Shown one piece after another: positions 1 through 62,590 of a stretch of DNA of 62,590 nucleotides (its first letter is position 1; each line of letters starts with the position of its first letter). The position numbers and the translations under genes are program-made. Location of the stretch: the NCBI GenBank assembly GCA_964537265.1, contig CAZHZE010000004.1, positions 1 through 62,590 on the forward strand, written 5' to 3'. Source of the DNA: an uncultured Gammaproteobacteria bacterium. Lineage in GTDB: Bacteria; Patescibacteriota; Patescibacteriia; Patescibacteriales; GWC2-42-12. The notes beneath the pieces are model-generated. The model had not been told where the DNA came from, searched no databases, and saw nothing but the letters and a program-made list of their open reading frames with translations.

Positions 1-2194
<2,194 letters not shown>

Positions 2195-2307
2195 CCACAC
2201 TTTTGTTTAAAAGTGTTTTTTTATTTTTTCATTATTAATAAATTAATAATTGATGCTCTGTTCTCTAAAATATTATTTCTATCTATTTATTTATTTTTAT
2301 TTGCCTG

Positions 2308-2321
2308 ATTGTTAAAGTTCT
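2308..2321 (-). promoter_or_regulatory. boxA-like antitermination motif in 23S leader
   Basis: Minus strand AGAACTTTAACAAT, about 115 nt upstream of the mature 23S 5' end; resembles the rrn boxA consensus. Confidence 0.5.
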
Positions 2322-2526
2322 AAGTTAATTTTCATAACTTATAATTCGAAATCAAAATTATTCTTCAATTGCGAATTAGAAACTACGAAAATTTTTTAAG
2401 GAAACAAAAAACCGCCTGTCAGCGGTTGAAAAAGGACCAAAAAATGAGCCGTAATTAACCGCTTGTAAGTTTAATGAATAATAAACGATTTATCATATAA
2501 AATAATTGAAGTTTTAACTACTTGAT

Positions 2527-2554
2527 ATTATACAGGATATATAAAATATGTCAA
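2527..2554 (-). promoter_or_regulatory. sigma70-type promoter of the 23S gene
   Basis: Perfect TTGACA-16 nt-TATAAT on minus strand, pointing at the 23S gene. Confidence 0.8.
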
Positions 2555-2694
2555 GCCAAATAACAGCTTTAAAAAATATTTTTTAAAATAGGGCTTATTT
2601 TATTTAATATTAGTAAAATTATTACATTTTATTTTCTATTTAAATAGGCTTAATTAACAGCCAATCCACACTCATATCTTTTTAAATTTACCGA

Positions 2695-2723
2695 TTGACA
2701 AACCATAATCCAAATGATAAATT
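2695..2723 (+). promoter_or_regulatory. sigma70-type promoter for ORF 2795
   Basis: TTGACA-17 nt-TAAATT with extended TG; followed by two leader hairpins and AAGGAGG. Confidence 0.6.
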
Positions 2724-2794
2724 ACAATGTTCGCCTGTATGGGTGAATTACTTATCAAATAACTGATAGGTAAACAAATTTAAGGAGGTGCTGT

Positions 2795-3172
2795 ATGGCA
2801 CAAGACGATAAAAAAAGAAAAGTTTTTAAATTAGTAAAAGCGTCAATTATTAACGGACCCGGCCTGCGAGAAATGGAACTCGCAGTAACCGACCCCTGCC
2901 CCAATGGCAGTAGGCGCAGTATAAAATTTGATTTTGAAGAAAAAGGTTGTGAAATTATTCCGGTTGTTAATGTAACTCTTGACGGAATGACCAGGGTTAA
3001 GGAAGACCCCTATGATCGTTTAAATAACTACCTCTGGAAAATTACCGGAAAAACTAAAATTTCTTTTTGCGGTCATGCCTGGGGTAACTATGATGCAATA
3101 TTTGAAACTTTAGATTATTCGCCAATTTTCAGAAAAGGAAAAATAATCTTTACTGTTTTTGAAAAAGAATAA
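2795..3172 (+). CDS. hypothetical beta-rich protein (stand-alone SD-led cassette)
   Basis: 125-aa ORF with strong SD, own promoter and downstream terminator; no recognisable motif. Confidence 0.75.
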   Translation: MAQDDKKRKVFKLVKASIINGPGLREMELAVTDPCPNGSRRSIKFDFEEKGCEIIPVVNVTLDGMTRVKEDPYDRLNNYLWKITGKTKISFCGHAWGNYDAIFETLDYSPIFRKGKIIFTVFEKE

Positions 3173-3193
3173 TAAAGAATTATAAAAAATTTC

Positions 3194-3225
3194 GCCAGTG
3201 GGTTTAAAACACCACTGGCTTTTTT
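3194..3225 (+). terminator. intrinsic terminator
   Basis: gccagtgg/ccactggc stem plus T-tract. Confidence 0.75.
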
Positions 3226-3283
3226 ATAAATAAAAAACAACCTCTAATTAAGAAGTTGTTTTTTTATATAATTATTTTATCTT

Positions 3284-4339
3284 TTATATTATTCTAAACT
3301 TTTCCAATAACTCCGGATTATTCATATGGATTTGCGCCGCTTCTTTAGAAATAACTTTTGAATCGTATAATCTCTTTAAGTCATGGTCTAAACTTACCAT
3401 CCCTTCTTTTGAACTTGTCTCAATCACGGTTTTAATTTGCGCGATTTTACTTTCTCTAATTAAATTAGATACAGCCGGGGTGTTAGTTAAAATTTCTCTG
3501 GCCGCGATTCTGCCTCCGCCGTTCTTAACTAACAGCCTTTGTGAAATTACCGCAGCTAAAGTCATAGATAACTGCATGCGGACTTGCGTCTGCTGATGAG
3601 GGGGAAAAATATCGATAATACGATCAATAGTCTGAGCCGCGCTGTAAGTATGCAAAGTCGCTAAAACTAAATGCCCGGTTTCAGCTAATGTAATCGTCGT
3701 AGCAATAGTCTCTAGATCTCGCATCTCGCCAACCATAATAACATTAGGGTCTTGTCTTAAGACATGTTTTAAGCCTTTATCAAAAGAAACCATATCATCG
3801 CCTAATTGTCTTTGGGTAATTACACTTTTATCATGCTTAAATCTAAATTCAATCGGATCTTCTAAAGTAACAATAGAACAACTTCTTTGCTGATTAATAT
3901 AATTTATCATGGCCGCCAATGAAGTAGATTTACCGCAACCAGTCGGACCAGTAACTAAAATTAAGCCTTGATTTAAATTTAATAAATCATAAACGACCTT
4001 AGGCATAAGCAAGTCTTCAAGGGTAGGAATTTCATTAGTAATAACTCTAGCCACTAAGCCTAAATTATTTCTTTCATAAAATAAATTAACCCTAAATCTT
4101 GTTTCGTTTTCGTCCTCAAAGCCGAAATCTAATTCTTTTTCGGCAATAAATTTTTTCTTTTGCTCGTCGCTAATAATGGAAAAAATTAATTGTTCAACGT
4201 CTTTTTTATTCAAGATTTTTTTAGCTTCAACCGCGGCTAATTCTCCGTCTATTCTTAATAAAACCGGGGCTCCGACAACCAAATGAATGTCTGACGCGCC
4301 TTGTTTAACCGCTAATTTAAAAATGTCTTGCATGGTCAT
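3284..4339 (-). CDS. pilT: type IV pilus retraction ATPase PilT
   Basis: ASDIHL, GPTGCGKST Walker A, TLEDPIE, LRQDPNVIMVGEMRD, TGHLVLATLH, VSNLIRE. Confidence 0.93.
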   Translation of the reverse strand: MTMQDIFKLAVKQGASDIHLVVGAPVLLRIDGELAAVEAKKILNKKDVEQLIFSIISDEQKKKFIAEKELDFGFEDENETRFRVNLFYERNNLGLVARVITNEIPTLEDLLMPKVVYDLLNLNQGLILVTGPTGCGKSTSLAAMINYINQQRSCSIVTLEDPIEFRFKHDKSVITQRQLGDDMVSFDKGLKHVLRQDPNVIMVGEMRDLETIATTITLAETGHLVLATLHTYSAAQTIDRIIDIFPPHQQTQVRMQLSMTLAAVISQRLLVKNGGGRIAAREILTNTPAVSNLIRESKIAQIKTVIETSSKEGMVSLDHDLKRLYDSKVISKEAAQIHMNNPELLEKFRII

Positions 4340-4459
4340 ATAATTTAAATTATGAATTACAAATTTATTTTTTCAATAATCAAATTAAAAATTTAATGGC
4401 CGTAGTGCTTTATCCGCTCCCCTCACTATCGTTCGGCTGGCGGAAAATTTTTAAAGATT

Positions 4460-5152
4460 TTACCACTTTTTATTTTTTAAACCTTCTTGGGCCGCGGCTA
4501 CTTGAGCTTCTTGTTTAGAAGTGCCTTTACCTTGGGAAATTAACTCATTGTTTAAATAAAGTCCGACAATAAATTCTTTAGCATGATCTGGCCCGGACTC
4601 GCTTAAAACTTTATAATGAGGAGTTATACCAAAAAGTTCTTGAGCTCTTTCCTGAAATTTTGATTTAGGATCAAGATAAAGATGGTTTTTTAAAATATTA
4701 TCCAATTTGGACAAAATAAAATTTTTAACGAATTTTTTGGCCGGCTTAATACCCTGATCTAAATAAATTGCTCCTATAATCGCTTCCATGGCATTAGCTA
4801 AAATAATTTGTCTGGCTTTTGAATTTTTATCTTTAGATTCACCTTTAGATAAATATAAATATTTATCTACGCCTAACTCATTAGCGATAGTAGCTAACAT
4901 GCGATAATTTACTAAACTAGCGCGCCAATTAGTAAGATCGCCTTCTGGAGTATCAGCATATTCATGAAATAAATTTTCAGTGACAATTATTTCTAAAACC
5001 GCGTCGCCTAAAAATTCCAGACGTTCGTTATGATGCAATTCAAAATTAGGGTGTTCATTTAAATAAGAACGGTGCACAACCGCTTGTTTTAAGAGGTCAA
5101 CATTTTTAAATTTAACACCCATTAGTTCTTCTAGCTTGGGAAAGTCTTTCAT
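4460..5152 (-). CDS. rnc: ribonuclease III
   Basis: NERLEFLGDAVL signature and C-terminal dsRBD (GPDHAKEF, SKQEAQVAAA). Confidence 0.97.
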   Translation of the reverse strand: MKDFPKLEELMGVKFKNVDLLKQAVVHRSYLNEHPNFELHHNERLEFLGDAVLEIIVTENLFHEYADTPEGDLTNWRASLVNYRMLATIANELGVDKYLYLSKGESKDKNSKARQIILANAMEAIIGAIYLDQGIKPAKKFVKNFILSKLDNILKNHLYLDPKSKFQERAQELFGITPHYKVLSESGPDHAKEFIVGLYLNNELISQGKGTSKQEAQVAAAQEGLKNKKW

Positions 5153-5238
5153 TGGATAAATGAAAATTTGATATTTGAAATTAGCAATTCTAAATCCGAA
5201 TCGCTAATTACAAATGGCAAATTATTTTAATTATTAAT

Positions 5239-5700
5239 TTACTCTTTTTTTGTTTCTTCTTCTGTCTTTTCTTTCTTTTTTATAGTGGCGCCCACATCTT
5301 TAAAAATAGCACCTAAGACTCCATTAACGAATTTTCCCGATGATTCACCGCCAAAAGCTTTGGCGATTTCAATAGCTTCGTTAATAGCGACTTTCGCCGG
5401 AATATTTTGATCAAAAATTAATTCATAAACTCCGATGCGTAATACATTTCTATCTACGATAGTAATTTGATCCAACGGCCATTCAGTCGCATACTTAGTT
5501 ATATATTGGTCTATTTCTTCTTCGTGATCGATTACGCCGTTAATGATAGCCTTAACAAAACCATGATCATTAAATTTCGGCGCAAACTGCTTAAAATTCT
5601 GTTCGATTAAATCGTTTAAATTTTGCTCCTGTTTACCATTAAAATCCCAAGAAAACAGAGTTTGCATGGCAATAGTTCTGGCGAGATGACGGTTAGACAT
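5239..5700 (-). CDS. nusB: transcription antitermination factor NusB
   Basis: [44 protein letters not shown]. Confidence 0.95.
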
Positions 5701-5783
5701 AAATAAAGTTAAAAGTAGAAAGTTAAAAGTAGAAAGTTAAAATATTTATTATTTACTTTTAACTTTATAAACTTTAGACTATT

Positions 5784-5984
5784 CTATTTTTTTTCTTTTT
5801 TAATTTTGCTTTTTATCTTTAAAACTTCACGGCCTTTATAAGAACCGCAAAAATCACAAGCGCGATGAGGTAAGACAGCTTTACCGCATTTCGGGCATTT
5901 ATTTGTTTTAACTTTTTTTAAAGCTTGGTGTGAACGGCCGCGTCGGGCTTCGCTTCTGCACCTTCGTTTTGCTGGTACTGACAT
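5784..5984 (-). CDS. rpmF: 50S ribosomal protein L32 (Zn-ribbon type)
   Basis: MSVP..RRSH-like N-terminus, CPKC and CDFC; start moved to the ATG at 5984. Confidence 0.92.
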   Translation of the reverse strand: MSVPAKRRCRSEARRGRSHQALKKVKTNKCPKCGKAVLPHRACDFCGSYKGREVLKIKSKIKKEKK

Positions 5985-6109
5985 AAAATAATAAGTCAAA
6001 AATCAAAAGTAAAAAGTCGAAAGACTTTAATTTCTGAATTTTGTATTCTTGTTAATTGTTAAATTTAATTAAATTATAACTTAAAAAACTTGTTTAAGTC
6101 AAGCTAAAA

Positions 6110-7144
6110 TTAAAGAATTAACATAGCATCGCCATAACTAAAAAATCGATATTTCTTCTTAACTGCGGTCTTATAGGCTTTAAAAACTTTATCGCGTCCG
6201 GCAAACGCGCTAACTAACATTATTAAAGTCGATTTAGGTAAATGAAAATTGGTAATCATGCCGTCAACCGCAAGAAATTTATATGGCGGATAAATAAAAA
6301 TATCAGTCCAGGCGGCATAATCTTTTTTTGCTCCCTTTTTAAACGCGCTTTCTAAGGTTCTAGCTGAAGTTGTGCCTACCGCGATTATTCGCCTGCCGTC
6401 GTTCTTAGCTTTTAGAATTCTAGTTAATGTATTTTTATTGATTTCAGCATATTCACTATGCATTTTATGTTTAGTTATATCATTAACCTTAACCGGTGCA
6501 AATGTGCCTAACCCGACTTGTAAGGTTACATATTCAAATTGCACGCCTTTTTTCTTAAGTTCGTTAATTAATTTTTTTGTAAAATGAAAGCCGGCTGTAG
6601 GCGCGGCAACCGAACCAACTTTTTTATCATCCGCGTAAACGGTTTGATAATTTTTCTGATCGCTTTTAACTTTTTGTGCACGTTTAATATAGGGCGGTAA
6701 AGGCGTTAAGCCGATTTTTTCTATCAATTTATTAAAAGCAGAACCTTTTTTATTAAATTTAACTTGCCAAGTTCCGTCTAAATTATTTTTTAAAATTTCT
6801 GCTTTTAAACATCTATCAAATTCGACTTTCAAATTTTCTTTTCTCTTAGGTCCGCCAATTAAACATTGCCAAACACCGGGTTTTATTTTATTTAATAAAA
6901 AAACTTCAACTTTCCCGCCGGTTTCTGCTCGCTTACCAATAAGCCTCGCTGCCATTACTTTAGTATTATTTAAAACTAAAACATCGCCTTTCTTTAAAAA
7001 ATTTATAATATCATAAAAATTCTTATGTTGAATTTCGCCGGTTAATTTTTCCAAAACTAAAAGCCGCGAATGGTCTCGCGGACTAATAGGCTTTTGGGCG
7101 ATTAAATTTTTTGGTAAATTATAATCAAATTTTTTCAGCTTCAT
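6110..7144 (-). CDS. queA: S-adenosylmethionine:tRNA ribosyltransferase-isomerase QueA
   Basis: FDYNLP..LIAQ, PLPPYIKR, YQTVYA, SVAAPTAGFHFT, TNFHLPKST, YRFFSYGDAM; start moved to 7144. Confidence 0.96.
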   Translation of the reverse strand: MKLKKFDYNLPKNLIAQKPISPRDHSRLLVLEKLTGEIQHKNFYDIINFLKKGDVLVLNNTKVMAARLIGKRAETGGKVEVFLLNKIKPGVWQCLIGGPKRKENLKVEFDRCLKAEILKNNLDGTWQVKFNKKGSAFNKLIEKIGLTPLPPYIKRAQKVKSDQKNYQTVYADDKKVGSVAAPTAGFHFTKKLINELKKKGVQFEYVTLQVGLGTFAPVKVNDITKHKMHSEYAEINKNTLTRILKAKNDGRRIIAVGTTSARTLESAFKKGAKKDYAAWTDIFIYPPYKFLAVDGMITNFHLPKSTLIMLVSAFAGRDKVFKAYKTAVKKKYRFFSYGDAMLIL

Positions 7145-7670
7145 GCAATTTTTTATTTTCTTCAACTAGTTTAATTACAATATCCCTAACTTTTTCTGGA
7201 TTAGGAATTTCTTTAAAAACAAATCTCTGCACTTCACCGGCCGTCTGAACATAAACATTGCCGTAATGAAAAATAAATTGCCAAACACCCTTAAGTTCGC
7301 TGGCCACATCTTGAATTTTAGAAATTTTTAATTCAGCGACTGTGCGCGAAAAAAATCCTTCCTGTTTAACATCAATTATTCGCCGATTAGTTATTATCCA
7401 CATATCTAAATAATAATCAATAAAAGTAAAAAAACTAAAAAGCCAAATAAATAAAATATAGCCGCTTATCGCTACGACAATTAAAGGATAAGAAATTTCA
7501 CCTACTAATAAATTGGGATAAAGATTTAAAGCGACAAAACCAACTAAAGCCGGCAAACCTAATAAAACTATAATTAAAACAAAGTGGGAAAACAACACAA
7601 AAATGTCTTTCCTTAAAATTTTTACAATTTTTTCACCTGGTAATTTTTCCAACAATTTAAAAATTAACAT
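7125..7670 (-). CDS. membrane protein with bacterial PH domain
   Basis: Two N-terminal TM helices, then WIITNRRII..Q.GFF.R..AEL..IQDV...YGNVYVQTAG. Confidence 0.75.
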   Translation of the reverse strand: MLIFKLLEKLPGEKIVKILRKDIFVLFSHFVLIIVLLGLPALVGFVALNLYPNLLVGEISYPLIVVAISGYILFIWLFSFFTFIDYYLDMWIITNRRIIDVKQEGFFSRTVAELKISKIQDVASELKGVWQFIFHYGNVYVQTAGEVQRFVFKEIPNPEKVRDIVIKLVEENKKLHEAEKI

Positions 7671-7679
7671 AAAAAATAA

Positions 7680-7940
7680 TTAAAAATTACTAACTCCAAA
7701 CATATTAGTACTACCTTGAAAAATTGTTAAACCGATTTCCCAATCAATTTGGCTTAAATATCCATAAGATAAATATAATATTACTATTGAACCGGCAATA
7801 TAAATAAAGGTAGTAAAAAAAGTTAGAAAGTTAACTTGACCATATTTTATTATATGAAAAAGTGCTATAAAACTAAAAATTATCCAAACAACAACAAACA
7901 ATAAGTATAAAAATAAAACGCTAATTAAAGGAATAGTCAT
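7680..7940 (-). CDS. small two-TM membrane protein
   Basis: Hydrophobic 86-aa ORF packed in an operon. Confidence 0.7.
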   Translation of the reverse strand: MTIPLISVLFLYLLFVVVWIIFSFIALFHIIKYGQVNFLTFFTTFIYIAGSIVILYLSYGYLSQIDWEIGLTIFQGSTNMFGVSNF

Positions 7941-7946
7941 ATGTTT

Positions 7947-8243
7947 TTAATAAGATGTACATTCATATTTAAATTTTATACCACAATTTTTATTTACCCA
8001 TTTTTCGTAGCTAGGGTTGCCGACGTAATTGACCCCCTCATGGGGCATGCAGTCAGTACCTTGAATATATATTTTTGACTCTTCATTATAAATAAGCTTA
8101 GTTAAATCTGGACAAATAAATTCTTCTTTTTCCAAACTTCCTTCTTGTAAATTAAATATAACCCAATAATATAAACTAACAATAAATAATAAAAAAACCA
8201 TTGAGATTATCAATAAATAAATTATTTTTTTCTTTAATGTCAT
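7947..8243 (-). CDS. hypothetical membrane-anchored protein
   Basis: N-terminal TM helix, four Cys; in operon behind ruvB. Confidence 0.65.
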   Translation of the reverse strand: MTLKKKIIYLLIISMVFLLFIVSLYYWVIFNLQEGSLEKEEFICPDLTKLIYNEESKIYIQGTDCMPHEGVNYVGNPSYEKWVNKNCGIKFKYECTSY

Positions 8244-8253
8244 AAAAAATTAA

Positions 8254-9276
8254 TTATATCATTTTATCTTGCTCGGGTTTATTTTTTCCTAAATGTTTAT
8301 AGGCCGTATCAGTAGCCACCCGGCCGCGCGGCGTTCTATCTAAAAATCCTAATTGCATTAAATAAGGTTCATAAACTTCTTCGACGGTCGCGATATCCTC
8401 AGCCGCGGCCGCGGCGATAGCCGATAACCCGACCGGTCCGCCGTTAAATTTATCAATAATTACTTCTATAATTTTTCTATCTACCCAATCAAGGCCTAAA
8501 TCATCAACTTCCAAAAGTTTAAAAGCTTGTTGGCAATAATTTAAGTTAATATCTCCATTACCTTCAACCTGGCAATAATCGCGTACTCTTTTTAATAACC
8601 GATTAGCGACGCGAGGCGTGCGACGCGAACGCTTAGCGATTTCTTCGGCCGAATCATGAGGCAAATCAATGTTTAAAATCTTGGCGCTCCTGTCAATTAT
8701 TTTTTTAATATCTTTAGGTTCATAAAAATCCAAATGATAAGTCATACCGAAACGATCGCGCAAAGGCGAAGACAATAAACTAATTTTCGTAGTCGCGCCG
8801 ATAATCGTAAAACGCGGTAAATCAATACGCAAAGTTTTAGCCGACGGCCCTTTACCGATTATTATATCTAAAGCATAATCTTCCATGGCCGGATAAAGTA
8901 TTTCTTCAATGGTTTTATTAAGCCGATGAATCTCATCAATAAATAAAATATCGCCTTGATTAAGATTAGTTAAAATTGCGGCTAAGTCGCCTGATTTTTC
9001 TATCACCGGTCCAGAAGTTACTCTTATGTTAGCATCCAGCTCATTAGCAATAACATGCGCTAAAGTAGTTTTTCCTAATCCAGGCGAACCATATAATAAA
9101 ACATGCTCAATAGATTCATTTCTGCCTTGAGCCGCTTTAAGAAAAATCCGTAAATTTTCCTTAATCTTATCTTGCCCGACAAATTCGCTTAATTTCTTTG
9201 GGCGTAAAGTTAAATCCAAAGTTTTATCATCAGCCAACTCCTCAGGTTGAGTGACTCGTTCGTTTGTATCTGTCAT
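8254..9276 (-). CDS. ruvB: Holliday junction branch migration helicase RuvB
   Basis: [45 protein letters not shown]. Confidence 0.97.
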
Positions 9277-9324
9277 GCTTATATTTTAACATTTATCTAG
9301 TAATGTTTCAAACTGATTAATATT

Positions 9325-9353
9325 AAAAAACACCGCAATAATAGCGGTGTTTT
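9325..9353. terminator. intrinsic terminator (palindromic, A/T-flanked)
   Basis: aaaacaccgc/gcggtgtttt stem. Confidence 0.7.
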
Positions 9354-9371
9354 AAATTAACTATTTTAATT

Positions 9372-10172
9372 TTATTTCCCCTTCTTCGGCATCTCCCCAT
9401 TCAAAGCTTTTTTAACTATATCTTTTGTTTCTTCGGAAAAATCGGCGCTTAAAATCCAACTTAAAAATCCCGGATCTGTTTCGGCCACGTCGGCGAGCGA
9501 CCTATCTTTATGTTTAGAAAAAGCTAAATAAGCTTCGCCGCCGCGCCAATAAAATTTACGATCCGCGTCAACGAAGCGATCGTCTATAATATGATGAATT
9601 TTATAAATAAAATCCCAGTCTCTAGTTTCTTTATACTTTTCTAATTGCTTAGTTAAAACTTCAGCCGTGGCTTCGACGTCGCCTAAAGCGTTATGCGCTT
9701 CTTCATGATCCTTTTTGCAATAAAATTTATAAGCCGCGGAAAGCGTGCGCGGTTCCATGCAATGATAAATAATTTTAGCGTCAATAATTTTTGAATTAGT
9801 ATAATCAAAATCTTTGCCGGCCCTTAAAAATTCGCGTTTTAGAATAGGCAAATCAAAAGTTAAAACATTAAAACCGCTATAATAGCAACCGTTAAAAATA
9901 TCCCAAAATTCTTCAGCCATATCTTTAAAAGTCGGCTGATTTTTTACATCCTCGTCTGAAATGCCGTGAATAGCGAAAGCTTCGGCCGGAATTTTCATTT
10001 CCGGATTTAAAAATAAATCGCCTTTTAAAATTTCCCCGTCTGGCATAATTTTCATATAAGCGATTTCCACGATTCTATCTAAATTAATAGATAAACCAGT
10101 AGTTTCTAAATCAAAAACCACTAACGGTTTGTCTAAAGAAAGCAGTTCATTTATTTTTTTTGTTTTTGCCAT
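9372..10172 (-). CDS. DEDDh 3'-5' exonuclease (DNA Pol III epsilon-like)
   Basis: VFDLETTG, HGISDEDV, FNVLTFD, HNALGD; start moved to 10172. Confidence 0.88.
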   Translation of the reverse strand: MAKTKKINELLSLDKPLVVFDLETTGLSINLDRIVEIAYMKIMPDGEILKGDLFLNPEMKIPAEAFAIHGISDEDVKNQPTFKDMAEEFWDIFNGCYYSGFNVLTFDLPILKREFLRAGKDFDYTNSKIIDAKIIYHCMEPRTLSAAYKFYCKKDHEEAHNALGDVEATAEVLTKQLEKYKETRDWDFIYKIHHIIDDRFVDADRKFYWRGGEAYLAFSKHKDRSLADVAETDPGFLSWILSADFSEETKDIVKKALNGEMPKKGK

Positions 10173-10252
10173 ATCTTTTATTCTACAACAATTTTTTATA
10201 AATAAAAACACCCCCGATTTCTCAGGAGTGTTTTTTATCTGAAATAATCTTT

Positions 10253-10564
10253 TTACCAATTATTTCCGCCACGGTTGCCACCGCGATTTCCGCCGAAACT
10301 TCTTTTAGGTCTGTCTTCCTGAGGTCTAGCCTCATTAACAGTAACCTGGCGGCCTTCAATCTCTTTGCCGTTAAACATATCAATAGCGGCTTGAGCTTCT
10401 TCTTCGGTTGACATTTCAACAAAACCGAAACCTTTTGATCTTCCAGTCATTTTATCCATGATAACAATGGCTGAAGCAACGGTACCGGCCTGAGAAAAAG
10501 CTTCTTTTAAGCCGTTTTCATTGGTGGAGTATGGTAAACCACCGATGTATAATTTTTTGTTCAT
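10253..10564 (-). CDS. RRM RNA-binding protein
   Basis: RNP2 LYIGGL, RNP1 KGFGFVEM, Gly/Arg-rich tail. Confidence 0.95.
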   Translation of the reverse strand: MNKKLYIGGLPYSTNENGLKEAFSQAGTVASAIVIMDKMTGRSKGFGFVEMSTEEEAQAAIDMFNGKEIEGRQVTVNEARPQEDRPKRSFGGNRGGNRGGNNW

Positions 10565-10710
10565 AACTTTCTTACGCTTTTAGGGATATTCTAAATCCCA
10601 TAATAATTAAATGTAAGTCGACTTTCTTATTTTACCTTTTAATTACGCTAAAGCATAAGAAAAGAAAAATAACTCTTACAAAAGAAGTATAGCCTATATT
10701 AGCTAAAATG

Positions 10711-11049
10711 TCAAGTTAAAAACTCTTTTACTTCATTAATAACCTCTTCTGGCACTGGATTTCTCTTTGGACTAACTCCGGGATAACGCCAGGCGCTAAT
10801 AATTTTATAGCGGCCTTTTATATTTTGATACATGGCCCAAATTTCCGAACTCCAAGTTTTTTTCTTATTATTAACCGAAGATGGCTGCATAACTGCAGTT
10901 GTATTTTCTGCCACACCTTCTTCAACTCTCGCTGGCCGATTAATCACGCGTAAAACTCTCTGCGCCGTTAAGCCATAATATTTCATTTTACCAATGGCAT
11001 GGCTGGTCCAATAATATTTATCCGTGTTTTTAGGAGGTTTAAATTGCAT
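10711..11049 (-). CDS. hypothetical protein, DUF4258-like
   Basis: WTSHA..KM.......V..VI..P pattern. Confidence 0.6.
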   Translation of the reverse strand: MQFKPPKNTDKYYWTSHAIGKMKYYGLTAQRVLRVINRPARVEEGVAENTTAVMQPSSVNNKKKTWSSEIWAMYQNIKGRYKIISAWRYPGVSPKRNPVPEEVINEVKEFLT

Positions 11050-11054
11050 GTTAT

Positions 11055-11522
11055 TTATTTTTTATTCGGCAAAGGCGCATTAACCATTTCCTCTAAAGTC
11101 TGCCTAGAAATTTTATCTAAGCCTATACCCAGCCAATTATACCATCGCCAATGCCAAATTGCCGGTTTATCGCTTAATTGCATATCTAAAGTTTTAGGAT
11201 CTATATTGCCAGAATAAAGATTGCCGTAAGCGTAAACCGAGCCCCTAATCATTTGTTCATCCAGAGAAAGCCTTATTTTTTTCGTATTTAATTCATCACC
11301 AAAAAAACGATAACAAAATTCTCCAAAATTTTTATTTTGATTAAACTCTTGATTATATTCTTTTTCTTGCAAAGCATAAGCATGACTTCTTAATTTCTGA
11401 GATAAAATAAACCCATAATCAGGGTTTGTTTTATAATTAAAAATAATTAGTGAAGTTAAAAAAATAATAAAAATTAAAATTATTAAGAGCAATAACAAAA
11501 AAATTTTAATTTTTTTGGCCAT
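11055..11522 (-). CDS. hypothetical membrane-anchored protein
   Basis: N-terminal hydrophobic helix; operonic spacing. Confidence 0.7.
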   Translation of the reverse strand: MAKKIKIFLLLLLIILIFIIFLTSLIIFNYKTNPDYGFILSQKLRSHAYALQEKEYNQEFNQNKNFGEFCYRFFGDELNTKKIRLSLDEQMIRGSVYAYGNLYSGNIDPKTLDMQLSDKPAIWHWRWYNWLGIGLDKISRQTLEEMVNAPLPNKK

Positions 11523-11525
11523 ATC

Positions 11526-11876
11526 TTATTCGCAGCAATTTATTAATTCCATTATTTCTTCTTGATGATTTTTTATGATATCCTGGGGCCGAAAATTAGA
11601 AGAAAATTCCGCAAGCTTTTCAACCACTTTAATTAAATCCTCTTTAGCTGGATTATTAAAATCGGCTCCAACTTCTTCAAATTTATTTTTTACAAAACTT
11701 TCCATATTCATTTTTCTAATCTGCTCAAACTCCTGATCATTTATTTCCTGATTATATTGCTTCATCATTTCTAATGTTTCCGAATGCGCTAAAATAAAAC
11801 ATCTTAATATAGCATCTCTTACCATAATTGGAGTTAATTTTTGGGAGGTGTCCAAACCATAAATTATTTTACCCAT
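11526..11876 (-). CDS. hypothetical helical protein
   Basis: 116-aa ORF directly downstream of tRNA-Ser. Confidence 0.7.
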   Translation of the reverse strand: MGKIIYGLDTSQKLTPIMVRDAILRCFILAHSETLEMMKQYNQEINDQEFEQIRKMNMESFVKNKFEEVGADFNNPAKEDLIKVVEKLAEFSSNFRPQDIIKNHQEEIMELINCCE

Positions 11877-11957
11877 ATTTTTAGGTTAATTTTTAAAGCG
11901 ATATTATATGCTTATTATTATTTTATAATATTTATTAATTTCGCTGAATGTAAAACT

Positions 11958-12047
11958 TGGCGGAGAGGGCGAGATTTGAACTCGCGAAGGGCGTTAACCC
12001 TTGCCGCTTTTCGAGAGCGGTACCTTCAACCACTCAGTCACCTCTCC
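11958..12047 (-). tRNA. tRNA-Ser(CGA), CCA encoded
   Basis: GGAGAGG acceptor stem, CCGCT-CT CGA AA-AGCGG anticodon arm, long variable arm, TTCAAAT T-loop. Confidence 0.96.
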
Positions 12048-12062
12048 AATCTTGCAACTATT

Positions 12063-12404
12063 TTACTTTAACAGCATTAACTCACCGATGGCAAGTAGTA
12101 ACCAAAAAAATAATCCGGCCGTAGTGTAAAATAAAAGTTTTAAGGCTTGTTTCTTCTTGCCGTCTAAATAATACAAAATCGGCCGGCCTAAAACTAACGA
12201 ACTAGTAATTAGGGCTGACAAAATGAAAATCATTAGCATAGTCATGCCAGCTAACATTTCATTGGTTTGACCAATAAATTTTCCCGCGCTGTTCATAAAC
12301 CAAACCACTAACGCCACATAAATAAAAACTAGCGCCGAGTGGAGAATGGCAAACAAAACTAAGTCTTTTTCTTCGTTGTTGTTTTTGTTGAAAAAAATCT
12401 TCAT
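12063..12404 (-). CDS. small membrane protein (3 TM)
   Basis: Hydrophobic ORF in operon. Confidence 0.75.
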   Translation of the reverse strand: MKIFFNKNNNEEKDLVLFAILHSALVFIYVALVVWFMNSAGKFIGQTNEMLAGMTMLMIFILSALITSSLVLGRPILYYLDGKKKQALKLLFYTTAGLFFWLLLAIGELMLLK

Positions 12405-12408
12405 ATAT

Positions 12409-12741
12409 TTATTCGTCGGCGCTTTCCAAAAAAATTTTTTTATTAAAACCGCCGCGCTTAATTTTTCTTTCTTGTTTTAATTTATTAATCGCTTCTTTAT
12501 CTAAATTATAATAATCAATAATAGCGTCAATCACTTCGTAAATATCCCCGATTTCTTTTTCCATCTCCGAATTATTGCCTTTAGCTTGTATTAATTCTTC
12601 AGATTCTTCTTCTAATTTTTTAAATAGCTCAACGATAAAATCTTCATCATTTAAAATTTTTATTATTGGCTCTTTATTCTCCGCTTTTATAATTTCCGGA
12701 ATATTATCGCGCACTAATTTATTATATATTATTTTCGCCAT
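12409..12741 (-). CDS. MazG-like/PRA-PH-like nucleoside triphosphate pyrophosphohydrolase
   Basis: YNKLVRDNIPEII, KLEEESEE, EIGDIYEVIDA, KRGGF. Confidence 0.85.
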   Translation of the reverse strand: MAKIIYNKLVRDNIPEIIKAENKEPIIKILNDEDFIVELFKKLEEESEELIQAKGNNSEMEKEIGDIYEVIDAIIDYYNLDKEAINKLKQERKIKRGGFNKKIFLESADE

Positions 12742-14152
12742 AATTTTTTTCTAAATTTATCATACTTATCATAGCAACGAACAACCAAAACATAATGGAT
12801 AAATCATTTTTAAAATATGGCACATCAACAATGCCGTGAATTACTATTGCGACCATAGCGCAAATTAGACCGATATTTATATATTTATAATTAACAATTA
12901 GCTGCCGGCAATTTTTAAACCCAATATAAAAATATTTTAAAATTATCCAGATAAAAAGCAATAAACCGGCTAAACCTAATTCGCTCCAAAAATTTAAAAT
13001 TATATTATGGGGGTATAAATATATTTCTAAAGGCTGCCACATTTTTTTTCTATATTCCGCGCTATTGCGTAAATTTTTTAGCCAATCTGGGTCATCATTT
13101 TTTATAAAAAATCCTTCGGCATGATAAGGCGCAACCGCGGTTTTAAAATTAGCCAAACCAGCGCCAGTTATTAAACGATTATCTTTTAGCATTCCCCAGC
13201 TCTCTTCCCAACCTACCATTCTTATCTGGCCGGAAAAAGTTTTAAAAGTTATTGTATCATAAACTAATTTTTTAGACGGTTGATAAGTTACTATGCCAAC
13301 ACCAATTAATATGCAAAAAATAATCGTTACCCATCTTATTTTTTTATTAACTAATAAACCGAAAACCACTAAGCCAACCGCTAAACCTAATAAAGCGCCT
13401 TTTGATTTAGCAAAATAAATTGATAAAACGGACGTTACAATAACTAAAACGATAAATATTTTTTTAAAAGTTTTGGCATTAAAAATTGTTTGAAAATTAG
13501 AAATTGAAAATTGAAAATTTTTTATTGAACCGACTAACCATCCTGTTAAAACTAAAACAATCGGCCCTAAATATAATCCGACCGCGTTAGGATAACCAAA
13601 AAAAGAAACTACTCGCCGCGTTTCCGGCGCCGCCCAAATTGGATTATAAATCAATTGGCCGGTTATTTTTTGATAAATCGCTAAAAATGAAACGGCTAAA
13701 GCGCTTAAAGCCAATGACCATAAAATTTTCTCGCGGCCTTTATCCCCCTTCATAACATTAACTACCACTATAAAAAACATAACTGATTCAAAAAAATAAG
13801 CTTTAAAAATTCCCAACGAGCTTGAGCTAAAACTAGAAACGCCAACAGCAACAAAAGCCACTAATAACAAAAAAATAAGTTCCCAATCAAACGGATAACG
13901 AATTTTAACTTTTTTGTTTTCTTTTTTAAAATTTTCTAAAAAATTATTTTTAATCAGGCTAAAATTTTTAATTAACCAAACTAAAAATACAATCCAAATC
14001 ATTATTTCTAATAAAGTTGCTGGCACCCCAAAAATATTAAATCTAATCAGATAAGACGGTAAAGCTGCAATTAAAAACATAACCGCCCAATCCAAGCGAC
14101 GCCAGGAAAAAATAAAAAATAAAATAGTAAAAATTAAAATTAAATAAATCAT
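12722..14152 (-). CDS. O-antigen ligase (Wzy_C/WaaL) family membrane protein
   Basis: Multi-TM; R..SFFGYPNAVG, SKGA, R...W, YPHNIIL..WSELG..G. Confidence 0.85.
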   Translation of the reverse strand: MIYLILIFTILFFIFSWRRLDWAVMFLIAALPSYLIRFNIFGVPATLLEIMIWIVFLVWLIKNFSLIKNNFLENFKKENKKVKIRYPFDWELIFLLLVAFVAVGVSSFSSSSLGIFKAYFFESVMFFIVVVNVMKGDKGREKILWSLALSALAVSFLAIYQKITGQLIYNPIWAAPETRRVVSFFGYPNAVGLYLGPIVLVLTGWLVGSIKNFQFSISNFQTIFNAKTFKKIFIVLVIVTSVLSIYFAKSKGALLGLAVGLVVFGLLVNKKIRWVTIIFCILIGVGIVTYQPSKKLVYDTITFKTFSGQIRMVGWEESWGMLKDNRLITGAGLANFKTAVAPYHAEGFFIKNDDPDWLKNLRNSAEYRKKMWQPLEIYLYPHNIILNFWSELGLAGLLLFIWIILKYFYIGFKNCRQLIVNYKYINIGLICAMVAIVIHGIVDVPYFKNDLSIMFWLFVAMISMINLEKNYGENNI

Positions 14153-14161
14153 CTTTTTAAT

Positions 14162-15127
14162 TTACACAATAAACAAATATAACCCCAAGCAAACCATAAT
14201 CGTGCCAATTAATTTTTGTAATAATACTCCGCCGCCCAGCTGTTCATTTAGCATTTTAGGAAATTTAGTTGAGATTAATAAAATTATGACAAATAAAAAT
14301 AAATATTGCACACCTTGTAAAGCGTTAACAATAGCTACGTTACCGATGCTAATAGCATAGTTAATCATAATAAAAGCGCCGGCGGCTAAAAGCCTGATGC
14401 TTAAAAAATAAAACATATTTTTCGGAGTGGCTGAACCTTTTTGCTGTTCAAAAATTAAACGCCGCCAGTCAGGCACAAATAGCATCAATATTACACCAAT
14501 GAACGAACCTAGACGCGACCAAACAAAGCTGCCAACAAAAGGCTGATACATATAAATAAATTTCATTAAAACATAATAAACGGCGAAAAAAACCGCAGAG
14601 GCTATCGAATTAACCAACAAGCGGCTAGTCGGCTGAGCGCCGGCCGGCACATTACCAACAATGTCGCCAATAACCTCTCTTATTCTGGCTATAAGTTTTT
14701 GATAAACATAAACTTTTGTATGTTTAATAGAAATTAAAACGCCGCCGCACAATAAAATAAAAAAAGCCAGCATTTGTTGGCGAGTTAAAGTTTCGCCTAA
14801 AAAAACAAAAGATAAAATAAAACTAAAAATAGGCACAAGCGCGCCCACGATCGGCACTACGCGCGAAGCCTCGCTTTGATGTAAAGCTTTATACCAAAAA
14901 ACTAAGGTAATTAAAAATAAAAAACCGGCCAATAAATCCAAAGTCATCTCCCGCATATTTGGCATCCAGGGCCAGAAAAATAATAAAGAAATATTAAAAA
15001 TACTCCAAATGCCAACATAAAAAGCATAAGCGATTGAAGAGTGAATTTTTTTAGATAATAAAAACTTGTCGGCGACATAAACGCCGGCATTTATGAAGTA
15101 AGCCACGATAGAAACCAAAATATACAT
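14162..15127 (-). CDS. EamA/DMT-family transporter
   Basis: About 10 TM helices in two repeats; ASRVVPI..LVPIFSFILS..FLGE. Confidence 0.75.
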   Translation of the reverse strand: MYILVSIVAYFINAGVYVADKFLLSKKIHSSIAYAFYVGIWSIFNISLLFFWPWMPNMREMTLDLLAGFLFLITLVFWYKALHQSEASRVVPIVGALVPIFSFILSFVFLGETLTRQQMLAFFILLCGGVLISIKHTKVYVYQKLIARIREVIGDIVGNVPAGAQPTSRLLVNSIASAVFFAVYYVLMKFIYMYQPFVGSFVWSRLGSFIGVILMLFVPDWRRLIFEQQKGSATPKNMFYFLSIRLLAAGAFIMINYAISIGNVAIVNALQGVQYLFLFVIILLISTKFPKMLNEQLGGGVLLQKLIGTIMVCLGLYLFIV

Positions 15128-15289
15128 AATATCTTATTTTCTAATAATATTTTAACATCTTTTGCCCATTCTTGCGAGCCGGCTTTATAAGAACAAATTT
15201 AATAATTTTTACCCTTGATTTTTTATGTTTTTTGTTGTAACATCATTTTAAAGATAAATGCAAATTAAAAACTTATAAGGGGGTATAGT

Positions 15290-15817
15290 ATGGCAAAAAA
15301 AATAGCGGTTTACGAGGTTATAAAAAAATTAGCGGGTGCGGCAGGATTTAATTTATTACCGCCGACAGGAGATTATATCAATCTTTTTTCCATAAAAAGA
15401 TTGGATTTAGACAATAAACTTCTATCTTTTTTACGACAACAGGGGTATAAAAAACAAATTCTGAACATCGATGGCAAACCCGTCATCTTCCTGGCGGACG
15501 TAAAACTAAATGACCAATCAGAGCTGATAAAAAAACATGGGTGGGGTTTATGCCAAGCTCAAAAGAAGCCCTTCATAAACATGGGCGTTCATTTTAATAT
15601 CAACAGCGGCGCCAGCATAGTCACAACTTTTCCTCGGGTTCATACTATGCATAGTATGCCCGACTTCGACAAGGCGCATCAAATCTTATTTAGCGCGTTA
15701 GCAGACTACGCCCCGGACGCGCTGGCCGAGCAAACAAAAAATTTATTTCAAAGATACGGATATTTTTCTATGTCTTTTGAAGAACTCGGCATTAAAGGGT
15801 CGGTAATAATACCTTAA
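15290..15817 (+). CDS. hypothetical protein (stand-alone SD-led cassette)
   Basis: 175 aa; AAGGGGG SD, TTGATT-17-TAACAT promoter, downstream hairpin. Confidence 0.7.
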   Translation: MAKKIAVYEVIKKLAGAAGFNLLPPTGDYINLFSIKRLDLDNKLLSFLRQQGYKKQILNIDGKPVIFLADVKLNDQSELIKKHGWGLCQAQKKPFINMGVHFNINSGASIVTTFPRVHTMHSMPDFDKAHQILFSALADYAPDALAEQTKNLFQRYGYFSMSFEELGIKGSVIIP

Positions 15818-15900
15818 AATTTTCAAATTACCACAGGCCAATTCATTTTTATGAATTGGCCATTTTTTATAAAAAAACCCATTCAGAATATGAACGGGCG

Positions 15901-16248
15901 CTACTTTTTATAGCTATATTGATGCTTATAAAACCCCTCCGGCGGAGGTATTACTTCTCTTGCGAAGGCCGACTTTGCACCGCAACCTATACGTTTAACA
16001 TACACTTCGGGCAATGGATATTTTTCACATATTCCTATACGCGTCTTATTCGCACCCGGAATTCCGCACCTTAAATCTAAACAAGGCGAAGAGTTTACAG
16101 CAAAAACTTTTTTAAGATGCACAAACATTTTTTGACAGTCTTTCGCGCAACCTTTAAATGCAAATTTATCTACCTTCCAACAGTTTGCACATGGCGAGGC
16201 ATCTTTATTAATAACCCTTGAACTTATCTCGGCTTTAGGTTTTTTCAC
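15901..16248 (-). CDS. Cys-rich hypothetical protein (GTG start, SD-led)
   Basis: AAGGAGG 8 nt before GTG; 8 Cys including CANC and CAKDC; own terminator at ~15871-15900. Confidence 0.6.
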   Translation of the reverse strand: MKKPKAEISSRVINKDASPCANCWKVDKFAFKGCAKDCQKMFVHLKKVFAVNSSPCLDLRCGIPGANKTRIGICEKYPLPEVYVKRIGCGAKSAFAREVIPPPEGFYKHQYSYKK

Positions 16249-16286
16249 TCCTTATTCCTCCTTTTTTATATTTAATTTTTTTATTT

Positions 16287-17390
16287 TTATAAATCTAACA
16301 ATACGGCCGCAATCCAGGGAAAAGCTACGGTAACGTCGCTTTGAATTATTTGGTAATAGCTATTAGTAGATAATTTATCCCAAGTTATTTTTTCTTTACC
16401 GCCAGCGCCGGAATATGAACCGTAAGACATTGGCGATGAACCAATTTCAACAAAACCGGCCCAATCTCTAATTTTGTTATGGAATCTTAAATCATGTTTT
16501 AGCGAAGGCACGACGCAAATCGGAAAATCAGCCGAGATGCCGCCGCCTAATTGCAAAAAGGCAATCGGCGCGTTTTTAGATTCTTTCATATACCAATCAT
16601 ACATAAAATGAAAATATTCTAAACCGGTTTTCATAACTTTAGCATCAATGACCATATCGCCTTTTTTCTTATGAGCGCCTTTATAAGTATAACTGGAAAA
16701 AATATTTCCCATAGTAGAATCTTCAAAGCCAGGAATAACAATCGGAATATTTTTTTTATAAGCCGCGTAAGTCCAGCAGTCGGCCGGATTAGATTGCTTG
16801 TCTGGTGAAATTAAATTTTTAGAAAATAATCGGCGAAAATATTCATGCGGAAAATAACTTTCGCCTTTTTTCTCAGCGTCTTTCCACATTTTTACCAAAT
16901 GCGGCTCCATAATACGCACACTCTCATCTTCCGGCAAAAAGGTATCGGTAATGCGGCGCAACCCGGCATCGCGTAATTCAGCTTCCTGCTCCGGAGTTAA
17001 CTCGGTATAGCGCGGAATATAAGCATAATGCGAATGCGCAACATAGCGGTAATATGATTCTTCATGATTAGCACCAGTAGCAGAAATCAAATGCACTTTA
17101 TTTTTTCTAATTAATTCAGCGAGCATCACTCCGACCTGAAAAGAGCTTAAAGCTCCGGCTAAGGTAACTACTAATTTACCGCCGTGTTTTAAATGATTTT
17201 TTAACCATAAAGCCGCCTGCTCGGTTGAGCCGCCATTACAATGGTTTAAAGTCGCGGACGCGAAAGCTGAAACCGGAGCTTTGGATTTTTTTACATAAGC
17301 GCTTAATTCGCCCATTTTAGATTTATTGCCTTCGGGTATAATTAATTTTTTTAATCCAGGGGAGAGTTTATTAATAGTAGTTTTTTTCAT
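16287..17390 (-). CDS. deoxyhypusine synthase-like protein
   Basis: TLAGALS, LISATGANHEE, PGFEDS.MG, QLGGGI..DFPICVVP, YGSYSGA..EKITWDK with conserved active-site Lys. Confidence 0.85.
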   Translation of the reverse strand: MKKTTINKLSPGLKKLIIPEGNKSKMGELSAYVKKSKAPVSAFASATLNHCNGGSTEQAALWLKNHLKHGGKLVVTLAGALSSFQVGVMLAELIRKNKVHLISATGANHEESYYRYVAHSHYAYIPRYTELTPEQEAELRDAGLRRITDTFLPEDESVRIMEPHLVKMWKDAEKKGESYFPHEYFRRLFSKNLISPDKQSNPADCWTYAAYKKNIPIVIPGFEDSTMGNIFSSYTYKGAHKKKGDMVIDAKVMKTGLEYFHFMYDWYMKESKNAPIAFLQLGGGISADFPICVVPSLKHDLRFHNKIRDWAGFVEIGSSPMSYGSYSGAGGKEKITWDKLSTNSYYQIIQSDVTVAFPWIAAVLLDL

Positions 17391-17394
17391 ATTA

Positions 17395-18246
17395 TTATTT
17401 TATAAATTTATAACTTAACAACTTATAAACTAATTTAGCGACCAAAAAATCCGATGATTTTTCATTTTTATTTGGCGCTAATTCAACAACATCAAAACCT
17501 ACAACATTTTTTTTCTTAATTACCTTTTTTAAAAAATCTAAAACCTGATACCAACCTAACCCGCCTGGCTCAGGCGTGCCGGTCGAAGGTAAAATCGATG
17601 GGTCAAAAACGTCTAAATCAATAGTAATATAAACTTGATCGGTTAACTTAGAAATGGCTTTATCCATCCAATCGGTTTTATTGTAAATATTTTCGGCAAA
17701 AAATACTCGGTCTTTTTTTATAAATGGCTTTTCAATAATATCCATGCTTCTTATACCAACCTGCACAATCGGGCATAATTCGCGGACGCGCGACATCACG
17801 CAGGCATGATTATATTTTGAACCATGGTACTCGGGACGTAAATCAGAATGCGCGTCTAATTGCAAAACTGATAAATTTTTAAATTTTTTAGCATAAGCAT
17901 TAATAACGCCGGCGGACACCGAATGTTCGCCGCCTAACGTCACGACAAATTTTCCCTTTTTTAAAAATTCAGCAGCGGCAGTTTCAACTTTTTTAACCAT
18001 TTTTTCCGGCGCGCCTTTTTCCGTTACCGGCTTGGCTGTAAAAATATTTTTTTTATAAACTTCCGAAGCGGTTTCAATATCATATAATTCCATATTGGCC
18101 GAAGCTTCCAGTATTGCTCCCGGGCCCTTGTCCGCGCCTTTACCCCAGGTCGAAGTACCATCATAAGGCACGGGCAAAATAACCGCCTTGGCGGTTTTTA
18201 AAGTTGAATATTGTTTCGGCAAGTCACAAAAATTTGTTTTATACAT
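17395..18246 (-). CDS. speB: agmatinase (ureohydrolase family)
   Basis: PYDGTSTWGKG, GGEHSVS, DAHSDLR, DLDVFDPS..TGTPEPGG. Confidence 0.9.
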   Translation of the reverse strand: MYKTNFCDLPKQYSTLKTAKAVILPVPYDGTSTWGKGADKGPGAILEASANMELYDIETASEVYKKNIFTAKPVTEKGAPEKMVKKVETAAAEFLKKGKFVVTLGGEHSVSAGVINAYAKKFKNLSVLQLDAHSDLRPEYHGSKYNHACVMSRVRELCPIVQVGIRSMDIIEKPFIKKDRVFFAENIYNKTDWMDKAISKLTDQVYITIDLDVFDPSILPSTGTPEPGGLGWYQVLDFLKKVIKKKNVVGFDVVELAPNKNEKSSDFLVAKLVYKLLSYKFIK

Positions 18247-18284
18247 ATTTATATATCTTGAATTAACTAAATATTTTTAAATAA

Positions 18285-18435
18285 CCCGGGGGTTTGGGGT
18301 GACGAATAAGCGCCATTGCTTACAGTAATAAGGTAAATCAATATGATAGCGCATTGAGGCACCCCAAGACTTTTTGCTTACTTTTTAGTCATAAAAAGTA
18401 AGGCCCGCGGCAGCGTTACTGTGGCGTATGACACA
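18285..18435. repeat. GC-enriched multi-hairpin element (MITE-like or leader RNA)
   Basis: ttggggtg/caccccaa long stem plus cttacttttt/aaaaagtaag hairpin in an otherwise AT-rich spacer. Confidence 0.45.
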
Positions 18436-18496
18436 CAACAATTATAAATCATTTAATAACTATTTTATAAAAATATGTCTAGTGATTTTAATTTTA

Positions 18497-18522
18497 GATT
18501 CCGGCTCGAAGGCCGGAATGAC
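18497..18522. repeat. REP/dRS3-like palindromic unit
   Basis: GATTCCGGC-tcgaag-GCCGGAATGAC. Confidence 0.55.
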
Positions 18523-18530
18523 AAGCTTTT

Positions 18531-19745
18531 TTAATCTACCTCAACCTGATTATTTTTGCAAATTTCACTATAAATTTTAACGCTTGATTGCGGTGTGCGT
18601 TTGAAAGTCTGACGATCTACTTTATATAATCCAAACTTTTGCGTAAAGCCATCCGCCCATTCAAAATTATCAAGTAGCGACCAGTGAGAATAACCTCTAA
18701 CATCAACGCCTTCGGAAATTGCTATATAAACATTTTTTAAAGACTCTTTAATAAACCAAGCGCGATATTTATCCTGACCATCGGAGACGCCATGCTCGGT
18801 TATGTAAATCGGCTTATAATATTTTTTTAAATCTAATAAAACATGATAAATACTTTTAGGATAAATCTCCCAGCCAAAATCGGATACGATTTTATTTTCA
18901 TTTTTATTAAACCCATAATTTATAACATTCCTGCGATAATGATTCAAACCGATAAAATCCTGATAATTTTTTATTTGATTTAAAAAATAAAAATTCCACC
19001 ACCAATCAGCCAACTTTTTTAAAATAACATTTATAAATTTTTCTTCGTAAGCTTCAAAATAAATATTATGTTTAGATATTCCTACTTGCGCGCGCGGCGA
19101 AATGGCTTTAATTTTTTTATAAGCTAATTTATGTACTTTAATTAAACGCTTAAGCACTCTTAAATAAATTAACGGGCTTTTTCTATTAGGTGGAAACTTT
19201 CCGGTTAAATAAGAATAGCCGCTATAAATATCCGGCTCGTTTAAAGTCGTCCAAAAAATTACCTCACTTTTAAACTCATTAACAATTTTTTCAACATAAC
19301 GAAAAAAATATTTTTCGACTTTCCGAGAATTCCAGCCGCCAAAATCTCTTACCCAAATCGGCACGGGATAATGCCAAAGAGTAACGAAAGGTTCAATATT
19401 ATTAGCTTTTAACTTTCTAATAATATTTCTATAATAATCAATCGCTTGATCATTAAATTTTCCGTTAGCCGGCTCAACTCGCGACCAGTCAATAGAAAAT
19501 CGATAAGATGTTACGCCTAATTCTTTTAAACATTTTAAATCTTCGTCAAATATTTCAAAAGAGTTGCAGGCTTTACCTGAAATATAATCATCTGGATTTT
19601 TTTCGCTAACTTTTAATTGCTTAATTCTTGCTTCGGATTTTTCCCACTGACTCCAATCATTATTAAGACCGCCTTCAACTTGATGAGCAGAAGTGGCCAC
19701 GCCCCAAAAAAAACCAACTGGAAATTTTAAAATTTTATTTGGCAT
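18531..19745 (-). CDS. glycoside hydrolase family 1 (beta-glucosidase-like)
   Basis: FFWGVATSAHQVEG, YRFSIDWSR, TLNEP acid/base, ITEHG nucleophile, DNFEW. Confidence 0.92.
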   Translation of the reverse strand: MPNKILKFPVGFFWGVATSAHQVEGGLNNDWSQWEKSEARIKQLKVSEKNPDDYISGKACNSFEIFDEDLKCLKELGVTSYRFSIDWSRVEPANGKFNDQAIDYYRNIIRKLKANNIEPFVTLWHYPVPIWVRDFGGWNSRKVEKYFFRYVEKIVNEFKSEVIFWTTLNEPDIYSGYSYLTGKFPPNRKSPLIYLRVLKRLIKVHKLAYKKIKAISPRAQVGISKHNIYFEAYEEKFINVILKKLADWWWNFYFLNQIKNYQDFIGLNHYRRNVINYGFNKNENKIVSDFGWEIYPKSIYHVLLDLKKYYKPIYITEHGVSDGQDKYRAWFIKESLKNVYIAISEGVDVRGYSHWSLLDNFEWADGFTQKFGLYKVDRQTFKRTPQSSVKIYSEICKNNQVEVD

Positions 19746-19850
19746 ATAGTTTATTATAACATTTTTATCTTTTAGGCGAAAACTGCTGTAATTTAATTGA
19801 CTTTTCGCTAAAATTATTATAAAGTTAAAAAATCAAAATAAATAAAAATC

Positions 19851-21818
19851 ATGAATATAACCGAGTTGGCCAGAATTTTAAAAGTTCCTACCCAAGAGCT
19901 GCGCGATAAATTGCCGCTCATGGGTTTTGATATTGGACAAAAAGCCATTAAAGTTGATAATAAAATTGCTCAGCGCATTCTTAAGGAATGGGCGATTTTA
20001 AATAGACAACTGGAAGCAAAAATGCAAGCTGAAAAAAAATCTGCAACTTCAGAATCTATAATCAACCAAGAAAAAAAAGAAATAAAAATTCCTCCGTTTA
20101 TAACTGTGCGCGATTTTTCTGCAGTCACTAACGTTCCGGTTAATAAAATTTTGGCTGAATTAATGAAAAATAGCATCTTTAGTTCGCTTAATGAAAAAAT
20201 TGATTTTGACACCGCGGCTATTATCGGCGCTGATTTAGGATTAAATATAATTCCAGCCGAAGAACTAGAAAATCAAATTGAAAACGAAGCTAATGTTTTA
20301 AAACAAGTTTTAGGACAAGAAAAACAAGATAACTTAACTTCCCGCCCTCCTATTATTGTAGTCATGGGCCATGTTGACCATGGCAAAACAAAACTATTAG
20401 ACGCTATCAGACAAACCGATGTCGTGGCTGGTGAGGCCGGCGGCATTACTCAGCATATCGGCGCTTACCAGATCGTGCATAAAAATAAACCTATCACTTT
20501 TATAGATACTCCAGGCCATGAAGCTTTTACGGCCATGAGAAATCGCGGCGCGCGCATTGCCGATATTGCTATTTTAGTTGTAGCGGCTGATGATGGCGTA
20601 AAGCCTCAAACCGTTGAAGCTTTCCGCATTATTGAAGCGGCCAAAATTCCTTTTATCGTTGCCATTAATAAAATTGATAAACCAGAAGCTAATATTGATA
20701 TGGCTAAAAGAGAGTTGGGCGAACAATTAAATATTATCCCTGAAGATTGGGGCGGAAAAACTCTCTGTCTGCCGATTTCCGCTAAAAATAAATTGGGTAT
20801 TGACGAACTTTTAGACATGCTACTTTTAACTGCTGATATGGAAGCAAAAAATATTATAGCCAATCCGAACGCCAGCGCCTCAGGTACAATTATTGAATCG
20901 CATATTGATCGCGGACAAGGTCCGGTAGCAACAGTTCTAATCCAAAATGGAACTTTAAAAGTTGGCGATCCCATGATTTTTAACGGATTATTCTACGGTA
21001 AAGTAAGAGCCTTAAAAGATCATAATGGTAAAGATATTAAATTAGCTCTGCCTTCTACTCCGGCAAAAATTATCGGTTTAAAAATGGCGCCAGTCATTGG
21101 CGATATCATGCAAATCGGGCAAGGCGAAAAAATAAAAGCCAGTAAAATTTTCTCGCGTGCGGCCGAACCAGCAAAACAGCAAGAGGAAAAGAAAGCCGCG
21201 GTTGATGTAAAAAATATTAATTTAATTATTAAAAGTGATGTTTTAGGTTCTGGCGAAGCTATCGAAGGATCGCTCGCGAAAATCGACCAGGAAGAAGTTA
21301 AAATAAATATTATCGCTAAAGGCTTAGGCAATATCACCGAAGGAGATATTGCACGAGCCGAAGGCAGCCAAGCAAAAATTTTAGGCTTTAATGTACAAAT
21401 AACTCCACAAGCTCAAAAATTAGCCAGAGAAAAAAACGTTGAAGTTAAAAGTTATAAAGTAATTTACGAATTAATTAACGACCTAAAAACCGAAGTTGAT
21501 AGTTTAATAGAAGCAAAAATGGTTAGAGTAGATTTAGGACGCATGAAAGTATTAGCAATTTTTAGAACTGAAAAATCTAGCCAAATTGTCGGGGGCAGAA
21601 TAATAGACGGAAAAGCTGAAGCTAATTCTTTAATTGAAATTATCCGCGATAAACAAATTTTAGCCGAAGGCAAATTGGCAAAACTGCAAATGGCCAAACA
21701 AGACGTAAGCGTAGTCGAAGCCAACCAGGAATGCGGCATTAATTTTGAAGGTAAGCCGGTTATTCAAGTTGACGATATATTGCAATTTTATAAAATGGAA
21801 AAAGAAAAAAAGAATTAA
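19851..21818 (+). CDS. infB: translation initiation factor IF-2
   Basis: [34 protein letters not shown]. Confidence 0.97.
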
Positions 21819-21904
21819 ATAGTAAAAAGTTTATAAAGTCGAAAGTCATAAAGAATAAAAAATAAAAATATTAACTTTAAAACTTTCAACTTTTGACTAA
21901 TTTT

Positions 21905-22237
21905 ATGCCTCGCCGAATAGAACAACTAAATGAACAATTAAAAGAAGAGATAGCTAATCTAATAGTAAAAGAAGTACCTTTAAACAACGGCTTAATAACC
22001 GTTTGTTTTGTTAATTGCTCGCCGGACTTAAAATATGCTAAAATCGCTATCTCGGTTTTACCGGATAAATTTGGACCGTCAACTTTAAAAAAACTGCAAA
22101 AATTTTCCAGCGTTTTTAGCAATGCCTTAAGGCATAAATTAAAAATCAGGCAAATTCCTAGATTTCATTGGGTATTAGATACAACCGAAAGTAAAGCGAC
22201 GGAAATAGAAGAAGTGATTAAGGATCCTAATTTCTAA
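21905..22237 (+). CDS. rbfA: ribosome-binding factor A
   Basis: RIEQLNEQLKEEIA, SPDLKYAKI, RQIPRFHW.LD; follows infB. Confidence 0.9.
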   Translation: MPRRIEQLNEQLKEEIANLIVKEVPLNNGLITVCFVNCSPDLKYAKIAISVLPDKFGPSTLKKLQKFSSVFSNALRHKLKIRQIPRFHWVLDTTESKATEIEEVIKDPNF

Positions 22238-22241
22238 TTTT

Positions 22242-23195
22242 ATGAATAATTCCCTTTTTACTAAAGCCTACAACTTAATTACACAAGCTAATAATATACT
22301 GGTCGTTACCCATGAACAGCCAGACGGCGACGCTTTAGCTTCAGTATGCTTAATGGCCGAGGTTCTAAAGCTGGCAGAAAAAAAATATAAACTCTATTGT
22401 CATAATCAAGTCAACCATCAATACGCTTTTTTACCACATTTAGACGAATTAAAAAACTCTTATGAAAAATTTGATTTTGATTTAATTGTTGCTCTAGACT
22501 GCGGCAGTATTGCGCGCACGAAATTAGAAAAAGAAATTTTAAAACGCAATAAAAATCAATTAGTAATCGAAATTGATCATCATCCAAAAATAAAAGATTA
22601 TGCCGATCTGGAAATACGCGATTCGGCCGCGGCCGCCACTACGGAAATATTATATTATTTTCTTAAAGCCAATAAAATAAAAATCAATAAAGATTTAGCT
22701 AGTTGTATTTTAACCGGTATTTTAACCGACACGGGTAATTTTCTTTATCCTTCAACCTCTCCGGAAACGGTTAACATCGCTTCTGAAATGTTAATTAGAG
22801 GAGCAAAACTTCCGCAAATTATGGAAAATACCTGGCGCAATAAATCAATCGCTTCTATGAAAACTTGGGGCAAAGCCATGTCCGAATTAAAAATAAATAA
22901 AAAATATAATTTTGGTTTTACGGTTTTAAAAAGCGAGGATGTACCGGCCGAAGTAACCGAAGAAGAACTAGAGGGCATGTCTGGATTTTTAAGTAACTTA
23001 AGTTCGGTTAACGGAGTAATGCTACTTCGCCAAATGCCTGATGGAAAAATAAAAGGCAGTTTGCGCACCTCCAATCCTAAAGTTGATGTTTCTAAATTAG
23101 CGCGAATTTTAGGCGGCGGCGGACATGCTAAAGCCGCCGGCTTCTCGGTTGAAGGAAAATTAGAAAAAACAAAAGAAGGGTGGAAAATTGTTTAA
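22242..23195 (+). CDS. nrnA: DHH/DHHA1 phosphoesterase (NrnA-like)
   Basis: THEQPDGDA, LDC, IDHH, TDTGNF, GGGGHAKAAG. Confidence 0.88.
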   Translation: MNNSLFTKAYNLITQANNILVVTHEQPDGDALASVCLMAEVLKLAEKKYKLYCHNQVNHQYAFLPHLDELKNSYEKFDFDLIVALDCGSIARTKLEKEILKRNKNQLVIEIDHHPKIKDYADLEIRDSAAAATTEILYYFLKANKIKINKDLASCILTGILTDTGNFLYPSTSPETVNIASEMLIRGAKLPQIMENTWRNKSIASMKTWGKAMSELKINKKYNFGFTVLKSEDVPAEVTEEELEGMSGFLSNLSSVNGVMLLRQMPDGKIKGSLRTSNPKVDVSKLARILGGGGHAKAAGFSVEGKLEKTKEGWKIV

Positions 23196-23387
23196 AAATT
23201 TCTAACTTTCAATTTCTAATTTCTAAACAATGAATTAATATTTTAATGTAATAATTAATTAAAAATTAAATCATTGGAAATTGTTTGAAAATTGAAAATT
23301 GAAAATTAATAACATTGACTTTAAAATAAATTAGAACTATTATTAATTATATTTTATTTTTTATATTTAATTCTTAATTGAAATTAT

Positions 23388-23966
23388 ATGCCTTTAATAC
23401 CAACAGTCATTGAAAAATCCGGTCAAATTGAACGGGCTTACGATATTTATTCCCGGCTCTTAAAAGACCGCATTATTTTCTTAGGCGAGCCGATCACTGA
23501 TCACACAGCCAACATTATTATCGCCCAATTTTTATTTTTGGACGCTGAAAGCAAAGGCAAAGACATTAAATTTTACATTAATACTCCGGGCGGATCGGTA
23601 ACGGCCGGCATGGCGATTTACGACACCATGCAATATATTAAATCCGATGTTTCTACTATTTGCGTCGGACTAGCCGCTTCTATGGGCGCGGTTTTACTCG
23701 CGGCCGGAGCCAAAGGTAAAAGATTTGTTCTGCCGAATTCGGAAATTTTAATCCATCAGGTTATGGGCGGATTTGAAGGCCAGGCTTCAGACATTAAAAT
23801 TCACTCTGAACATATTTTGAAAATCAGAGAAAAGCTAAATAAAATTTTAGCTAAAAGCACAGGCCAGCCGATCGGCACAATTGAAAAAGATACTGACCGC
23901 GATCATTTTATGAGCGCGGACGAAGCAGTTAAATATGGGATAGTTGATAAAGTGATTGTAAAATAA
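23388..23966 (+). CDS. clpP: ATP-dependent Clp protease proteolytic subunit
   Basis: [21 protein letters not shown] (Ser), ILIHQ (His), DTDRD. Confidence 0.97.
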
Positions 23967-23976
23967 ATTAAATAAT

Positions 23977-24009
23977 AAAAAACACGCCTCTGAATGAGAC
24001 GTGTTTTTT
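23977..24009. terminator. bidirectional intrinsic terminator
   Basis: aaaaaacacg/cgtgtttttt stem between clpP and a convergent ORF-less unit. Confidence 0.7.
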
Positions 24010-24013
24010 ATTA

Positions 24014-24131
24014 AATAGAAGCGAGGATAATGCTGGGGATCTTTATAGAATTTAAAGGCCTATAAGTTTTAAATGCCTAATTCTATAATAAGAGGTGAGC
24101 CTCCGATCTCAGCATTACTCTCGCTTCTATT
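24014..24131 (-). ncRNA. candidate small RNA forming a long branched hairpin
   Basis: Near-perfect ~28-bp outer stem (aatagaagcgag..taatgctg..gatc with its complement), consensus promoter upstream, terminator downstream, no credible ORF. Confidence 0.5.
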
Positions 24132-24186
24132 GTTTTTAAAGATTTATTAAATTTGACTTTATTAAGCTTTTTAAGCTTAATAAATA

Positions 24187-24215
24187 AATATAGCACATAT
24201 TTTAAATATTGTCAA
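24187..24215 (-). promoter_or_regulatory. sigma70-type promoter for candidate sRNA
   Basis: TTGACA-17-TATATT with extended TG. Confidence 0.65.
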
Positions 24216-24344
24216 GTCTTTTTATAATTATTATTTATTTTTGGCTAATAATAAAGCAAAAATAAACATCACACTACTCTCTTATTAATAAGTAGGTGGA
24301 CAATGTTTACTACTTGCAAAACTATCTAGCTTGTGTTAAGCTAA

Positions 24345-24480
24345 AAAATGTTCACTAGGTCAAATAAGGTTATTTGACCGTGTACGAATATAATTATTAA
24401 TAATCAACAGCAGTCGGATAGCTAGCCCTGTAATTATTTAACGAATATTCAACCGGGCCTACAGATAAAGCAGATTAGAT
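24345..24480 (+). ncRNA. structured rny leader, possibly a 6S-like RNA
   Basis: TTGCAA-17-TAAGCT promoter at 24314-24342; nested stems with bubbles; position upstream of rny. Confidence 0.3.
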
Positions 24481-24614
24481 TAATTTACTTTTTTGTGACA
24501 TTTAGTATTTCTTCTAAAACTAAATCTTTCCCTAAAAATATTTTGTCCAAACTAAATTAAATTTGGTCCTGTTTTATTATAAAAAATTCGCCTCCGACGC
24601 TGGAATATCATTTT

Positions 24615-26132
24615 ATGTATTACGCAATTATTGGAATTCTAGCTTTAATCGGTGGTTTTTTTGTTGGCTATTTAGTAAGAAAAAGCCGCGCCCTGGCTCA
24701 GGTATCAAGCGCTGAGGCTCGTGCGGAAAAAATCTTAGCTGAAACAAAAGCCAAACAAAAAGAACTTCTTCTTGAAGCTCAAGACAAAGCTTTAAAAATC
24801 ATTGAGGAATCTAAGCATGAAGAAGAAAAACGCCGCCAGGAAATAAATAGCCTGCAATCAAGGTTGGAAAAACGCGAAACCGTGTTCTCGCAAAAATTAT
24901 TGGAATTGCAGGATAAACAGCAACTTCTCTACGACAAAGTAAACAAAGTTGAAGAAGTTAAAGAAAAAATTAAAAAAATTCATGAGGAACAGCTGGCTAA
25001 ACTGGAAAAAATCGCCAATCTTTCTAAAGAAGAGGCGAAACAAGTTTTATTTAAAAACGTTGAAAACGATATTAAAGACGACTTAGTTATTAGAATTAAT
25101 AAATTAGAAAAAGAATCTTCTGATGCTTTAGATGAAAAAGCTCGCGATCTAATGGCCAGCTCCATGCAGCGTCTAGCTTCAACTTACGCCACGGAAATTA
25201 CTACTACTACGGTTGACTTGCCCAATGACGAAATGAAAGGACGCATTATCGGTCGCGAAGGCAGAAATATAAAGGTTATTGAACAAATGACCGGCGTAGA
25301 AATTATTGTTGACGACACTCCTAACGCCATCACTATTTCTGGTTTTTCTCCGATTAGGCGCCATATCGCAAAAAAAACTTTAGACCATTTAATAAAAGAC
25401 GGGCGCATTCATCCGACTAAAATTGAAGATGCTATTAAATTAGCTAAAGAAGAATTAGCTATTGATATTAAAAAGGCCGGCGAAGAAGCTATGTACGAAG
25501 TAGGCGTTGCTGGCTTTGATCCTAAATTAGTGCAAATTGTCGGACGCTTAAAATATCGTTCTAGCTACGGACAAAACGCTTTAAAACATTCTGTTGAAGT
25601 TGCACATTTATCGGCTTTAATCGCCGAGGAATTAGGCGCGGACGTTACGCTGGCTAAAAAAGGCGGACTGCTTCATGATATCGGTAAGGCCGTAGATCAT
25701 GAAGTACAGGGAACTCATCCGGAAATCGGCGCCAATATCGGAAAGAAATTTAATTTGGCTCCGGAAATTATCGCACCAATTTTAACCCATCATGAAGATC
25801 GCCCCGACGGTTTAATTTCCGTAATTGTTAAAGTCGCCGACGCTATCTCCGCCGCTAGGCCGGGAGCACGCCGTGATACTTTTGATCAATATATACAACG
25901 ATTAGAAGAATTAGAAAAAATCGCCACTTCTTTTGAGGGCATTGAAAAAGCTTATGCTATTCAGGCCGGACGAGAAGTCAGAGTTTTTGTCACTCCGGAT
26001 AAAATTGATGATTTGGCCGCAATTAATTTAGCTAAAGATATCGCCAAAAAAATTGAGCAAGAATTAAAATATCCTGGCGAAATAAAAGTTAATGTAATTA
26101 GAGAAATGAGAGTGACCGAATACGCACGGTAA
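24615..26132 (+). CDS. rny: ribonuclease Y
   Basis: N-terminal TM, coiled coil, KH (GRIIGREGRNI), HD (LLHDIG), RPGARR. Confidence 0.97.
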   Translation: MYYAIIGILALIGGFFVGYLVRKSRALAQVSSAEARAEKILAETKAKQKELLLEAQDKALKIIEESKHEEEKRRQEINSLQSRLEKRETVFSQKLLELQDKQQLLYDKVNKVEEVKEKIKKIHEEQLAKLEKIANLSKEEAKQVLFKNVENDIKDDLVIRINKLEKESSDALDEKARDLMASSMQRLASTYATEITTTTVDLPNDEMKGRIIGREGRNIKVIEQMTGVEIIVDDTPNAITISGFSPIRRHIAKKTLDHLIKDGRIHPTKIEDAIKLAKEELAIDIKKAGEEAMYEVGVAGFDPKLVQIVGRLKYRSSYGQNALKHSVEVAHLSALIAEELGADVTLAKKGGLLHDIGKAVDHEVQGTHPEIGANIGKKFNLAPEIIAPILTHHEDRPDGLISVIVKVADAISAARPGARRDTFDQYIQRLEELEKIATSFEGIEKAYAIQAGREVRVFVTPDKIDDLAAINLAKDIAKKIEQELKYPGEIKVNVIREMRVTEYAR

Positions 26133-26233
26133 GTTTAAAGTTTAAAAGTTAAAAGTTTTAAAATAAAATGCCAATCAATTCATAATTTATTTAACTTTAT
26201 AACTTTATAACCTTCAACTTTTAACTAACATCT

Positions 26234-27034
26234 ATGCTAAACATTCTCTTCATCGGCGAAGTTAATGGCAAAATCGGACGAAAGACAGTCCAGGAAATTT
26301 TGCCTAAAATAAAAAAAGAATATAATCCCGATTTAGTTATTTTAAACGCCGACAATTTAGCTCATGGCAACGGAGTTTCTGAAAATACTATTAAAGAAAT
26401 GATTAGCGCTGGAGTTGATATTTTTACCGGCGGCGATCATTGTTTCGGTAATATCGGCGGTCTTAATGTATATGAAAGCGACTTGCCGTTGCTTCGCCCT
26501 GCCAATTATTCTAAAAATTCTCCGGGCAAGGGCTTTAAAATTGTTGAGCTTAAAAATGATAAAAAAGTTTTGGTAATAAGCTTGGTCGGGCAAGTTTTTA
26601 TGTCTATGGACCATGACAATCCTTTTCATGAAATTGATCGAATTTTATCTAATCTTGTCAATAATAATCTATCTGCTATAATAGTTGATATACATGCGGA
26701 AGCCACTTCAGAAAAAATTGCTTTAGGGCATTATTTAGACGGGCGAGTAAGCGCAATTTTAGGAACACATACGCATATTATGACGGCTGACGCGCAAATT
26801 TCTAAATCAGGCACGGCTTTAATTACTGACGTGGGTATGACGGGTTTTGCTGATGGAGTTTTGGGTGTAGAAAAAGAAGGCATTATCAAAACTTTTTTAA
26901 ATCAGATTAAAACTCCACATATTATTCCGGAAAACGGACGAGCCTGTTTTAACGCCGTAATAATGGAAATTGATTCTGAAACGAAAAAAGCTAAAAGCAT
27001 TAAACCTATTACAAAGTATATTAATATAAAATAA
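26234..27034 (+). CDS. ymdB: YmdB-like metallophosphoesterase
   Basis: LFIGEV.G, GGDH, LRPANY, VDIHAEATSEK, GTHTH, TDVGMTG; rny-adjacent. Confidence 0.9.
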   Translation: MLNILFIGEVNGKIGRKTVQEILPKIKKEYNPDLVILNADNLAHGNGVSENTIKEMISAGVDIFTGGDHCFGNIGGLNVYESDLPLLRPANYSKNSPGKGFKIVELKNDKKVLVISLVGQVFMSMDHDNPFHEIDRILSNLVNNNLSAIIVDIHAEATSEKIALGHYLDGRVSAILGTHTHIMTADAQISKSGTALITDVGMTGFADGVLGVEKEGIIKTFLNQIKTPHIIPENGRACFNAVIMEIDSETKKAKSIKPITKYINIK

Positions 27035-27051
27035 TAAATAATTTTAAATTT

Positions 27052-27333
27052 ATGAACAAAGCAGGCTTAATAGAAAAAATTGCCGCTGAAGTAGCGGTAA
27101 CAAAAAAACAGGCTGAAGATATGATTGAAGCTTTGGTTAACACAATTATTTCCGAATTAAAAGCCGGCAATGAAGTTACTATCACCGGATTTGGAACTTT
27201 TATGGCTAAATCGCGCCATGCTCGCGGCGGTGTTAATCCGCAAAAACCATCGGAAAGAATTCAAATTCCTCAAGTTACAGTAGCGAAATTCAAAACTGGA
27301 AAAACTTTAAAAGACGCTTTGAAGAGTAAATAA
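27052..27333 (+). CDS. hup: DNA-binding protein HU
   Basis: MNKAGLI, V.ITGFGTF, NPQ, KFK.GK.LKDAL. Confidence 0.93.
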   Translation: MNKAGLIEKIAAEVAVTKKQAEDMIEALVNTIISELKAGNEVTITGFGTFMAKSRHARGGVNPQKPSERIQIPQVTVAKFKTGKTLKDALKSK

Positions 27334-27353
27334 AAATAATATAAAAAAAAATA

Positions 27354-27383
27354 AAAAGAAGGCTAAAGAAGCCTTCTTTTTTT
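27354..27383. terminator. bidirectional terminator between HU and the tRNA cluster
   Basis: aagaaggc/gccttctt stem with A and T tracts. Confidence 0.7.
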
Positions 27384-27384
27384 G

Positions 27385-27457
27385 TGCGCTGTACAGGATT
27401 CGAACCTGTGACCTTATCCTTAAGAGGGATCTGCTCTACCAGCTGAGCTAACAGCGC
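27385..27457 (-). tRNA. tRNA-Lys(CTT)
   Basis: GCGCTGT acceptor stem, CT CTT AA anticodon loop, TTCGAAT T-loop. Confidence 0.93.
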
Positions 27458-27474
27458 AAAATTAATTATTTTAG

Positions 27475-27548
27475 TGGCTGGGGAGAGGCTTGAACTCTCG
27501 ACCTTGGCGTTATGAGTGCCACGCTCTAACCAACTGAGCTACCCAGCC
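27475..27548 (-). tRNA. tRNA with CAT anticodon (elongator Met more likely than Ile2)
   Basis: GGCTGGG acceptor stem, CT CAT AA loop; lacks initiator features. Confidence 0.88.
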
Positions 27549-27561
27549 AAATTTTTATTTG

Positions 27562-27635
27562 TGCCCCGGAGAGGATTTGAACCCCTAACCTTGTGGTCCG
27601 AAGCCACACACTCTATCCAGTTGAGCTACCGGGGC
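27562..27635 (-). tRNA. tRNA-Arg(TCG)
   Basis: GCCCCGG acceptor stem, TGTGG-CT TCG GA-CCACA anticodon arm. Confidence 0.93.
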
Positions 27636-27772
27636 AAAAAACGTGGTAAAAACCCTTAATGATATTATAGCAAAAAACTCCTAAATCAGGAGTTCTATTG
27701 CTATGCTAACATAAGTAAAAATAAAAATCAACAACGGAAAATTTTTTAAATTTATAAATCTATGTTATTTAT

Positions 27773-29152
27773 TTACGGGGCAACATATCTAAGAGTTGGA
27801 TATCTATAGAAAAAATCCCCACTAACAAACGCCGCATAACGATCGCCACCGCTATTATTAATAACTATCTGTAAGGTATTAATTCCCGGTACCAACTGCC
27901 AAGTAATCAGATCATTACGTCTTCCATTATTTGTATTAGAATAAACCATGGCTCCATTTAACCAACAATAAATTGCATCATCTAAAAAATATAATTTTTG
28001 AGTAATGCTAGTTGCAACAGGAGCGTATACTTTCATTTCAAAAAGAGTTGAATATTGAGCGAAATCATTAATAAAAAAATATAATTCTCCATAGCTTGAC
28101 CATACGCTTTGTGAAGATTTTGTAAATATAGATGGATCTGTTCGTTTATCATTTGTTTCATCCATCCATACAATCCATCGTGGATTATCATTAATGTCGT
28201 TAATATACGCCGTTGTCTGTAAAGTACCGTCGGGAAACATAATACCATCTACGCCTGGTGTACCGCCAATAGTTAATTTAGCCGTTGGCGTGGTTGTACC
28301 AACGCCGACGTTACCACCAGTAAATGTAGCAGCATATGATGATGCGCCGCCATTTTCAACAACCAACGCCACAGAAGAAGCCCCATTAGTATGAACCCTA
28401 AGACCTGTCGCTGATGCAGATGTTGTTATTATATTTGCTCCAGCAGTATTTCCTTGAACATCAAGTTTATAAGTAGGGTTTGCTATTCCGATGCCAACAT
28501 TACCGGAAAAATAACTTTTTGGTCCAGCACCATAAAAATCATAATTAGTACCTATACCATAAACACCATAATTACCACCATTACCATAGACACCATAAGA
28601 AGTGCCAACACCTCTAAAACCATAGGCTCCACCGGCGCCATAAACAGCAGTACCACCAGTGCCAACAATACTATAAATACCATAAGAAGAACCTAAGCTA
28701 TAAATAGCGGCTCCGGAAGTCCCCGGTCCTCCTACAGTAAGTTGAGATAAGGGGTCTTTTGTGCCAACGCCTACATTACCGTTATTTTTAATAACAAAAA
28801 TGGATTGATTAGTCGTAGTAGAAACTTTTAATAAATCATCGGAACTATTTATACTATGGATTGATAATTTATAATCCGGCGTCGTCGTTCCAATTCCAAC
28901 CTTGCCAAAAGTAACTAAACCAGTAGAAGCTAAATTATCCATGTTAATAATAAGCGGTCCGCCTTTGGTTTGAGAAAAACTGCCTTTGTTTAATGGTTCG
29001 TCGCAACCAGGATCACCGGTGTTACAGGTCACTGGATCGGCTAAAGGCGCGGTCCAGGCGGCTAGAAGAGATTGAAATGAAATAGATAGGCTTAAAGTTA
29101 AAATAACAGCTCCGATTAATAGTAAAGAGATTTTGAGATTTTTTGAAAACAT
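27773..29152 (-). CDS. exported surface protein with GNVGIGT and YGVYG beta-strand repeats
   Basis: Signal/TM N-terminus with AWTAP; four G.VG[IV]G[TI] repeats; (YGVYG)n tract; distinct C-terminal domain. Confidence 0.75.
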   Translation of the reverse strand: MFSKNLKISLLLIGAVILTLSLSISFQSLLAAWTAPLADPVTCNTGDPGCDEPLNKGSFSQTKGGPLIINMDNLASTGLVTFGKVGIGTTTPDYKLSIHSINSSDDLLKVSTTTNQSIFVIKNNGNVGVGTKDPLSQLTVGGPGTSGAAIYSLGSSYGIYSIVGTGGTAVYGAGGAYGFRGVGTSYGVYGNGGNYGVYGIGTNYDFYGAGPKSYFSGNVGIGIANPTYKLDVQGNTAGANIITTSASATGLRVHTNGASSVALVVENGGASSYAATFTGGNVGVGTTTPTAKLTIGGTPGVDGIMFPDGTLQTTAYINDINDNPRWIVWMDETNDKRTDPSIFTKSSQSVWSSYGELYFFINDFAQYSTLFEMKVYAPVATSITQKLYFLDDAIYCWLNGAMVYSNTNNGRRNDLITWQLVPGINTLQIVINNSGGDRYAAFVSGDFFYRYPTLRYVAP

Positions 29153-29281
29153 ACATTATGAATTAAAAATATGTTTATATTATACCAAAATTAGCTATTT
29201 ATGTAAAAATTATATCCAAAATAAAAACAGCTTAAAAAATATTTAACTGTTTTTAATTATTACTTTGCTAAAACCCTACAC

Positions 29282-29998
29282 TTATTTTAAGTGTGGGGTT
29301 AAAACTAAATAATAATTATGTTTGTCTTTATAAAATTTTTCTATTTTTAAACCAGCGAAAGCTACAATTTTTTTTAATTCTTTTTCAGTAAAAGCATGAT
29401 AATAGCGCTGGCTTATTTTTTCGCCTTTATTATTTTTCCAATCAAATAAAATGTCGCGAAAATCAAATTGAATTAAGCCTAATATTTTTAGTAAAGCGTG
29501 TTTTAAAATTATTCTTCTGTATTTTTCCTTGCTCCAAAAATTCCAAACCGTAATTATAATTTTACCTTGATCATTAATTTTATTTTTTATCTGTCTTAGA
29601 GCTTGTATTCTTAAATCTTCTCCGGGCAAATGATGTAAAACCGCCACACAAAAAATATAATCAAAATTATTTTCTAATAATTTATCTAATTCTAAAGCAT
29701 CCATTTTTAAAAATTGATAATTTTTATTTAGCGATTGAAAATTTCTTTTAGCTGCATCAATTAAGCCCTGGCTTATATCTATGCCAAAATAATTTATTTT
29801 TTTATTTTTAAACGCTCCGGCAAGTCGTCCATTACCGCAACCAACATCCAAAATTTTCTCTCCATTCTTAACCGATTCAGTTAGTTTTATTAATTCGGGC
29901 CATAAAAATTTTTTTCGGGTATTATCAAAATCAGCGGCAATTTCTTCATAATTGCGCCCAACTAGAGTTAATAAATATTGTTGAGTTTGCTTGTCCAT
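29282..29998 (-). CDS. class I SAM methyltransferase, Trm9/ALKBH8-like
   Basis: YEEIAADFDNTR..W, LDVGCGNGR, AVLHHL, ITVW, RYYHAF..EL. Confidence 0.7.
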   Translation of the reverse strand: MDKQTQQYLLTLVGRNYEEIAADFDNTRKKFLWPELIKLTESVKNGEKILDVGCGNGRLAGAFKNKKINYFGIDISQGLIDAAKRNFQSLNKNYQFLKMDALELDKLLENNFDYIFCVAVLHHLPGEDLRIQALRQIKNKINDQGKIIITVWNFWSKEKYRRIILKHALLKILGLIQFDFRDILFDWKNNKGEKISQRYYHAFTEKELKKIVAFAGLKIEKFYKDKHNYYLVLTPHLK

Positions 29999-30134
29999 AC
30001 TTAATTTTTAACATTTATTAAACAAAAAGAAAAGGGCGATTAAAAATTCACGATTTTAAAAACTTAATAAGTATTTTTAAAAATAAAAAAATGGAAGCTT
30101 CAAAACGCTTCCATTTATGGAAAGGGGACGGCAA

Positions 30135-30323
30135 TTATCCGCCAAATTGATTGACTGTTTCGGCGTGAGACACTATTAATGCCGCTGATCCAGGATTTTT
30201 GCGCGAAAACTCATCAAAATCATCGCATTTTACTTTGCCTATTGCGGCCGGGCAAACATTCGAACTAGAGCAAATTCTGGCGACACAGCCACTATCCTTA
30301 AATTCATGTTCACATTTTTCCAT
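30135..30323 (-). CDS. small Cys-rich protein (SD-led cassette)
   Basis: AAAGGAGG 7 nt before ATG; 5 Cys; own terminator at ~30085-30120. Confidence 0.65.
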   Translation of the reverse strand: MEKCEHEFKDSGCVARICSSSNVCPAAIGKVKCDDFDEFSRKNPGSAALIVSHAETVNQFGG

Positions 30324-30485
30324 TATCTATCCTCCTTTATTTAATTTTTGTAAATAATTGCTTTTAGCAATTTATTTTATTGCTAAATCAATTATTTAAC
30401 AACCATATTTTAGCGCATAAAAATAAAAAAATCAATACCCGTTATTTAATAAATTGCTTGAACATTTTTAAATAAACCCATAAAA

Positions 30486-32555
30486 CTATTTTTTGCTTTT
30501 TGTTTTAGCTAAAACTAGCTTTATTTCATGCCAATCATAATTTTCGCCTAATATATCTTTAATAGGCGTTAATTTATCCTTACCAACAGTCTTTATCGCG
30601 GCCATAATTTTTTTCTGCCGCTCCGGCTTTACTAATTTATCAATATTAACGCCCAAACCTTTTTCAATTAAGAAACATAAATGGCTTACAATCGTGTCAA
30701 TCGTTAATTCGCGCGCTTCGGCAATTTTTTCCAAACTCAACCCTTTATTCCATAACTCTAAAGTTTCTAACTGCGTAAGTTTAGTAGATAGGTTTGAAGT
30801 TTTCTTTTTTTGTTTTTCATTAACTTGTACTTTTTCTACTTCACCCATATTTTTTACTAAACAATTATCGCATTTAGCGCATTTATCAGCTTCTAACTCG
30901 CCGAAATAATCTAAAATATATTTTTGGCGGCAGTCAAAATGATAAATATAATTTTCCATTAAATCCAATTTTTTATAAGCATGTTTTAATTTATATTTAA
31001 GCGCAGTAAAATCTAATTTAACTTCATCTCCCTCTACCCGTTTTAAAATTTTTATTTCCGTACCGCGAAACGGCGGGACATATTCAGCTAATTCCAATTC
31101 TTTTAATTTTTTAATTAAACGGGCTAAAGTATCTTTTTTAATTTTTAAAATTTCAGCCATTTCTTCTAAATTAGCATACATACCTTTTTCCAATTCACCG
31201 CCATATCGATTTATTAATTGTTCTAAATTATTACGCTGGCTTTTGCTTTTAAATTTTTGATTCTCAGCTTTCAACTTTTCACTTTTAACTTTTATATACG
31301 CTTGACCGACGCGATCATGCGAACGAGCAATATAACCTTCGCGCTCTAAAACTTTTAAAGCCGTGCCTACGGCCATTTCCGGAACTTTATCTGATAGTAT
31401 TTCAGCAATTTCAGAATAAGTTATTAAAATTGTATCAGTTTCATAATTTTTTAAAATTTCATACATTTCTAAAATCATTTCTGGCGGCGGGTTATCGCCT
31501 TTGATAAAAAATTCTTGTAAATAGCGATCGCGCGGGCTATAAAGTAAAAGACAAAAACTTTGTTTGCCGTCGCGGCCGGCGCGGCCGGCTTCCTGGTAAT
31601 AAGCTTCAATCGTACCGGGCATATCATAATGAATAACAAATCTGATATCCCGCTTATCAATGCCTAAACCAAAAGCATTAGTAGCGACAATAACTTTAGC
31701 TTTGCCTTTCATAAAATTTTCCTGCACCCATTTTCTATCTTCCGCTTCCATGCCGGCATGATAACTTACCGCTTCAATATTATTACCTAATAAAACCTGC
31801 AAAAGTTCGTCGGCGCGCGAACGGGTACCAACATAAATTATGCCGGTGCCGTCTGGCACGCTATTAATAGCGTCTAAAACAAATTGTGGTTTACGGGAAT
31901 CTTGAGTATTAATTACGCCGAACTGCAAGTTCGGCCGGGCAAAACCAGTGACTACCAAGCTAGGATTATTTAAAGCTAATTGTTTGATAATATCTTCTCT
32001 TACTTCTAATGTTGCCGTGGCGGTTAGGGCAACAACCGTGGGATTACCTAATATTTCAATAGCATGTTTCAATTTTATATAGCTCGGCCTAAAATCATGG
32101 CCCCATTGGCTAATACAATGCGCTTCATCAACCGCGAATAAACTTACTTTAATTTCTTTTAATGCGGTAATAAATTCGGCGCTATAAAATCTTTCTGGCG
32201 CAATATATAATAATTTGAATTTGCCGGCCTTAACCGCTTCTAATCTATTAGTAGTTTCGGAGACACTGATGGAAGAATTTATAAATGTCGCCGGAATACC
32301 AATTTTTTGTAAACCATCAACTTGATCTTTCATTAAAGCGATTAAAGGCGAAATTACTAAAGTCACTCCTTCTAAAACCAAAGCTGGCAATTGATAGCAT
32401 AAAGACTTGCCGCCGCCCGTAGGCATAATTACCACGGTTGACTGATCAGCTAAAATATTATCAATAACTTTTTCTTGGCCAGGCCGAAAAGCCTTAAAAC
32501 CATAATGAAGTTTAAGCAATTCTAAAAGTTGTTGTTTTTTATTATTTTCGGGCAT
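30486..32555 (-). CDS. recQ: RecQ-family DNA helicase with split Zn/RQC region and C-terminal HTH
   Basis: [61 protein letters not shown]. Confidence 0.92.
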
Positions 32556-32659
32556 TTGACAATTATTATTTTATAAACTAATTTAAGATTAACACAAGAC
32601 AAAAATTAAGACAAAAAAATAAAATAAATTGATCTTTTGACATTTTGAAAGGAGAAATA

Positions 32660-33619
32660 ATGAAAACTATAATTTTAGGCAACGAAATTTCCAAGGTAGT
32701 AATTTCATCAATTACGGGGCACTCGGGCGGTGAAATGTTTCCATTAACTTTATTTCCCTCTTACAAAAGATTATTAAGAGTCGTAAAAGAGGCTGGAATT
32801 TACAGTTTAACTAAGTCGTCAACTTATGAAAAAAATATCGGTAATTTTATTTTAGCCAATCCTTGGACTTGGAGCTATATTCAAAGGATAGGAGAAGACG
32901 GCTTGCTTAACGCTTACGGGTTAACTAATTATGGTGTAAGGATAAACTCAGAACATATTGCTTTTGCCTGCAAATCAGGCTTCAAGGTAATACCTAATTT
33001 TTATCCGCAATTTGCCAAAGGCCGTGAACTTGCAGCCAAACAAAAAAAATCACCCGAAGCCGGACTTGAAATTGCAATTCAGGAAACACTTAAAGCAATA
33101 AGAAGATATCAAAGCTTGATGGGTAATTATTTTGAGGCAATAGAATTGAATTATTCTTGCCCCAACACCAAAGAAAAAATTAAGGAAAATGCAAACGATG
33201 CTTTGGCTTGTACTCTTGAAGTAAAACGAGCATTTCCGGAATTAATCAAAATCGCTAAAATCAGTTATGTTCATCCGGTTGAATTAGCGAAAGAGCTAAT
33301 TAAGGTTGGAGCGGATGTAATACATGCAATTAATACAATCCCGTATAATGTGGTTTATCCAAATAGCCCAAAATCACCCTTGGCCCATGTTGGAGGAGGC
33401 GGAGTGTCGGGCGCACCAGTAAGCCGCATGGCATTTAAACATAACTGCATGTTGAGAAAAAAAATTCCCGGCGCTTATATGATTATGGGTTGCGGCATTA
33501 CTTGCCTTGACGACGCTAGAAGATATTTTGAAGAAGCTGGCGCCGACATGATTAGTATCTGCACTCTGGCGCGTCTAAATCCAAAAGAAGCAGAAAAAAT
33601 CATTGAATTTTATAGTTAA
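32660..33619 (+). CDS. divergent class 1 dihydroorotate dehydrogenase-like flavoprotein (SD-led)
   Basis: TKSST, LNAYGLTN, ELNYSCPN, AINTI, GGVSG; start at the ATG after GAAAGGAG. Confidence 0.75.
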   Translation: MKTIILGNEISKVVISSITGHSGGEMFPLTLFPSYKRLLRVVKEAGIYSLTKSSTYEKNIGNFILANPWTWSYIQRIGEDGLLNAYGLTNYGVRINSEHIAFACKSGFKVIPNFYPQFAKGRELAAKQKKSPEAGLEIAIQETLKAIRRYQSLMGNYFEAIELNYSCPNTKEKIKENANDALACTLEVKRAFPELIKIAKISYVHPVELAKELIKVGADVIHAINTIPYNVVYPNSPKSPLAHVGGGGVSGAPVSRMAFKHNCMLRKKIPGAYMIMGCGITCLDDARRYFEEAGADMISICTLARLNPKEAEKIIEFYS

Positions 33620-33677
33620 AATTAAGGTATTATAAAAACCCGAGAAGTAAATCTCGGGTTCTTTTTTAAAAAAATAT

Positions 33678-34511
33678 TTATTTTTTGTAAGCCTGAAGCG
33701 TATTTTTAAAAGCCATAGCAATCGTCATTGGCCCAACGCCGCCAGGTACCGGCGTAATATAACCGACTTTATCTTTAACATCTTCAAAATCAACATCGCC
33801 AACAACTTTACCATTAATATCATTAATGCCAATATCTATAATTACCGCGTCTTGTTTAATCATATCTTTTTTTATAAATTTAGGTTTTCCCACGGCCGTA
33901 ATTAAAATATCGGTTTGATTAGTTTTATCGACTAAATCTTTTTCATCGGCTTTGATCATTTCAGTTTTAGCGCCTCGGCATTTTAAAATATAGGCCAAAC
34001 TTTTTCCAAAAATATCTGAGTTAGAGATAATGCAAACTTGTTTATCTTTTAAATCGCAAGTTATACTTTTTAACATTTCTAAAACCGTAGCAAAAACCGG
34101 CGGCATAAAGCCATCAAATTCGCAGCCGCTTAATAATTTTTTTAAATTATCTGGATGAAAACCGTCGATATCTTTAGCCGGATCAAGCGCCATAATAATC
34201 GTATCAGTATCAATATTTTCCGGCAAAGGCAATTGCACTAAAATTGCGTCAATCGTTTTATCATTATTAAAACATTTTATCATTTCTAAAACTTCTTGCT
34301 CGCTAATATTGCTCGGACATTTATAAAGATGGGTATCAATACCGACTTTTTTTGCTTCTCGTTCTTTTAAATTTACATATAATTTTGAATCAGGTCGTTC
34401 ACCAATTAAAATAATAGCTAAATTAGGGCGCTTGCCTTTTAATTTAAAAATTTGTTTAGCAATATCATCTTTTATTTTTTCAGCTAATTGTTTGCCGTCG
34501 ATAATTTGCAT
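33678..34511 (-). CDS. folD: bifunctional methylenetetrahydrofolate dehydrogenase/cyclohydrolase
   Basis: IIDGK, YVNLK, ILVQLPLP, KDIDGFHP, DILITAVG, TPVPGGVGPMT. Confidence 0.95.
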   Translation of the reverse strand: MQIIDGKQLAEKIKDDIAKQIFKLKGKRPNLAIILIGERPDSKLYVNLKEREAKKVGIDTHLYKCPSNISEQEVLEMIKCFNNDKTIDAILVQLPLPENIDTDTIIMALDPAKDIDGFHPDNLKKLLSGCEFDGFMPPVFATVLEMLKSITCDLKDKQVCIISNSDIFGKSLAYILKCRGAKTEMIKADEKDLVDKTNQTDILITAVGKPKFIKKDMIKQDAVIIDIGINDINGKVVGDVDFEDVKDKVGYITPVPGGVGPMTIAMAFKNTLQAYKK

Positions 34512-34513
34512 AA

Positions 34514-35761
34514 TTAAATGCTGGGTATAGGAAATTCCAAACACATTTGTTTAACTTCTTCTTTTATTTTTTCTAAAAGCTCTATTTCTTCTCTTTGTTC
34601 AATCGCATCATTTATCCATTCTACTATTTTTTTAACTTCCGCTTGCTTCATACCGCGCGTGGTTATGGCCGCCGTTCCGAAACGAACGCCAGACGGATTC
34701 ATCGGCGGATTTGGATCATTCGGAATAGTTGAGCGGGAAACTGAAATGCCGCATCGCTCTAAAATAACTTCAACTTCTTTTCCGGAAAGATCTTTAGCTG
34801 TCATATCAACTACCATTAAATGATTATCGGTGCCATCAGAAATTACTTTATAACCTAATTTCATAAATTCTTCAGCCATGGTTTTAGCGTTAATGATCAC
34901 CTGCTTGGCATATTGTTTAAATTCCGGTTTTAAAGCTTCGCCGAAAGCAACGGCTTTGGCCGCATTTATGTGGTCGTGCGGCCCGCCTTGCATGCCCGGA
35001 AAAACTGCTCGATCGATTTGCTTGGCGAATTGTTCTTTACACATTATCATGGCGCCCCTGGGACCGCGCAAAGTTTTATGGGTCGTAGTCGAAACAACAT
35101 CAAAAATCGGCACTGGATTATTTAATTCACCAGCCGCGATTAACCCGGCCGTATGAGCAATGTCGGCGAAAGTAAAAGCGCCGACTTCATCCGCGATGTC
35201 TTTAAATTTTTGCCATTCAATTTCTCGCGAATAAGCGCTATAACCAGCCACAATCATTTTTGGTTTCTCGCGAAGTGCAATTTCTCTGACTTTATCCATA
35301 TTAATCTTACCGGTAACTGAATCAACTTCATATTGCGTAAAATTATATAGCATGCCGGAAAAATTTACCGGATGGCCGTGTGATAAATGTCCGCCATGAT
35401 CAAGCTTTAATCCTAAAACTTTATCGCCCGGTTTTAAAAACGCCATATACACGGCTGCGTTAGCCGGCGAACCGGACAAAGGCTGAACATTAACATGTTC
35501 GGCGGAAAATAATCTTTTTGCTCTTTCTCTAGCAATATTTTCCACTTCATCAATATACTGATTACCGCCATAATAACGATGGCCGGGCGTGCCTTCAGAA
35601 TATTTATTAGTTAAAACAGTGGCCATAGTTTCTAATACGGCTTTTGACGCATAATTTTCGGAAGCAATTAATTCCATTTCTTCTGTTTGCCTAGTCATTT
35701 CTCTTTTAACCGCGGCCATAACTTCTTTATCTTGTTCATTTAAATTTTTATAGCTTAACAT
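34514..35761 (-). CDS. glyA: serine hydroxymethyltransferase
   Basis: LIASENY, NKYSEG.PG.RYYGG, GGHLSHG, STTTHKTLRGPRG. Confidence 0.97.
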   Translation of the reverse strand: MLSYKNLNEQDKEVMAAVKREMTRQTEEMELIASENYASKAVLETMATVLTNKYSEGTPGHRYYGGNQYIDEVENIARERAKRLFSAEHVNVQPLSGSPANAAVYMAFLKPGDKVLGLKLDHGGHLSHGHPVNFSGMLYNFTQYEVDSVTGKINMDKVREIALREKPKMIVAGYSAYSREIEWQKFKDIADEVGAFTFADIAHTAGLIAAGELNNPVPIFDVVSTTTHKTLRGPRGAMIMCKEQFAKQIDRAVFPGMQGGPHDHINAAKAVAFGEALKPEFKQYAKQVIINAKTMAEEFMKLGYKVISDGTDNHLMVVDMTAKDLSGKEVEVILERCGISVSRSTIPNDPNPPMNPSGVRFGTAAITTRGMKQAEVKKIVEWINDAIEQREEIELLEKIKEEVKQMCLEFPIPSI

Positions 35762-35889
35762 ATTTTTAAAAGTTAAAATTAATTAATGAAATTATTAAAA
35801 TTTGGTTGCTTTTTATAACATGTTTTTTGATTCTTAGTTGATAATTTCGTGCTTTAATCGTAATTTAAATATGGTATTTTGTCAAAAAG

Positions 35890-36184
35890 AAAAAGGCAGG
35901 GTTTTTGGACCCTGCCGTAATTAAAGATTGGTTTTTTTGTTAACGCCTTTGAAGTTTAGTTTAGTTATTTTTCCAACGATTGTTTAGTTAGTTAACGCGT
36001 TTATCTTCCATGGCAATAAATAAAATTTATTTGTTAAATTATTCTCCTTTCGTTTTGGCTGGGGTTGAAAATTATGAGCGAAGATTCAACTCAGCTCCTT
36101 CTTGCTAAAATTTTTCCTCCTTTCCTCTATTAAATATAGAGATTAAGATATTTTAATATTATTATAAAAATTAATCCTAGTCAA
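35890..36184 (-). ncRNA. candidate ORF-less transcript with three SD-like motifs
   Basis: TTGACT-17-TAATAT promoter, AAAGGAGG/GAAGGAG/GAAAGGAG, hairpins, terminator at 35890-35916; only ORFs of 7 codons or fewer. Confidence 0.35.
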
Positions 36185-36198
36185 TAATTTTAATTAGT

Positions 36199-36789
36199 TT
36201 AACTATATAATTTTTTATAAGTCATCTTCTTTAAACCTTTCCACCAATCTGTAAATTCAAGTTTTGTCATCTCTTTAAAAATTAATTTGGCTGATTTTGT
36301 TTCTATGGCTTTACCAAGATTATCAATCCAGCCTTGTGCAGATTTATATCCTAAGTCAACATATTCTTTAGCTTGAAAAGCCTGCTCTAGCCAATCAGCG
36401 TCTTTAGCAATTATGCCTTCCTTAGTATTTCTGTTTTCAAATTCATCAAAATATTTCTTCCATTTTTCTCCAACTTTAGCTAATTTTTCCGCCTGGTCAT
36501 TAAAAGCATGGGATTCCGCTTCTTCGCTATTAAAATATCTAGCTGCAACTTTATGATGATCACCGATTCTAATTTCGCCATTATCATGGACTAAAATCAT
36601 AGCTGCTACTTTTTCCGGATTAGCATCTCCTTCCATCACGGCTAAAATATAACCGATTTGCGCCGCCCGCATTACATGCTCGGCAACACTATCCGGATCT
36701 TTTATGCCGCATAATTTAAAACCATTATGCTTTATACGCTTTAATTGATTTAATTCAAAAATAAAATTTGCCGCATTTTTTGGATTCAT
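36199..36789 (-). CDS. HD-domain phosphohydrolase (YfbR-like)
   Basis: LKRIKH.G, DSVAEH, VHDNGE, DADWLE. Confidence 0.85.
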   Translation of the reverse strand: MNPKNAANFIFELNQLKRIKHNGFKLCGIKDPDSVAEHVMRAAQIGYILAVMEGDANPEKVAAMILVHDNGEIRIGDHHKVAARYFNSEEAESHAFNDQAEKLAKVGEKWKKYFDEFENRNTKEGIIAKDADWLEQAFQAKEYVDLGYKSAQGWIDNLGKAIETKSAKLIFKEMTKLEFTDWWKGLKKMTYKKLYS

Positions 36790-36846
36790 ATATTTTTTAA
36801 TTATCAATTTTTAAAATATTAAAAAAGTTTTCAAAGGCTTTTTTTA

Positions 36847-38439
36847 TTATACCAAACTTTTTACCATGTAACTATTTTCTAATTTATAGCCTAACTTTCT
36901 GTAATAGCCGCGCACACCAACGCCAGCAATAACGGCTATTTTTTTATAGCCAATTTCCTCGGCAATTCTTTCCGCTTCCTGCATTAACATTTTTCCTAAA
37001 CCAGCATGCTGAATTTTTTTATTTTTTCCAACCGGCACTAATTCTCCGTAAACATGCAACTCACGAATCATGGCTGGCTTGCTTTTTTCTCCTAATCTTA
37101 ACCGACAAAACCCATATAAAATTTTCCCATCTTTAGATTCAGCGGAAATAAAATATTCTACACCATCAGAAGCTTTATATTTTATAACTTTCGATTTTGA
37201 ATTTTCAACTTTAATTTTTTTTTCACCTGCTTCGCGGCATCTTATGCAGCGACATTTTACTCCGCGATCTTTCATAACCTGCCGTAAATTAGTTATCATA
37301 TTGCCGGCGATAATTGACTCACCCGGAATGTCGCGGATTAACCTTATAATTCTAACATACGGCGGCACAATTTTTTTGCATCCCACAATTAAATTTTGTA
37401 AGACTTTATCTGAATATGGTTTATACTTTCCGACTCGCCACCATTTATATAATAAACTGCCGCGCGTTACTACGGTTGGATAAAATTTTAGCTGATCTGG
37501 TTGAAAACGCTCATCTGAAAATAATTTTTTAAACATGGCCAAATCTTTTTTTGCTGTAGCTCCAGGGAGGCCTGGCATAATATGGTAAGTTACTTTAAAA
37601 CCATAATTTTTTAGCATTTCGGTTGCTTCAGCAATTTCCTTAACGCCGTGTCCGCGCTTATTTAATTTTAAAATTTTATCATCAATCGCTTGCACGCCAA
37701 GTTCTACACGAGTGCAACCTAATTCGCGCATTTCTAATAATTCTTTATCATTAATATAATCTGGACGAGTTTCTAAAGTTATACCGATAATTTTATATTT
37801 TGCATTTTCATTTTTTTTCTGCTCTTTTAGTAATATTTCTTTTAATTTTTCAATTCTAAAATTAACTTTTAACTTTCGATTCTTAATTTTTAACTTTTTT
37901 TCATACTCATTAGCCGCTTTAAAACATTGTGTTATATACCAAAACTTATAATTTACTGGTAAAACTGACCATGTTCCGCCTATTACAATTAACTCAATTT
38001 TTGTTGGCTCATGGCCATTAGCTTCTAGAGCGCGCAAACGCAATTGCACTTGTTTGTAAGGATCATAATTACAGCGAATAGCGCGCATAACCGCTGGTTC
38101 ATTAGATAAATAACTTTGCGGCACGTCTTTTTCCGTCGGGCAATAAGCACATTTTCCAGGACAAGGATATGGTTTAGTTAAAACCGCTACCGGCGCAATA
38201 CCCGACATAGTGCGCACTGATCTTTTTTTTAAAATTCCTTCCAGTTCTGATCTCTTTTTTATTTTTCCACTCTCTAATCTCTTTCTATATTCTTTTAAAA
38301 TTTCCGAGTGCAATAAAATTGCCGAACCATATTTTTTGGCCAGCTTACGTTGAATTGACATTAAATCGGCGCGCGATTTAATGCTGCTATTTAATAATTC
38401 GCTTATTAATTTTATTTTATTCTGCTTTTGGTTTGACAT
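36847..38439 (-). CDS. elp3: Elp3-type radical SAM/KAT tRNA U34 carboxymethyltransferase
   Basis: RTMSGIAPVAV, CPGKCAYCP, ETRPD, RVELGVQ, HIMPGLPG, CRCIRCRE, RELHVYG, QH.GLG..LM, GVRGYYRKLGY. Confidence 0.93.
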   Translation of the reverse strand: MSNQKQNKIKLISELLNSSIKSRADLMSIQRKLAKKYGSAILLHSEILKEYRKRLESGKIKKRSELEGILKKRSVRTMSGIAPVAVLTKPYPCPGKCAYCPTEKDVPQSYLSNEPAVMRAIRCNYDPYKQVQLRLRALEANGHEPTKIELIVIGGTWSVLPVNYKFWYITQCFKAANEYEKKLKIKNRKLKVNFRIEKLKEILLKEQKKNENAKYKIIGITLETRPDYINDKELLEMRELGCTRVELGVQAIDDKILKLNKRGHGVKEIAEATEMLKNYGFKVTYHIMPGLPGATAKKDLAMFKKLFSDERFQPDQLKFYPTVVTRGSLLYKWWRVGKYKPYSDKVLQNLIVGCKKIVPPYVRIIRLIRDIPGESIIAGNMITNLRQVMKDRGVKCRCIRCREAGEKKIKVENSKSKVIKYKASDGVEYFISAESKDGKILYGFCRLRLGEKSKPAMIRELHVYGELVPVGKNKKIQHAGLGKMLMQEAERIAEEIGYKKIAVIAGVGVRGYYRKLGYKLENSYMVKSLV

Positions 38440-38582
38440 GTTATATTTTATTTGATAGTCTTAAAAAAAGCGGCTAAAAAAATTATCGGCTGCTTGTCAT
38501 AACCGGCAACTTACGCAAGTTGCGGGTTTTTTGTATAAATGAACTTTGAAACAAAAAACATTTAGGGAGAGGAGAGCCTGCC

Positions 38583-38888
38583 ATGAATGACAACTATTAT
38601 AAAGAAAGTGATTTAAAGATAGGTGATATGGTTGTGCCTATCGAAGAAGAATTTCGCGAGACCTTCCAGTTTGGCAACACCGCTAAAAAAATGTTGGGCG
38701 CTATAGGAAATACGGGCTGCAAAATTATTGATGTAAAAAATTACCAATGTGGTTGCCAGAAAAAAAACGGTGATCAACATACTTGCGTGCTTAAAAGTAT
38801 GGGTTCAAACCAAAAAATTTGGCTGCTAATTGACGGACAAAAAACATCTTTCTCGGCAAAATTCTTTCGCTTATTAAACCTTTCCTAA
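38583..38888 (+). CDS. hypothetical protein (SD-led cassette)
   Basis: GGAGAGGAG SD, upstream boxA-like motif, terminator at ~38905-38935. Confidence 0.7.
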   Translation: MNDNYYKESDLKIGDMVVPIEEEFRETFQFGNTAKKMLGAIGNTGCKIIDVKNYQCGCQKKNGDQHTCVLKSMGSNQKIWLLIDGQKTSFSAKFFRLLNLS

Positions 38889-39009
38889 AAAACGCGCTTC
38901 GCGCCAACGGCTTGTTTCATACAAGCCGCTTTTTTTGTTAAATTTTAAATTGCCTACCTTGGTTTTAAATGTTAAAATAAACATAGTTAATTTAACCATA
39001 AACATATTC

Positions 39010-39112
39010 ACCCCGTTAAATATTAATTATGAATTTCATTTGTTAAAATGTCAAACTTCATAATAAATTTATAGGGCTAAAAAAATATGAAAAACATAAA
39101 ATTTAATGGGGT
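39010..39112. repeat. 12-bp inverted repeat pair (MITE-like)
   Basis: accccgttaaat at 39010-39021 and atttaatggggt at 39101-39112 (one mismatch). Confidence 0.4.
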
Positions 39113-40238
39113 AAAAAAAACAATATTAATCGCCTGCTTTGTAATGCTAGTTCCTTTTGCCGCTTCGGCCTATAGCGTTAAAAATGGCGATTCTGTTTAC
39201 ATTTCTAAAGACCAAACTATTGAAGGCAACCTTTACGCTGCTGGTTCAAGCTTAGTTATCGATGGCAAAATCACTGGCGATGTTATCTGCGCTGGACAAT
39301 CTATTAATATAAATGGCGACGTGGCTGGTGATGTAATTTGTGCTGGACAATCTATTAATATAAATGGCAAGATTGGTGGCAATTTACGTATTGCCGGCAA
39401 TACTATCAATTTTAATGGACAAGTAGAACGAAATGGTATTATTATAGGCGCTACGGGCATAACTTCGGCTAGTTCTACTATCGGCTGGGACTTATTAATA
39501 CTCGGCAATATTTTTGAATTAAACGGCAATGTTGGACGCGATTTATATGGCAGCGGCGGAAAAATAAATTTAGCTGGGCAAATTGGTAAAAATGTTAATC
39601 TTGATTTTGGCGTAAGTAATACTAACGATAAACCTTTGACAATAACTAACACGGCGAAAATTAATGGCCAATTAAAATATAAATCAGAAAAAGACGCGGC
39701 AATTGATTCTAACGCAGTTATAACCGGGGAAACAATTCATAATTTACCTGACGTAAAAGATAAAAAATCCAAATTAGAAAATTTGAATTGGTGGTGGGGA
39801 AAATTAATTTCCATTTTTTCCGCTTTAGTTATCGGCTTAGTTTTAATTAGTTTTTGGCGCGAACAAATTATTAGAATTACTGATTTAATGAAAGAAGAAA
39901 TGGGCGCATCGCTAGGTTGGGGAATATTGATATTACTATTAACTCCGATTATAGCTATTATTTTATTAATTACTATTATTGGCATACCATTGTCATTTAT
40001 CTCAATAGCTCTTTGGTTAATTGCAATGTATGTTAGTAAAATTTTAGTTGGCATTTTAATCGGACGCAGCTTCTTAAATAGTTATTGGATTAAACAAAAA
40101 GATTCGTTGATTTTAGCCATGATAGTCGGCATTATAATAACCTATATAATTTTGGCCATACCATTTATCGGCTGGACTTTATCGCTTTTAGCTACGCTTT
40201 GGGGTTTGGGCGGAATTGTATTGGCTTTTAAAAAATAA
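39087..40238 (+). CDS. bactofilin-like beta-helix repeat protein with C-terminal TM domain
   Basis: Signal peptide; repeated GDV.CAGQSININGxVxG rungs; four C-terminal TM helices. Confidence 0.75.
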   Translation: MKNIKFNGVKKTILIACFVMLVPFAASAYSVKNGDSVYISKDQTIEGNLYAAGSSLVIDGKITGDVICAGQSININGDVAGDVICAGQSININGKIGGNLRIAGNTINFNGQVERNGIIIGATGITSASSTIGWDLLILGNIFELNGNVGRDLYGSGGKINLAGQIGKNVNLDFGVSNTNDKPLTITNTAKINGQLKYKSEKDAAIDSNAVITGETIHNLPDVKDKKSKLENLNWWWGKLISIFSALVIGLVLISFWREQIIRITDLMKEEMGASLGWGILILLLTPIIAIILLITIIGIPLSFISIALWLIAMYVSKILVGILIGRSFLNSYWIKQKDSLILAMIVGIIITYIILAIPFIGWTLSLLATLWGLGGIVLAFKK

Positions 40239-40255
40239 AATAATTAAAAAGTTTT

Positions 40256-41677
40256 ATGCAAATGAATCCGCACATGTTCCGCGGCTATGATTTGAGAGGC
40301 ATAGCCGGTAAAGATTTAACTCCGAAAATAGTTGAACACTTAGGCAAGGCTCATGGTACTTATTTAAAACGTAATGGCATTACTAAAGCTTTGGTAAGTC
40401 GTGATTCACGCGCTACTAGTGAAGAATATTCAGCTAGCCTAATTAAAGGTTACAATTGGGCGGGTATAGATACAATTGATATTGGCCTAAATTTGGTCGG
40501 CACTTTTTATTGGGCGCAATATTTTTTAAATATAAAAGGCGGGGCTTTTGTGACTGCCTCCCATAACCCAGCCGAATATAACGGTTTTAAATTTGCCATA
40601 GATTTTTCTGAGACTATGGTTTCTGATGGTATTCAAAAATTACGGGAGATGGTTGAGCAAGAAGATTACGAACCTGGCAAAACGCTAGGCAAAAACGAAG
40701 CTAAAGATATTAGACAAGATTATTTTAACGATATTTTAAAACGCTTGCCACTACAAAAAAAATTTAAAATTGTTATTGACGCTAGTTGCGCTACGGCCGG
40801 AGTAATCGCGCCAGACTTACTTAGGCGGGCCGGTTGCGAAGTTATAGAAACTAACTGTGAGCTTGATTCATCTTTTCCTTTGGGCACGCCTGATCCAACG
40901 GAAAATGCAGTCGCAAAAAGATTAAGCCAAAAAATATTAGAAACTGGGGCCGATTTAGGATTCTCTTATGACGCTGACGGCGACCGCATCGGCATAGCAG
41001 ATAATAAAGGCGGCATAATTTGGAATGATGTTTTAGTTGCGCTTTTTGCGGTTGATGTTTTAAACGATCATCCGGGCGCTAAAATTATGTTTAATACTTT
41101 ATGCTCTAAAGTAGTAGAGGACACAATAAAAAAATATAACGGACAACCTTTTATGTGGCGCACTGGCCATTCATTTTTAAAAAAGAAAAATCAGGAAATC
41201 AAAGCCGCTTTTATAGGTGAATTATCCGGTCATTTCTTTTTCTCAGCTGATTTTTATAACCATGATGACGGTTTATATACTACGATGAGACTACTTTCTT
41301 ATTTATCGCGCACTAATCAAACTTTAGCCCAAGCTGTTTCCGACTTGCCAAAATATATTTCCAGCCCAGAAATAAAAGTTGGTTGCGCTGATGAAATCAA
41401 AGTTAGCTTAACGGAAAAATTTGCAAAAATACTACGCGCTGATTTTGTAAACGCTGAAATTATAGATGATGAGCGCGCTGGCGATGGCGTACGTTTAGAT
41501 TCACCTGAGTCAATGTTGGTTATTCGTTATTCGCAAAATGGTCCGTATTTAACTATAAAATTTGAAGCACAAACCAAAAAAAAATATAATGAATTAAAAA
41601 AATATATTAATAATCTTTTACATAGTTCCGAAGAAGTTGATTGGAGTTATGGAGTTAATGTTGAAAGTTTAAATTGA
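40256..41677 (+). CDS. phosphomannomutase/phosphoglucomutase
   Basis: FRGYDLRG, TASHNP, YDADGDR, GELSGH. Confidence 0.93.
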   Translation: MQMNPHMFRGYDLRGIAGKDLTPKIVEHLGKAHGTYLKRNGITKALVSRDSRATSEEYSASLIKGYNWAGIDTIDIGLNLVGTFYWAQYFLNIKGGAFVTASHNPAEYNGFKFAIDFSETMVSDGIQKLREMVEQEDYEPGKTLGKNEAKDIRQDYFNDILKRLPLQKKFKIVIDASCATAGVIAPDLLRRAGCEVIETNCELDSSFPLGTPDPTENAVAKRLSQKILETGADLGFSYDADGDRIGIADNKGGIIWNDVLVALFAVDVLNDHPGAKIMFNTLCSKVVEDTIKKYNGQPFMWRTGHSFLKKKNQEIKAAFIGELSGHFFFSADFYNHDDGLYTTMRLLSYLSRTNQTLAQAVSDLPKYISSPEIKVGCADEIKVSLTEKFAKILRADFVNAEIIDDERAGDGVRLDSPESMLVIRYSQNGPYLTIKFEAQTKKKYNELKKYINNLLHSSEEVDWSYGVNVESLN

Positions 41678-41739
41678 CAAAAAATAAAATTTATAAAAAC
41701 CACCGATTATAGCCAGTGGTTTTTTTATTTAAATTTTTT

Positions 41740-42036
41740 CTATTTTTTAAACAAATTTAATATCTTTTTAATATCTGCTAAATCTTCTTTAGTTAAATTT
41801 AATTTTACTCTGTCACGATGAAGCCTATATCTTTCATTTTCTATAGTAACAGAAGAAATTCCCATGCCGCGATGAATCTCACCAATATGCTTTTTAATTA
41901 TCTCTAAAATTATTTTTCTATTACCTTCATCTAAATTTCTAAAATTATAATTCTCTCTAACTAAACTATTTAATTTTTGTTCAAACCGATCAAAATCTTG
42001 AGTTTTAGCCGAAGCTAAAAGTTCTTGAATATCCAT
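41740..42036 (-). CDS. hypothetical protein downstream of trpS
   Basis: 98-aa ORF, 9 nt after the trpS stop. Confidence 0.7.
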   Translation of the reverse strand: MDIQELLASAKTQDFDRFEQKLNSLVRENYNFRNLDEGNRKIILEIIKKHIGEIHRGMGISSVTIENERYRLHRDRVKLNLTKEDLADIKKILNLFKK

Positions 42037-42045
42037 ATTATAAAT

Positions 42046-43047
42046 TTAAATGCCTAAATTTTTCTTAACTTTTTTTATAGTCTCTTCAGCAATCGGCTTA
42101 ATTTTTTCCGCGCCATCTTTTAAAATTTGCTTAACCTCATCATCCTTAAAACTATTATATTTAATTTGAAATTCAGTTAAAAACTTTTTTACTACTTCGG
42201 CTAAATCTTTTTTAAAATCACCGTAGCCTTTGCCTTGATATTTTTTTTCTAACTCTTTCATACTTACATCAGATAAAAGCGAATAAATTGTCATCAGATT
42301 AGAAATAGCCGGTTTTTTCTTTTGATCAAATTTAATTTCCGAATCAGAATCGGTTACCGCTCGCATAATCTTTTTAGCCGCGACTTCCGGTGCGTCGGTT
42401 AAAGCAATATAATTAGCCGATGAACTAGCGCTTTTACTCATTTTTTTCGTCGGGTCGTCTAAACCCATAATTCGCGCGCCTTGTTTTCTAACCGCCGCTT
42501 CTGGTACTTTAAAAATTTTTCCATAATCGCGATTAAATCTTTGAGCTAAAGTGCGAGTTAATTCTACATGTTGCACTTGATCATCACCAACCGGCACAGC
42601 ATCAGTATTATATAATAAAATATCAGCCGCCATTAAAACCGGATAATCATAAAGACCTACTCCAACCGATTCTTGATTTTTACCAGCTTTATCTTTAAAC
42701 TGGGTCATTTTATTTAAATCTGCCATACGAGCAGTCGCGCAATTTAATATCCAAGCTAATTCCGTATGCTCCGTAATATCTGACTGCTGAAAAATAACCG
42801 ACAGCTCCGGATTTATACCAGCAGCCATATAAGTTTTTACCACGTCTAAAATGCGGCGGGATAATTCTTTAGGATCTTGCTTAACCGTAATGGCGTGATA
42901 ATCAACCACACAAAAAATGCAATTAAATTGCTTTTGCATTTCCACCCATTGCGACAAAGCGCCTAAATAATTTCCTAAATGCAAAACTCCCGAAGGTTGA
43001 ACTCCGGAAAAAATGATTTTTTTGTTATCTTTTGTTTGTGATTTCAT
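42046..43047 (-). CDS. trpS: tryptophan--tRNA ligase
   Basis: SGVQPSG.LHLGNY, YPVLMAADIL, VPVGDDQVQH, KMSKS. Confidence 0.97.
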   Translation of the reverse strand: MKSQTKDNKKIIFSGVQPSGVLHLGNYLGALSQWVEMQKQFNCIFCVVDYHAITVKQDPKELSRRILDVVKTYMAAGINPELSVIFQQSDITEHTELAWILNCATARMADLNKMTQFKDKAGKNQESVGVGLYDYPVLMAADILLYNTDAVPVGDDQVQHVELTRTLAQRFNRDYGKIFKVPEAAVRKQGARIMGLDDPTKKMSKSASSSANYIALTDAPEVAAKKIMRAVTDSDSEIKFDQKKKPAISNLMTIYSLLSDVSMKELEKKYQGKGYGDFKKDLAEVVKKFLTEFQIKYNSFKDDEVKQILKDGAEKIKPIAEETIKKVKKNLGI

Positions 43048-43080
43048 ACTTTAATTGTATATTTAATCAAAATAATTGTA

Positions 43081-43115
43081 AAGAAGCGGGGCAAATGAAT
43101 TTGCCCCGCTATTTT
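43081..43115 (-). terminator. terminator between trpB2 and trpS
   Basis: gcggggcaaa/tttgccccgc stem followed by TTCTT on minus strand. Confidence 0.6.
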
Positions 43116-44408
43116 TTACATTTTTCCGTCTAAATAATTTTCGTACGCCGCCATGTCAAAATGTCCATGCCCAGATAAATTAAATAATATTACCTTACTT
43201 TCTCCGGATAAACGGCATTTTTCTGCTTCATCAAAAACCGCTTTAATGGCATGGGCTGATTCTGGCGCTGGAATAATTCCTTGGCTTCTCGCAAATTTCA
43301 CCGCCGCTTCAAAAATTTCTTTTTGACCATAAGCTACAGCTTCAACTAAACCTTCGTCTTTTAGTAAACTTACTAATGGCGCAGCGCCATGATATCTTAA
43401 ACCACCTGCATGAATAGACGGCGGGACAAATTCATAACCCATAGTATACATTCTTATGAGAGGAGTTAAACCAGCGATATCCCCGAAGTCATATTTATAC
43501 TCACCTTTTGTTAATGATGGACATGATGTTGGTTCAGCCGCTAAAACCCGCAAATTTTTCTTTTTGCCTTTTAACTTGTCACGCAAAAATGGAAAAGCAA
43601 TACCAGCTAAATTACTGCCGCCGCCATGGCAACCAATAATTATATCCGGATAATCGCCGGCGATTTCCATTTGTTTTATAGCTTCTTGCCCGATAATAGT
43701 TTGATGATGCAAAACATGATTTAAGACCGAACCTAAGGCGTATTTAGTATCATCATGTTTAGCCGCGTCTTCAACTGCTTCGGCAATCGCCATACCTAAA
43801 CTCCCGGAAGTCTCTGGCTGCTCGGCTAAAATTTTCTTGCCGGCTTCAGTAAGGTTAGACGGACTTGCAATACATTCAGCTCCATAAGTTCTCATCATTA
43901 TTTTACGATATGGTTTTTGTTCATAGCTAGATTTAACCATATAAACCGTTAAACCTAAACCAAAATAATTACAAGCAAAACCTAAAGCCGAGCCCCATTG
44001 ACCAGCGCCGGTTTCAGTAGTTAATCTTTTTACACCGGCTTGTTTATTATAGTAAGCTTGCGGTAAAGCCGTATTTAATTTATGGCTGCCGACAGGACTA
44101 ACGCCTTCATATTTATAATATATTTTGGCTGGCGTCTTTAATTCTTTTTCTAATCTAGTCGCTCGAATTAACGGACTTGGTCGATATATTGTATAAGCTT
44201 TTCTAACTTCTTCCGGAATTTCTATCATGCTTTCACTCGACATTTCCTGCTTAATTAATTCCATCGGAAACAGCGGCGCTAAATCTTCTGGCTTTAAAGG
44301 CTCTTTTGTGCCCGGATGAAGCGGCGGGTCTAACGGTCGCGGTAAATCCGAAACAATATTATAATAATGTGTTGGCATGTCTTTTTGATCTAAAAATATC
44401 ATTGGCAT
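43116..44408 (-). CDS. trpB2: TrpB-like PLP enzyme TrpB2 (stand-alone, indole-salvage type)
   Basis: [62 protein letters not shown]. Confidence 0.92.
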
Positions 44409-44583
44409 AAAATAAAATTTAATAATTAAATAAAACTAACCCTAGCTAGCTTCGCCAAAATTCTCTACTTTTATTTTTAAAATAAAATTTTTTCATATAA
44501 ATATATTTAAATTAATTAATTTCAGAATTGGCGGAAAACGAAATAAAATATAATTTCGTTTTCCGCGCATAGATTGGCATGGC

Positions 44584-44745
44584 TTATTGCCAGCCAGGTT
44601 TACTCATACCCTTATTAACTTTATTGCTGCTTTTTTTATCTTTTTCTTTTTCACATTCCGGACAAACTAATTTACTTTCGTTGCCCCAACCCAATGCCAT
44701 TTCCTTAACTATCATTTTTACTCCTGAATGTTTACTACATTCCAT
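44584..44745 (-). CDS. 53-aa Zn-ribbon-like protein (not in the ORF track)
   Basis: MECSKHSGVKMIVKEMALGWGNESKLVCPECEKEKDKKSSNKVNKGMSKPGWQ; GGAGGG SD 8 nt upstream; CxxH plus CPEC. Confidence 0.6.
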   Translation of the reverse strand: MECSKHSGVKMIVKEMALGWGNESKLVCPECEKEKDKKSSNKVNKGMSKPGWQ

Positions 44746-44790
44746 AATTTTTTCCCTCCATATTTTTTTATAAAGATCATTTTAACAAAC

Positions 44791-45056
44791 AAAAAAACCT
44801 CCCATCTCTTAGGCATAGCCAAACTATGCTTAAGGGACAGAAGGTTATTCCGTGTTGCCACCCTTATTCCGAAAATAAAAAAACGCTTTCGAGCGTTTTA
44901 TTTTCGCTCATCGACTCCACCTTAATGGCGACATCGATTATCCTATGATTACGGAGGAAGCCGAGTTAACACTAACGCATTAACCACTCTTTAAGTTCAG
45001 ACCCAACCCCGATATAATTACCGGGATCTGAACGAGTTTTACGATTTTTAAGTTCT
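44791..45056 (-). promoter_or_regulatory. T-box riboswitch, probably Trp-specific, transcriptional
   Basis: T-box AAGGGTGGCAACACGG at 44864-44849; antiterminator overlapping a terminator with T7 tract; short stem at 45033-44995 with UGG in a bulge. Confidence 0.8.
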
Positions 45057-45062
45057 AAAACT

Positions 45063-45090
45063 AGTATAGCAAAAACAAAAAATTTGTCAA
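45063..45090 (-). promoter_or_regulatory. promoter of the T-box leader
   Basis: TTGACA-16-TATACT with extended TG. Confidence 0.7.
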
Positions 45091-45092
45091 AT

Positions 45093-46106
45093 TTATTTTA
45101 ACTCTAAATTACTATCAGTTTTTAATTTCTGCCATTGAGTAAATTTTTTCCTCTTAACTCTAAAATAACCAGCCGTAGCGATCATGGCTGCATTATCTGT
45201 ACAATATTTAAATTCTGGAATTATTAATTTAGCGTCATTTAATTTATTTTTTACTGCTTCTCCTAACTGGCTTCTTAATTCAATATTTGCTGCCACGCCA
45301 CCGGAGAGCATTATATTTTTACAATCATATTTTAAGGCCGCTTTAATAGTTTTAAGAACCAAAACTTCGGCTACGGCTTTTTGAAATTCGTAAGCATAAT
45401 CTGGAACTTTCTTTTTCCAATTTTTATCTTTTTGTATTTCATATAATAGCGCCGTTTTTAATCCGGAAAAAGAAAAATCAAAATCACCGGAATCACGCAT
45501 TGGCCGCGGCAATTTAATTTTTAACTTTTCACTTTTATCTTTTAACTTAGCCGCGCTAGCGGCGATTGCTGGTCCACCCGGATAACCAATATTTAAAAGT
45601 TGCGCCGCTTTATCAAAAGCTTCACCGGCTGCATCATCTCGCGTTTCCCCTAATAATTTATATTTTCCATGCCCGGTTATTAAAATTAACATAGTATGAC
45701 CGCCGGATACAGTTAAAATTAACGCGGGAAATTTCGGCTTGTTATCTATGAAATTAGCGTAGATATGCCCTTCAATATGATTAATCGCCACGGCTGGCAT
45801 TTTCCAGGTATAAGCTAAAGTTTTAGCGGTTTCCACTCCAACCAAAAGAGAAGTTACTAGCCCGGGCCCAGTTGTTACTGCAATAGCATCTATTTTTTTT
45901 ATTCCTTTAACTGCTTCATTTACCACCGGTAAAATATTTAAAACATGCTCACGCGCCGCCACCTCAGGCACCACGCCGCCATATTTTTTATGTATTTCAA
46001 TTTGTGAAGAAACTACATTTGATAAAACTTTAACTTTTTCTCCGCTACAGCTAATAACGGCTGCTGCGGTTTCATCGCATGAAGTTTCAATGCCTAATAT
46101 AATCAT
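45093..46106 (-). CDS. tsaD: tRNA N6-adenosine threonylcarbamoyltransferase
   Basis: ILGIETSCDET, HKKYGGVVPEVAAREH, NHIEGH, ETRDDAAGEAFDK, TDNAAMIA. Confidence 0.97.
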   Translation of the reverse strand: MIILGIETSCDETAAAVISCSGEKVKVLSNVVSSQIEIHKKYGGVVPEVAAREHVLNILPVVNEAVKGIKKIDAIAVTTGPGLVTSLLVGVETAKTLAYTWKMPAVAINHIEGHIYANFIDNKPKFPALILTVSGGHTMLILITGHGKYKLLGETRDDAAGEAFDKAAQLLNIGYPGGPAIAASAAKLKDKSEKLKIKLPRPMRDSGDFDFSFSGLKTALLYEIQKDKNWKKKVPDYAYEFQKAVAEVLVLKTIKAALKYDCKNIMLSGGVAANIELRSQLGEAVKNKLNDAKLIIPEFKYCTDNAAMIATAGYFRVKRKKFTQWQKLKTDSNLELK

Positions 46107-46221
46107 AAAATTTATCTTATCTAATAACACTCAAAAAGACAAGATGACTTTACAAAATCCCCTTAAAAGTGCAAAATATAAGGGACTTACAAAATAATTA
46201 ATAACCGGCTATAATGTAATT

Positions 46222-46626
46222 ATGTATAAAAAAATCATTATTCCTACAATTTTATTTATTGCTATTTTTGCTTTTTCATTTTTTGCGCTTTCCGGTGAAG
46301 GCGATAAAAATAAACCGGCGACCGCACAGCCAGCCGAGCAGCAAAATCAAACCGCTATCCAGATTATTCTTTTTTATGGTGACGGCTGCCCGCATTGTAA
46401 AATCGTAGAAGAATATATTGAAAAAAATAACATCAAAGAAAAAATTTCTATAACACAAAAAGAAATTTATTATAATAAGATTAACTCTAACGAACTTGTA
46501 GAAAAGGCGAAAATTTGCGGTTTACCAACCAATTCAATCGGCGTGCCTTTTCTTTTTGACGGGAAAAAATGTTATATTGGCGATCAGGATATTATAAATT
46601 TTTTCAAACAAAAAACTAATGAATAA
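46222..46626 (+). CDS. exported thioredoxin-fold protein with CPHC
   Basis: Signal/TM anchor, FYGDGCPHC, SIGVPFL cis-Pro loop, extra Cys pair. Confidence 0.8.
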   Translation: MYKKIIIPTILFIAIFAFSFFALSGEGDKNKPATAQPAEQQNQTAIQIILFYGDGCPHCKIVEEYIEKNNIKEKISITQKEIYYNKINSNELVEKAKICGLPTNSIGVPFLFDGKKCYIGDQDIINFFKQKTNE

Positions 46627-47140
46627 TAAAAAATTATTAATTTATATTCTTTCTTTTTTAGCGATTAGTTTTTTATTTGCTAAAAAAACTTTAGCGGTTT
46701 GCCCAATTTGTACTATTGCTGTCGGCGCTGGCCTTGGACTTTCCCGTTGGCTAGGGATTAATGACACTATAACTGGTTTATGGATTGGCGGGCTTATAGT
46801 TTCTATGATTGTTTGGGCTGAAAGCTGGCTAGATAAAAAAAATATCCGTTTTAAGGGTCGAGTTTTTATCAACATTTTAGCTTATTATACTCTAACTATT
46901 TTACCACTTTATTACTCCGGTATTATTGGTAATCCTTTAAATACTTTATGCGCTTGCGGTATAGATAAACTTCTTTTCGGTATAGTTGCTGGTAGTATAA
47001 GTTTCTGGTTTGGCGCTAGTTGGTATTTATTTCTTAAAGAAAAAAATAACGGACATGCCTATTTTCCCTTTCAAAAAGTTGTTATGCCGATTACGCCAAT
47101 TATTATTTTAAGCATAATTTATTATTTCCTAACAAAATAA
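46619..47140 (+). CDS. membrane protein with N-terminal CPIC and loop CAC
   Basis: Signal peptide ending TLA, then VCPIC; about 4 TM helices; overlaps the upstream gene. Confidence 0.75.
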   Translation: MNNKKLLIYILSFLAISFLFAKKTLAVCPICTIAVGAGLGLSRWLGINDTITGLWIGGLIVSMIVWAESWLDKKNIRFKGRVFINILAYYTLTILPLYYSGIIGNPLNTLCACGIDKLLFGIVAGSISFWFGASWYLFLKEKNNGHAYFPFQKVVMPITPIIILSIIYYFLTK

Positions 47141-47144
47141 TTAT

Positions 47145-47681
47145 ATGAACAACCAAAATCCAATAAAAAACATCAATGAATTCATCCAGAAAGTCGACAC
47201 AATGAAAAAAGAAAATAAATTAGATCTATCTTCTGATCAAGATTTATCTATCGCCATTATGAATTTAGTTAGTATTGAAGAACATTTCTTTTTTACTGGC
47301 GGAAAATTAGAAAAAACAAGTTATTACGATATGATAAAAGATGTCCGAGAGATGAGAAAAGAACTGATGTTAAAAATAGTTAAAGAGCCGGAAGGCGAAG
47401 TCTGGTGTATTTCAAAACATTTACTCGCCGCTTCTATGCGCTTAATGGAAGTCGGCACTAAACAACTCGGCATAGGCAAAAAAGATGAAGCTTACAATCT
47501 TTTTGATAAAGCTTATAATCTTTATTCTTTATTCTGGGGGCTTAACATGAAACTTTTAAATGTTGGCGATATAAAAAAAATTGATGACGGGGCAATAAAT
47601 AAACATGATACTGGAAAAAAAAGTTTAATGGGAAAACTCGGCGAACTGGTAAAAAAAGCGATTGATTGCTGTATTGAATAA
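47145..47681 (+). CDS. helical hypothetical protein with IEEH/SKH motifs and terminal CC
   Basis: 178 aa, 4 nt after the previous stop. Confidence 0.75.
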   Translation: MNNQNPIKNINEFIQKVDTMKKENKLDLSSDQDLSIAIMNLVSIEEHFFFTGGKLEKTSYYDMIKDVREMRKELMLKIVKEPEGEVWCISKHLLAASMRLMEVGTKQLGIGKKDEAYNLFDKAYNLYSLFWGLNMKLLNVGDIKKIDDGAINKHDTGKKSLMGKLGELVKKAIDCCIE

Positions 47682-47797
47682 AAATATTTATAAAAATAAA
47701 TTTTAAAACTCGGCCATCTGGACCGAGTTTTAAATATATTGACTTCCTAATTAAATAATTGTAAATTAATTACATCTTAAAAAGGAGGTATTAAATT

Positions 47798-47992
47798 ATG
47801 ACGGAGAAATCTAGTATCGGTGGAGGGGGCACGAGAGTGACTGAACATCATAGCAATGGTTCAAGCACTGACAAAGACTATGTCAAAGGAGAGTGCGTAG
47901 CCATTACAGATCATGATGCCAATGGCAAAAGCCACTCCCATGAAGTAGGACACGGATTACTTGGACCTTTTAAAGGAGAAAGGAAAGATTAA
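47798..47992 (+). CDS. small His-rich protein (SD-led cassette)
   Basis: TTGACT-17-TAAATT promoter, AAAAGGAGG, terminator ~48015-48050; internal repeat TEHHSNGSS/TDHDANGKS. Confidence 0.7.
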   Translation: MTEKSSIGGGGTRVTEHHSNGSSTDKDYVKGECVAITDHDANGKSHSHEVGHGLLGPFKGERKD

Positions 47993-48049
47993 ATTTTGAA
48001 ATCTAAATCACTTTAACCGCCCCCGCATTTTATTTATTGCGGGGGATTT

Positions 48050-48547
48050 TTATTCTGCCTCAACGTTTCCTGCGTTAGGATTAGGATCATTTGGATTTGG
48101 ACATTCGCCGTCAAAATTTGCTTGCGCGCTGCAATATGTTCCGTCAACTCTTTTACACATTGGCGTTGCTGTTCCTACACTTTCAACTTGCCCACCGGTA
48201 ATTGCACAATAAATTTCCGCGTCGTTTTCATAACCCGTGATTTTTAGGCCGCCAACTGGACATTTACCGAGTAAAAGCGCCCACTCTTCACATTGACGAT
48301 TATCATCAAAAAGACAAACACCATATTCTCCATTTTTATTTTTTCGCATTTCAATCTTGCCTCCTTTTTCAGCACAATTCGTAGAAGCTGGATTAGCCAT
48401 GCCAACTGGCTTATTAGAAATGGTTTCGTTTTGCTTAACTTCAGAATTATTTACTTCGCTTGTTTTTATAAACGCGTTTTGTTTTTGGCAACCAGATAAA
48501 ACAAATAAAAATAAAATCGCGCCTAAAATTAAAAATAATTTTTTCAT
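48050..48547 (-). CDS. DUF333-like lipoprotein
   Basis: Lipobox LSGC; two ANPAS..C...GG-type modules. Confidence 0.8.
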   Translation of the reverse strand: MKKLFLILGAILFLFVLSGCQKQNAFIKTSEVNNSEVKQNETISNKPVGMANPASTNCAEKGGKIEMRKNKNGEYGVCLFDDNRQCEEWALLLGKCPVGGLKITGYENDAEIYCAITGGQVESVGTATPMCKRVDGTYCSAQANFDGECPNPNDPNPNAGNVEAE

Positions 48548-48641
48548 ATATTTTTATTAATAATTATCTACTCTTATAATAACGCCTAATAAAATAAAAA
48601 TCAATTATAAAAACACCGGGTAAAACGGTGTTTTAAATTTG

Positions 48642-48713
48642 TAGCCCCTAGGAGAATCGAACTCCTGTTACCAGGATGAAAACCTGGTGTCCTAACCACT
48701 AGACGAAGGGGCC
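48642..48713 (-). tRNA. tRNA-Glu(TTC)
   Basis: GGCCCCT acceptor stem, CCAGG-TT TTC AT-CCTGG anticodon arm. Confidence 0.95.
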
Positions 48714-48835
48714 AAATAGAAAAATAAATAGTCCTTTGAAGGACTAAAAAAATTATAATCTACAATTCTTATTTAGTCAATAACAAACATAAAAAATAAA
48801 AACAGAGTTGTTTAACTCTGTTTTTAAAATTACAA

Positions 48836-49027
48836 TTATTTTTTATCTTGCTGATCATTTTTAAACCAATTACAACAATCAGTTCCGCCTCTTTTTTTCA
48901 TCATATAGAACCCAGCTAAAATTAGAATTACCGGCCAGACAACCGACCAGTTAAGCCAAGGCAAAAGATTAAGATTTTCTAAAAGAAAAATCACGCCCAA
49001 AACAATCAATAACCATGGTAAAAACAT
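48836..49027 (-). CDS. small LiaF/DUF5668-like two-TM protein
   Basis: LIVLGVIFLLENL...WPVILILAG. Confidence 0.65.
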   Translation of the reverse strand: MFLPWLLIVLGVIFLLENLNLLPWLNWSVVWPVILILAGFYMMKKRGGTDCCNWFKNDQQDKK

Positions 49028-49050
49028 AAATTTATTATTTAATAATTAAT

Positions 49051-50124
49051 TTATTTTAATTCTTTCTTAAACCAATCAACCCAAGGTATTTTAACCGGAT
49101 TAATATTATTTAGCATAGCTAAATAATAAGTTAACCAACAACCGAATTGCATCATTTTAAGAGCTTGTTCTAATTTAGTGACGCCGGATACTTTATATTC
49201 TAAAAACTTTATCTTATTTTTTTTGACTACCTGCTTAGTTAAAAATCCTCTCTTTTGAATGCGGGGGTGATATAATAAAGAGTCAAAAAATAAAAATATT
49301 AAATTATTTTTATTACTTTTTGGATTAACCAAACTTTCCAAAGCATAATGGTTTAAATCTGGTAGCTCTAAAAAACTAGAAAAATTTTTACTAGTTTCAT
49401 TAAATTGATTACGCAAAATATTTAAATTGCCAGACAAAAATTCGGCGGCAACAATTATTGGCATATGGCCATATAATTTTATAGCTATTTGTTTGGCTTT
49501 ATTTATTTTTACTGATTTGTCCGATCTTAATGCTTGATCAGTTAATTCTAATTTGTTAATAATATTTTTTAACTCTTTCTCTTTTAAACTAATTAAACCA
49601 ACTTTAGAAAATAACATAATTGCACCTAAAATTGCGTAACCTAAACCAAGTCTTGGCTGGTTTGATGGGTTAAATTCAGCTTTAAACATATACCCTGGTA
49701 TATTTTCTTTTTTCATTAAGCTAGCTAATTTATTATTACCCTGCTCACAAATTGCTAAAATTTTTGCACCGCGTTTTTTAATTTCTTTATAAACGCTTAA
49801 AACTTCCTCGGTATTGCCAGAATATGATGAAAGTAAATATAAAGTACTCTTATCAACTGATGCTGGTACTTGATAGCCAGACGTAAGAGTAATCGGCAAT
49901 TTTATCTGATCACTTAAAGCTGCTTTAACTAAACGAAAATTAATAATTGAACCGCCCATACCATTAACAACAACTTGTTTTATGTTTTTATACTCAAGTG
50001 GCACTTTAATTAAACTAACATCTTCTAGAACCTGCTTCATTTGCGCTGGTAGCAACTCAATAGACTTAGCTACTCTGTTTGTGTCTAATTTTTTATAAAC
50101 TTTTTGATTGTCTAAATTATTCAT
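49051..50124 (-). CDS. bifunctional phosphoglucose/phosphomannose isomerase (SIS)
   Basis: GMGGS, SSYSGNTEE, QPRLGLGY, NETSK, PDLNH, NPVKIPWVDWFK. Confidence 0.85.
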   Translation of the reverse strand: MNNLDNQKVYKKLDTNRVAKSIELLPAQMKQVLEDVSLIKVPLEYKNIKQVVVNGMGGSIINFRLVKAALSDQIKLPITLTSGYQVPASVDKSTLYLLSSYSGNTEEVLSVYKEIKKRGAKILAICEQGNNKLASLMKKENIPGYMFKAEFNPSNQPRLGLGYAILGAIMLFSKVGLISLKEKELKNIINKLELTDQALRSDKSVKINKAKQIAIKLYGHMPIIVAAEFLSGNLNILRNQFNETSKNFSSFLELPDLNHYALESLVNPKSNKNNLIFLFFDSLLYHPRIQKRGFLTKQVVKKNKIKFLEYKVSGVTKLEQALKMMQFGCWLTYYLAMLNNINPVKIPWVDWFKKELK

Positions 50125-50303
50125 GATTTTTATATTAAAATAATATTTATAATTTAATTATAGCATACTTTATATTAGACTTTACAGATAAGCTAAATCT
50201 AATTATTTTTATAAAAATTTAACTTGATTTTTACTTTATTTTATGTTAAATTCAACACATCAGCTTAAAGCTGATTTTAAATAATTTTTTAATTTTTGTT
50301 TAT

Positions 50304-51026
50304 ATGTCCGGACACTCAAAATGGGCGACAACTAAACGAGCCAAAGCAATTGTAGACGCTAAAAAAGGAGCAATTTTTACGAAAATCGCTAAATTAATTA
50401 CTATTGCCGCGCGTAAGGGCGGCGATCCGACCGCTAATTTTAGTTTGCGCATAGCGATTGATAAAGCTAAATCAATTAATATGCCGAAAGATAATATTGA
50501 ACGCGCGATTAAGCGCGGCACCGGCGAATCGGATGGCGCGCAAATTGAAGAATTAATTTATGAAGGCATTGGCCCGGCTAAAACACAATTTATTGTGAAA
50601 TGTTTAACCGATAGTAAAAACCGCACGGCGGCGGAAATCCGCCATTTATTTTCTAAGCATGGCGGTTCCTTAGGCACGGTTATGTGGAATTTTGTTCAAC
50701 GGGGCACGATCATGATTGAACAGGCGGAAATAAATGATAAAAAATTAACTGACGAAAATTTTGAATTAGAATTAATTGATGCCGGCGCCGAAGATATTAA
50801 AAAAGAAGATGAGGGTATGACTATTTATACCGCGCCGATTGATTTACAAAAAACCAAACAATTTTTAGAAAGTAAAAATATTAAAACTGAATCGGCCGAA
50901 GTTGAATATGTCGCAAAAGAACAGGCTAATTTAACTGATGATGAAAAAACTCATGTAGAAAAATTTATCGAAGAACTGGATAACAACGAAGATGTTGCCG
51001 ATTACTATACAAACGCTAATCTATAA
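50304..51026 (+). CDS. yebC: YebC/PmpR-family protein
   Basis: MSGHSKWATTK, NMPKDNIERAIKRG, YEGIGP, DVADYYTN. Confidence 0.95.
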   Translation: MSGHSKWATTKRAKAIVDAKKGAIFTKIAKLITIAARKGGDPTANFSLRIAIDKAKSINMPKDNIERAIKRGTGESDGAQIEELIYEGIGPAKTQFIVKCLTDSKNRTAAEIRHLFSKHGGSLGTVMWNFVQRGTIMIEQAEINDKKLTDENFELELIDAGAEDIKKEDEGMTIYTAPIDLQKTKQFLESKNIKTESAEVEYVAKEQANLTDDEKTHVEKFIEELDNNEDVADYYTNANL

Positions 51027-51032
51027 AAATAA

Positions 51033-51509
51033 ATGTCTCAAAAAATAATTTTAGGCATTGATCCAGGTATAGCCGACACGGGTTTCGGCATTATTAATGT
51101 TAATGCTCATAAATTAACCTGCCTTGATTATGGCTCAATAAAAACTTCTTCCAAACTTTCATTAGCCGATCGATTAGAAATAATAAATTTAGAACTAACT
51201 AAGTTAATAAAAAAATATAAACCGGATTTAATTGCTATTGAAGAATTATTTTTTTGCAACAACGCCAAAACCGCTCTGGTTGTCGGACAAGCCCGAGGCG
51301 TGGTTGTATTAACAGCCAAACTCAATAAAATTAAAAGTGTAGAGTTCACCCCCTACCAAATAAAAAAGGCTGTTTCAACTTACGGCCATGCCAAAAAAGA
51401 TCAGGTGCAAAAAATGGTTAAGTTAATTTTAAACCTGAAAGAATTACCTAAACCTGATGATGCAGCCGATGCTTTAGCTTTAGCTATTTGCGCCATGAAC
51501 TGCAATTAA
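51033..51509 (+). CDS. ruvC: crossover junction endodeoxyribonuclease RuvC
   Basis: ILGIDPG, AIEELFF, GQARGV, PDDAADALA. Confidence 0.95.
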   Translation: MSQKIILGIDPGIADTGFGIINVNAHKLTCLDYGSIKTSSKLSLADRLEIINLELTKLIKKYKPDLIAIEELFFCNNAKTALVVGQARGVVVLTAKLNKIKSVEFTPYQIKKAVSTYGHAKKDQVQKMVKLILNLKELPKPDDAADALALAICAMNCN

Positions 51510-51513
51510 TTTT

Positions 51514-52983
51514 ATGTCTAAACAACTAAAAATAGTTTTTATTTGCGCCGAAGTAGATCCATTTTCAAAAACCGGCGGCTTAGCTGACGTGGGTAGAAGT
51601 TTACCTAAGGCTTTAAAAAGACTCGGCCATAAAATAATAATTATAACGCCTTTTTATGGTCAAATTATTGATCCTAAAAAACATGGTTTAAAACTGATAA
51701 AAGAAAATGTCAGTGTTTATTTAAATTCGGCGGATAAAATCCAAGTTAATTTTTGGCGCGGAAATTTAATGGCGGATTTACCGGTATATTTTATTGAAAA
51801 TAAAAAATATTTTTCTGCTAGAAAAAATATTTACGGTTCATCGCATGAAAACGCACGCTTTTTAGCTTTTGATGTCGCCGCGCTAAAATTAATTTCTTTT
51901 CTTAAATTTGAAGCTGACATCGTGCATTGTAATGACTGGCATACCGGCCTTATTCCCTATTATTTAAAAACTGACTTTCAATACTCAAAAACTTTAAGAA
52001 AGGCTAAAACGATTTATACTATTCATAATTTAGCTTTTCAACTCGGCCATGGTTGGTGGGAAATACCTAATGAAAATAAAGATTATGGTCGTAGCCGCCT
52101 ACCTCATCTTGATGATCCTAAAATCGAAAATGTTAATTTTGCTAAACGAGCTATTTTATCGGCCGACATAATTAATACTGTTAGCGAACAATACCGCGAA
52201 GAAATTTTAACAAAAAAATTCGGTCAGGATTTGCATCGTATTTTGGGCAACCGCCAAGACAAGCTTTACGGCATAATTAACGGTATTGATTATAAAACCT
52301 ACAACCCGGATAATGATAAAAATTTATTTAAAAATTATAATTACGAAAAAATTCACCGAAAAAAATTAAATAAAGAATATCTGCAAAAAAAAGTTGGATT
52401 ACCGGTTGATCCAGAAACGCCAATCATCGCCCTAACCTCAAGAGTTACTTTTCAAAAAGGCATGGATTTAATTTTAGAAATAATAGAACCGTTAGTTAAA
52501 TTTGATGTGCAAATTATAATTATGGGCGATGGAGATAAAAATTATATCGCCGAACTTAAAAAATATAATAAAAAATATCCTAAAAAAATAGTCTGGCTAT
52601 CTTTTAAAGAAAACCCAAATCTAGAAACTCTAATTTATGCCGGCGCTGATATCTTTCTTCTGCCATCGCATCATGAACCTTGCGGTATTAACCAATTAAT
52701 CGCCATGCGCTATGGTTGCATTCCAGTAGTTAGAAGAGTTGGCGGTTTATATGATACTGTCACAAATTTTAATCCAAAGACTAACCGCGGCACCGGTTTT
52801 AATTTTACTAACTTTGACAAATATTCTTTATTCGCTACCGTTATTAGAGCCTTAGAAAATTATCAGTATGAAAATACTTGGCGTGAATTAATAATAAGGG
52901 CGATGAAAGAATCAAATAGTTGGGAAATACCAGCTAAAAAATATGTGGCGCTATATAAAAAAGCCATGAAAAACGGTAAATAA
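51514..52983 (+). CDS. glgA: glycogen/starch synthase (GT5), copy 1
   Basis: KTGGLADV, HCNDWHTG, TIHNLAFQ, EPCGINQL.AMRYG.IPVVRRVGGL.DTV. Confidence 0.92.
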   Translation: MSKQLKIVFICAEVDPFSKTGGLADVGRSLPKALKRLGHKIIIITPFYGQIIDPKKHGLKLIKENVSVYLNSADKIQVNFWRGNLMADLPVYFIENKKYFSARKNIYGSSHENARFLAFDVAALKLISFLKFEADIVHCNDWHTGLIPYYLKTDFQYSKTLRKAKTIYTIHNLAFQLGHGWWEIPNENKDYGRSRLPHLDDPKIENVNFAKRAILSADIINTVSEQYREEILTKKFGQDLHRILGNRQDKLYGIINGIDYKTYNPDNDKNLFKNYNYEKIHRKKLNKEYLQKKVGLPVDPETPIIALTSRVTFQKGMDLILEIIEPLVKFDVQIIIMGDGDKNYIAELKKYNKKYPKKIVWLSFKENPNLETLIYAGADIFLLPSHHEPCGINQLIAMRYGCIPVVRRVGGLYDTVTNFNPKTNRGTGFNFTNFDKYSLFATVIRALENYQYENTWRELIIRAMKESNSWEIPAKKYVALYKKAMKNGK

Positions 52984-52984
52984 T

Positions 52985-54166
52985 ATGATAGAACAAAAAA
53001 ATAAAATTATTTGGATTAATTTACTTCATTTTTACCAACCGCCAACTGCAGATAATGAAACCATTGTTGAAGCAACTGAAAAAAGCTATAAAAGAATTAT
53101 TAACGCTTTAAAGCGAAATGGGCGAATTAAATTTACTCTTAATATAACCGGCTGCCTTTTAGAAAGGTGGGAAAATTTAGGTTACGCGGAGTTAATTAAT
53201 GATTTAAAAAAATTAATTTCAAACGGCCAAGTTGAATTAACCGGTTCGGCTGCTTTTCACCCCCTACTCGCCTTACTGCCAGAAAAAGAAATTATTAGAC
53301 AAATTAAAATAAATGAAGAAATTTTAAAAAAATATTTCGGTAAAAAATTTAAACCGAAAGGCTTTTTTATTCCTGAAGCGGCGTACGGAGTTAAAGTAGC
53401 TAAAATAATCAAAAAATTAAATTACCGCTGGATTATGCTTGATGAAATAAGCGCTAATATTAAACAAAATAATCTTGATTTTTCTAATTTATATATTGAT
53501 AAAAATTCTGGATTAAAAATTCTTTTTCGCCAAAGAGAAAATTCAAAAAAATACGCGCCAAAAGTAATTTTTAAACTAATAGAAGAGTTTAAAAATCAAA
53601 CTGTCATCACGGCCACCGACGCCGAACTTTATGGCTTAAGGCATAATGATTTTAGTTCTACCTTTGAAAAATTATTAAAACGGCCGGAAATTAAAACTTT
53701 AACAGTTAACCAATATCTGTCTGGCTTAAAAAAAATTAAAAAAATTACTTTACGCGCTTCATCTTGGGAATCAACCGAGCAACAATTAAAAAATAATTTA
53801 CCCTATTTTCTTTGGCATAATAAAAAAAATAAAATCCAAAATTTACTTTGGCAATTAACTAATATCGCTATTACTAACATAAATAAATATGCTAAAGATC
53901 AAAATCATTTTTGGTCTCGCCGGCATCTAGATAGAGGATTGGCCAGTTGCACTTTCTGGTGGGCTAGCGCTCATGATTTTAAACTTTATGGCCCGATTTC
54001 CTGGAATCCTGATGAAATAGAAAAAGGCGCTAATGAATTAATTAGAAGCATCCGCTCGTTAGCTAACCCGAGAACCAGACAAACTAAAATCAAGGCAGAA
54101 AAATTATACATAAAAATAAAACAATTAATTTGGCATAAACATTGGCGTTATTATTGGGAAAAATAA
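52985..54166 (+). CDS. glycoside hydrolase family 57
   Basis: LHFYQPP, AFHPLL, IPEAAY (nucleophile Glu), TDAELYG (acid/base Asp). Confidence 0.82.
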   Translation: MIEQKNKIIWINLLHFYQPPTADNETIVEATEKSYKRIINALKRNGRIKFTLNITGCLLERWENLGYAELINDLKKLISNGQVELTGSAAFHPLLALLPEKEIIRQIKINEEILKKYFGKKFKPKGFFIPEAAYGVKVAKIIKKLNYRWIMLDEISANIKQNNLDFSNLYIDKNSGLKILFRQRENSKKYAPKVIFKLIEEFKNQTVITATDAELYGLRHNDFSSTFEKLLKRPEIKTLTVNQYLSGLKKIKKITLRASSWESTEQQLKNNLPYFLWHNKKNKIQNLLWQLTNIAITNINKYAKDQNHFWSRRHLDRGLASCTFWWASAHDFKLYGPISWNPDEIEKGANELIRSIRSLANPRTRQTKIKAEKLYIKIKQLIWHKHWRYYWEK

Positions 54167-54167
54167 T

Positions 54168-55190
54168 ATGAATAAAATTTTACATCTTTTAGATCAGCAG
54201 TTTGTTTTAGACTTATTTACTAAAGAAGTCTTACCGCTTTATCCGGAATTTAAAAAAATTGAACAAATTGAAATTAAACCAATTAAAAAAAATATTTGGG
54301 AAACTACTTATCATGTTGTTATAGAATACACGACTAAACTCATAAAAGACGACGGGGAAATTTTGGAATTGCCTATTTATTGTTCGGCTCATTCTAACGA
54401 ACCAAGAAAAAATTCATATAAAGCTTTAAGTTTTCTCTGGCATCAAGGCTTTGCCCACGGTAATCTAACCATGCCTCGTCCATTATTTTTTTCCGACTAT
54501 TTTAACGGCTATTTTTATCGCGGCGTTCAAGGCAATAACCTTTATTATTATATCCGCAATAAAAATTTTGAAGAAATAAAAAATATTATACCAAAAGCCG
54601 CTGCCTGGTTTGCTAAATTACATCAATTGCCAACCGAAGAAGCTAAAAATTTTAACGAGCAAAATAGCCGTGTCAAAACAGTTATCCCCGGCTATGACTT
54701 TATTTATAATAAACTTAAACATAGCTATTCTGATTATTATCCAACTTACAAAGAAGCTTTTGAATTAATTAATAAAAAAGAAACTGAATTTTTAAATGGG
54801 CTAAAAAAACATTGGTTAATTCACGGCGACGCCCATCCGGAAAATATTATTAAAATGAGCGCCGAAACTATCGCTGTAATAGATTTTACCGACATCTGCC
54901 TGGCTGATTTTGCTCGCGATTTAGGCGCATTCATGCAGCAATTTGAATACATGTCGATTAGAAAAATTGAAGACCAAAGCTATGTAAAAAGAATGCAGGA
55001 CTTATTTATAAATAACTATTTAGAACTTACTAAAATAAAAATGGATAATTCGCTTCGTGAAAGAATAAATATTTATTACTGCTGGACAGCTTTAAGAACT
55101 GCTACTATGTTTTTTCTTAAAGAACAGCCGGAACCAGAACGCGCCCATGAACTTTTAAATAAAGTACGCCAAGATTTAAAGCTAAACTAA
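54168..55190 (+). CDS. aminoglycoside/choline-kinase-fold phosphotransferase
   Basis: FAKLH, IHGDAHPENI Brenner motif, IDFTD, DLG. Confidence 0.8.
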   Translation: MNKILHLLDQQFVLDLFTKEVLPLYPEFKKIEQIEIKPIKKNIWETTYHVVIEYTTKLIKDDGEILELPIYCSAHSNEPRKNSYKALSFLWHQGFAHGNLTMPRPLFFSDYFNGYFYRGVQGNNLYYYIRNKNFEEIKNIIPKAAAWFAKLHQLPTEEAKNFNEQNSRVKTVIPGYDFIYNKLKHSYSDYYPTYKEAFELINKKETEFLNGLKKHWLIHGDAHPENIIKMSAETIAVIDFTDICLADFARDLGAFMQQFEYMSIRKIEDQSYVKRMQDLFINNYLELTKIKMDNSLRERINIYYCWTALRTATMFFLKEQPEPERAHELLNKVRQDLKLN

Positions 55191-55191
55191 T

Positions 55192-55779
55192 ATGGCAGTT
55201 GATACAAAAATCTACGACCAAATTTTTTTTAATAACACGTTAAAATTAGAAAGCCCGTCAGCCAAAGCTTTCGTTTCTATTATAATAAAATATTTCCAAC
55301 CAAAATCAGTTATTGATATTGGCTGCGGCATCGGTATTTATCTGGCTGAAATGGAAAAAAACAATATAAAAATATTAGGTTATGACGGTTCGCCGGCAGC
55401 TATTGCCGGATCACTTGTCGGCAAAAAAATAAAATTTTATGATTTATGCCGCCCGCTAAAAATAAAACGAAAATTTGATTTATGCTTATGCTTGGAAGTT
55501 GCTGAACATTTGGAAAAAAAATATACAAAGACACTAATTAAAAATTTAATAAATTTATCTTCAGTTATAATTTTTACCGCCGCTACTCCGGGTCAAGGTC
55601 CAAAGAGTATAGGGCACATAAATGAACAGCCCCATAAATATTGGCAAAAATTATTTGCAGAAAAAAATTTTAAATTAAATAAAAAATTAACCGAAAAAAT
55701 AAGGCAAGAAATGATTAATAAAAAAGTAGTTTGGTGGATTACTAAAAATTTAATGATATTTCAAAAAAATGAAAAATAA
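55192..55779 (+). CDS. class I SAM methyltransferase (glycan-locus type)
   Basis: IDIGCGIG, LEVAEHL, TAATPGQG..GHINEQ..YW. Confidence 0.82.
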   Translation: MAVDTKIYDQIFFNNTLKLESPSAKAFVSIIIKYFQPKSVIDIGCGIGIYLAEMEKNNIKILGYDGSPAAIAGSLVGKKIKFYDLCRPLKIKRKFDLCLCLEVAEHLEKKYTKTLIKNLINLSSVIIFTAATPGQGPKSIGHINEQPHKYWQKLFAEKNFKLNKKLTEKIRQEMINKKVVWWITKNLMIFQKNEK

Positions 55780-57112
55780 TAAACTTAAAATTTTAATCGC
55801 TGCGGCCGAAGTCGCGCCTTTAGCTAAAGTCGGCGGCTTAGGCGATGTTATTGGCGCTTTACCTAAAGCTTTAAATAAACTTAATTTAGATGTGCGAATA
55901 ATTATGCCATTTTATGGCATAATAGATAAAAACAAATACAAAATAAAATTAATAAAACAAAATATAAAAGTCGGCAGCGAATCTACAAATCTTTGGCAAA
56001 CAAATTTGCCAAACGCTAATGTTTCGGTTTATCTTATTAAACATAATTTTTTTAAAGATAAAACAATTTATTCCAACACTTTAGCCGGTAGCAAAAAGGA
56101 TACTGATAAATTTGCTTTTTTTGCAAAAGCTATTTTAGACAATATAAAAGCTATAAATTTTTCCCCGGACATAATACATTTAAATGACTGGCATGTTGCA
56201 AAAGTGGCGAGGCTATTAAAAACTACCTATAAAGACGAACAACATTTTAAAAATACAAAAACCGTTTTTACTATCCATAATTTAGCTAACCAGGGCATAA
56301 CAGAAAATAAAAACTATATGGCTGAAGGCATTTTAAATTCTGATGTTATAACGACTGTCAGCCCAACTTATGCTAAAGAAATTTTGACTAAAGAATATGG
56401 CGCTGGCCTAGATAAAATTTTAACAAAAAGGAAAAATAATCTTTATGGAATTTTAAATGGCATTGATATAGACTTTTTTAACCCGGTAAATGATAATTTT
56501 ATCAACCAAAAATATTCACTGAATAGTTTAAATAAAAAAATTAATAATAAAACATTTTTACAAAGACAGATGGGCTTGCCTGAGAATAAAAATAAAGCTT
56601 TAGTCGGCTTAGTTACTAGATTTGTTGGGCAAAAAGGAGTTGAATTAATAACAGAAAATTTTTCTAAATTAAATTGTCAATTTGTTTTGCTCGGAACTGG
56701 TGAAAAAAAATATGAAGATTATTTATTAAATTTAGCAAAAAAATTTCCTAAACAATTCAGCGCACAAATTAAATTTGACGAAAAATTAGCTCATTTAATT
56801 TACGCCGCTTCAGACATATTTTTAGTGCCATCGCTTTTTGAACCATGCGGCTTAACACAAATGATCGCTATGCGCTACGGTGCTGTGCCGGTAGTGAGGG
56901 AAACTGGCGGGCTAAAAGATACGGTTAATAATAAAGTCGGTTTAACTTTTAAAAATTTTTCTTCCGATGAATTTTACAAAACTTTAGAAAAGGCTTTATC
57001 TATTTATAATAAAAATTCTAAGCTCTGGCATAAGCTACAAGTTAATGGTATGAAAAAAGATTTCTCATGGGATAAATCTGCTCAAGAATATTTGCGTTTA
57101 TATAAAAAATAA
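55769..57112 (+). CDS. glgA: glycogen/starch synthase (GT5), copy 2
   Basis: KVGGLGDV, HLNDWH, TIHNLANQG, FEPCGLTQMIAMRYG. Confidence 0.9.
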   Translation: MKNNKLKILIAAAEVAPLAKVGGLGDVIGALPKALNKLNLDVRIIMPFYGIIDKNKYKIKLIKQNIKVGSESTNLWQTNLPNANVSVYLIKHNFFKDKTIYSNTLAGSKKDTDKFAFFAKAILDNIKAINFSPDIIHLNDWHVAKVARLLKTTYKDEQHFKNTKTVFTIHNLANQGITENKNYMAEGILNSDVITTVSPTYAKEILTKEYGAGLDKILTKRKNNLYGILNGIDIDFFNPVNDNFINQKYSLNSLNKKINNKTFLQRQMGLPENKNKALVGLVTRFVGQKGVELITENFSKLNCQFVLLGTGEKKYEDYLLNLAKKFPKQFSAQIKFDEKLAHLIYAASDIFLVPSLFEPCGLTQMIAMRYGAVPVVRETGGLKDTVNNKVGLTFKNFSSDEFYKTLEKALSIYNKNSKLWHKLQVNGMKKDFSWDKSAQEYLRLYKK

Positions 57113-57228
57113 AATTTTATCTATAAAAGCCAAAATATTTTTATCGGGTTGACAAAATCAAAAATTTTTGCTAAAATTATATTAGATAATACAAAATCAT
57201 ATTATCTATAAAAAACAAAAACAAAAAA

Positions 57229-57477
57229 ATGTCATTAGCAAAAAATCATGCCAATTACTTTAATTTAGGTCATATTGGCTGGAAATATTACAACACAATA
57301 AAAAAGAAAGCAGTGGAGCAGGAGTTCAGTTGGTCTGGACTCTTTATAAGCTTGTCCATTGCTTTTTTTATTATTATGGTTAGCGCTATGATGCTTAATT
57401 TTATTTTTAATTACTTAGACGGGAATCAAAACAATAATTTTTCTAATCAAATTTATTATCTAGAAAAAAATATTTAA
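57229..57477 (+). CDS. small membrane protein
   Basis: One TM helix; TTGACA-17-TAAAAT promoter upstream. Confidence 0.55.
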   Translation: MSLAKNHANYFNLGHIGWKYYNTIKKKAVEQEFSWSGLFISLSIAFFIIMVSAMMLNFIFNYLDGNQNNNFSNQIYYLEKNI

Positions 57478-57540
57478 AATAATTTGATATATTATTTTTT
57501 AATATAATCTGCGGCTAAAACAAAAAAAGCTGCAACTATC

Positions 57541-57757
57541 GATCATTTAAAAAAACAAACAGGAGGATTAAAAACTAAAACATATGAAGAAGCTGTGTTA
57601 ATTTAACAGCTTAGAAAATTAGAAAAAACCAAAAAAAATAGAAATAAAAAAATCAGAAAATCTGCCAAATTAACACAGCTCCCCTTCCTGCTTTATCATC
57701 ACCTGGTAGAGCGAGCATGGGGAAAAACACCGCCGGGACTCTAGGGGCGGTGTTTTT
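57541..57757 (+). ncRNA. candidate structured ORF-less RNA
   Basis: 13-nt perfect long-range complement gctgtgttaattt/aaattaacacagc; SD pairing with ttcctg; strong terminator. Confidence 0.4.
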
Positions 57758-57883
57758 TTATTTTTAATAAATATGATATAATAACTTTAAGCGTAAAAGC
57801 TCTTTAAACAGTTCCAGGGAGGAACTGTTTTTATTACATTTAATAAACGATCTTTTAAATTATAATTATGGAGGTAGTTGAAA

Positions 57884-59293
57884 ATGGCAGAAAAAAATAA
57901 AGGCGAAGATGGTTGGAGTGAGCAAAATAATTTTCCGGAAAAAGTTTATGTAGTTGATACTAGTGCCATCGAACATTCTATCGACGTATTTGAAAATCTT
58001 CGGGAAGGTGGTAAAAATTTAATCGTTATGCCTTTTGTCGTTTGGGAGGAATTAGACGGACATAAATCCGGCAGTGACTTTAAAGGACGAATTGCCAGAA
58101 CGGTTATTAGGCAATTTAGCGAATTGCTAGACAAAAAAGATAAATCAGTAACATTTTTGGGTTATGAAATGCCTCCGGCCAAATCTGGCAAATTAAGAAG
58201 GGACAAAAATGACCACCTGATTATCGCCACCGCCTACTTTGCGCAAAAAAATAAATATAGAGGCAAAACAGTCGTTTTAGTCACCCAAGACAACAACATG
58301 AGGGCCTTGGCTCTGCATTTAGGATTAACCACGGAATTAGTAAAAGATAATGTCAGCAAACAAATAATTACCAAAAATTACGATTTGAGCAAGAAAAAAA
58401 GCAACCCTCGAGTGTTGGCCAGAGAAATAAAAGAAAACGGCGTTTTTCCTTACAGAAAAAAGTACGGCGAAATCCCGCAAAACGGAATTATTATATGCAA
58501 AACAGATTGCGGAGGGGTAAAAAAGGGCTGGGTAAATCAATTTATTGCCATTAGGCAAGGTGATGAATTTCGAATAATAAACCACAACATAAATATTTTC
58601 GGCATCACACCAAAAGCAAACAATGGCGATATTAATTGGGGGCAATTTCATGCCATGGCTGTTCTTAAAGATCAAAGAATCCCTTTGATTACTTTAACGG
58701 GCAAGGCCGGCACAGCCAAGACTTTTTTAGCTATTTTGGCAGGAATCAGCCAAACAAAGGAGTACAAAAAAATTCTTATCAGCCGAGCAACAATTCAACT
58801 TGGTTACCGCGACAGATTGGGTTTTAGCCCTGGTGACATTGAAGATAAAATGAAGCCATGGTTATTGCCAATTTACGACAACATCGAAGTAATAAAAGAC
58901 ATATTGCCGTCAATGAAAGATAAAATAGATGAAATGATTAAAAAAAGAGTTGTGGAAATACTGGATTTAGATAAAATTCGCGGACGTAGCATCCAAAACT
59001 GTTTTATTATTATTGACGAAACCCAGAACTTGCCGCCAGACCAAGTTTTAGCCATCGCTACTCGAGCGGCTGAAGGCAGCAAAATAATTTTCACCGGCGA
59101 TTTTACTTCAAGCCAGATTGATGTGCCTTATTTGGACGAAAAATCTAATGGCTTATCAATCTTGACCGAAGTTATGCGAGGCAGCCAAATGTTCGCCACT
59201 GTGCACCTTGATCAAGCTATACGCTCGCCTTTGGTTCAAGAAATTCTTAACCGTTGGGCAGCTAGAAATGAAGCTTTGTGCACTAAGGATTAA
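57884..59293 (+). CDS. PIN-domain/PhoH-family ATPase (PhoH2/YlaK-like), SD-led
   Basis: VVDTS, EELD, ND, VTQD PIN residues; GKAGTAKT, IRGRS, IIDETQN, TGD..QID. Confidence 0.85.
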   Translation: MAEKNKGEDGWSEQNNFPEKVYVVDTSAIEHSIDVFENLREGGKNLIVMPFVVWEELDGHKSGSDFKGRIARTVIRQFSELLDKKDKSVTFLGYEMPPAKSGKLRRDKNDHLIIATAYFAQKNKYRGKTVVLVTQDNNMRALALHLGLTTELVKDNVSKQIITKNYDLSKKKSNPRVLAREIKENGVFPYRKKYGEIPQNGIIICKTDCGGVKKGWVNQFIAIRQGDEFRIINHNINIFGITPKANNGDINWGQFHAMAVLKDQRIPLITLTGKAGTAKTFLAILAGISQTKEYKKILISRATIQLGYRDRLGFSPGDIEDKMKPWLLPIYDNIEVIKDILPSMKDKIDEMIKKRVVEILDLDKIRGRSIQNCFIIIDETQNLPPDQVLAIATRAAEGSKIIFTGDFTSSQIDVPYLDEKSNGLSILTEVMRGSQMFATVHLDQAIRSPLVQEILNRWAARNEALCTKD

Positions 59294-59401
59294 TTAAATA
59301 AACAACAGGAGCCGGGAACAAATTTCCGACTCCTCTTTTTTTATCTATTGATTTTAATTAAAAATTATAATAATATAAAATAAAAACAGGAGGTTATAAA
59401 A

Positions 59402-59680
59402 ATGTTTATTACATTTATAATTATTTTGACCTTTTTAATAGTAAAAATAAGGAGACTTTTAAAAGAAAAAAGACGTAGATTTAAAAAAGGTCTGATAAAA
59501 GGTGGCGAGGAATTAATACAATATATGAATTCGCAGCAGATAACAGAAATACAGCAATCTATTATAGACTGCCAGGAGGCTCTTAAGGCAGAAAAAACTG
59601 TACTACTCAGCTATTTGACAGGGCTATCTATAATGATTGTTTTAGCAATTATATTCTTATTTACAATAATAAAATTTTAA
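59402..59680 (+). CDS. small two-TM protein (SD-led cassette)
   Basis: TTGATT-17-TAATAT promoter, CAGGAGG, terminator at ~59693-59718. Confidence 0.7.
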   Translation: MFITFIIILTFLIVKIRRLLKEKRRRFKKGLIKGGEELIQYMNSQQITEIQQSIIDCQEALKAEKTVLLSYLTGLSIMIVLAIIFLFTIIKF

Positions 59681-59790
59681 GGCAGCAACCATAGAGGAAT
59701 TATATTCCTCTTTTTTATTTGTTTTAATTATTGTATAATAAAATTATAGAGACGCATTATTATGCGTCTTTACATAATAAATTTTGATTT

Positions 59791-62445
59791 ATGTATTTAG
59801 AAAAACTAGAAATTCAGGGATTTAAATCTTTTGCTAATAAAAATGTTTTAATTTTTCCCGGCATGTTAGGTAAAGACCAGCGCGGCATTACTTCCATCGT
59901 CGGTCCTAACGGCTCTGGCAAATCTAATATTGCCGATGCCGTGCGCTGGGCCCTAGGCGAGCAAAGCATGAAAACTTTACGCGGCAAAAAAAGTGAAGAT
60001 ATAATTTTTTCCGGCACTGATAAAAAAGGCCAATTAAGCATGGCGGAAGTTTCACTTTTCTTAAATAATGAAGACCATAAAGCCTCTATAGATTATTCCC
60101 AAGTTATTTTAACCCGCCGTATTTATCGCAATGGTGAAAGCGAATACTTAATTAATCAAAATCGCGTCCGCTTAACTGATGTACAAATACTTTTAGCCAA
60201 ATCAAATTTTGGACAAAAAACTTATAGCGTCATCGGCCAAGGCATGGTAGAGGGTTTTTTAAATACTACCCTTTCTGAAAGAAAAGAATTTTTTGACGAA
60301 GCTACTGGTGTTAAACAATTTCAAATTAAACGCGACGACTCGCTTAATAAATTAATACATAGCTACGAAAACTTAAATCAAGCTTCGATGCTTTTATCCG
60401 AAATTGAGCCGCGCCTAAAAAGCTTAACTAGGCAAGTTAATAAATTAAAAAAACGCGACGAGATTGAAGCCGAACTAAAAGAACTGCAAAAAAATTACTA
60501 TGGTAAAATCTGGCATGAAATAAATAATAAATTTAGCGATTACAATAAACAATTTTTAAATTTAGAAAAAATAAAATTAGACAAAGAAAAAAAGAATTCT
60601 CTTTTAAATCGGGAATTAGAACAATTAGAAAAACAAAATCAAAATAATGATGAATTTAATAATTGGCAAAAAGAATTAAGCCAATTGCAGAGCCAAAAAG
60701 AAATTTTAACTAAACAACTATCTAAATTAGAGGCTGAGCTAGAGGTAAAGCTAGAAAAAAGCGGTCAGTTTGATTTATCATGGCTAATTAATAAAAATTC
60801 GGAAATTGAAAAAGAGATAAAAAAATTAAACGAAGAAGCGTTAGGTTTGGAAAAAAATATTGAGCAAGAAAAACAAATACTTATTGGCCTGGAAAAAGAT
60901 AAAGAAAATATTAATACTAAAATTAACAAATTAAACGAAGAACTTTTAAAACACGGCTCAAATATAAGCGGCCAAGGAATGGGTAAAATTAATCAAGAAC
61001 TAAAAGCTTTAAAAGCTTTAATGGAAGAAATTGAACAAAGCGAAAATATAGCTAATATTAAAGCAATAATAGCTAAAACTCGGGAAAAAATAAAATTAAT
61101 TTTAAATATTTCCGGGGATATTTTAGAAAAAGAGAATTTAGAACAGGCACAAAAAAATTTAATGTCTTTAACTTATGAAAAAGAAGCCATTATGGCTAAA
61201 ATAAGCGAGAGCAGTTTCCGAATTTCTGCTAGATCAGAAAGAGTAAAATTGATTAGAGAAAGAAAAGACCAGCTAGAAGCAGAACTTAATGATATCACCA
61301 ACAAACTTAAAAATAATAAAGGGGCAATTAATTTAAACGAAAATAAAAAAGAACAAGATAATATAAAGAGTCAGATTGAAGAGTTGGATTTAAATGTTAG
61401 TATTATTAAAGAAAAATTAAACTCATTTAACGCCAAAGAGAATGAACAAAGAGTTAAACTTTTCTCTCTGCAAAAAAATCTGCAGAATATACAAAACGAA
61501 ATTAATGGTTTAAATAGCCAGCTAAACGAATTAAAAATAAATTCTACACGGTATGAAACTAAATTGGAAGATTTAGAAATTGAAATAAGAAATAGTTACG
61601 GAAATCTTAAAGAAATTATGGACACAAAAGTCGAAGGGCCGATTGATATTGAAATGGCTTTAGAAAAAATAAATTTTTTGAAGAGACAAATAGATCAAAT
61701 AGGCGGAATTGACCCGGAAATTGAAAAAGAATACATTGAAACTAAAGAGCGCTTTGATTATCTAGAAAATCAAACCCGTGATTTAAATGAAGCGGTTTCG
61801 TCTCTCGAAAAAATAATTAAAGAGCTTGATATTATAATTAAAGAACGTTTTGATAAAGAATTTAAAAACATTTCTGCTAAATTTGAAGAATATTTTAAAA
61901 TTCTTTTTAACGGCGGTTCGGCTAAAATTGTAAAAGTTTTGACCGAAGAATTGCCAGAAAATAAAAGTGAAGAAAAGAAAGAAAAAGCAGAAGATGGTCA
62001 AACAATTGAGAACGAAACAATCGAGGATAAATTCGCGGCCAATTTAAAAAGAATAAAATATCTGCAAAAATATAATGCCACCGGTTTAGCTGGCATTGAA
62101 ATTATGGCCACACCTCCAGGAAAAAAAATAAAAGCCATTACTATGCTATCTGGCGGCGAGAGAGCTTTAACAGCTATTGGTCTAATTTGCGCTATTATTA
62201 GCTGTAACCCGGCGCCATTTGTTGTTTTAGATGAAGTTGACGCTTCATTAGATGAAGCCAACTCTGAAAGATTAGCAAAAATTTTAGACGACTTATCTCA
62301 TAAAACTCAATTTATAGTTATTACTCATAATCGCGCTTCTATGCGCCGCGCCAATGTTCTTTATGGAGTCACTATGGAAGAAAGTGGCGTGTCAAAACTC
62401 TTAAGCATAAAACTGGACGAAGCTAACGCAGTAATAAAAAATTAA
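59791..62445 (+). CDS. smc: Smc-family ATPase, short, no recognisable hinge
   Basis: GFKSFA, GPNGSGKSN, RWALGEQS, LSGGE, LDEVDASLDE, ITHN; middle is coiled coil only. Confidence 0.88.
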   Translation: MYLEKLEIQGFKSFANKNVLIFPGMLGKDQRGITSIVGPNGSGKSNIADAVRWALGEQSMKTLRGKKSEDIIFSGTDKKGQLSMAEVSLFLNNEDHKASIDYSQVILTRRIYRNGESEYLINQNRVRLTDVQILLAKSNFGQKTYSVIGQGMVEGFLNTTLSERKEFFDEATGVKQFQIKRDDSLNKLIHSYENLNQASMLLSEIEPRLKSLTRQVNKLKKRDEIEAELKELQKNYYGKIWHEINNKFSDYNKQFLNLEKIKLDKEKKNSLLNRELEQLEKQNQNNDEFNNWQKELSQLQSQKEILTKQLSKLEAELEVKLEKSGQFDLSWLINKNSEIEKEIKKLNEEALGLEKNIEQEKQILIGLEKDKENINTKINKLNEELLKHGSNISGQGMGKINQELKALKALMEEIEQSENIANIKAIIAKTREKIKLILNISGDILEKENLEQAQKNLMSLTYEKEAIMAKISESSFRISARSERVKLIRERKDQLEAELNDITNKLKNNKGAINLNENKKEQDNIKSQIEELDLNVSIIKEKLNSFNAKENEQRVKLFSLQKNLQNIQNEINGLNSQLNELKINSTRYETKLEDLEIEIRNSYGNLKEIMDTKVEGPIDIEMALEKINFLKRQIDQIGGIDPEIEKEYIETKERFDYLENQTRDLNEAVSSLEKIIKELDIIIKERFDKEFKNISAKFEEYFKILFNGGSAKIVKVLTEELPENKSEEKKEKAEDGQTIENETIEDKFAANLKRIKYLQKYNATGLAGIEIMATPPGKKIKAITMLSGGERALTAIGLICAIISCNPAPFVVLDEVDASLDEANSERLAKILDDLSHKTQFIVITHNRASMRRANVLYGVTMEESGVSKLLSIKLDEANAVIKN

Positions 62446-62531
62446 AAATAATAAAAAAATAAATAACCGCTTTAGGCGGTTTTTTATTTTAATGATATAA
62501 TAAATTTATTATTTAGTTATTTTTTATTATT

Positions 62532-62590
62532 ATGTCTTCAAAAATTCTTTCTGCCGCGGTGGTTGGGCTCGATGCCGAGCTGGTTGAAGT
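62532..62590 (+). CDS. comM: ComM/YifB Mg-chelatase-like ATPase, N-terminal fragment
   Basis: MSSKILSAAVVGLDAELVE resembles the ComM N-terminus; truncated by window edge. Confidence 0.6.
   Translation, partial: MSSKILSAAVVGLDAELVE

Follow-up and report, generated by a model that had tools for sequence, protein, structure and literature searches.

The (-) strand of the 62,590-nucleotide stretch of DNA analyzed here (the window) carries, in the order promoter, T-box leader, trpB2, and trpS, a tryptophan locus whose leader is very probably a tRNA-Trp-responsive T-box that acts by transcription attenuation and represents a structural class specific to Patescibacteria. A preliminary description of this DNA had proposed a compact-stem Trp T-box governing a TrpB2/TrpS salvage operon by attenuation, and comparative evidence supports this core reading; the promoter, T-box, antiterminator, terminator, trpB2, and trpS were each found at the (-) coordinates it gave, and the glyA gene that it mentioned lies at 34514-35761 of the window. 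The sigma-70-type promoter (45063-45090; TTGACA-16-(TG)TATACT) has 11 of 12 consensus matches, and TTGACA promoters of a similar kind are also found upstream of related leaders. The trpB2 gene (43116-44408; NF009057, 730 bits; TIGR01415, 657 bits) encodes a TrpB-like PLP enzyme that produces Trp from indole and serine, and trpS (42046-43047; TIGR00233, 373 bits) encodes a tryptophan--tRNA ligase. None of the 27 ORFs scanned in the window is an additional trp gene, in agreement with the earlier observation that trpA and other trp genes are missing, but 62 kb is too short a span to judge the auxotrophy proposed in the preliminary description. In other members of the leader family, TrpE and TrpD-like genes come under regulation. 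The sequencing runs matching the locus are exclusively wastewater, bioreactor, and freshwater DNA metagenomes, with no RNA run among the matches.

The pseudoknot sequence of this leader is common to 111 stretches, of which about 105 share the same stem I design; nearly all of these related leaders come from Patescibacteria (CPR) genome bins, and none of the class was found at 77 TrpB2 loci outside Patescibacteria. The shared architecture comprises a basal helix, a lower stem of 5 to 7 bp, a 3' bulge R-Y-UGG-G, an upper stem of 4 to 11 bp, usually with a tetraloop cap, stem II, a stem IIA/B pseudoknot, a T-box bulge UGG(C/U), and a strong terminator. An alignment of 100 sequences is 98.1% paired, with compensatory changes at 22 of 25 pairs (517 compensatory cells), figures that are biased toward the proposed structure because this alignment was fitted to the model. 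A structure-blind MAFFT alignment of 20 sequences is 94% paired with 16 compensatory pairs; none of 500 shuffles was as good, and slid controls reached 35 to 50%.

The complete leader, from its 5' end through the terminator U-run, spans 44791-45059, and its fold is more stable than all of 200 shuffles (z = -5.3). The preliminary description had suggested a check against Rfam, and RF00230, the sole cis-regulatory match in the window, indeed aligns with the leader at 45059-44830, though its 39.8 bits fall well below the gathering score of 93 (the E value is 2.3e-5 when computed over the entire window and 3e-7 when computed locally). As the score lies so far under the cutoff, routine annotation overlooks this leader; likewise, none of 24 leaders of the class tested against RF00230 reached the threshold, scores in the class being 25 to 65 bits. 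The alignment is nevertheless full-length and recognizes the T-box sequence, stem III, stem II, and the pseudoknot, with stem I being accommodated by exchanging 40 model positions for 22 inserted bases. Our own model of the class (R1) gives the window leader 101 bits at 45046-44934.

The region downstream of the terminator turned out to be more complex than previously described. While trpB2 and trpS are both present as claimed, trpB2 does not directly follow the terminator; about 385 nt intervene, in which we found three elements absent from the preliminary description, namely, a 53-aa ORF, a 14-bp hairpin, and a 16-codon upstream ORF. The Cys-rich 53-aa ORF (44584-44745), the first gene past the T-box, is preceded by the ribosome-binding site GGAGGG and displays a zinc-ribbon-like CxxH...CPEC motif, a GWG motif, and a C-terminal GW. 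It has just three close homologs in the protein database and no match in Pfam or NCBIfam; homologs occupy the equivalent position in relatives L120 and L159, and Cys-rich G[WF]G ORFs of a similar type follow 24 of 103 leaders. The 14-bp hairpin (44529-44569; -21.4 kcal/mol) lies past this ORF, is devoid of a U-run, and persists in relative L206, where G-C stands in place of two neighboring A-U pairs. The upstream ORF (44446-44496), MKKFYFKNKSREFWRS, has a conserved peptide core (..KNKxxEFWR), contains a single UGG codon (44457-44455), and stops 37 nt ahead of the trpB2 start. At 13 Patescibacteria loci, trpB or trpB2 has this core ahead of it, encoded with synonymous codon changes; 75 other TrpB2 loci do not have it. 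When genome contigs were scanned for it with a degenerate DNA pattern, most hits were due to chance, about 70 being expected from the information content of the pattern; only L206, L277, and L209 were true additions, and a recurrent match in Saccharimonas proved to lie out of frame within a coding gene. Finally, the gap between trpB2 and trpS (43054-43110) holds a GC-rich hairpin followed by a promoter-like TTTACA-17-TACAAT.

These elements raise an alternative in which the T-box mainly controls the 53-aa ORF, and both expression and regulation of trpB2 and trpS are largely independent of it, relying on the upstream ORF with its Trp codon and on an internal promoter ahead of trpS. The conserved hairpin after the small ORF, the hairpin and promoter-like sequence ahead of trpS, and the independent conservation of the upstream ORF before trpB genes all favor such an arrangement, but the 14-bp hairpin lacks a U-run, no promoter-like site was found on the (-) strand between the small ORF and trpB2, and in some relatives the T-box terminator directly adjoins either the upstream ORF plus trpB2 (L097 and L003) or trpS (L176 and L120), and we hence consider it unlikely. 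Because the 53-aa ORF, the hairpin, the upstream ORF, and the internal promoter-like site intervene, we infer rather than observe both that control by the T-box reaches trpB2 and trpS and how far read-through extends into them.

A parallel for this layout is offered by the Bacillus subtilis at (rtpA) operon, in which a tRNA-Trp T-box and a Trp-codon leader peptide control anti-TRAP, a 53-aa zinc protein. As in that operon, a Trp T-box, a short upstream ORF with a Trp codon, and a small Cys-rich protein are combined in one leader region, and by analogy the T-box and the upstream ORF could constitute two layers reading the charging of tRNA-Trp. The two systems differ in the order of the elements, in the upstream ORF, which here encodes a conserved peptide with a single Trp, and in having TrpB2 as the regulated enzyme. 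Homology of the 53-aa ORF to anti-TRAP itself was rejected for want of sequence support, the ORF matching no Pfam family, anti-TRAP included.

The 5' half of the leader accounts for its structural distinctness. Stem I with its basal helix spans 44986-45037, ACUC (45037-45034) pairing with GAGU (44989-44986) in both the covariation and the minimum-free-energy fold; the basal helix covaries in the family, with one pair being CG in 54 and UA in 40 sequences. Above it, the fold recovers the compact hairpin of 39 nt at 44995-45033 exactly as first described, with a 7-bp lower stem (GUUCAGA/UCUGAAC), an invariant U, a 7-bp upper stem (CCCGGUA/UAUCGGG), and the loop AUUA; both stems show covariation across 100 sequences. 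The claimed loss of the classic long apical region is likewise borne out, as stem I in the window has neither the AG bulge nor the distal T-loop platform for the tRNA elbow; throughout the family the upper stem is 4 to 11 bp long with variable loops, mostly tetraloops, and we did not meet a long stem I with an interdigitated T-loop platform. A K-turn (GA motif) is likewise missing from the stem I base in the window, where the 5' strand is contiguous and the 3' strand carries the 5-nt bulge UUAAA (44994-44990); at this position relatives show K-turn-like UGA/GA sequences or a three-way junction. Sequences of the form UGA...GA compatible with a K-turn occur in many relatives, and an additional hairpin is found at the stem I base in many family members, the window being without the three-way junction.

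Stem II (44964-44985) is a plain hairpin of GGUUAA/UUAACU plus conserved U.G, G.U, and C-G pairs, with an RNNA tetraloop; it shows compensatory changes at 7 of 9 pairs, and the AGUA/GAA S-turn consensus was not seen on its 5' strand. The stem IIA/B pseudoknot (44941-44963; CGG-CUUCCU-CCG ... AGGA, with an F-box-like CCGUAA) is nearly invariant, and where it varies it covaries (UA 91, CG 4, and GC 3 at one pair). Next comes a class-specific linker helix (44910-44938; AUCGA-UGUC..[hairpin]..GAG-UCGAU) whose 5-bp complement recurs in 89 of 108 leaders; its arms covary (ACUGA/UCAGU, AUCAA/UUGAU, AUCGA/UCGAU, and AUUGA/UCAAU). Stem III (44871-44905), flagged as terminator-like in our scan, contains a short GC hairpin and, after it, U7 (44883-44877), a combination resembling a terminator or pause signal; such a hairpin with U6-8 is also found in 53 of 108 relatives. 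Given the covarying linker helix and the additional stem I-base hairpin of many members, one could envisage that the tRNA elbow is still docked, either by the linker helix and its hairpin or, in relatives, by the hairpin of the three-way junction. We doubt this, however, as the inner hairpins differ from one another in sequence and in length, a conserved T-loop motif was not seen in them, and the three-way junction is absent from the window.

The Trp codon UGG is placed at 45003-45005 within a 3' bulge (G-U-UGG-G) of stem I, where it had been proposed to lie. In the corresponding columns (174 to 176) of alignment A2, U is found in 94 of 94 sequences, G in 92 of 94, and G in 94 of 94, and the next base is G in 92 of 94. 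The genes downstream of the family leaders match this codon, encoding TrpS (19), TrpB or TrpB2 (18), TrpD-like proteins (15), and TrpE (6). The T-box bulges of the family are mainly UGGUACC (50), UGGCACC (43), and UGGCAAC (8), with N being C or U in 106 of 106 leaders, and the 12 linked tRNA-Trp(CCA) genes have G73 in 11 cases and A73 in one, in line with the bulge N. The Trp specificity claimed earlier is thus upheld by codon conservation in some 94 aligned relatives, by the genes downstream, and by tRNA base 73; with UGG conserved while its flanking helices covary, and with the regulon and the tRNA in accord, we take the specifier to be the Trp codon. The placement by RF00230, which sets GAA-CUU-A near the UUAAA bulge at the position of the specifier loop, would instead imply a Leu codon and recognition of another tRNA. 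This is highly improbable: the closest relatives, L120 and L159, read CAU in place of CUU, the alignment pairs AAACUC with GGGUCU, including a mismatch, and thereby bypasses the perfect 7-bp stem, and UGG is the codon that is conserved and fits the Trp regulon. Furthermore, bacterial tRNA-Leu is expected to have A73, which does not fit UGGC.

In the 3' half, the T-box sequence and antiterminator (44832-44866) fold as AAGGG-UGGCAAC-ACGGAA..UUCUGU-CCCUU (-9.7 kcal/mol, with AAGGG/CCCUU forming helix A1), both in the Rfam alignment and in our predicted fold. The 7-nt bulge UGGCAAC (44860-44854) begins with UGGN, complementary to the NCCA end of a tRNA, and, judged by its sequence, its UGGC is predicted to pair with the 3'-terminal GCCA of tRNA-Trp. 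The intrinsic terminator (44791-44846; -26.3 kcal/mol) consists of a hairpin of 22 pairs with three 1-nt internal mismatches (44846-44796) and U7 and uses the 3' strand of the antiterminator as its 5' arm, the two structures hence overlapping and competing. Counted with a hairpin required, as U-rich terminator loops confound counts of U-runs, a strong hairpin plus U-run ends 105 of 106 leaders (median, -29.5 kcal/mol). No helix sequesters the ribosome-binding site as in translational T-boxes; GGAGGG lies unpaired about 30 nt past the terminator. The low Rfam score and the truncation of stem I and K-turn could suggest a decayed, nonfunctional remnant or a purely translational regulator, but the compensatory changes throughout more than 100 members, the conserved terminators with U-runs, and the unsequestered site of the small ORF leave such a view hardly credible.

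Taking these findings together, we propose that transcription would start from the promoter at 45090-45063 and that, in the nascent leader, the truncated stem I would expose UGG in its 3' bulge, with stem II and the IIA/B pseudoknot forming next. Through its CCA anticodon, tRNA-Trp would then pair with UGG, and the leader would discriminate the charging state of the bound tRNA: with uncharged tRNA, pairing of its 3' GCCA with UGGC in the T-box bulge would stabilize the weak antiterminator, and the antiterminated polymerase would read through to the 53-aa ORF, the upstream ORF, trpB2, and trpS; with charged tRNA, the far more stable terminator would form and transcription would stop at the U7 run. 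As stem I is too short for the tRNA elbow, recognition would therefore rest on the codon-anticodon contact, to which stem II and the pseudoknot would lend support in the manner of the Actinobacterial ileS T-boxes, and the linker helix and the pause-like stem III hairpin with its U-run may assist. That the lost elbow contact is compensated is what we infer from this anatomy; as the window has no recognizable K-turn and no S-turn consensus is seen in its stem II, the Actinobacterial mode of compensation is a tentative parallel.

More tentatively, these leaders might form a distinct class of T-box that takes a co-transcriptional decision without an elbow platform by means of compensating features of its own and heads a two-tier Trp-sensing cascade, a reading that we consider conceivable rather than probable. 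Among the candidates for such features, UUGGG might form 5 bp with U33-A37 in the anticodon loop; the others are the tandem G.U pairs of stem II, the linker helix, and a programmed pause at the hairpin and U-tract within stem III. The second tier could be the previously undescribed ..KNKxxEFWR leader peptide before trpB or trpB2, and the small G[WF]G zinc-ribbon protein family might be among the targets.

In the prevailing view, rapid capture of the tRNA by transcriptional T-boxes depends on the platform of a long stem I, which translational T-boxes alone can dispense with (PMC7583486, PMC11297988); more than 100 covarying, terminator-bearing, platform-free members would be a natural counterexample. 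The class also extends T-boxes to Patescibacteria, our literature search having found no paper that connects the two; since the gathering threshold of RF00230 misses the whole class, riboswitch censuses of the reduced Patescibacteria genomes undercount. Its regulon further points to Trp-linked genes of unknown role, namely, those encoding TrpD-like, GCS2/amidoligase-like plus AstE/AspA-like, and radical SAM/SPASM proteins, along with the ORFs for small G[WF]G zinc-ribbon proteins and the leader peptide with the EFWR motif.

In overall plan, the leader resembles the class I transcriptional T-boxes (RF00230; e.g., Bacillus subtilis tyrS and glyQS), which include a Trp-specific example in Streptococcus suis trpX (PMC9382623): the specifier, with a purine after it, is on the 3' side of a stem I loop; stem II, the IIA/B pseudoknot, stem III, a 7-nt UGGN-containing bulge, and a mutually exclusive intrinsic terminator are all present; and the genes controlled are for an aminoacyl-tRNA synthetase and biosynthesis. 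Unlike in those T-boxes, stem I of the Patescibacteria class ends 4 to 11 bp above the specifier, with no AG bulge or elbow platform, and the specifier loop has shrunk to a 5-nt bulge that lacks the AGUA/GAA S-turn; the window additionally lacks a K-turn, has a plain-hairpin stem II with tandem G.U, and possesses the extra linker helix. A short stem I as such is already known from the translational ileS T-boxes of Actinobacteria (Mycobacterium tuberculosis and Nocardia farcinica), where it is intermediate or "ultrashort" and where stems II and IIA/B compensate; within the reviewed literature, loss of the platform is described only for these (PMC7583486, PMC11297988). The present variant shares with them the truncated, platform-free stem I and the retention of stem II and the IIA/B pseudoknot but is new in structure; the ileS T-boxes act on translation by sequestering the ribosome-binding site and serve Ile in Actinobacteria, whereas the Patescibacteria class has strong intrinsic terminators, serves Trp, and shows no S-turn consensus in stem II. 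One relative, L169, has its UGG in the terminal loop, as in the ultrashort ileS type.

A near-consensus promoter with a TG extension (TTGACA-16-TATACT, 45090-45063, minus strand) was recovered by the promoter scan downstream of tsaD (45093-46130; TIGR03723), directly ahead of a structured leader, some 270 nt long, on the same strand. The leader is followed by trpB2 (43116-44408; NF009057, 730 bits) and trpS (42046-43047; TIGR00233, 373 bits), both also on the minus strand, and the gene order of promoter, T-box leader, trpB2, and trpS given in the preliminary description is borne out. Its statements on gene content hold as well: glyA is present (34514-35761, with folD at 33678-34544), and the scan of 27 window ORFs turned up no further trp gene, a stretch of 62 kb being too small to establish auxotrophy. 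The leader fold is better than all of 200 shuffled versions (z = -5.3). At the Rfam gathering thresholds, the rRNA and tRNAs are the sole matches in the window; with E-value reporting, the T-box model RF00230, against which the proposed T-box was checked, provides the single cis-regulatory match, at 45059-44830, but with 39.8 bits, under the cut-off of 93 (E = 3e-7 locally and 2.3e-5 for the whole window). The alignment picks up stems II and III and the IIA/B region in addition to the T-box sequence AAUAAGGGUGGCAACACGG, with 22 inserted bases standing for 40 model positions of stem I. The gathering threshold missed all 24 tested leaders of the short-stem Trp class.

The stem proposed at 45033-44995 (minus strand), with UGG in a bulge, is exactly as had been described. 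It consists of a lower stem, GUUCAGA/UCUGAAC, and an upper stem, CCCGGUA/UAUCGGG, with the loop AUUA, an unpaired or wobble U between the two stems, and the specifier UGG (45005-45003) inside the 3' bulge G-U-UGG-G. A basal helix (ACUC 45037-45034 / GAGU 44989-44986) encloses this hairpin, leaving over the bulge UUAAA. The CUU aligned as the specifier by Rfam was rejected because this triplet is unconserved even in the closest relatives and aligning it so disrupts a perfect stem. The same stem I design is common to about 102 of the 106 leaders parsed: the lower stem, of 5-7 bp and in 45 different sequences, is followed by an invariant U, and the upper stem, which begins CC(C/U), has 4-11 bp in 74 different sequences, and is mostly capped by a tetraloop, is followed on its 3' side by R-Y-UGG-G. 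While the helices vary, the specifier columns remain nearly constant (U 94/94, G 92/94, G 94/94, and the next base G 92/94). Three of the related loci (L119, L124, and L174) have the canonical GAA-UGG-R specifier loop instead, and L169, without an upper stem, has UGG in the terminal loop. At the base of stem I, in most family members the lower stem is separated from the basal helix by an additional hairpin, resulting in a three-way junction (e.g., L001 3240-3275 and many of L081-L190), and others have K-turn-like UGA/GA sequences; in the subgroup of the window (with L097, L120, L159, L163, and L096), a 5-nt bulge, YUAAW, takes the place of either.

Further along the leader, the antiterminator (AAGGG, the 7-nt bulge UGGCAAC, ACGGAA..UUCUGU, and CCCUU, minus strand) folds at -9.7 kcal/mol, and the terminator (44846-44796 plus U7, minus strand), which reuses the antiterminator 3' strand, at -26.3 kcal/mol. 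A weak antiterminator set against a strong terminator is the usual energy balance of T-boxes. As a hairpin overlapping the antiterminator and ending at a U-run is found in 105 of 106 leaders (median, -29.5 kcal/mol), and, in the window, the next ORF has its ribosome-binding site about 30 nt past the U-run, we predict that the class acts on transcription. Transcriptional T-boxes generally require a long stem I with an elbow-binding platform, and a short or “ultrashort” stem I is typical of Actinobacterial T-boxes that act on translation, in which stem II and the pseudoknot make up for it (PMC7583486, PMC11297988). The Patescibacteria Trp class unites a short stem I and a terminator.

We infer that several elements could compensate for the short stem I. 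One candidate is stem II; this is a plain hairpin of 9 bp that has an RNNA loop and conserved tandem U.G/G.U pairs, and its 5' strand shows no S-turn consensus. Other candidates are the IIA/B pseudoknot and a linker helix between it and stem III (A-YYGA-UGUC...GAG-UCRRU, 44910-44938, minus strand), which occurs with covarying arms in 89 of 108 leaders and does not figure in the Rfam T-box consensus. A further candidate is a short GC hairpin within stem III (44871-44905, minus strand), followed by U7 at 44877-44883 and terminator-like in the scan; hairpins of this type with U6-8 and covarying stems are seen in 53 of 108 leaders, including that of the window, 10-125 nt (mostly 13-35 nt) ahead of the T-box GGUGG, and may serve as a programmed pause signal. 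It is also possible that extended codon-anticodon pairing, with UUGGG opposite U33-C-C-A-A37, contributes.

A TrpB2-based search yielded L001-L003, three Patescibacteria loci in which a weak RF00230 match of 25-65 bits lies upstream of trpB2. Besides its short-stem Trp leader, L001 has two canonical long-stem T-boxes (107-109 bits), so the short stem is a trait peculiar to the Trp leader, not one that marks the organism. These two (925-1150 and 8726-8953) are near-identical and belong to the same genome bin; visual inspection puts CGC (Arg) at their specifier position. When the conserved pseudoknot sequence CCTCCGTAAYCAYAGGNTAA was used in an exact-pattern scan, 111 stretches matched, nearly all of them from Patescibacteria bins (Parcubacteria, Staskawiczbacteria, Falkowbacteria, Moranbacteria, Saccharibacteria, and others), a few carrying other labels; a single Clostridiaceae match, inside a gene, was dismissed as chance. 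The first covariation test used 20 leaders aligned by MAFFT without regard to structure and found 94.2% of cells paired and compensatory changes in 16 of 30 pairs; none of 500 shuffles was as good, and sliding the partners reduced pairing to 35-50%. A covariance model built from this alignment, R1, gave 96 strong (60-128 bits) and four weak (23-36 bits) matches in 100 sources and none in 77 TrpB2 loci of other phyla. In the R1 alignment, which is fitted to the model and hence biased in its favor, 98.1% of cells are paired and 22 of 25 pairs are compensatory (517 cells), with 0 of 500 shuffles as good; the pseudoknot pair covaries too (UA 91, CG 4, GC 3). The literature searched contained no report linking T-boxes to Patescibacteria or CPR. 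Bins labeled “uncultured Gammaproteobacteria” or “Lysobacteraceae” (L083, L095, L110, L116, L117, L130, L148, L151, L158, and L159) also carry the Patescibacteria-type leader, and the L159 TrpB2 is 89% identical to that of the window; these labels are probably wrong.

The T-box bulge reads UGGC or UGGU in all 106 leaders, never UGGA or UGGG, and the 12 tRNA-Trp(CCA) genes in leader loci have G73 in 11 instances and A73 in one. Such genes are frequent neighbors of Trp T-boxes, no more than a few hundred bases away (L081, L083, L093, L106, L129, L130, L151, and others), that of L003 (3131-3202) lying directly downstream of trpB2. The gene clusters after the leaders include TrpS (19), TrpB/TrpB2 (18), a TrpD-like Glycos_transf_3 protein (15), and anthranilate synthase I (6), along with a GCS2/amidoligase-like protein of about 250 aa (15), often followed by an AstE/AspA-like deacylase (9), radical SAM/SPASM (6), and BtpA (3). 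These last four, and a sulfotransferase-like protein also found there, have no obvious role in Trp metabolism (e.g., L130, L156, L149, and L182).

The class falls below the Rfam threshold and has no stem I platform, and the leader in the window has no K-turn either; the defining discriminator and specifier logic of the family is present, and, judged from its sequence, the element is predicted to work like a T-box. We class these Trp leaders as a new structural variant of the T-box riboswitch, specific to Patescibacteria and Trp. The preliminary observation is thus confirmed and its interpretation, in core, supported.

Three elements that it did not mention lie between the T-box terminator and trpB2, all on the minus strand. 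The first is a 53-aa ORF (44745-44584) with a strong ribosome-binding site and GWG and C-terminal GW motifs, whose predicted product looks like a zinc ribbon (CxxH...CPEC); it has no family match, and the protein database search returned only three close, unnamed relatives. L120 and L159 have homologs at the equivalent position, and comparable Cys-rich G[WF]G ORFs directly follow 24 of 103 leaders. These small ORFs have 40-75 aa, two CxxC-type knuckles, and G[WF]G or C-terminal W motifs. The second is a 14-bp hairpin without a U-run (44569-44529), kept in L206 with G-C in place of two adjacent A-U pairs. The third is an upstream ORF of 16 codons, MKKFYFKNKSREFWRS (44496-44446), whose core, [FY][FY]FKN[KR]xxE[FY]WR, stands directly ahead of trpB2 in 13 Patescibacteria loci (L097, L159, L091, L104, L001, L003, L147, L131, L127, L098, L206, L277, and L209, the last with canonical trpB) and is absent ahead of 75 TrpB2 genes from other phyla. 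Across the Patescibacteria loci it has 15-30 codons, one of them for Trp; third-position changes are synonymous, and the sequence past WR is unconserved. We regard it as a candidate for a Trp-sensing leader or arrest peptide. The upstream ORF and trpB2 come straight after the T-box terminator in L097 and L003, an arrangement that supports predicted T-box control of trpB2 in this lineage. The trpB2-trpS spacer (43054-43110, minus strand) has an 11-bp, GC-rich hairpin immediately past the trpB2 stop, followed by a promoter-like TTTACA-17-TACAAT, so trpS may also be expressed from a second promoter outside T-box control.

The window sequence is present in wastewater, bioreactor, and freshwater metagenomes and in no RNA run. 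Compared with the bacterial model, its partial 23S rRNA gene (1-2194, minus strand) contains several large insertions, among them one of 55 nt and, near the 5' end, an expansion of some 50 nt.
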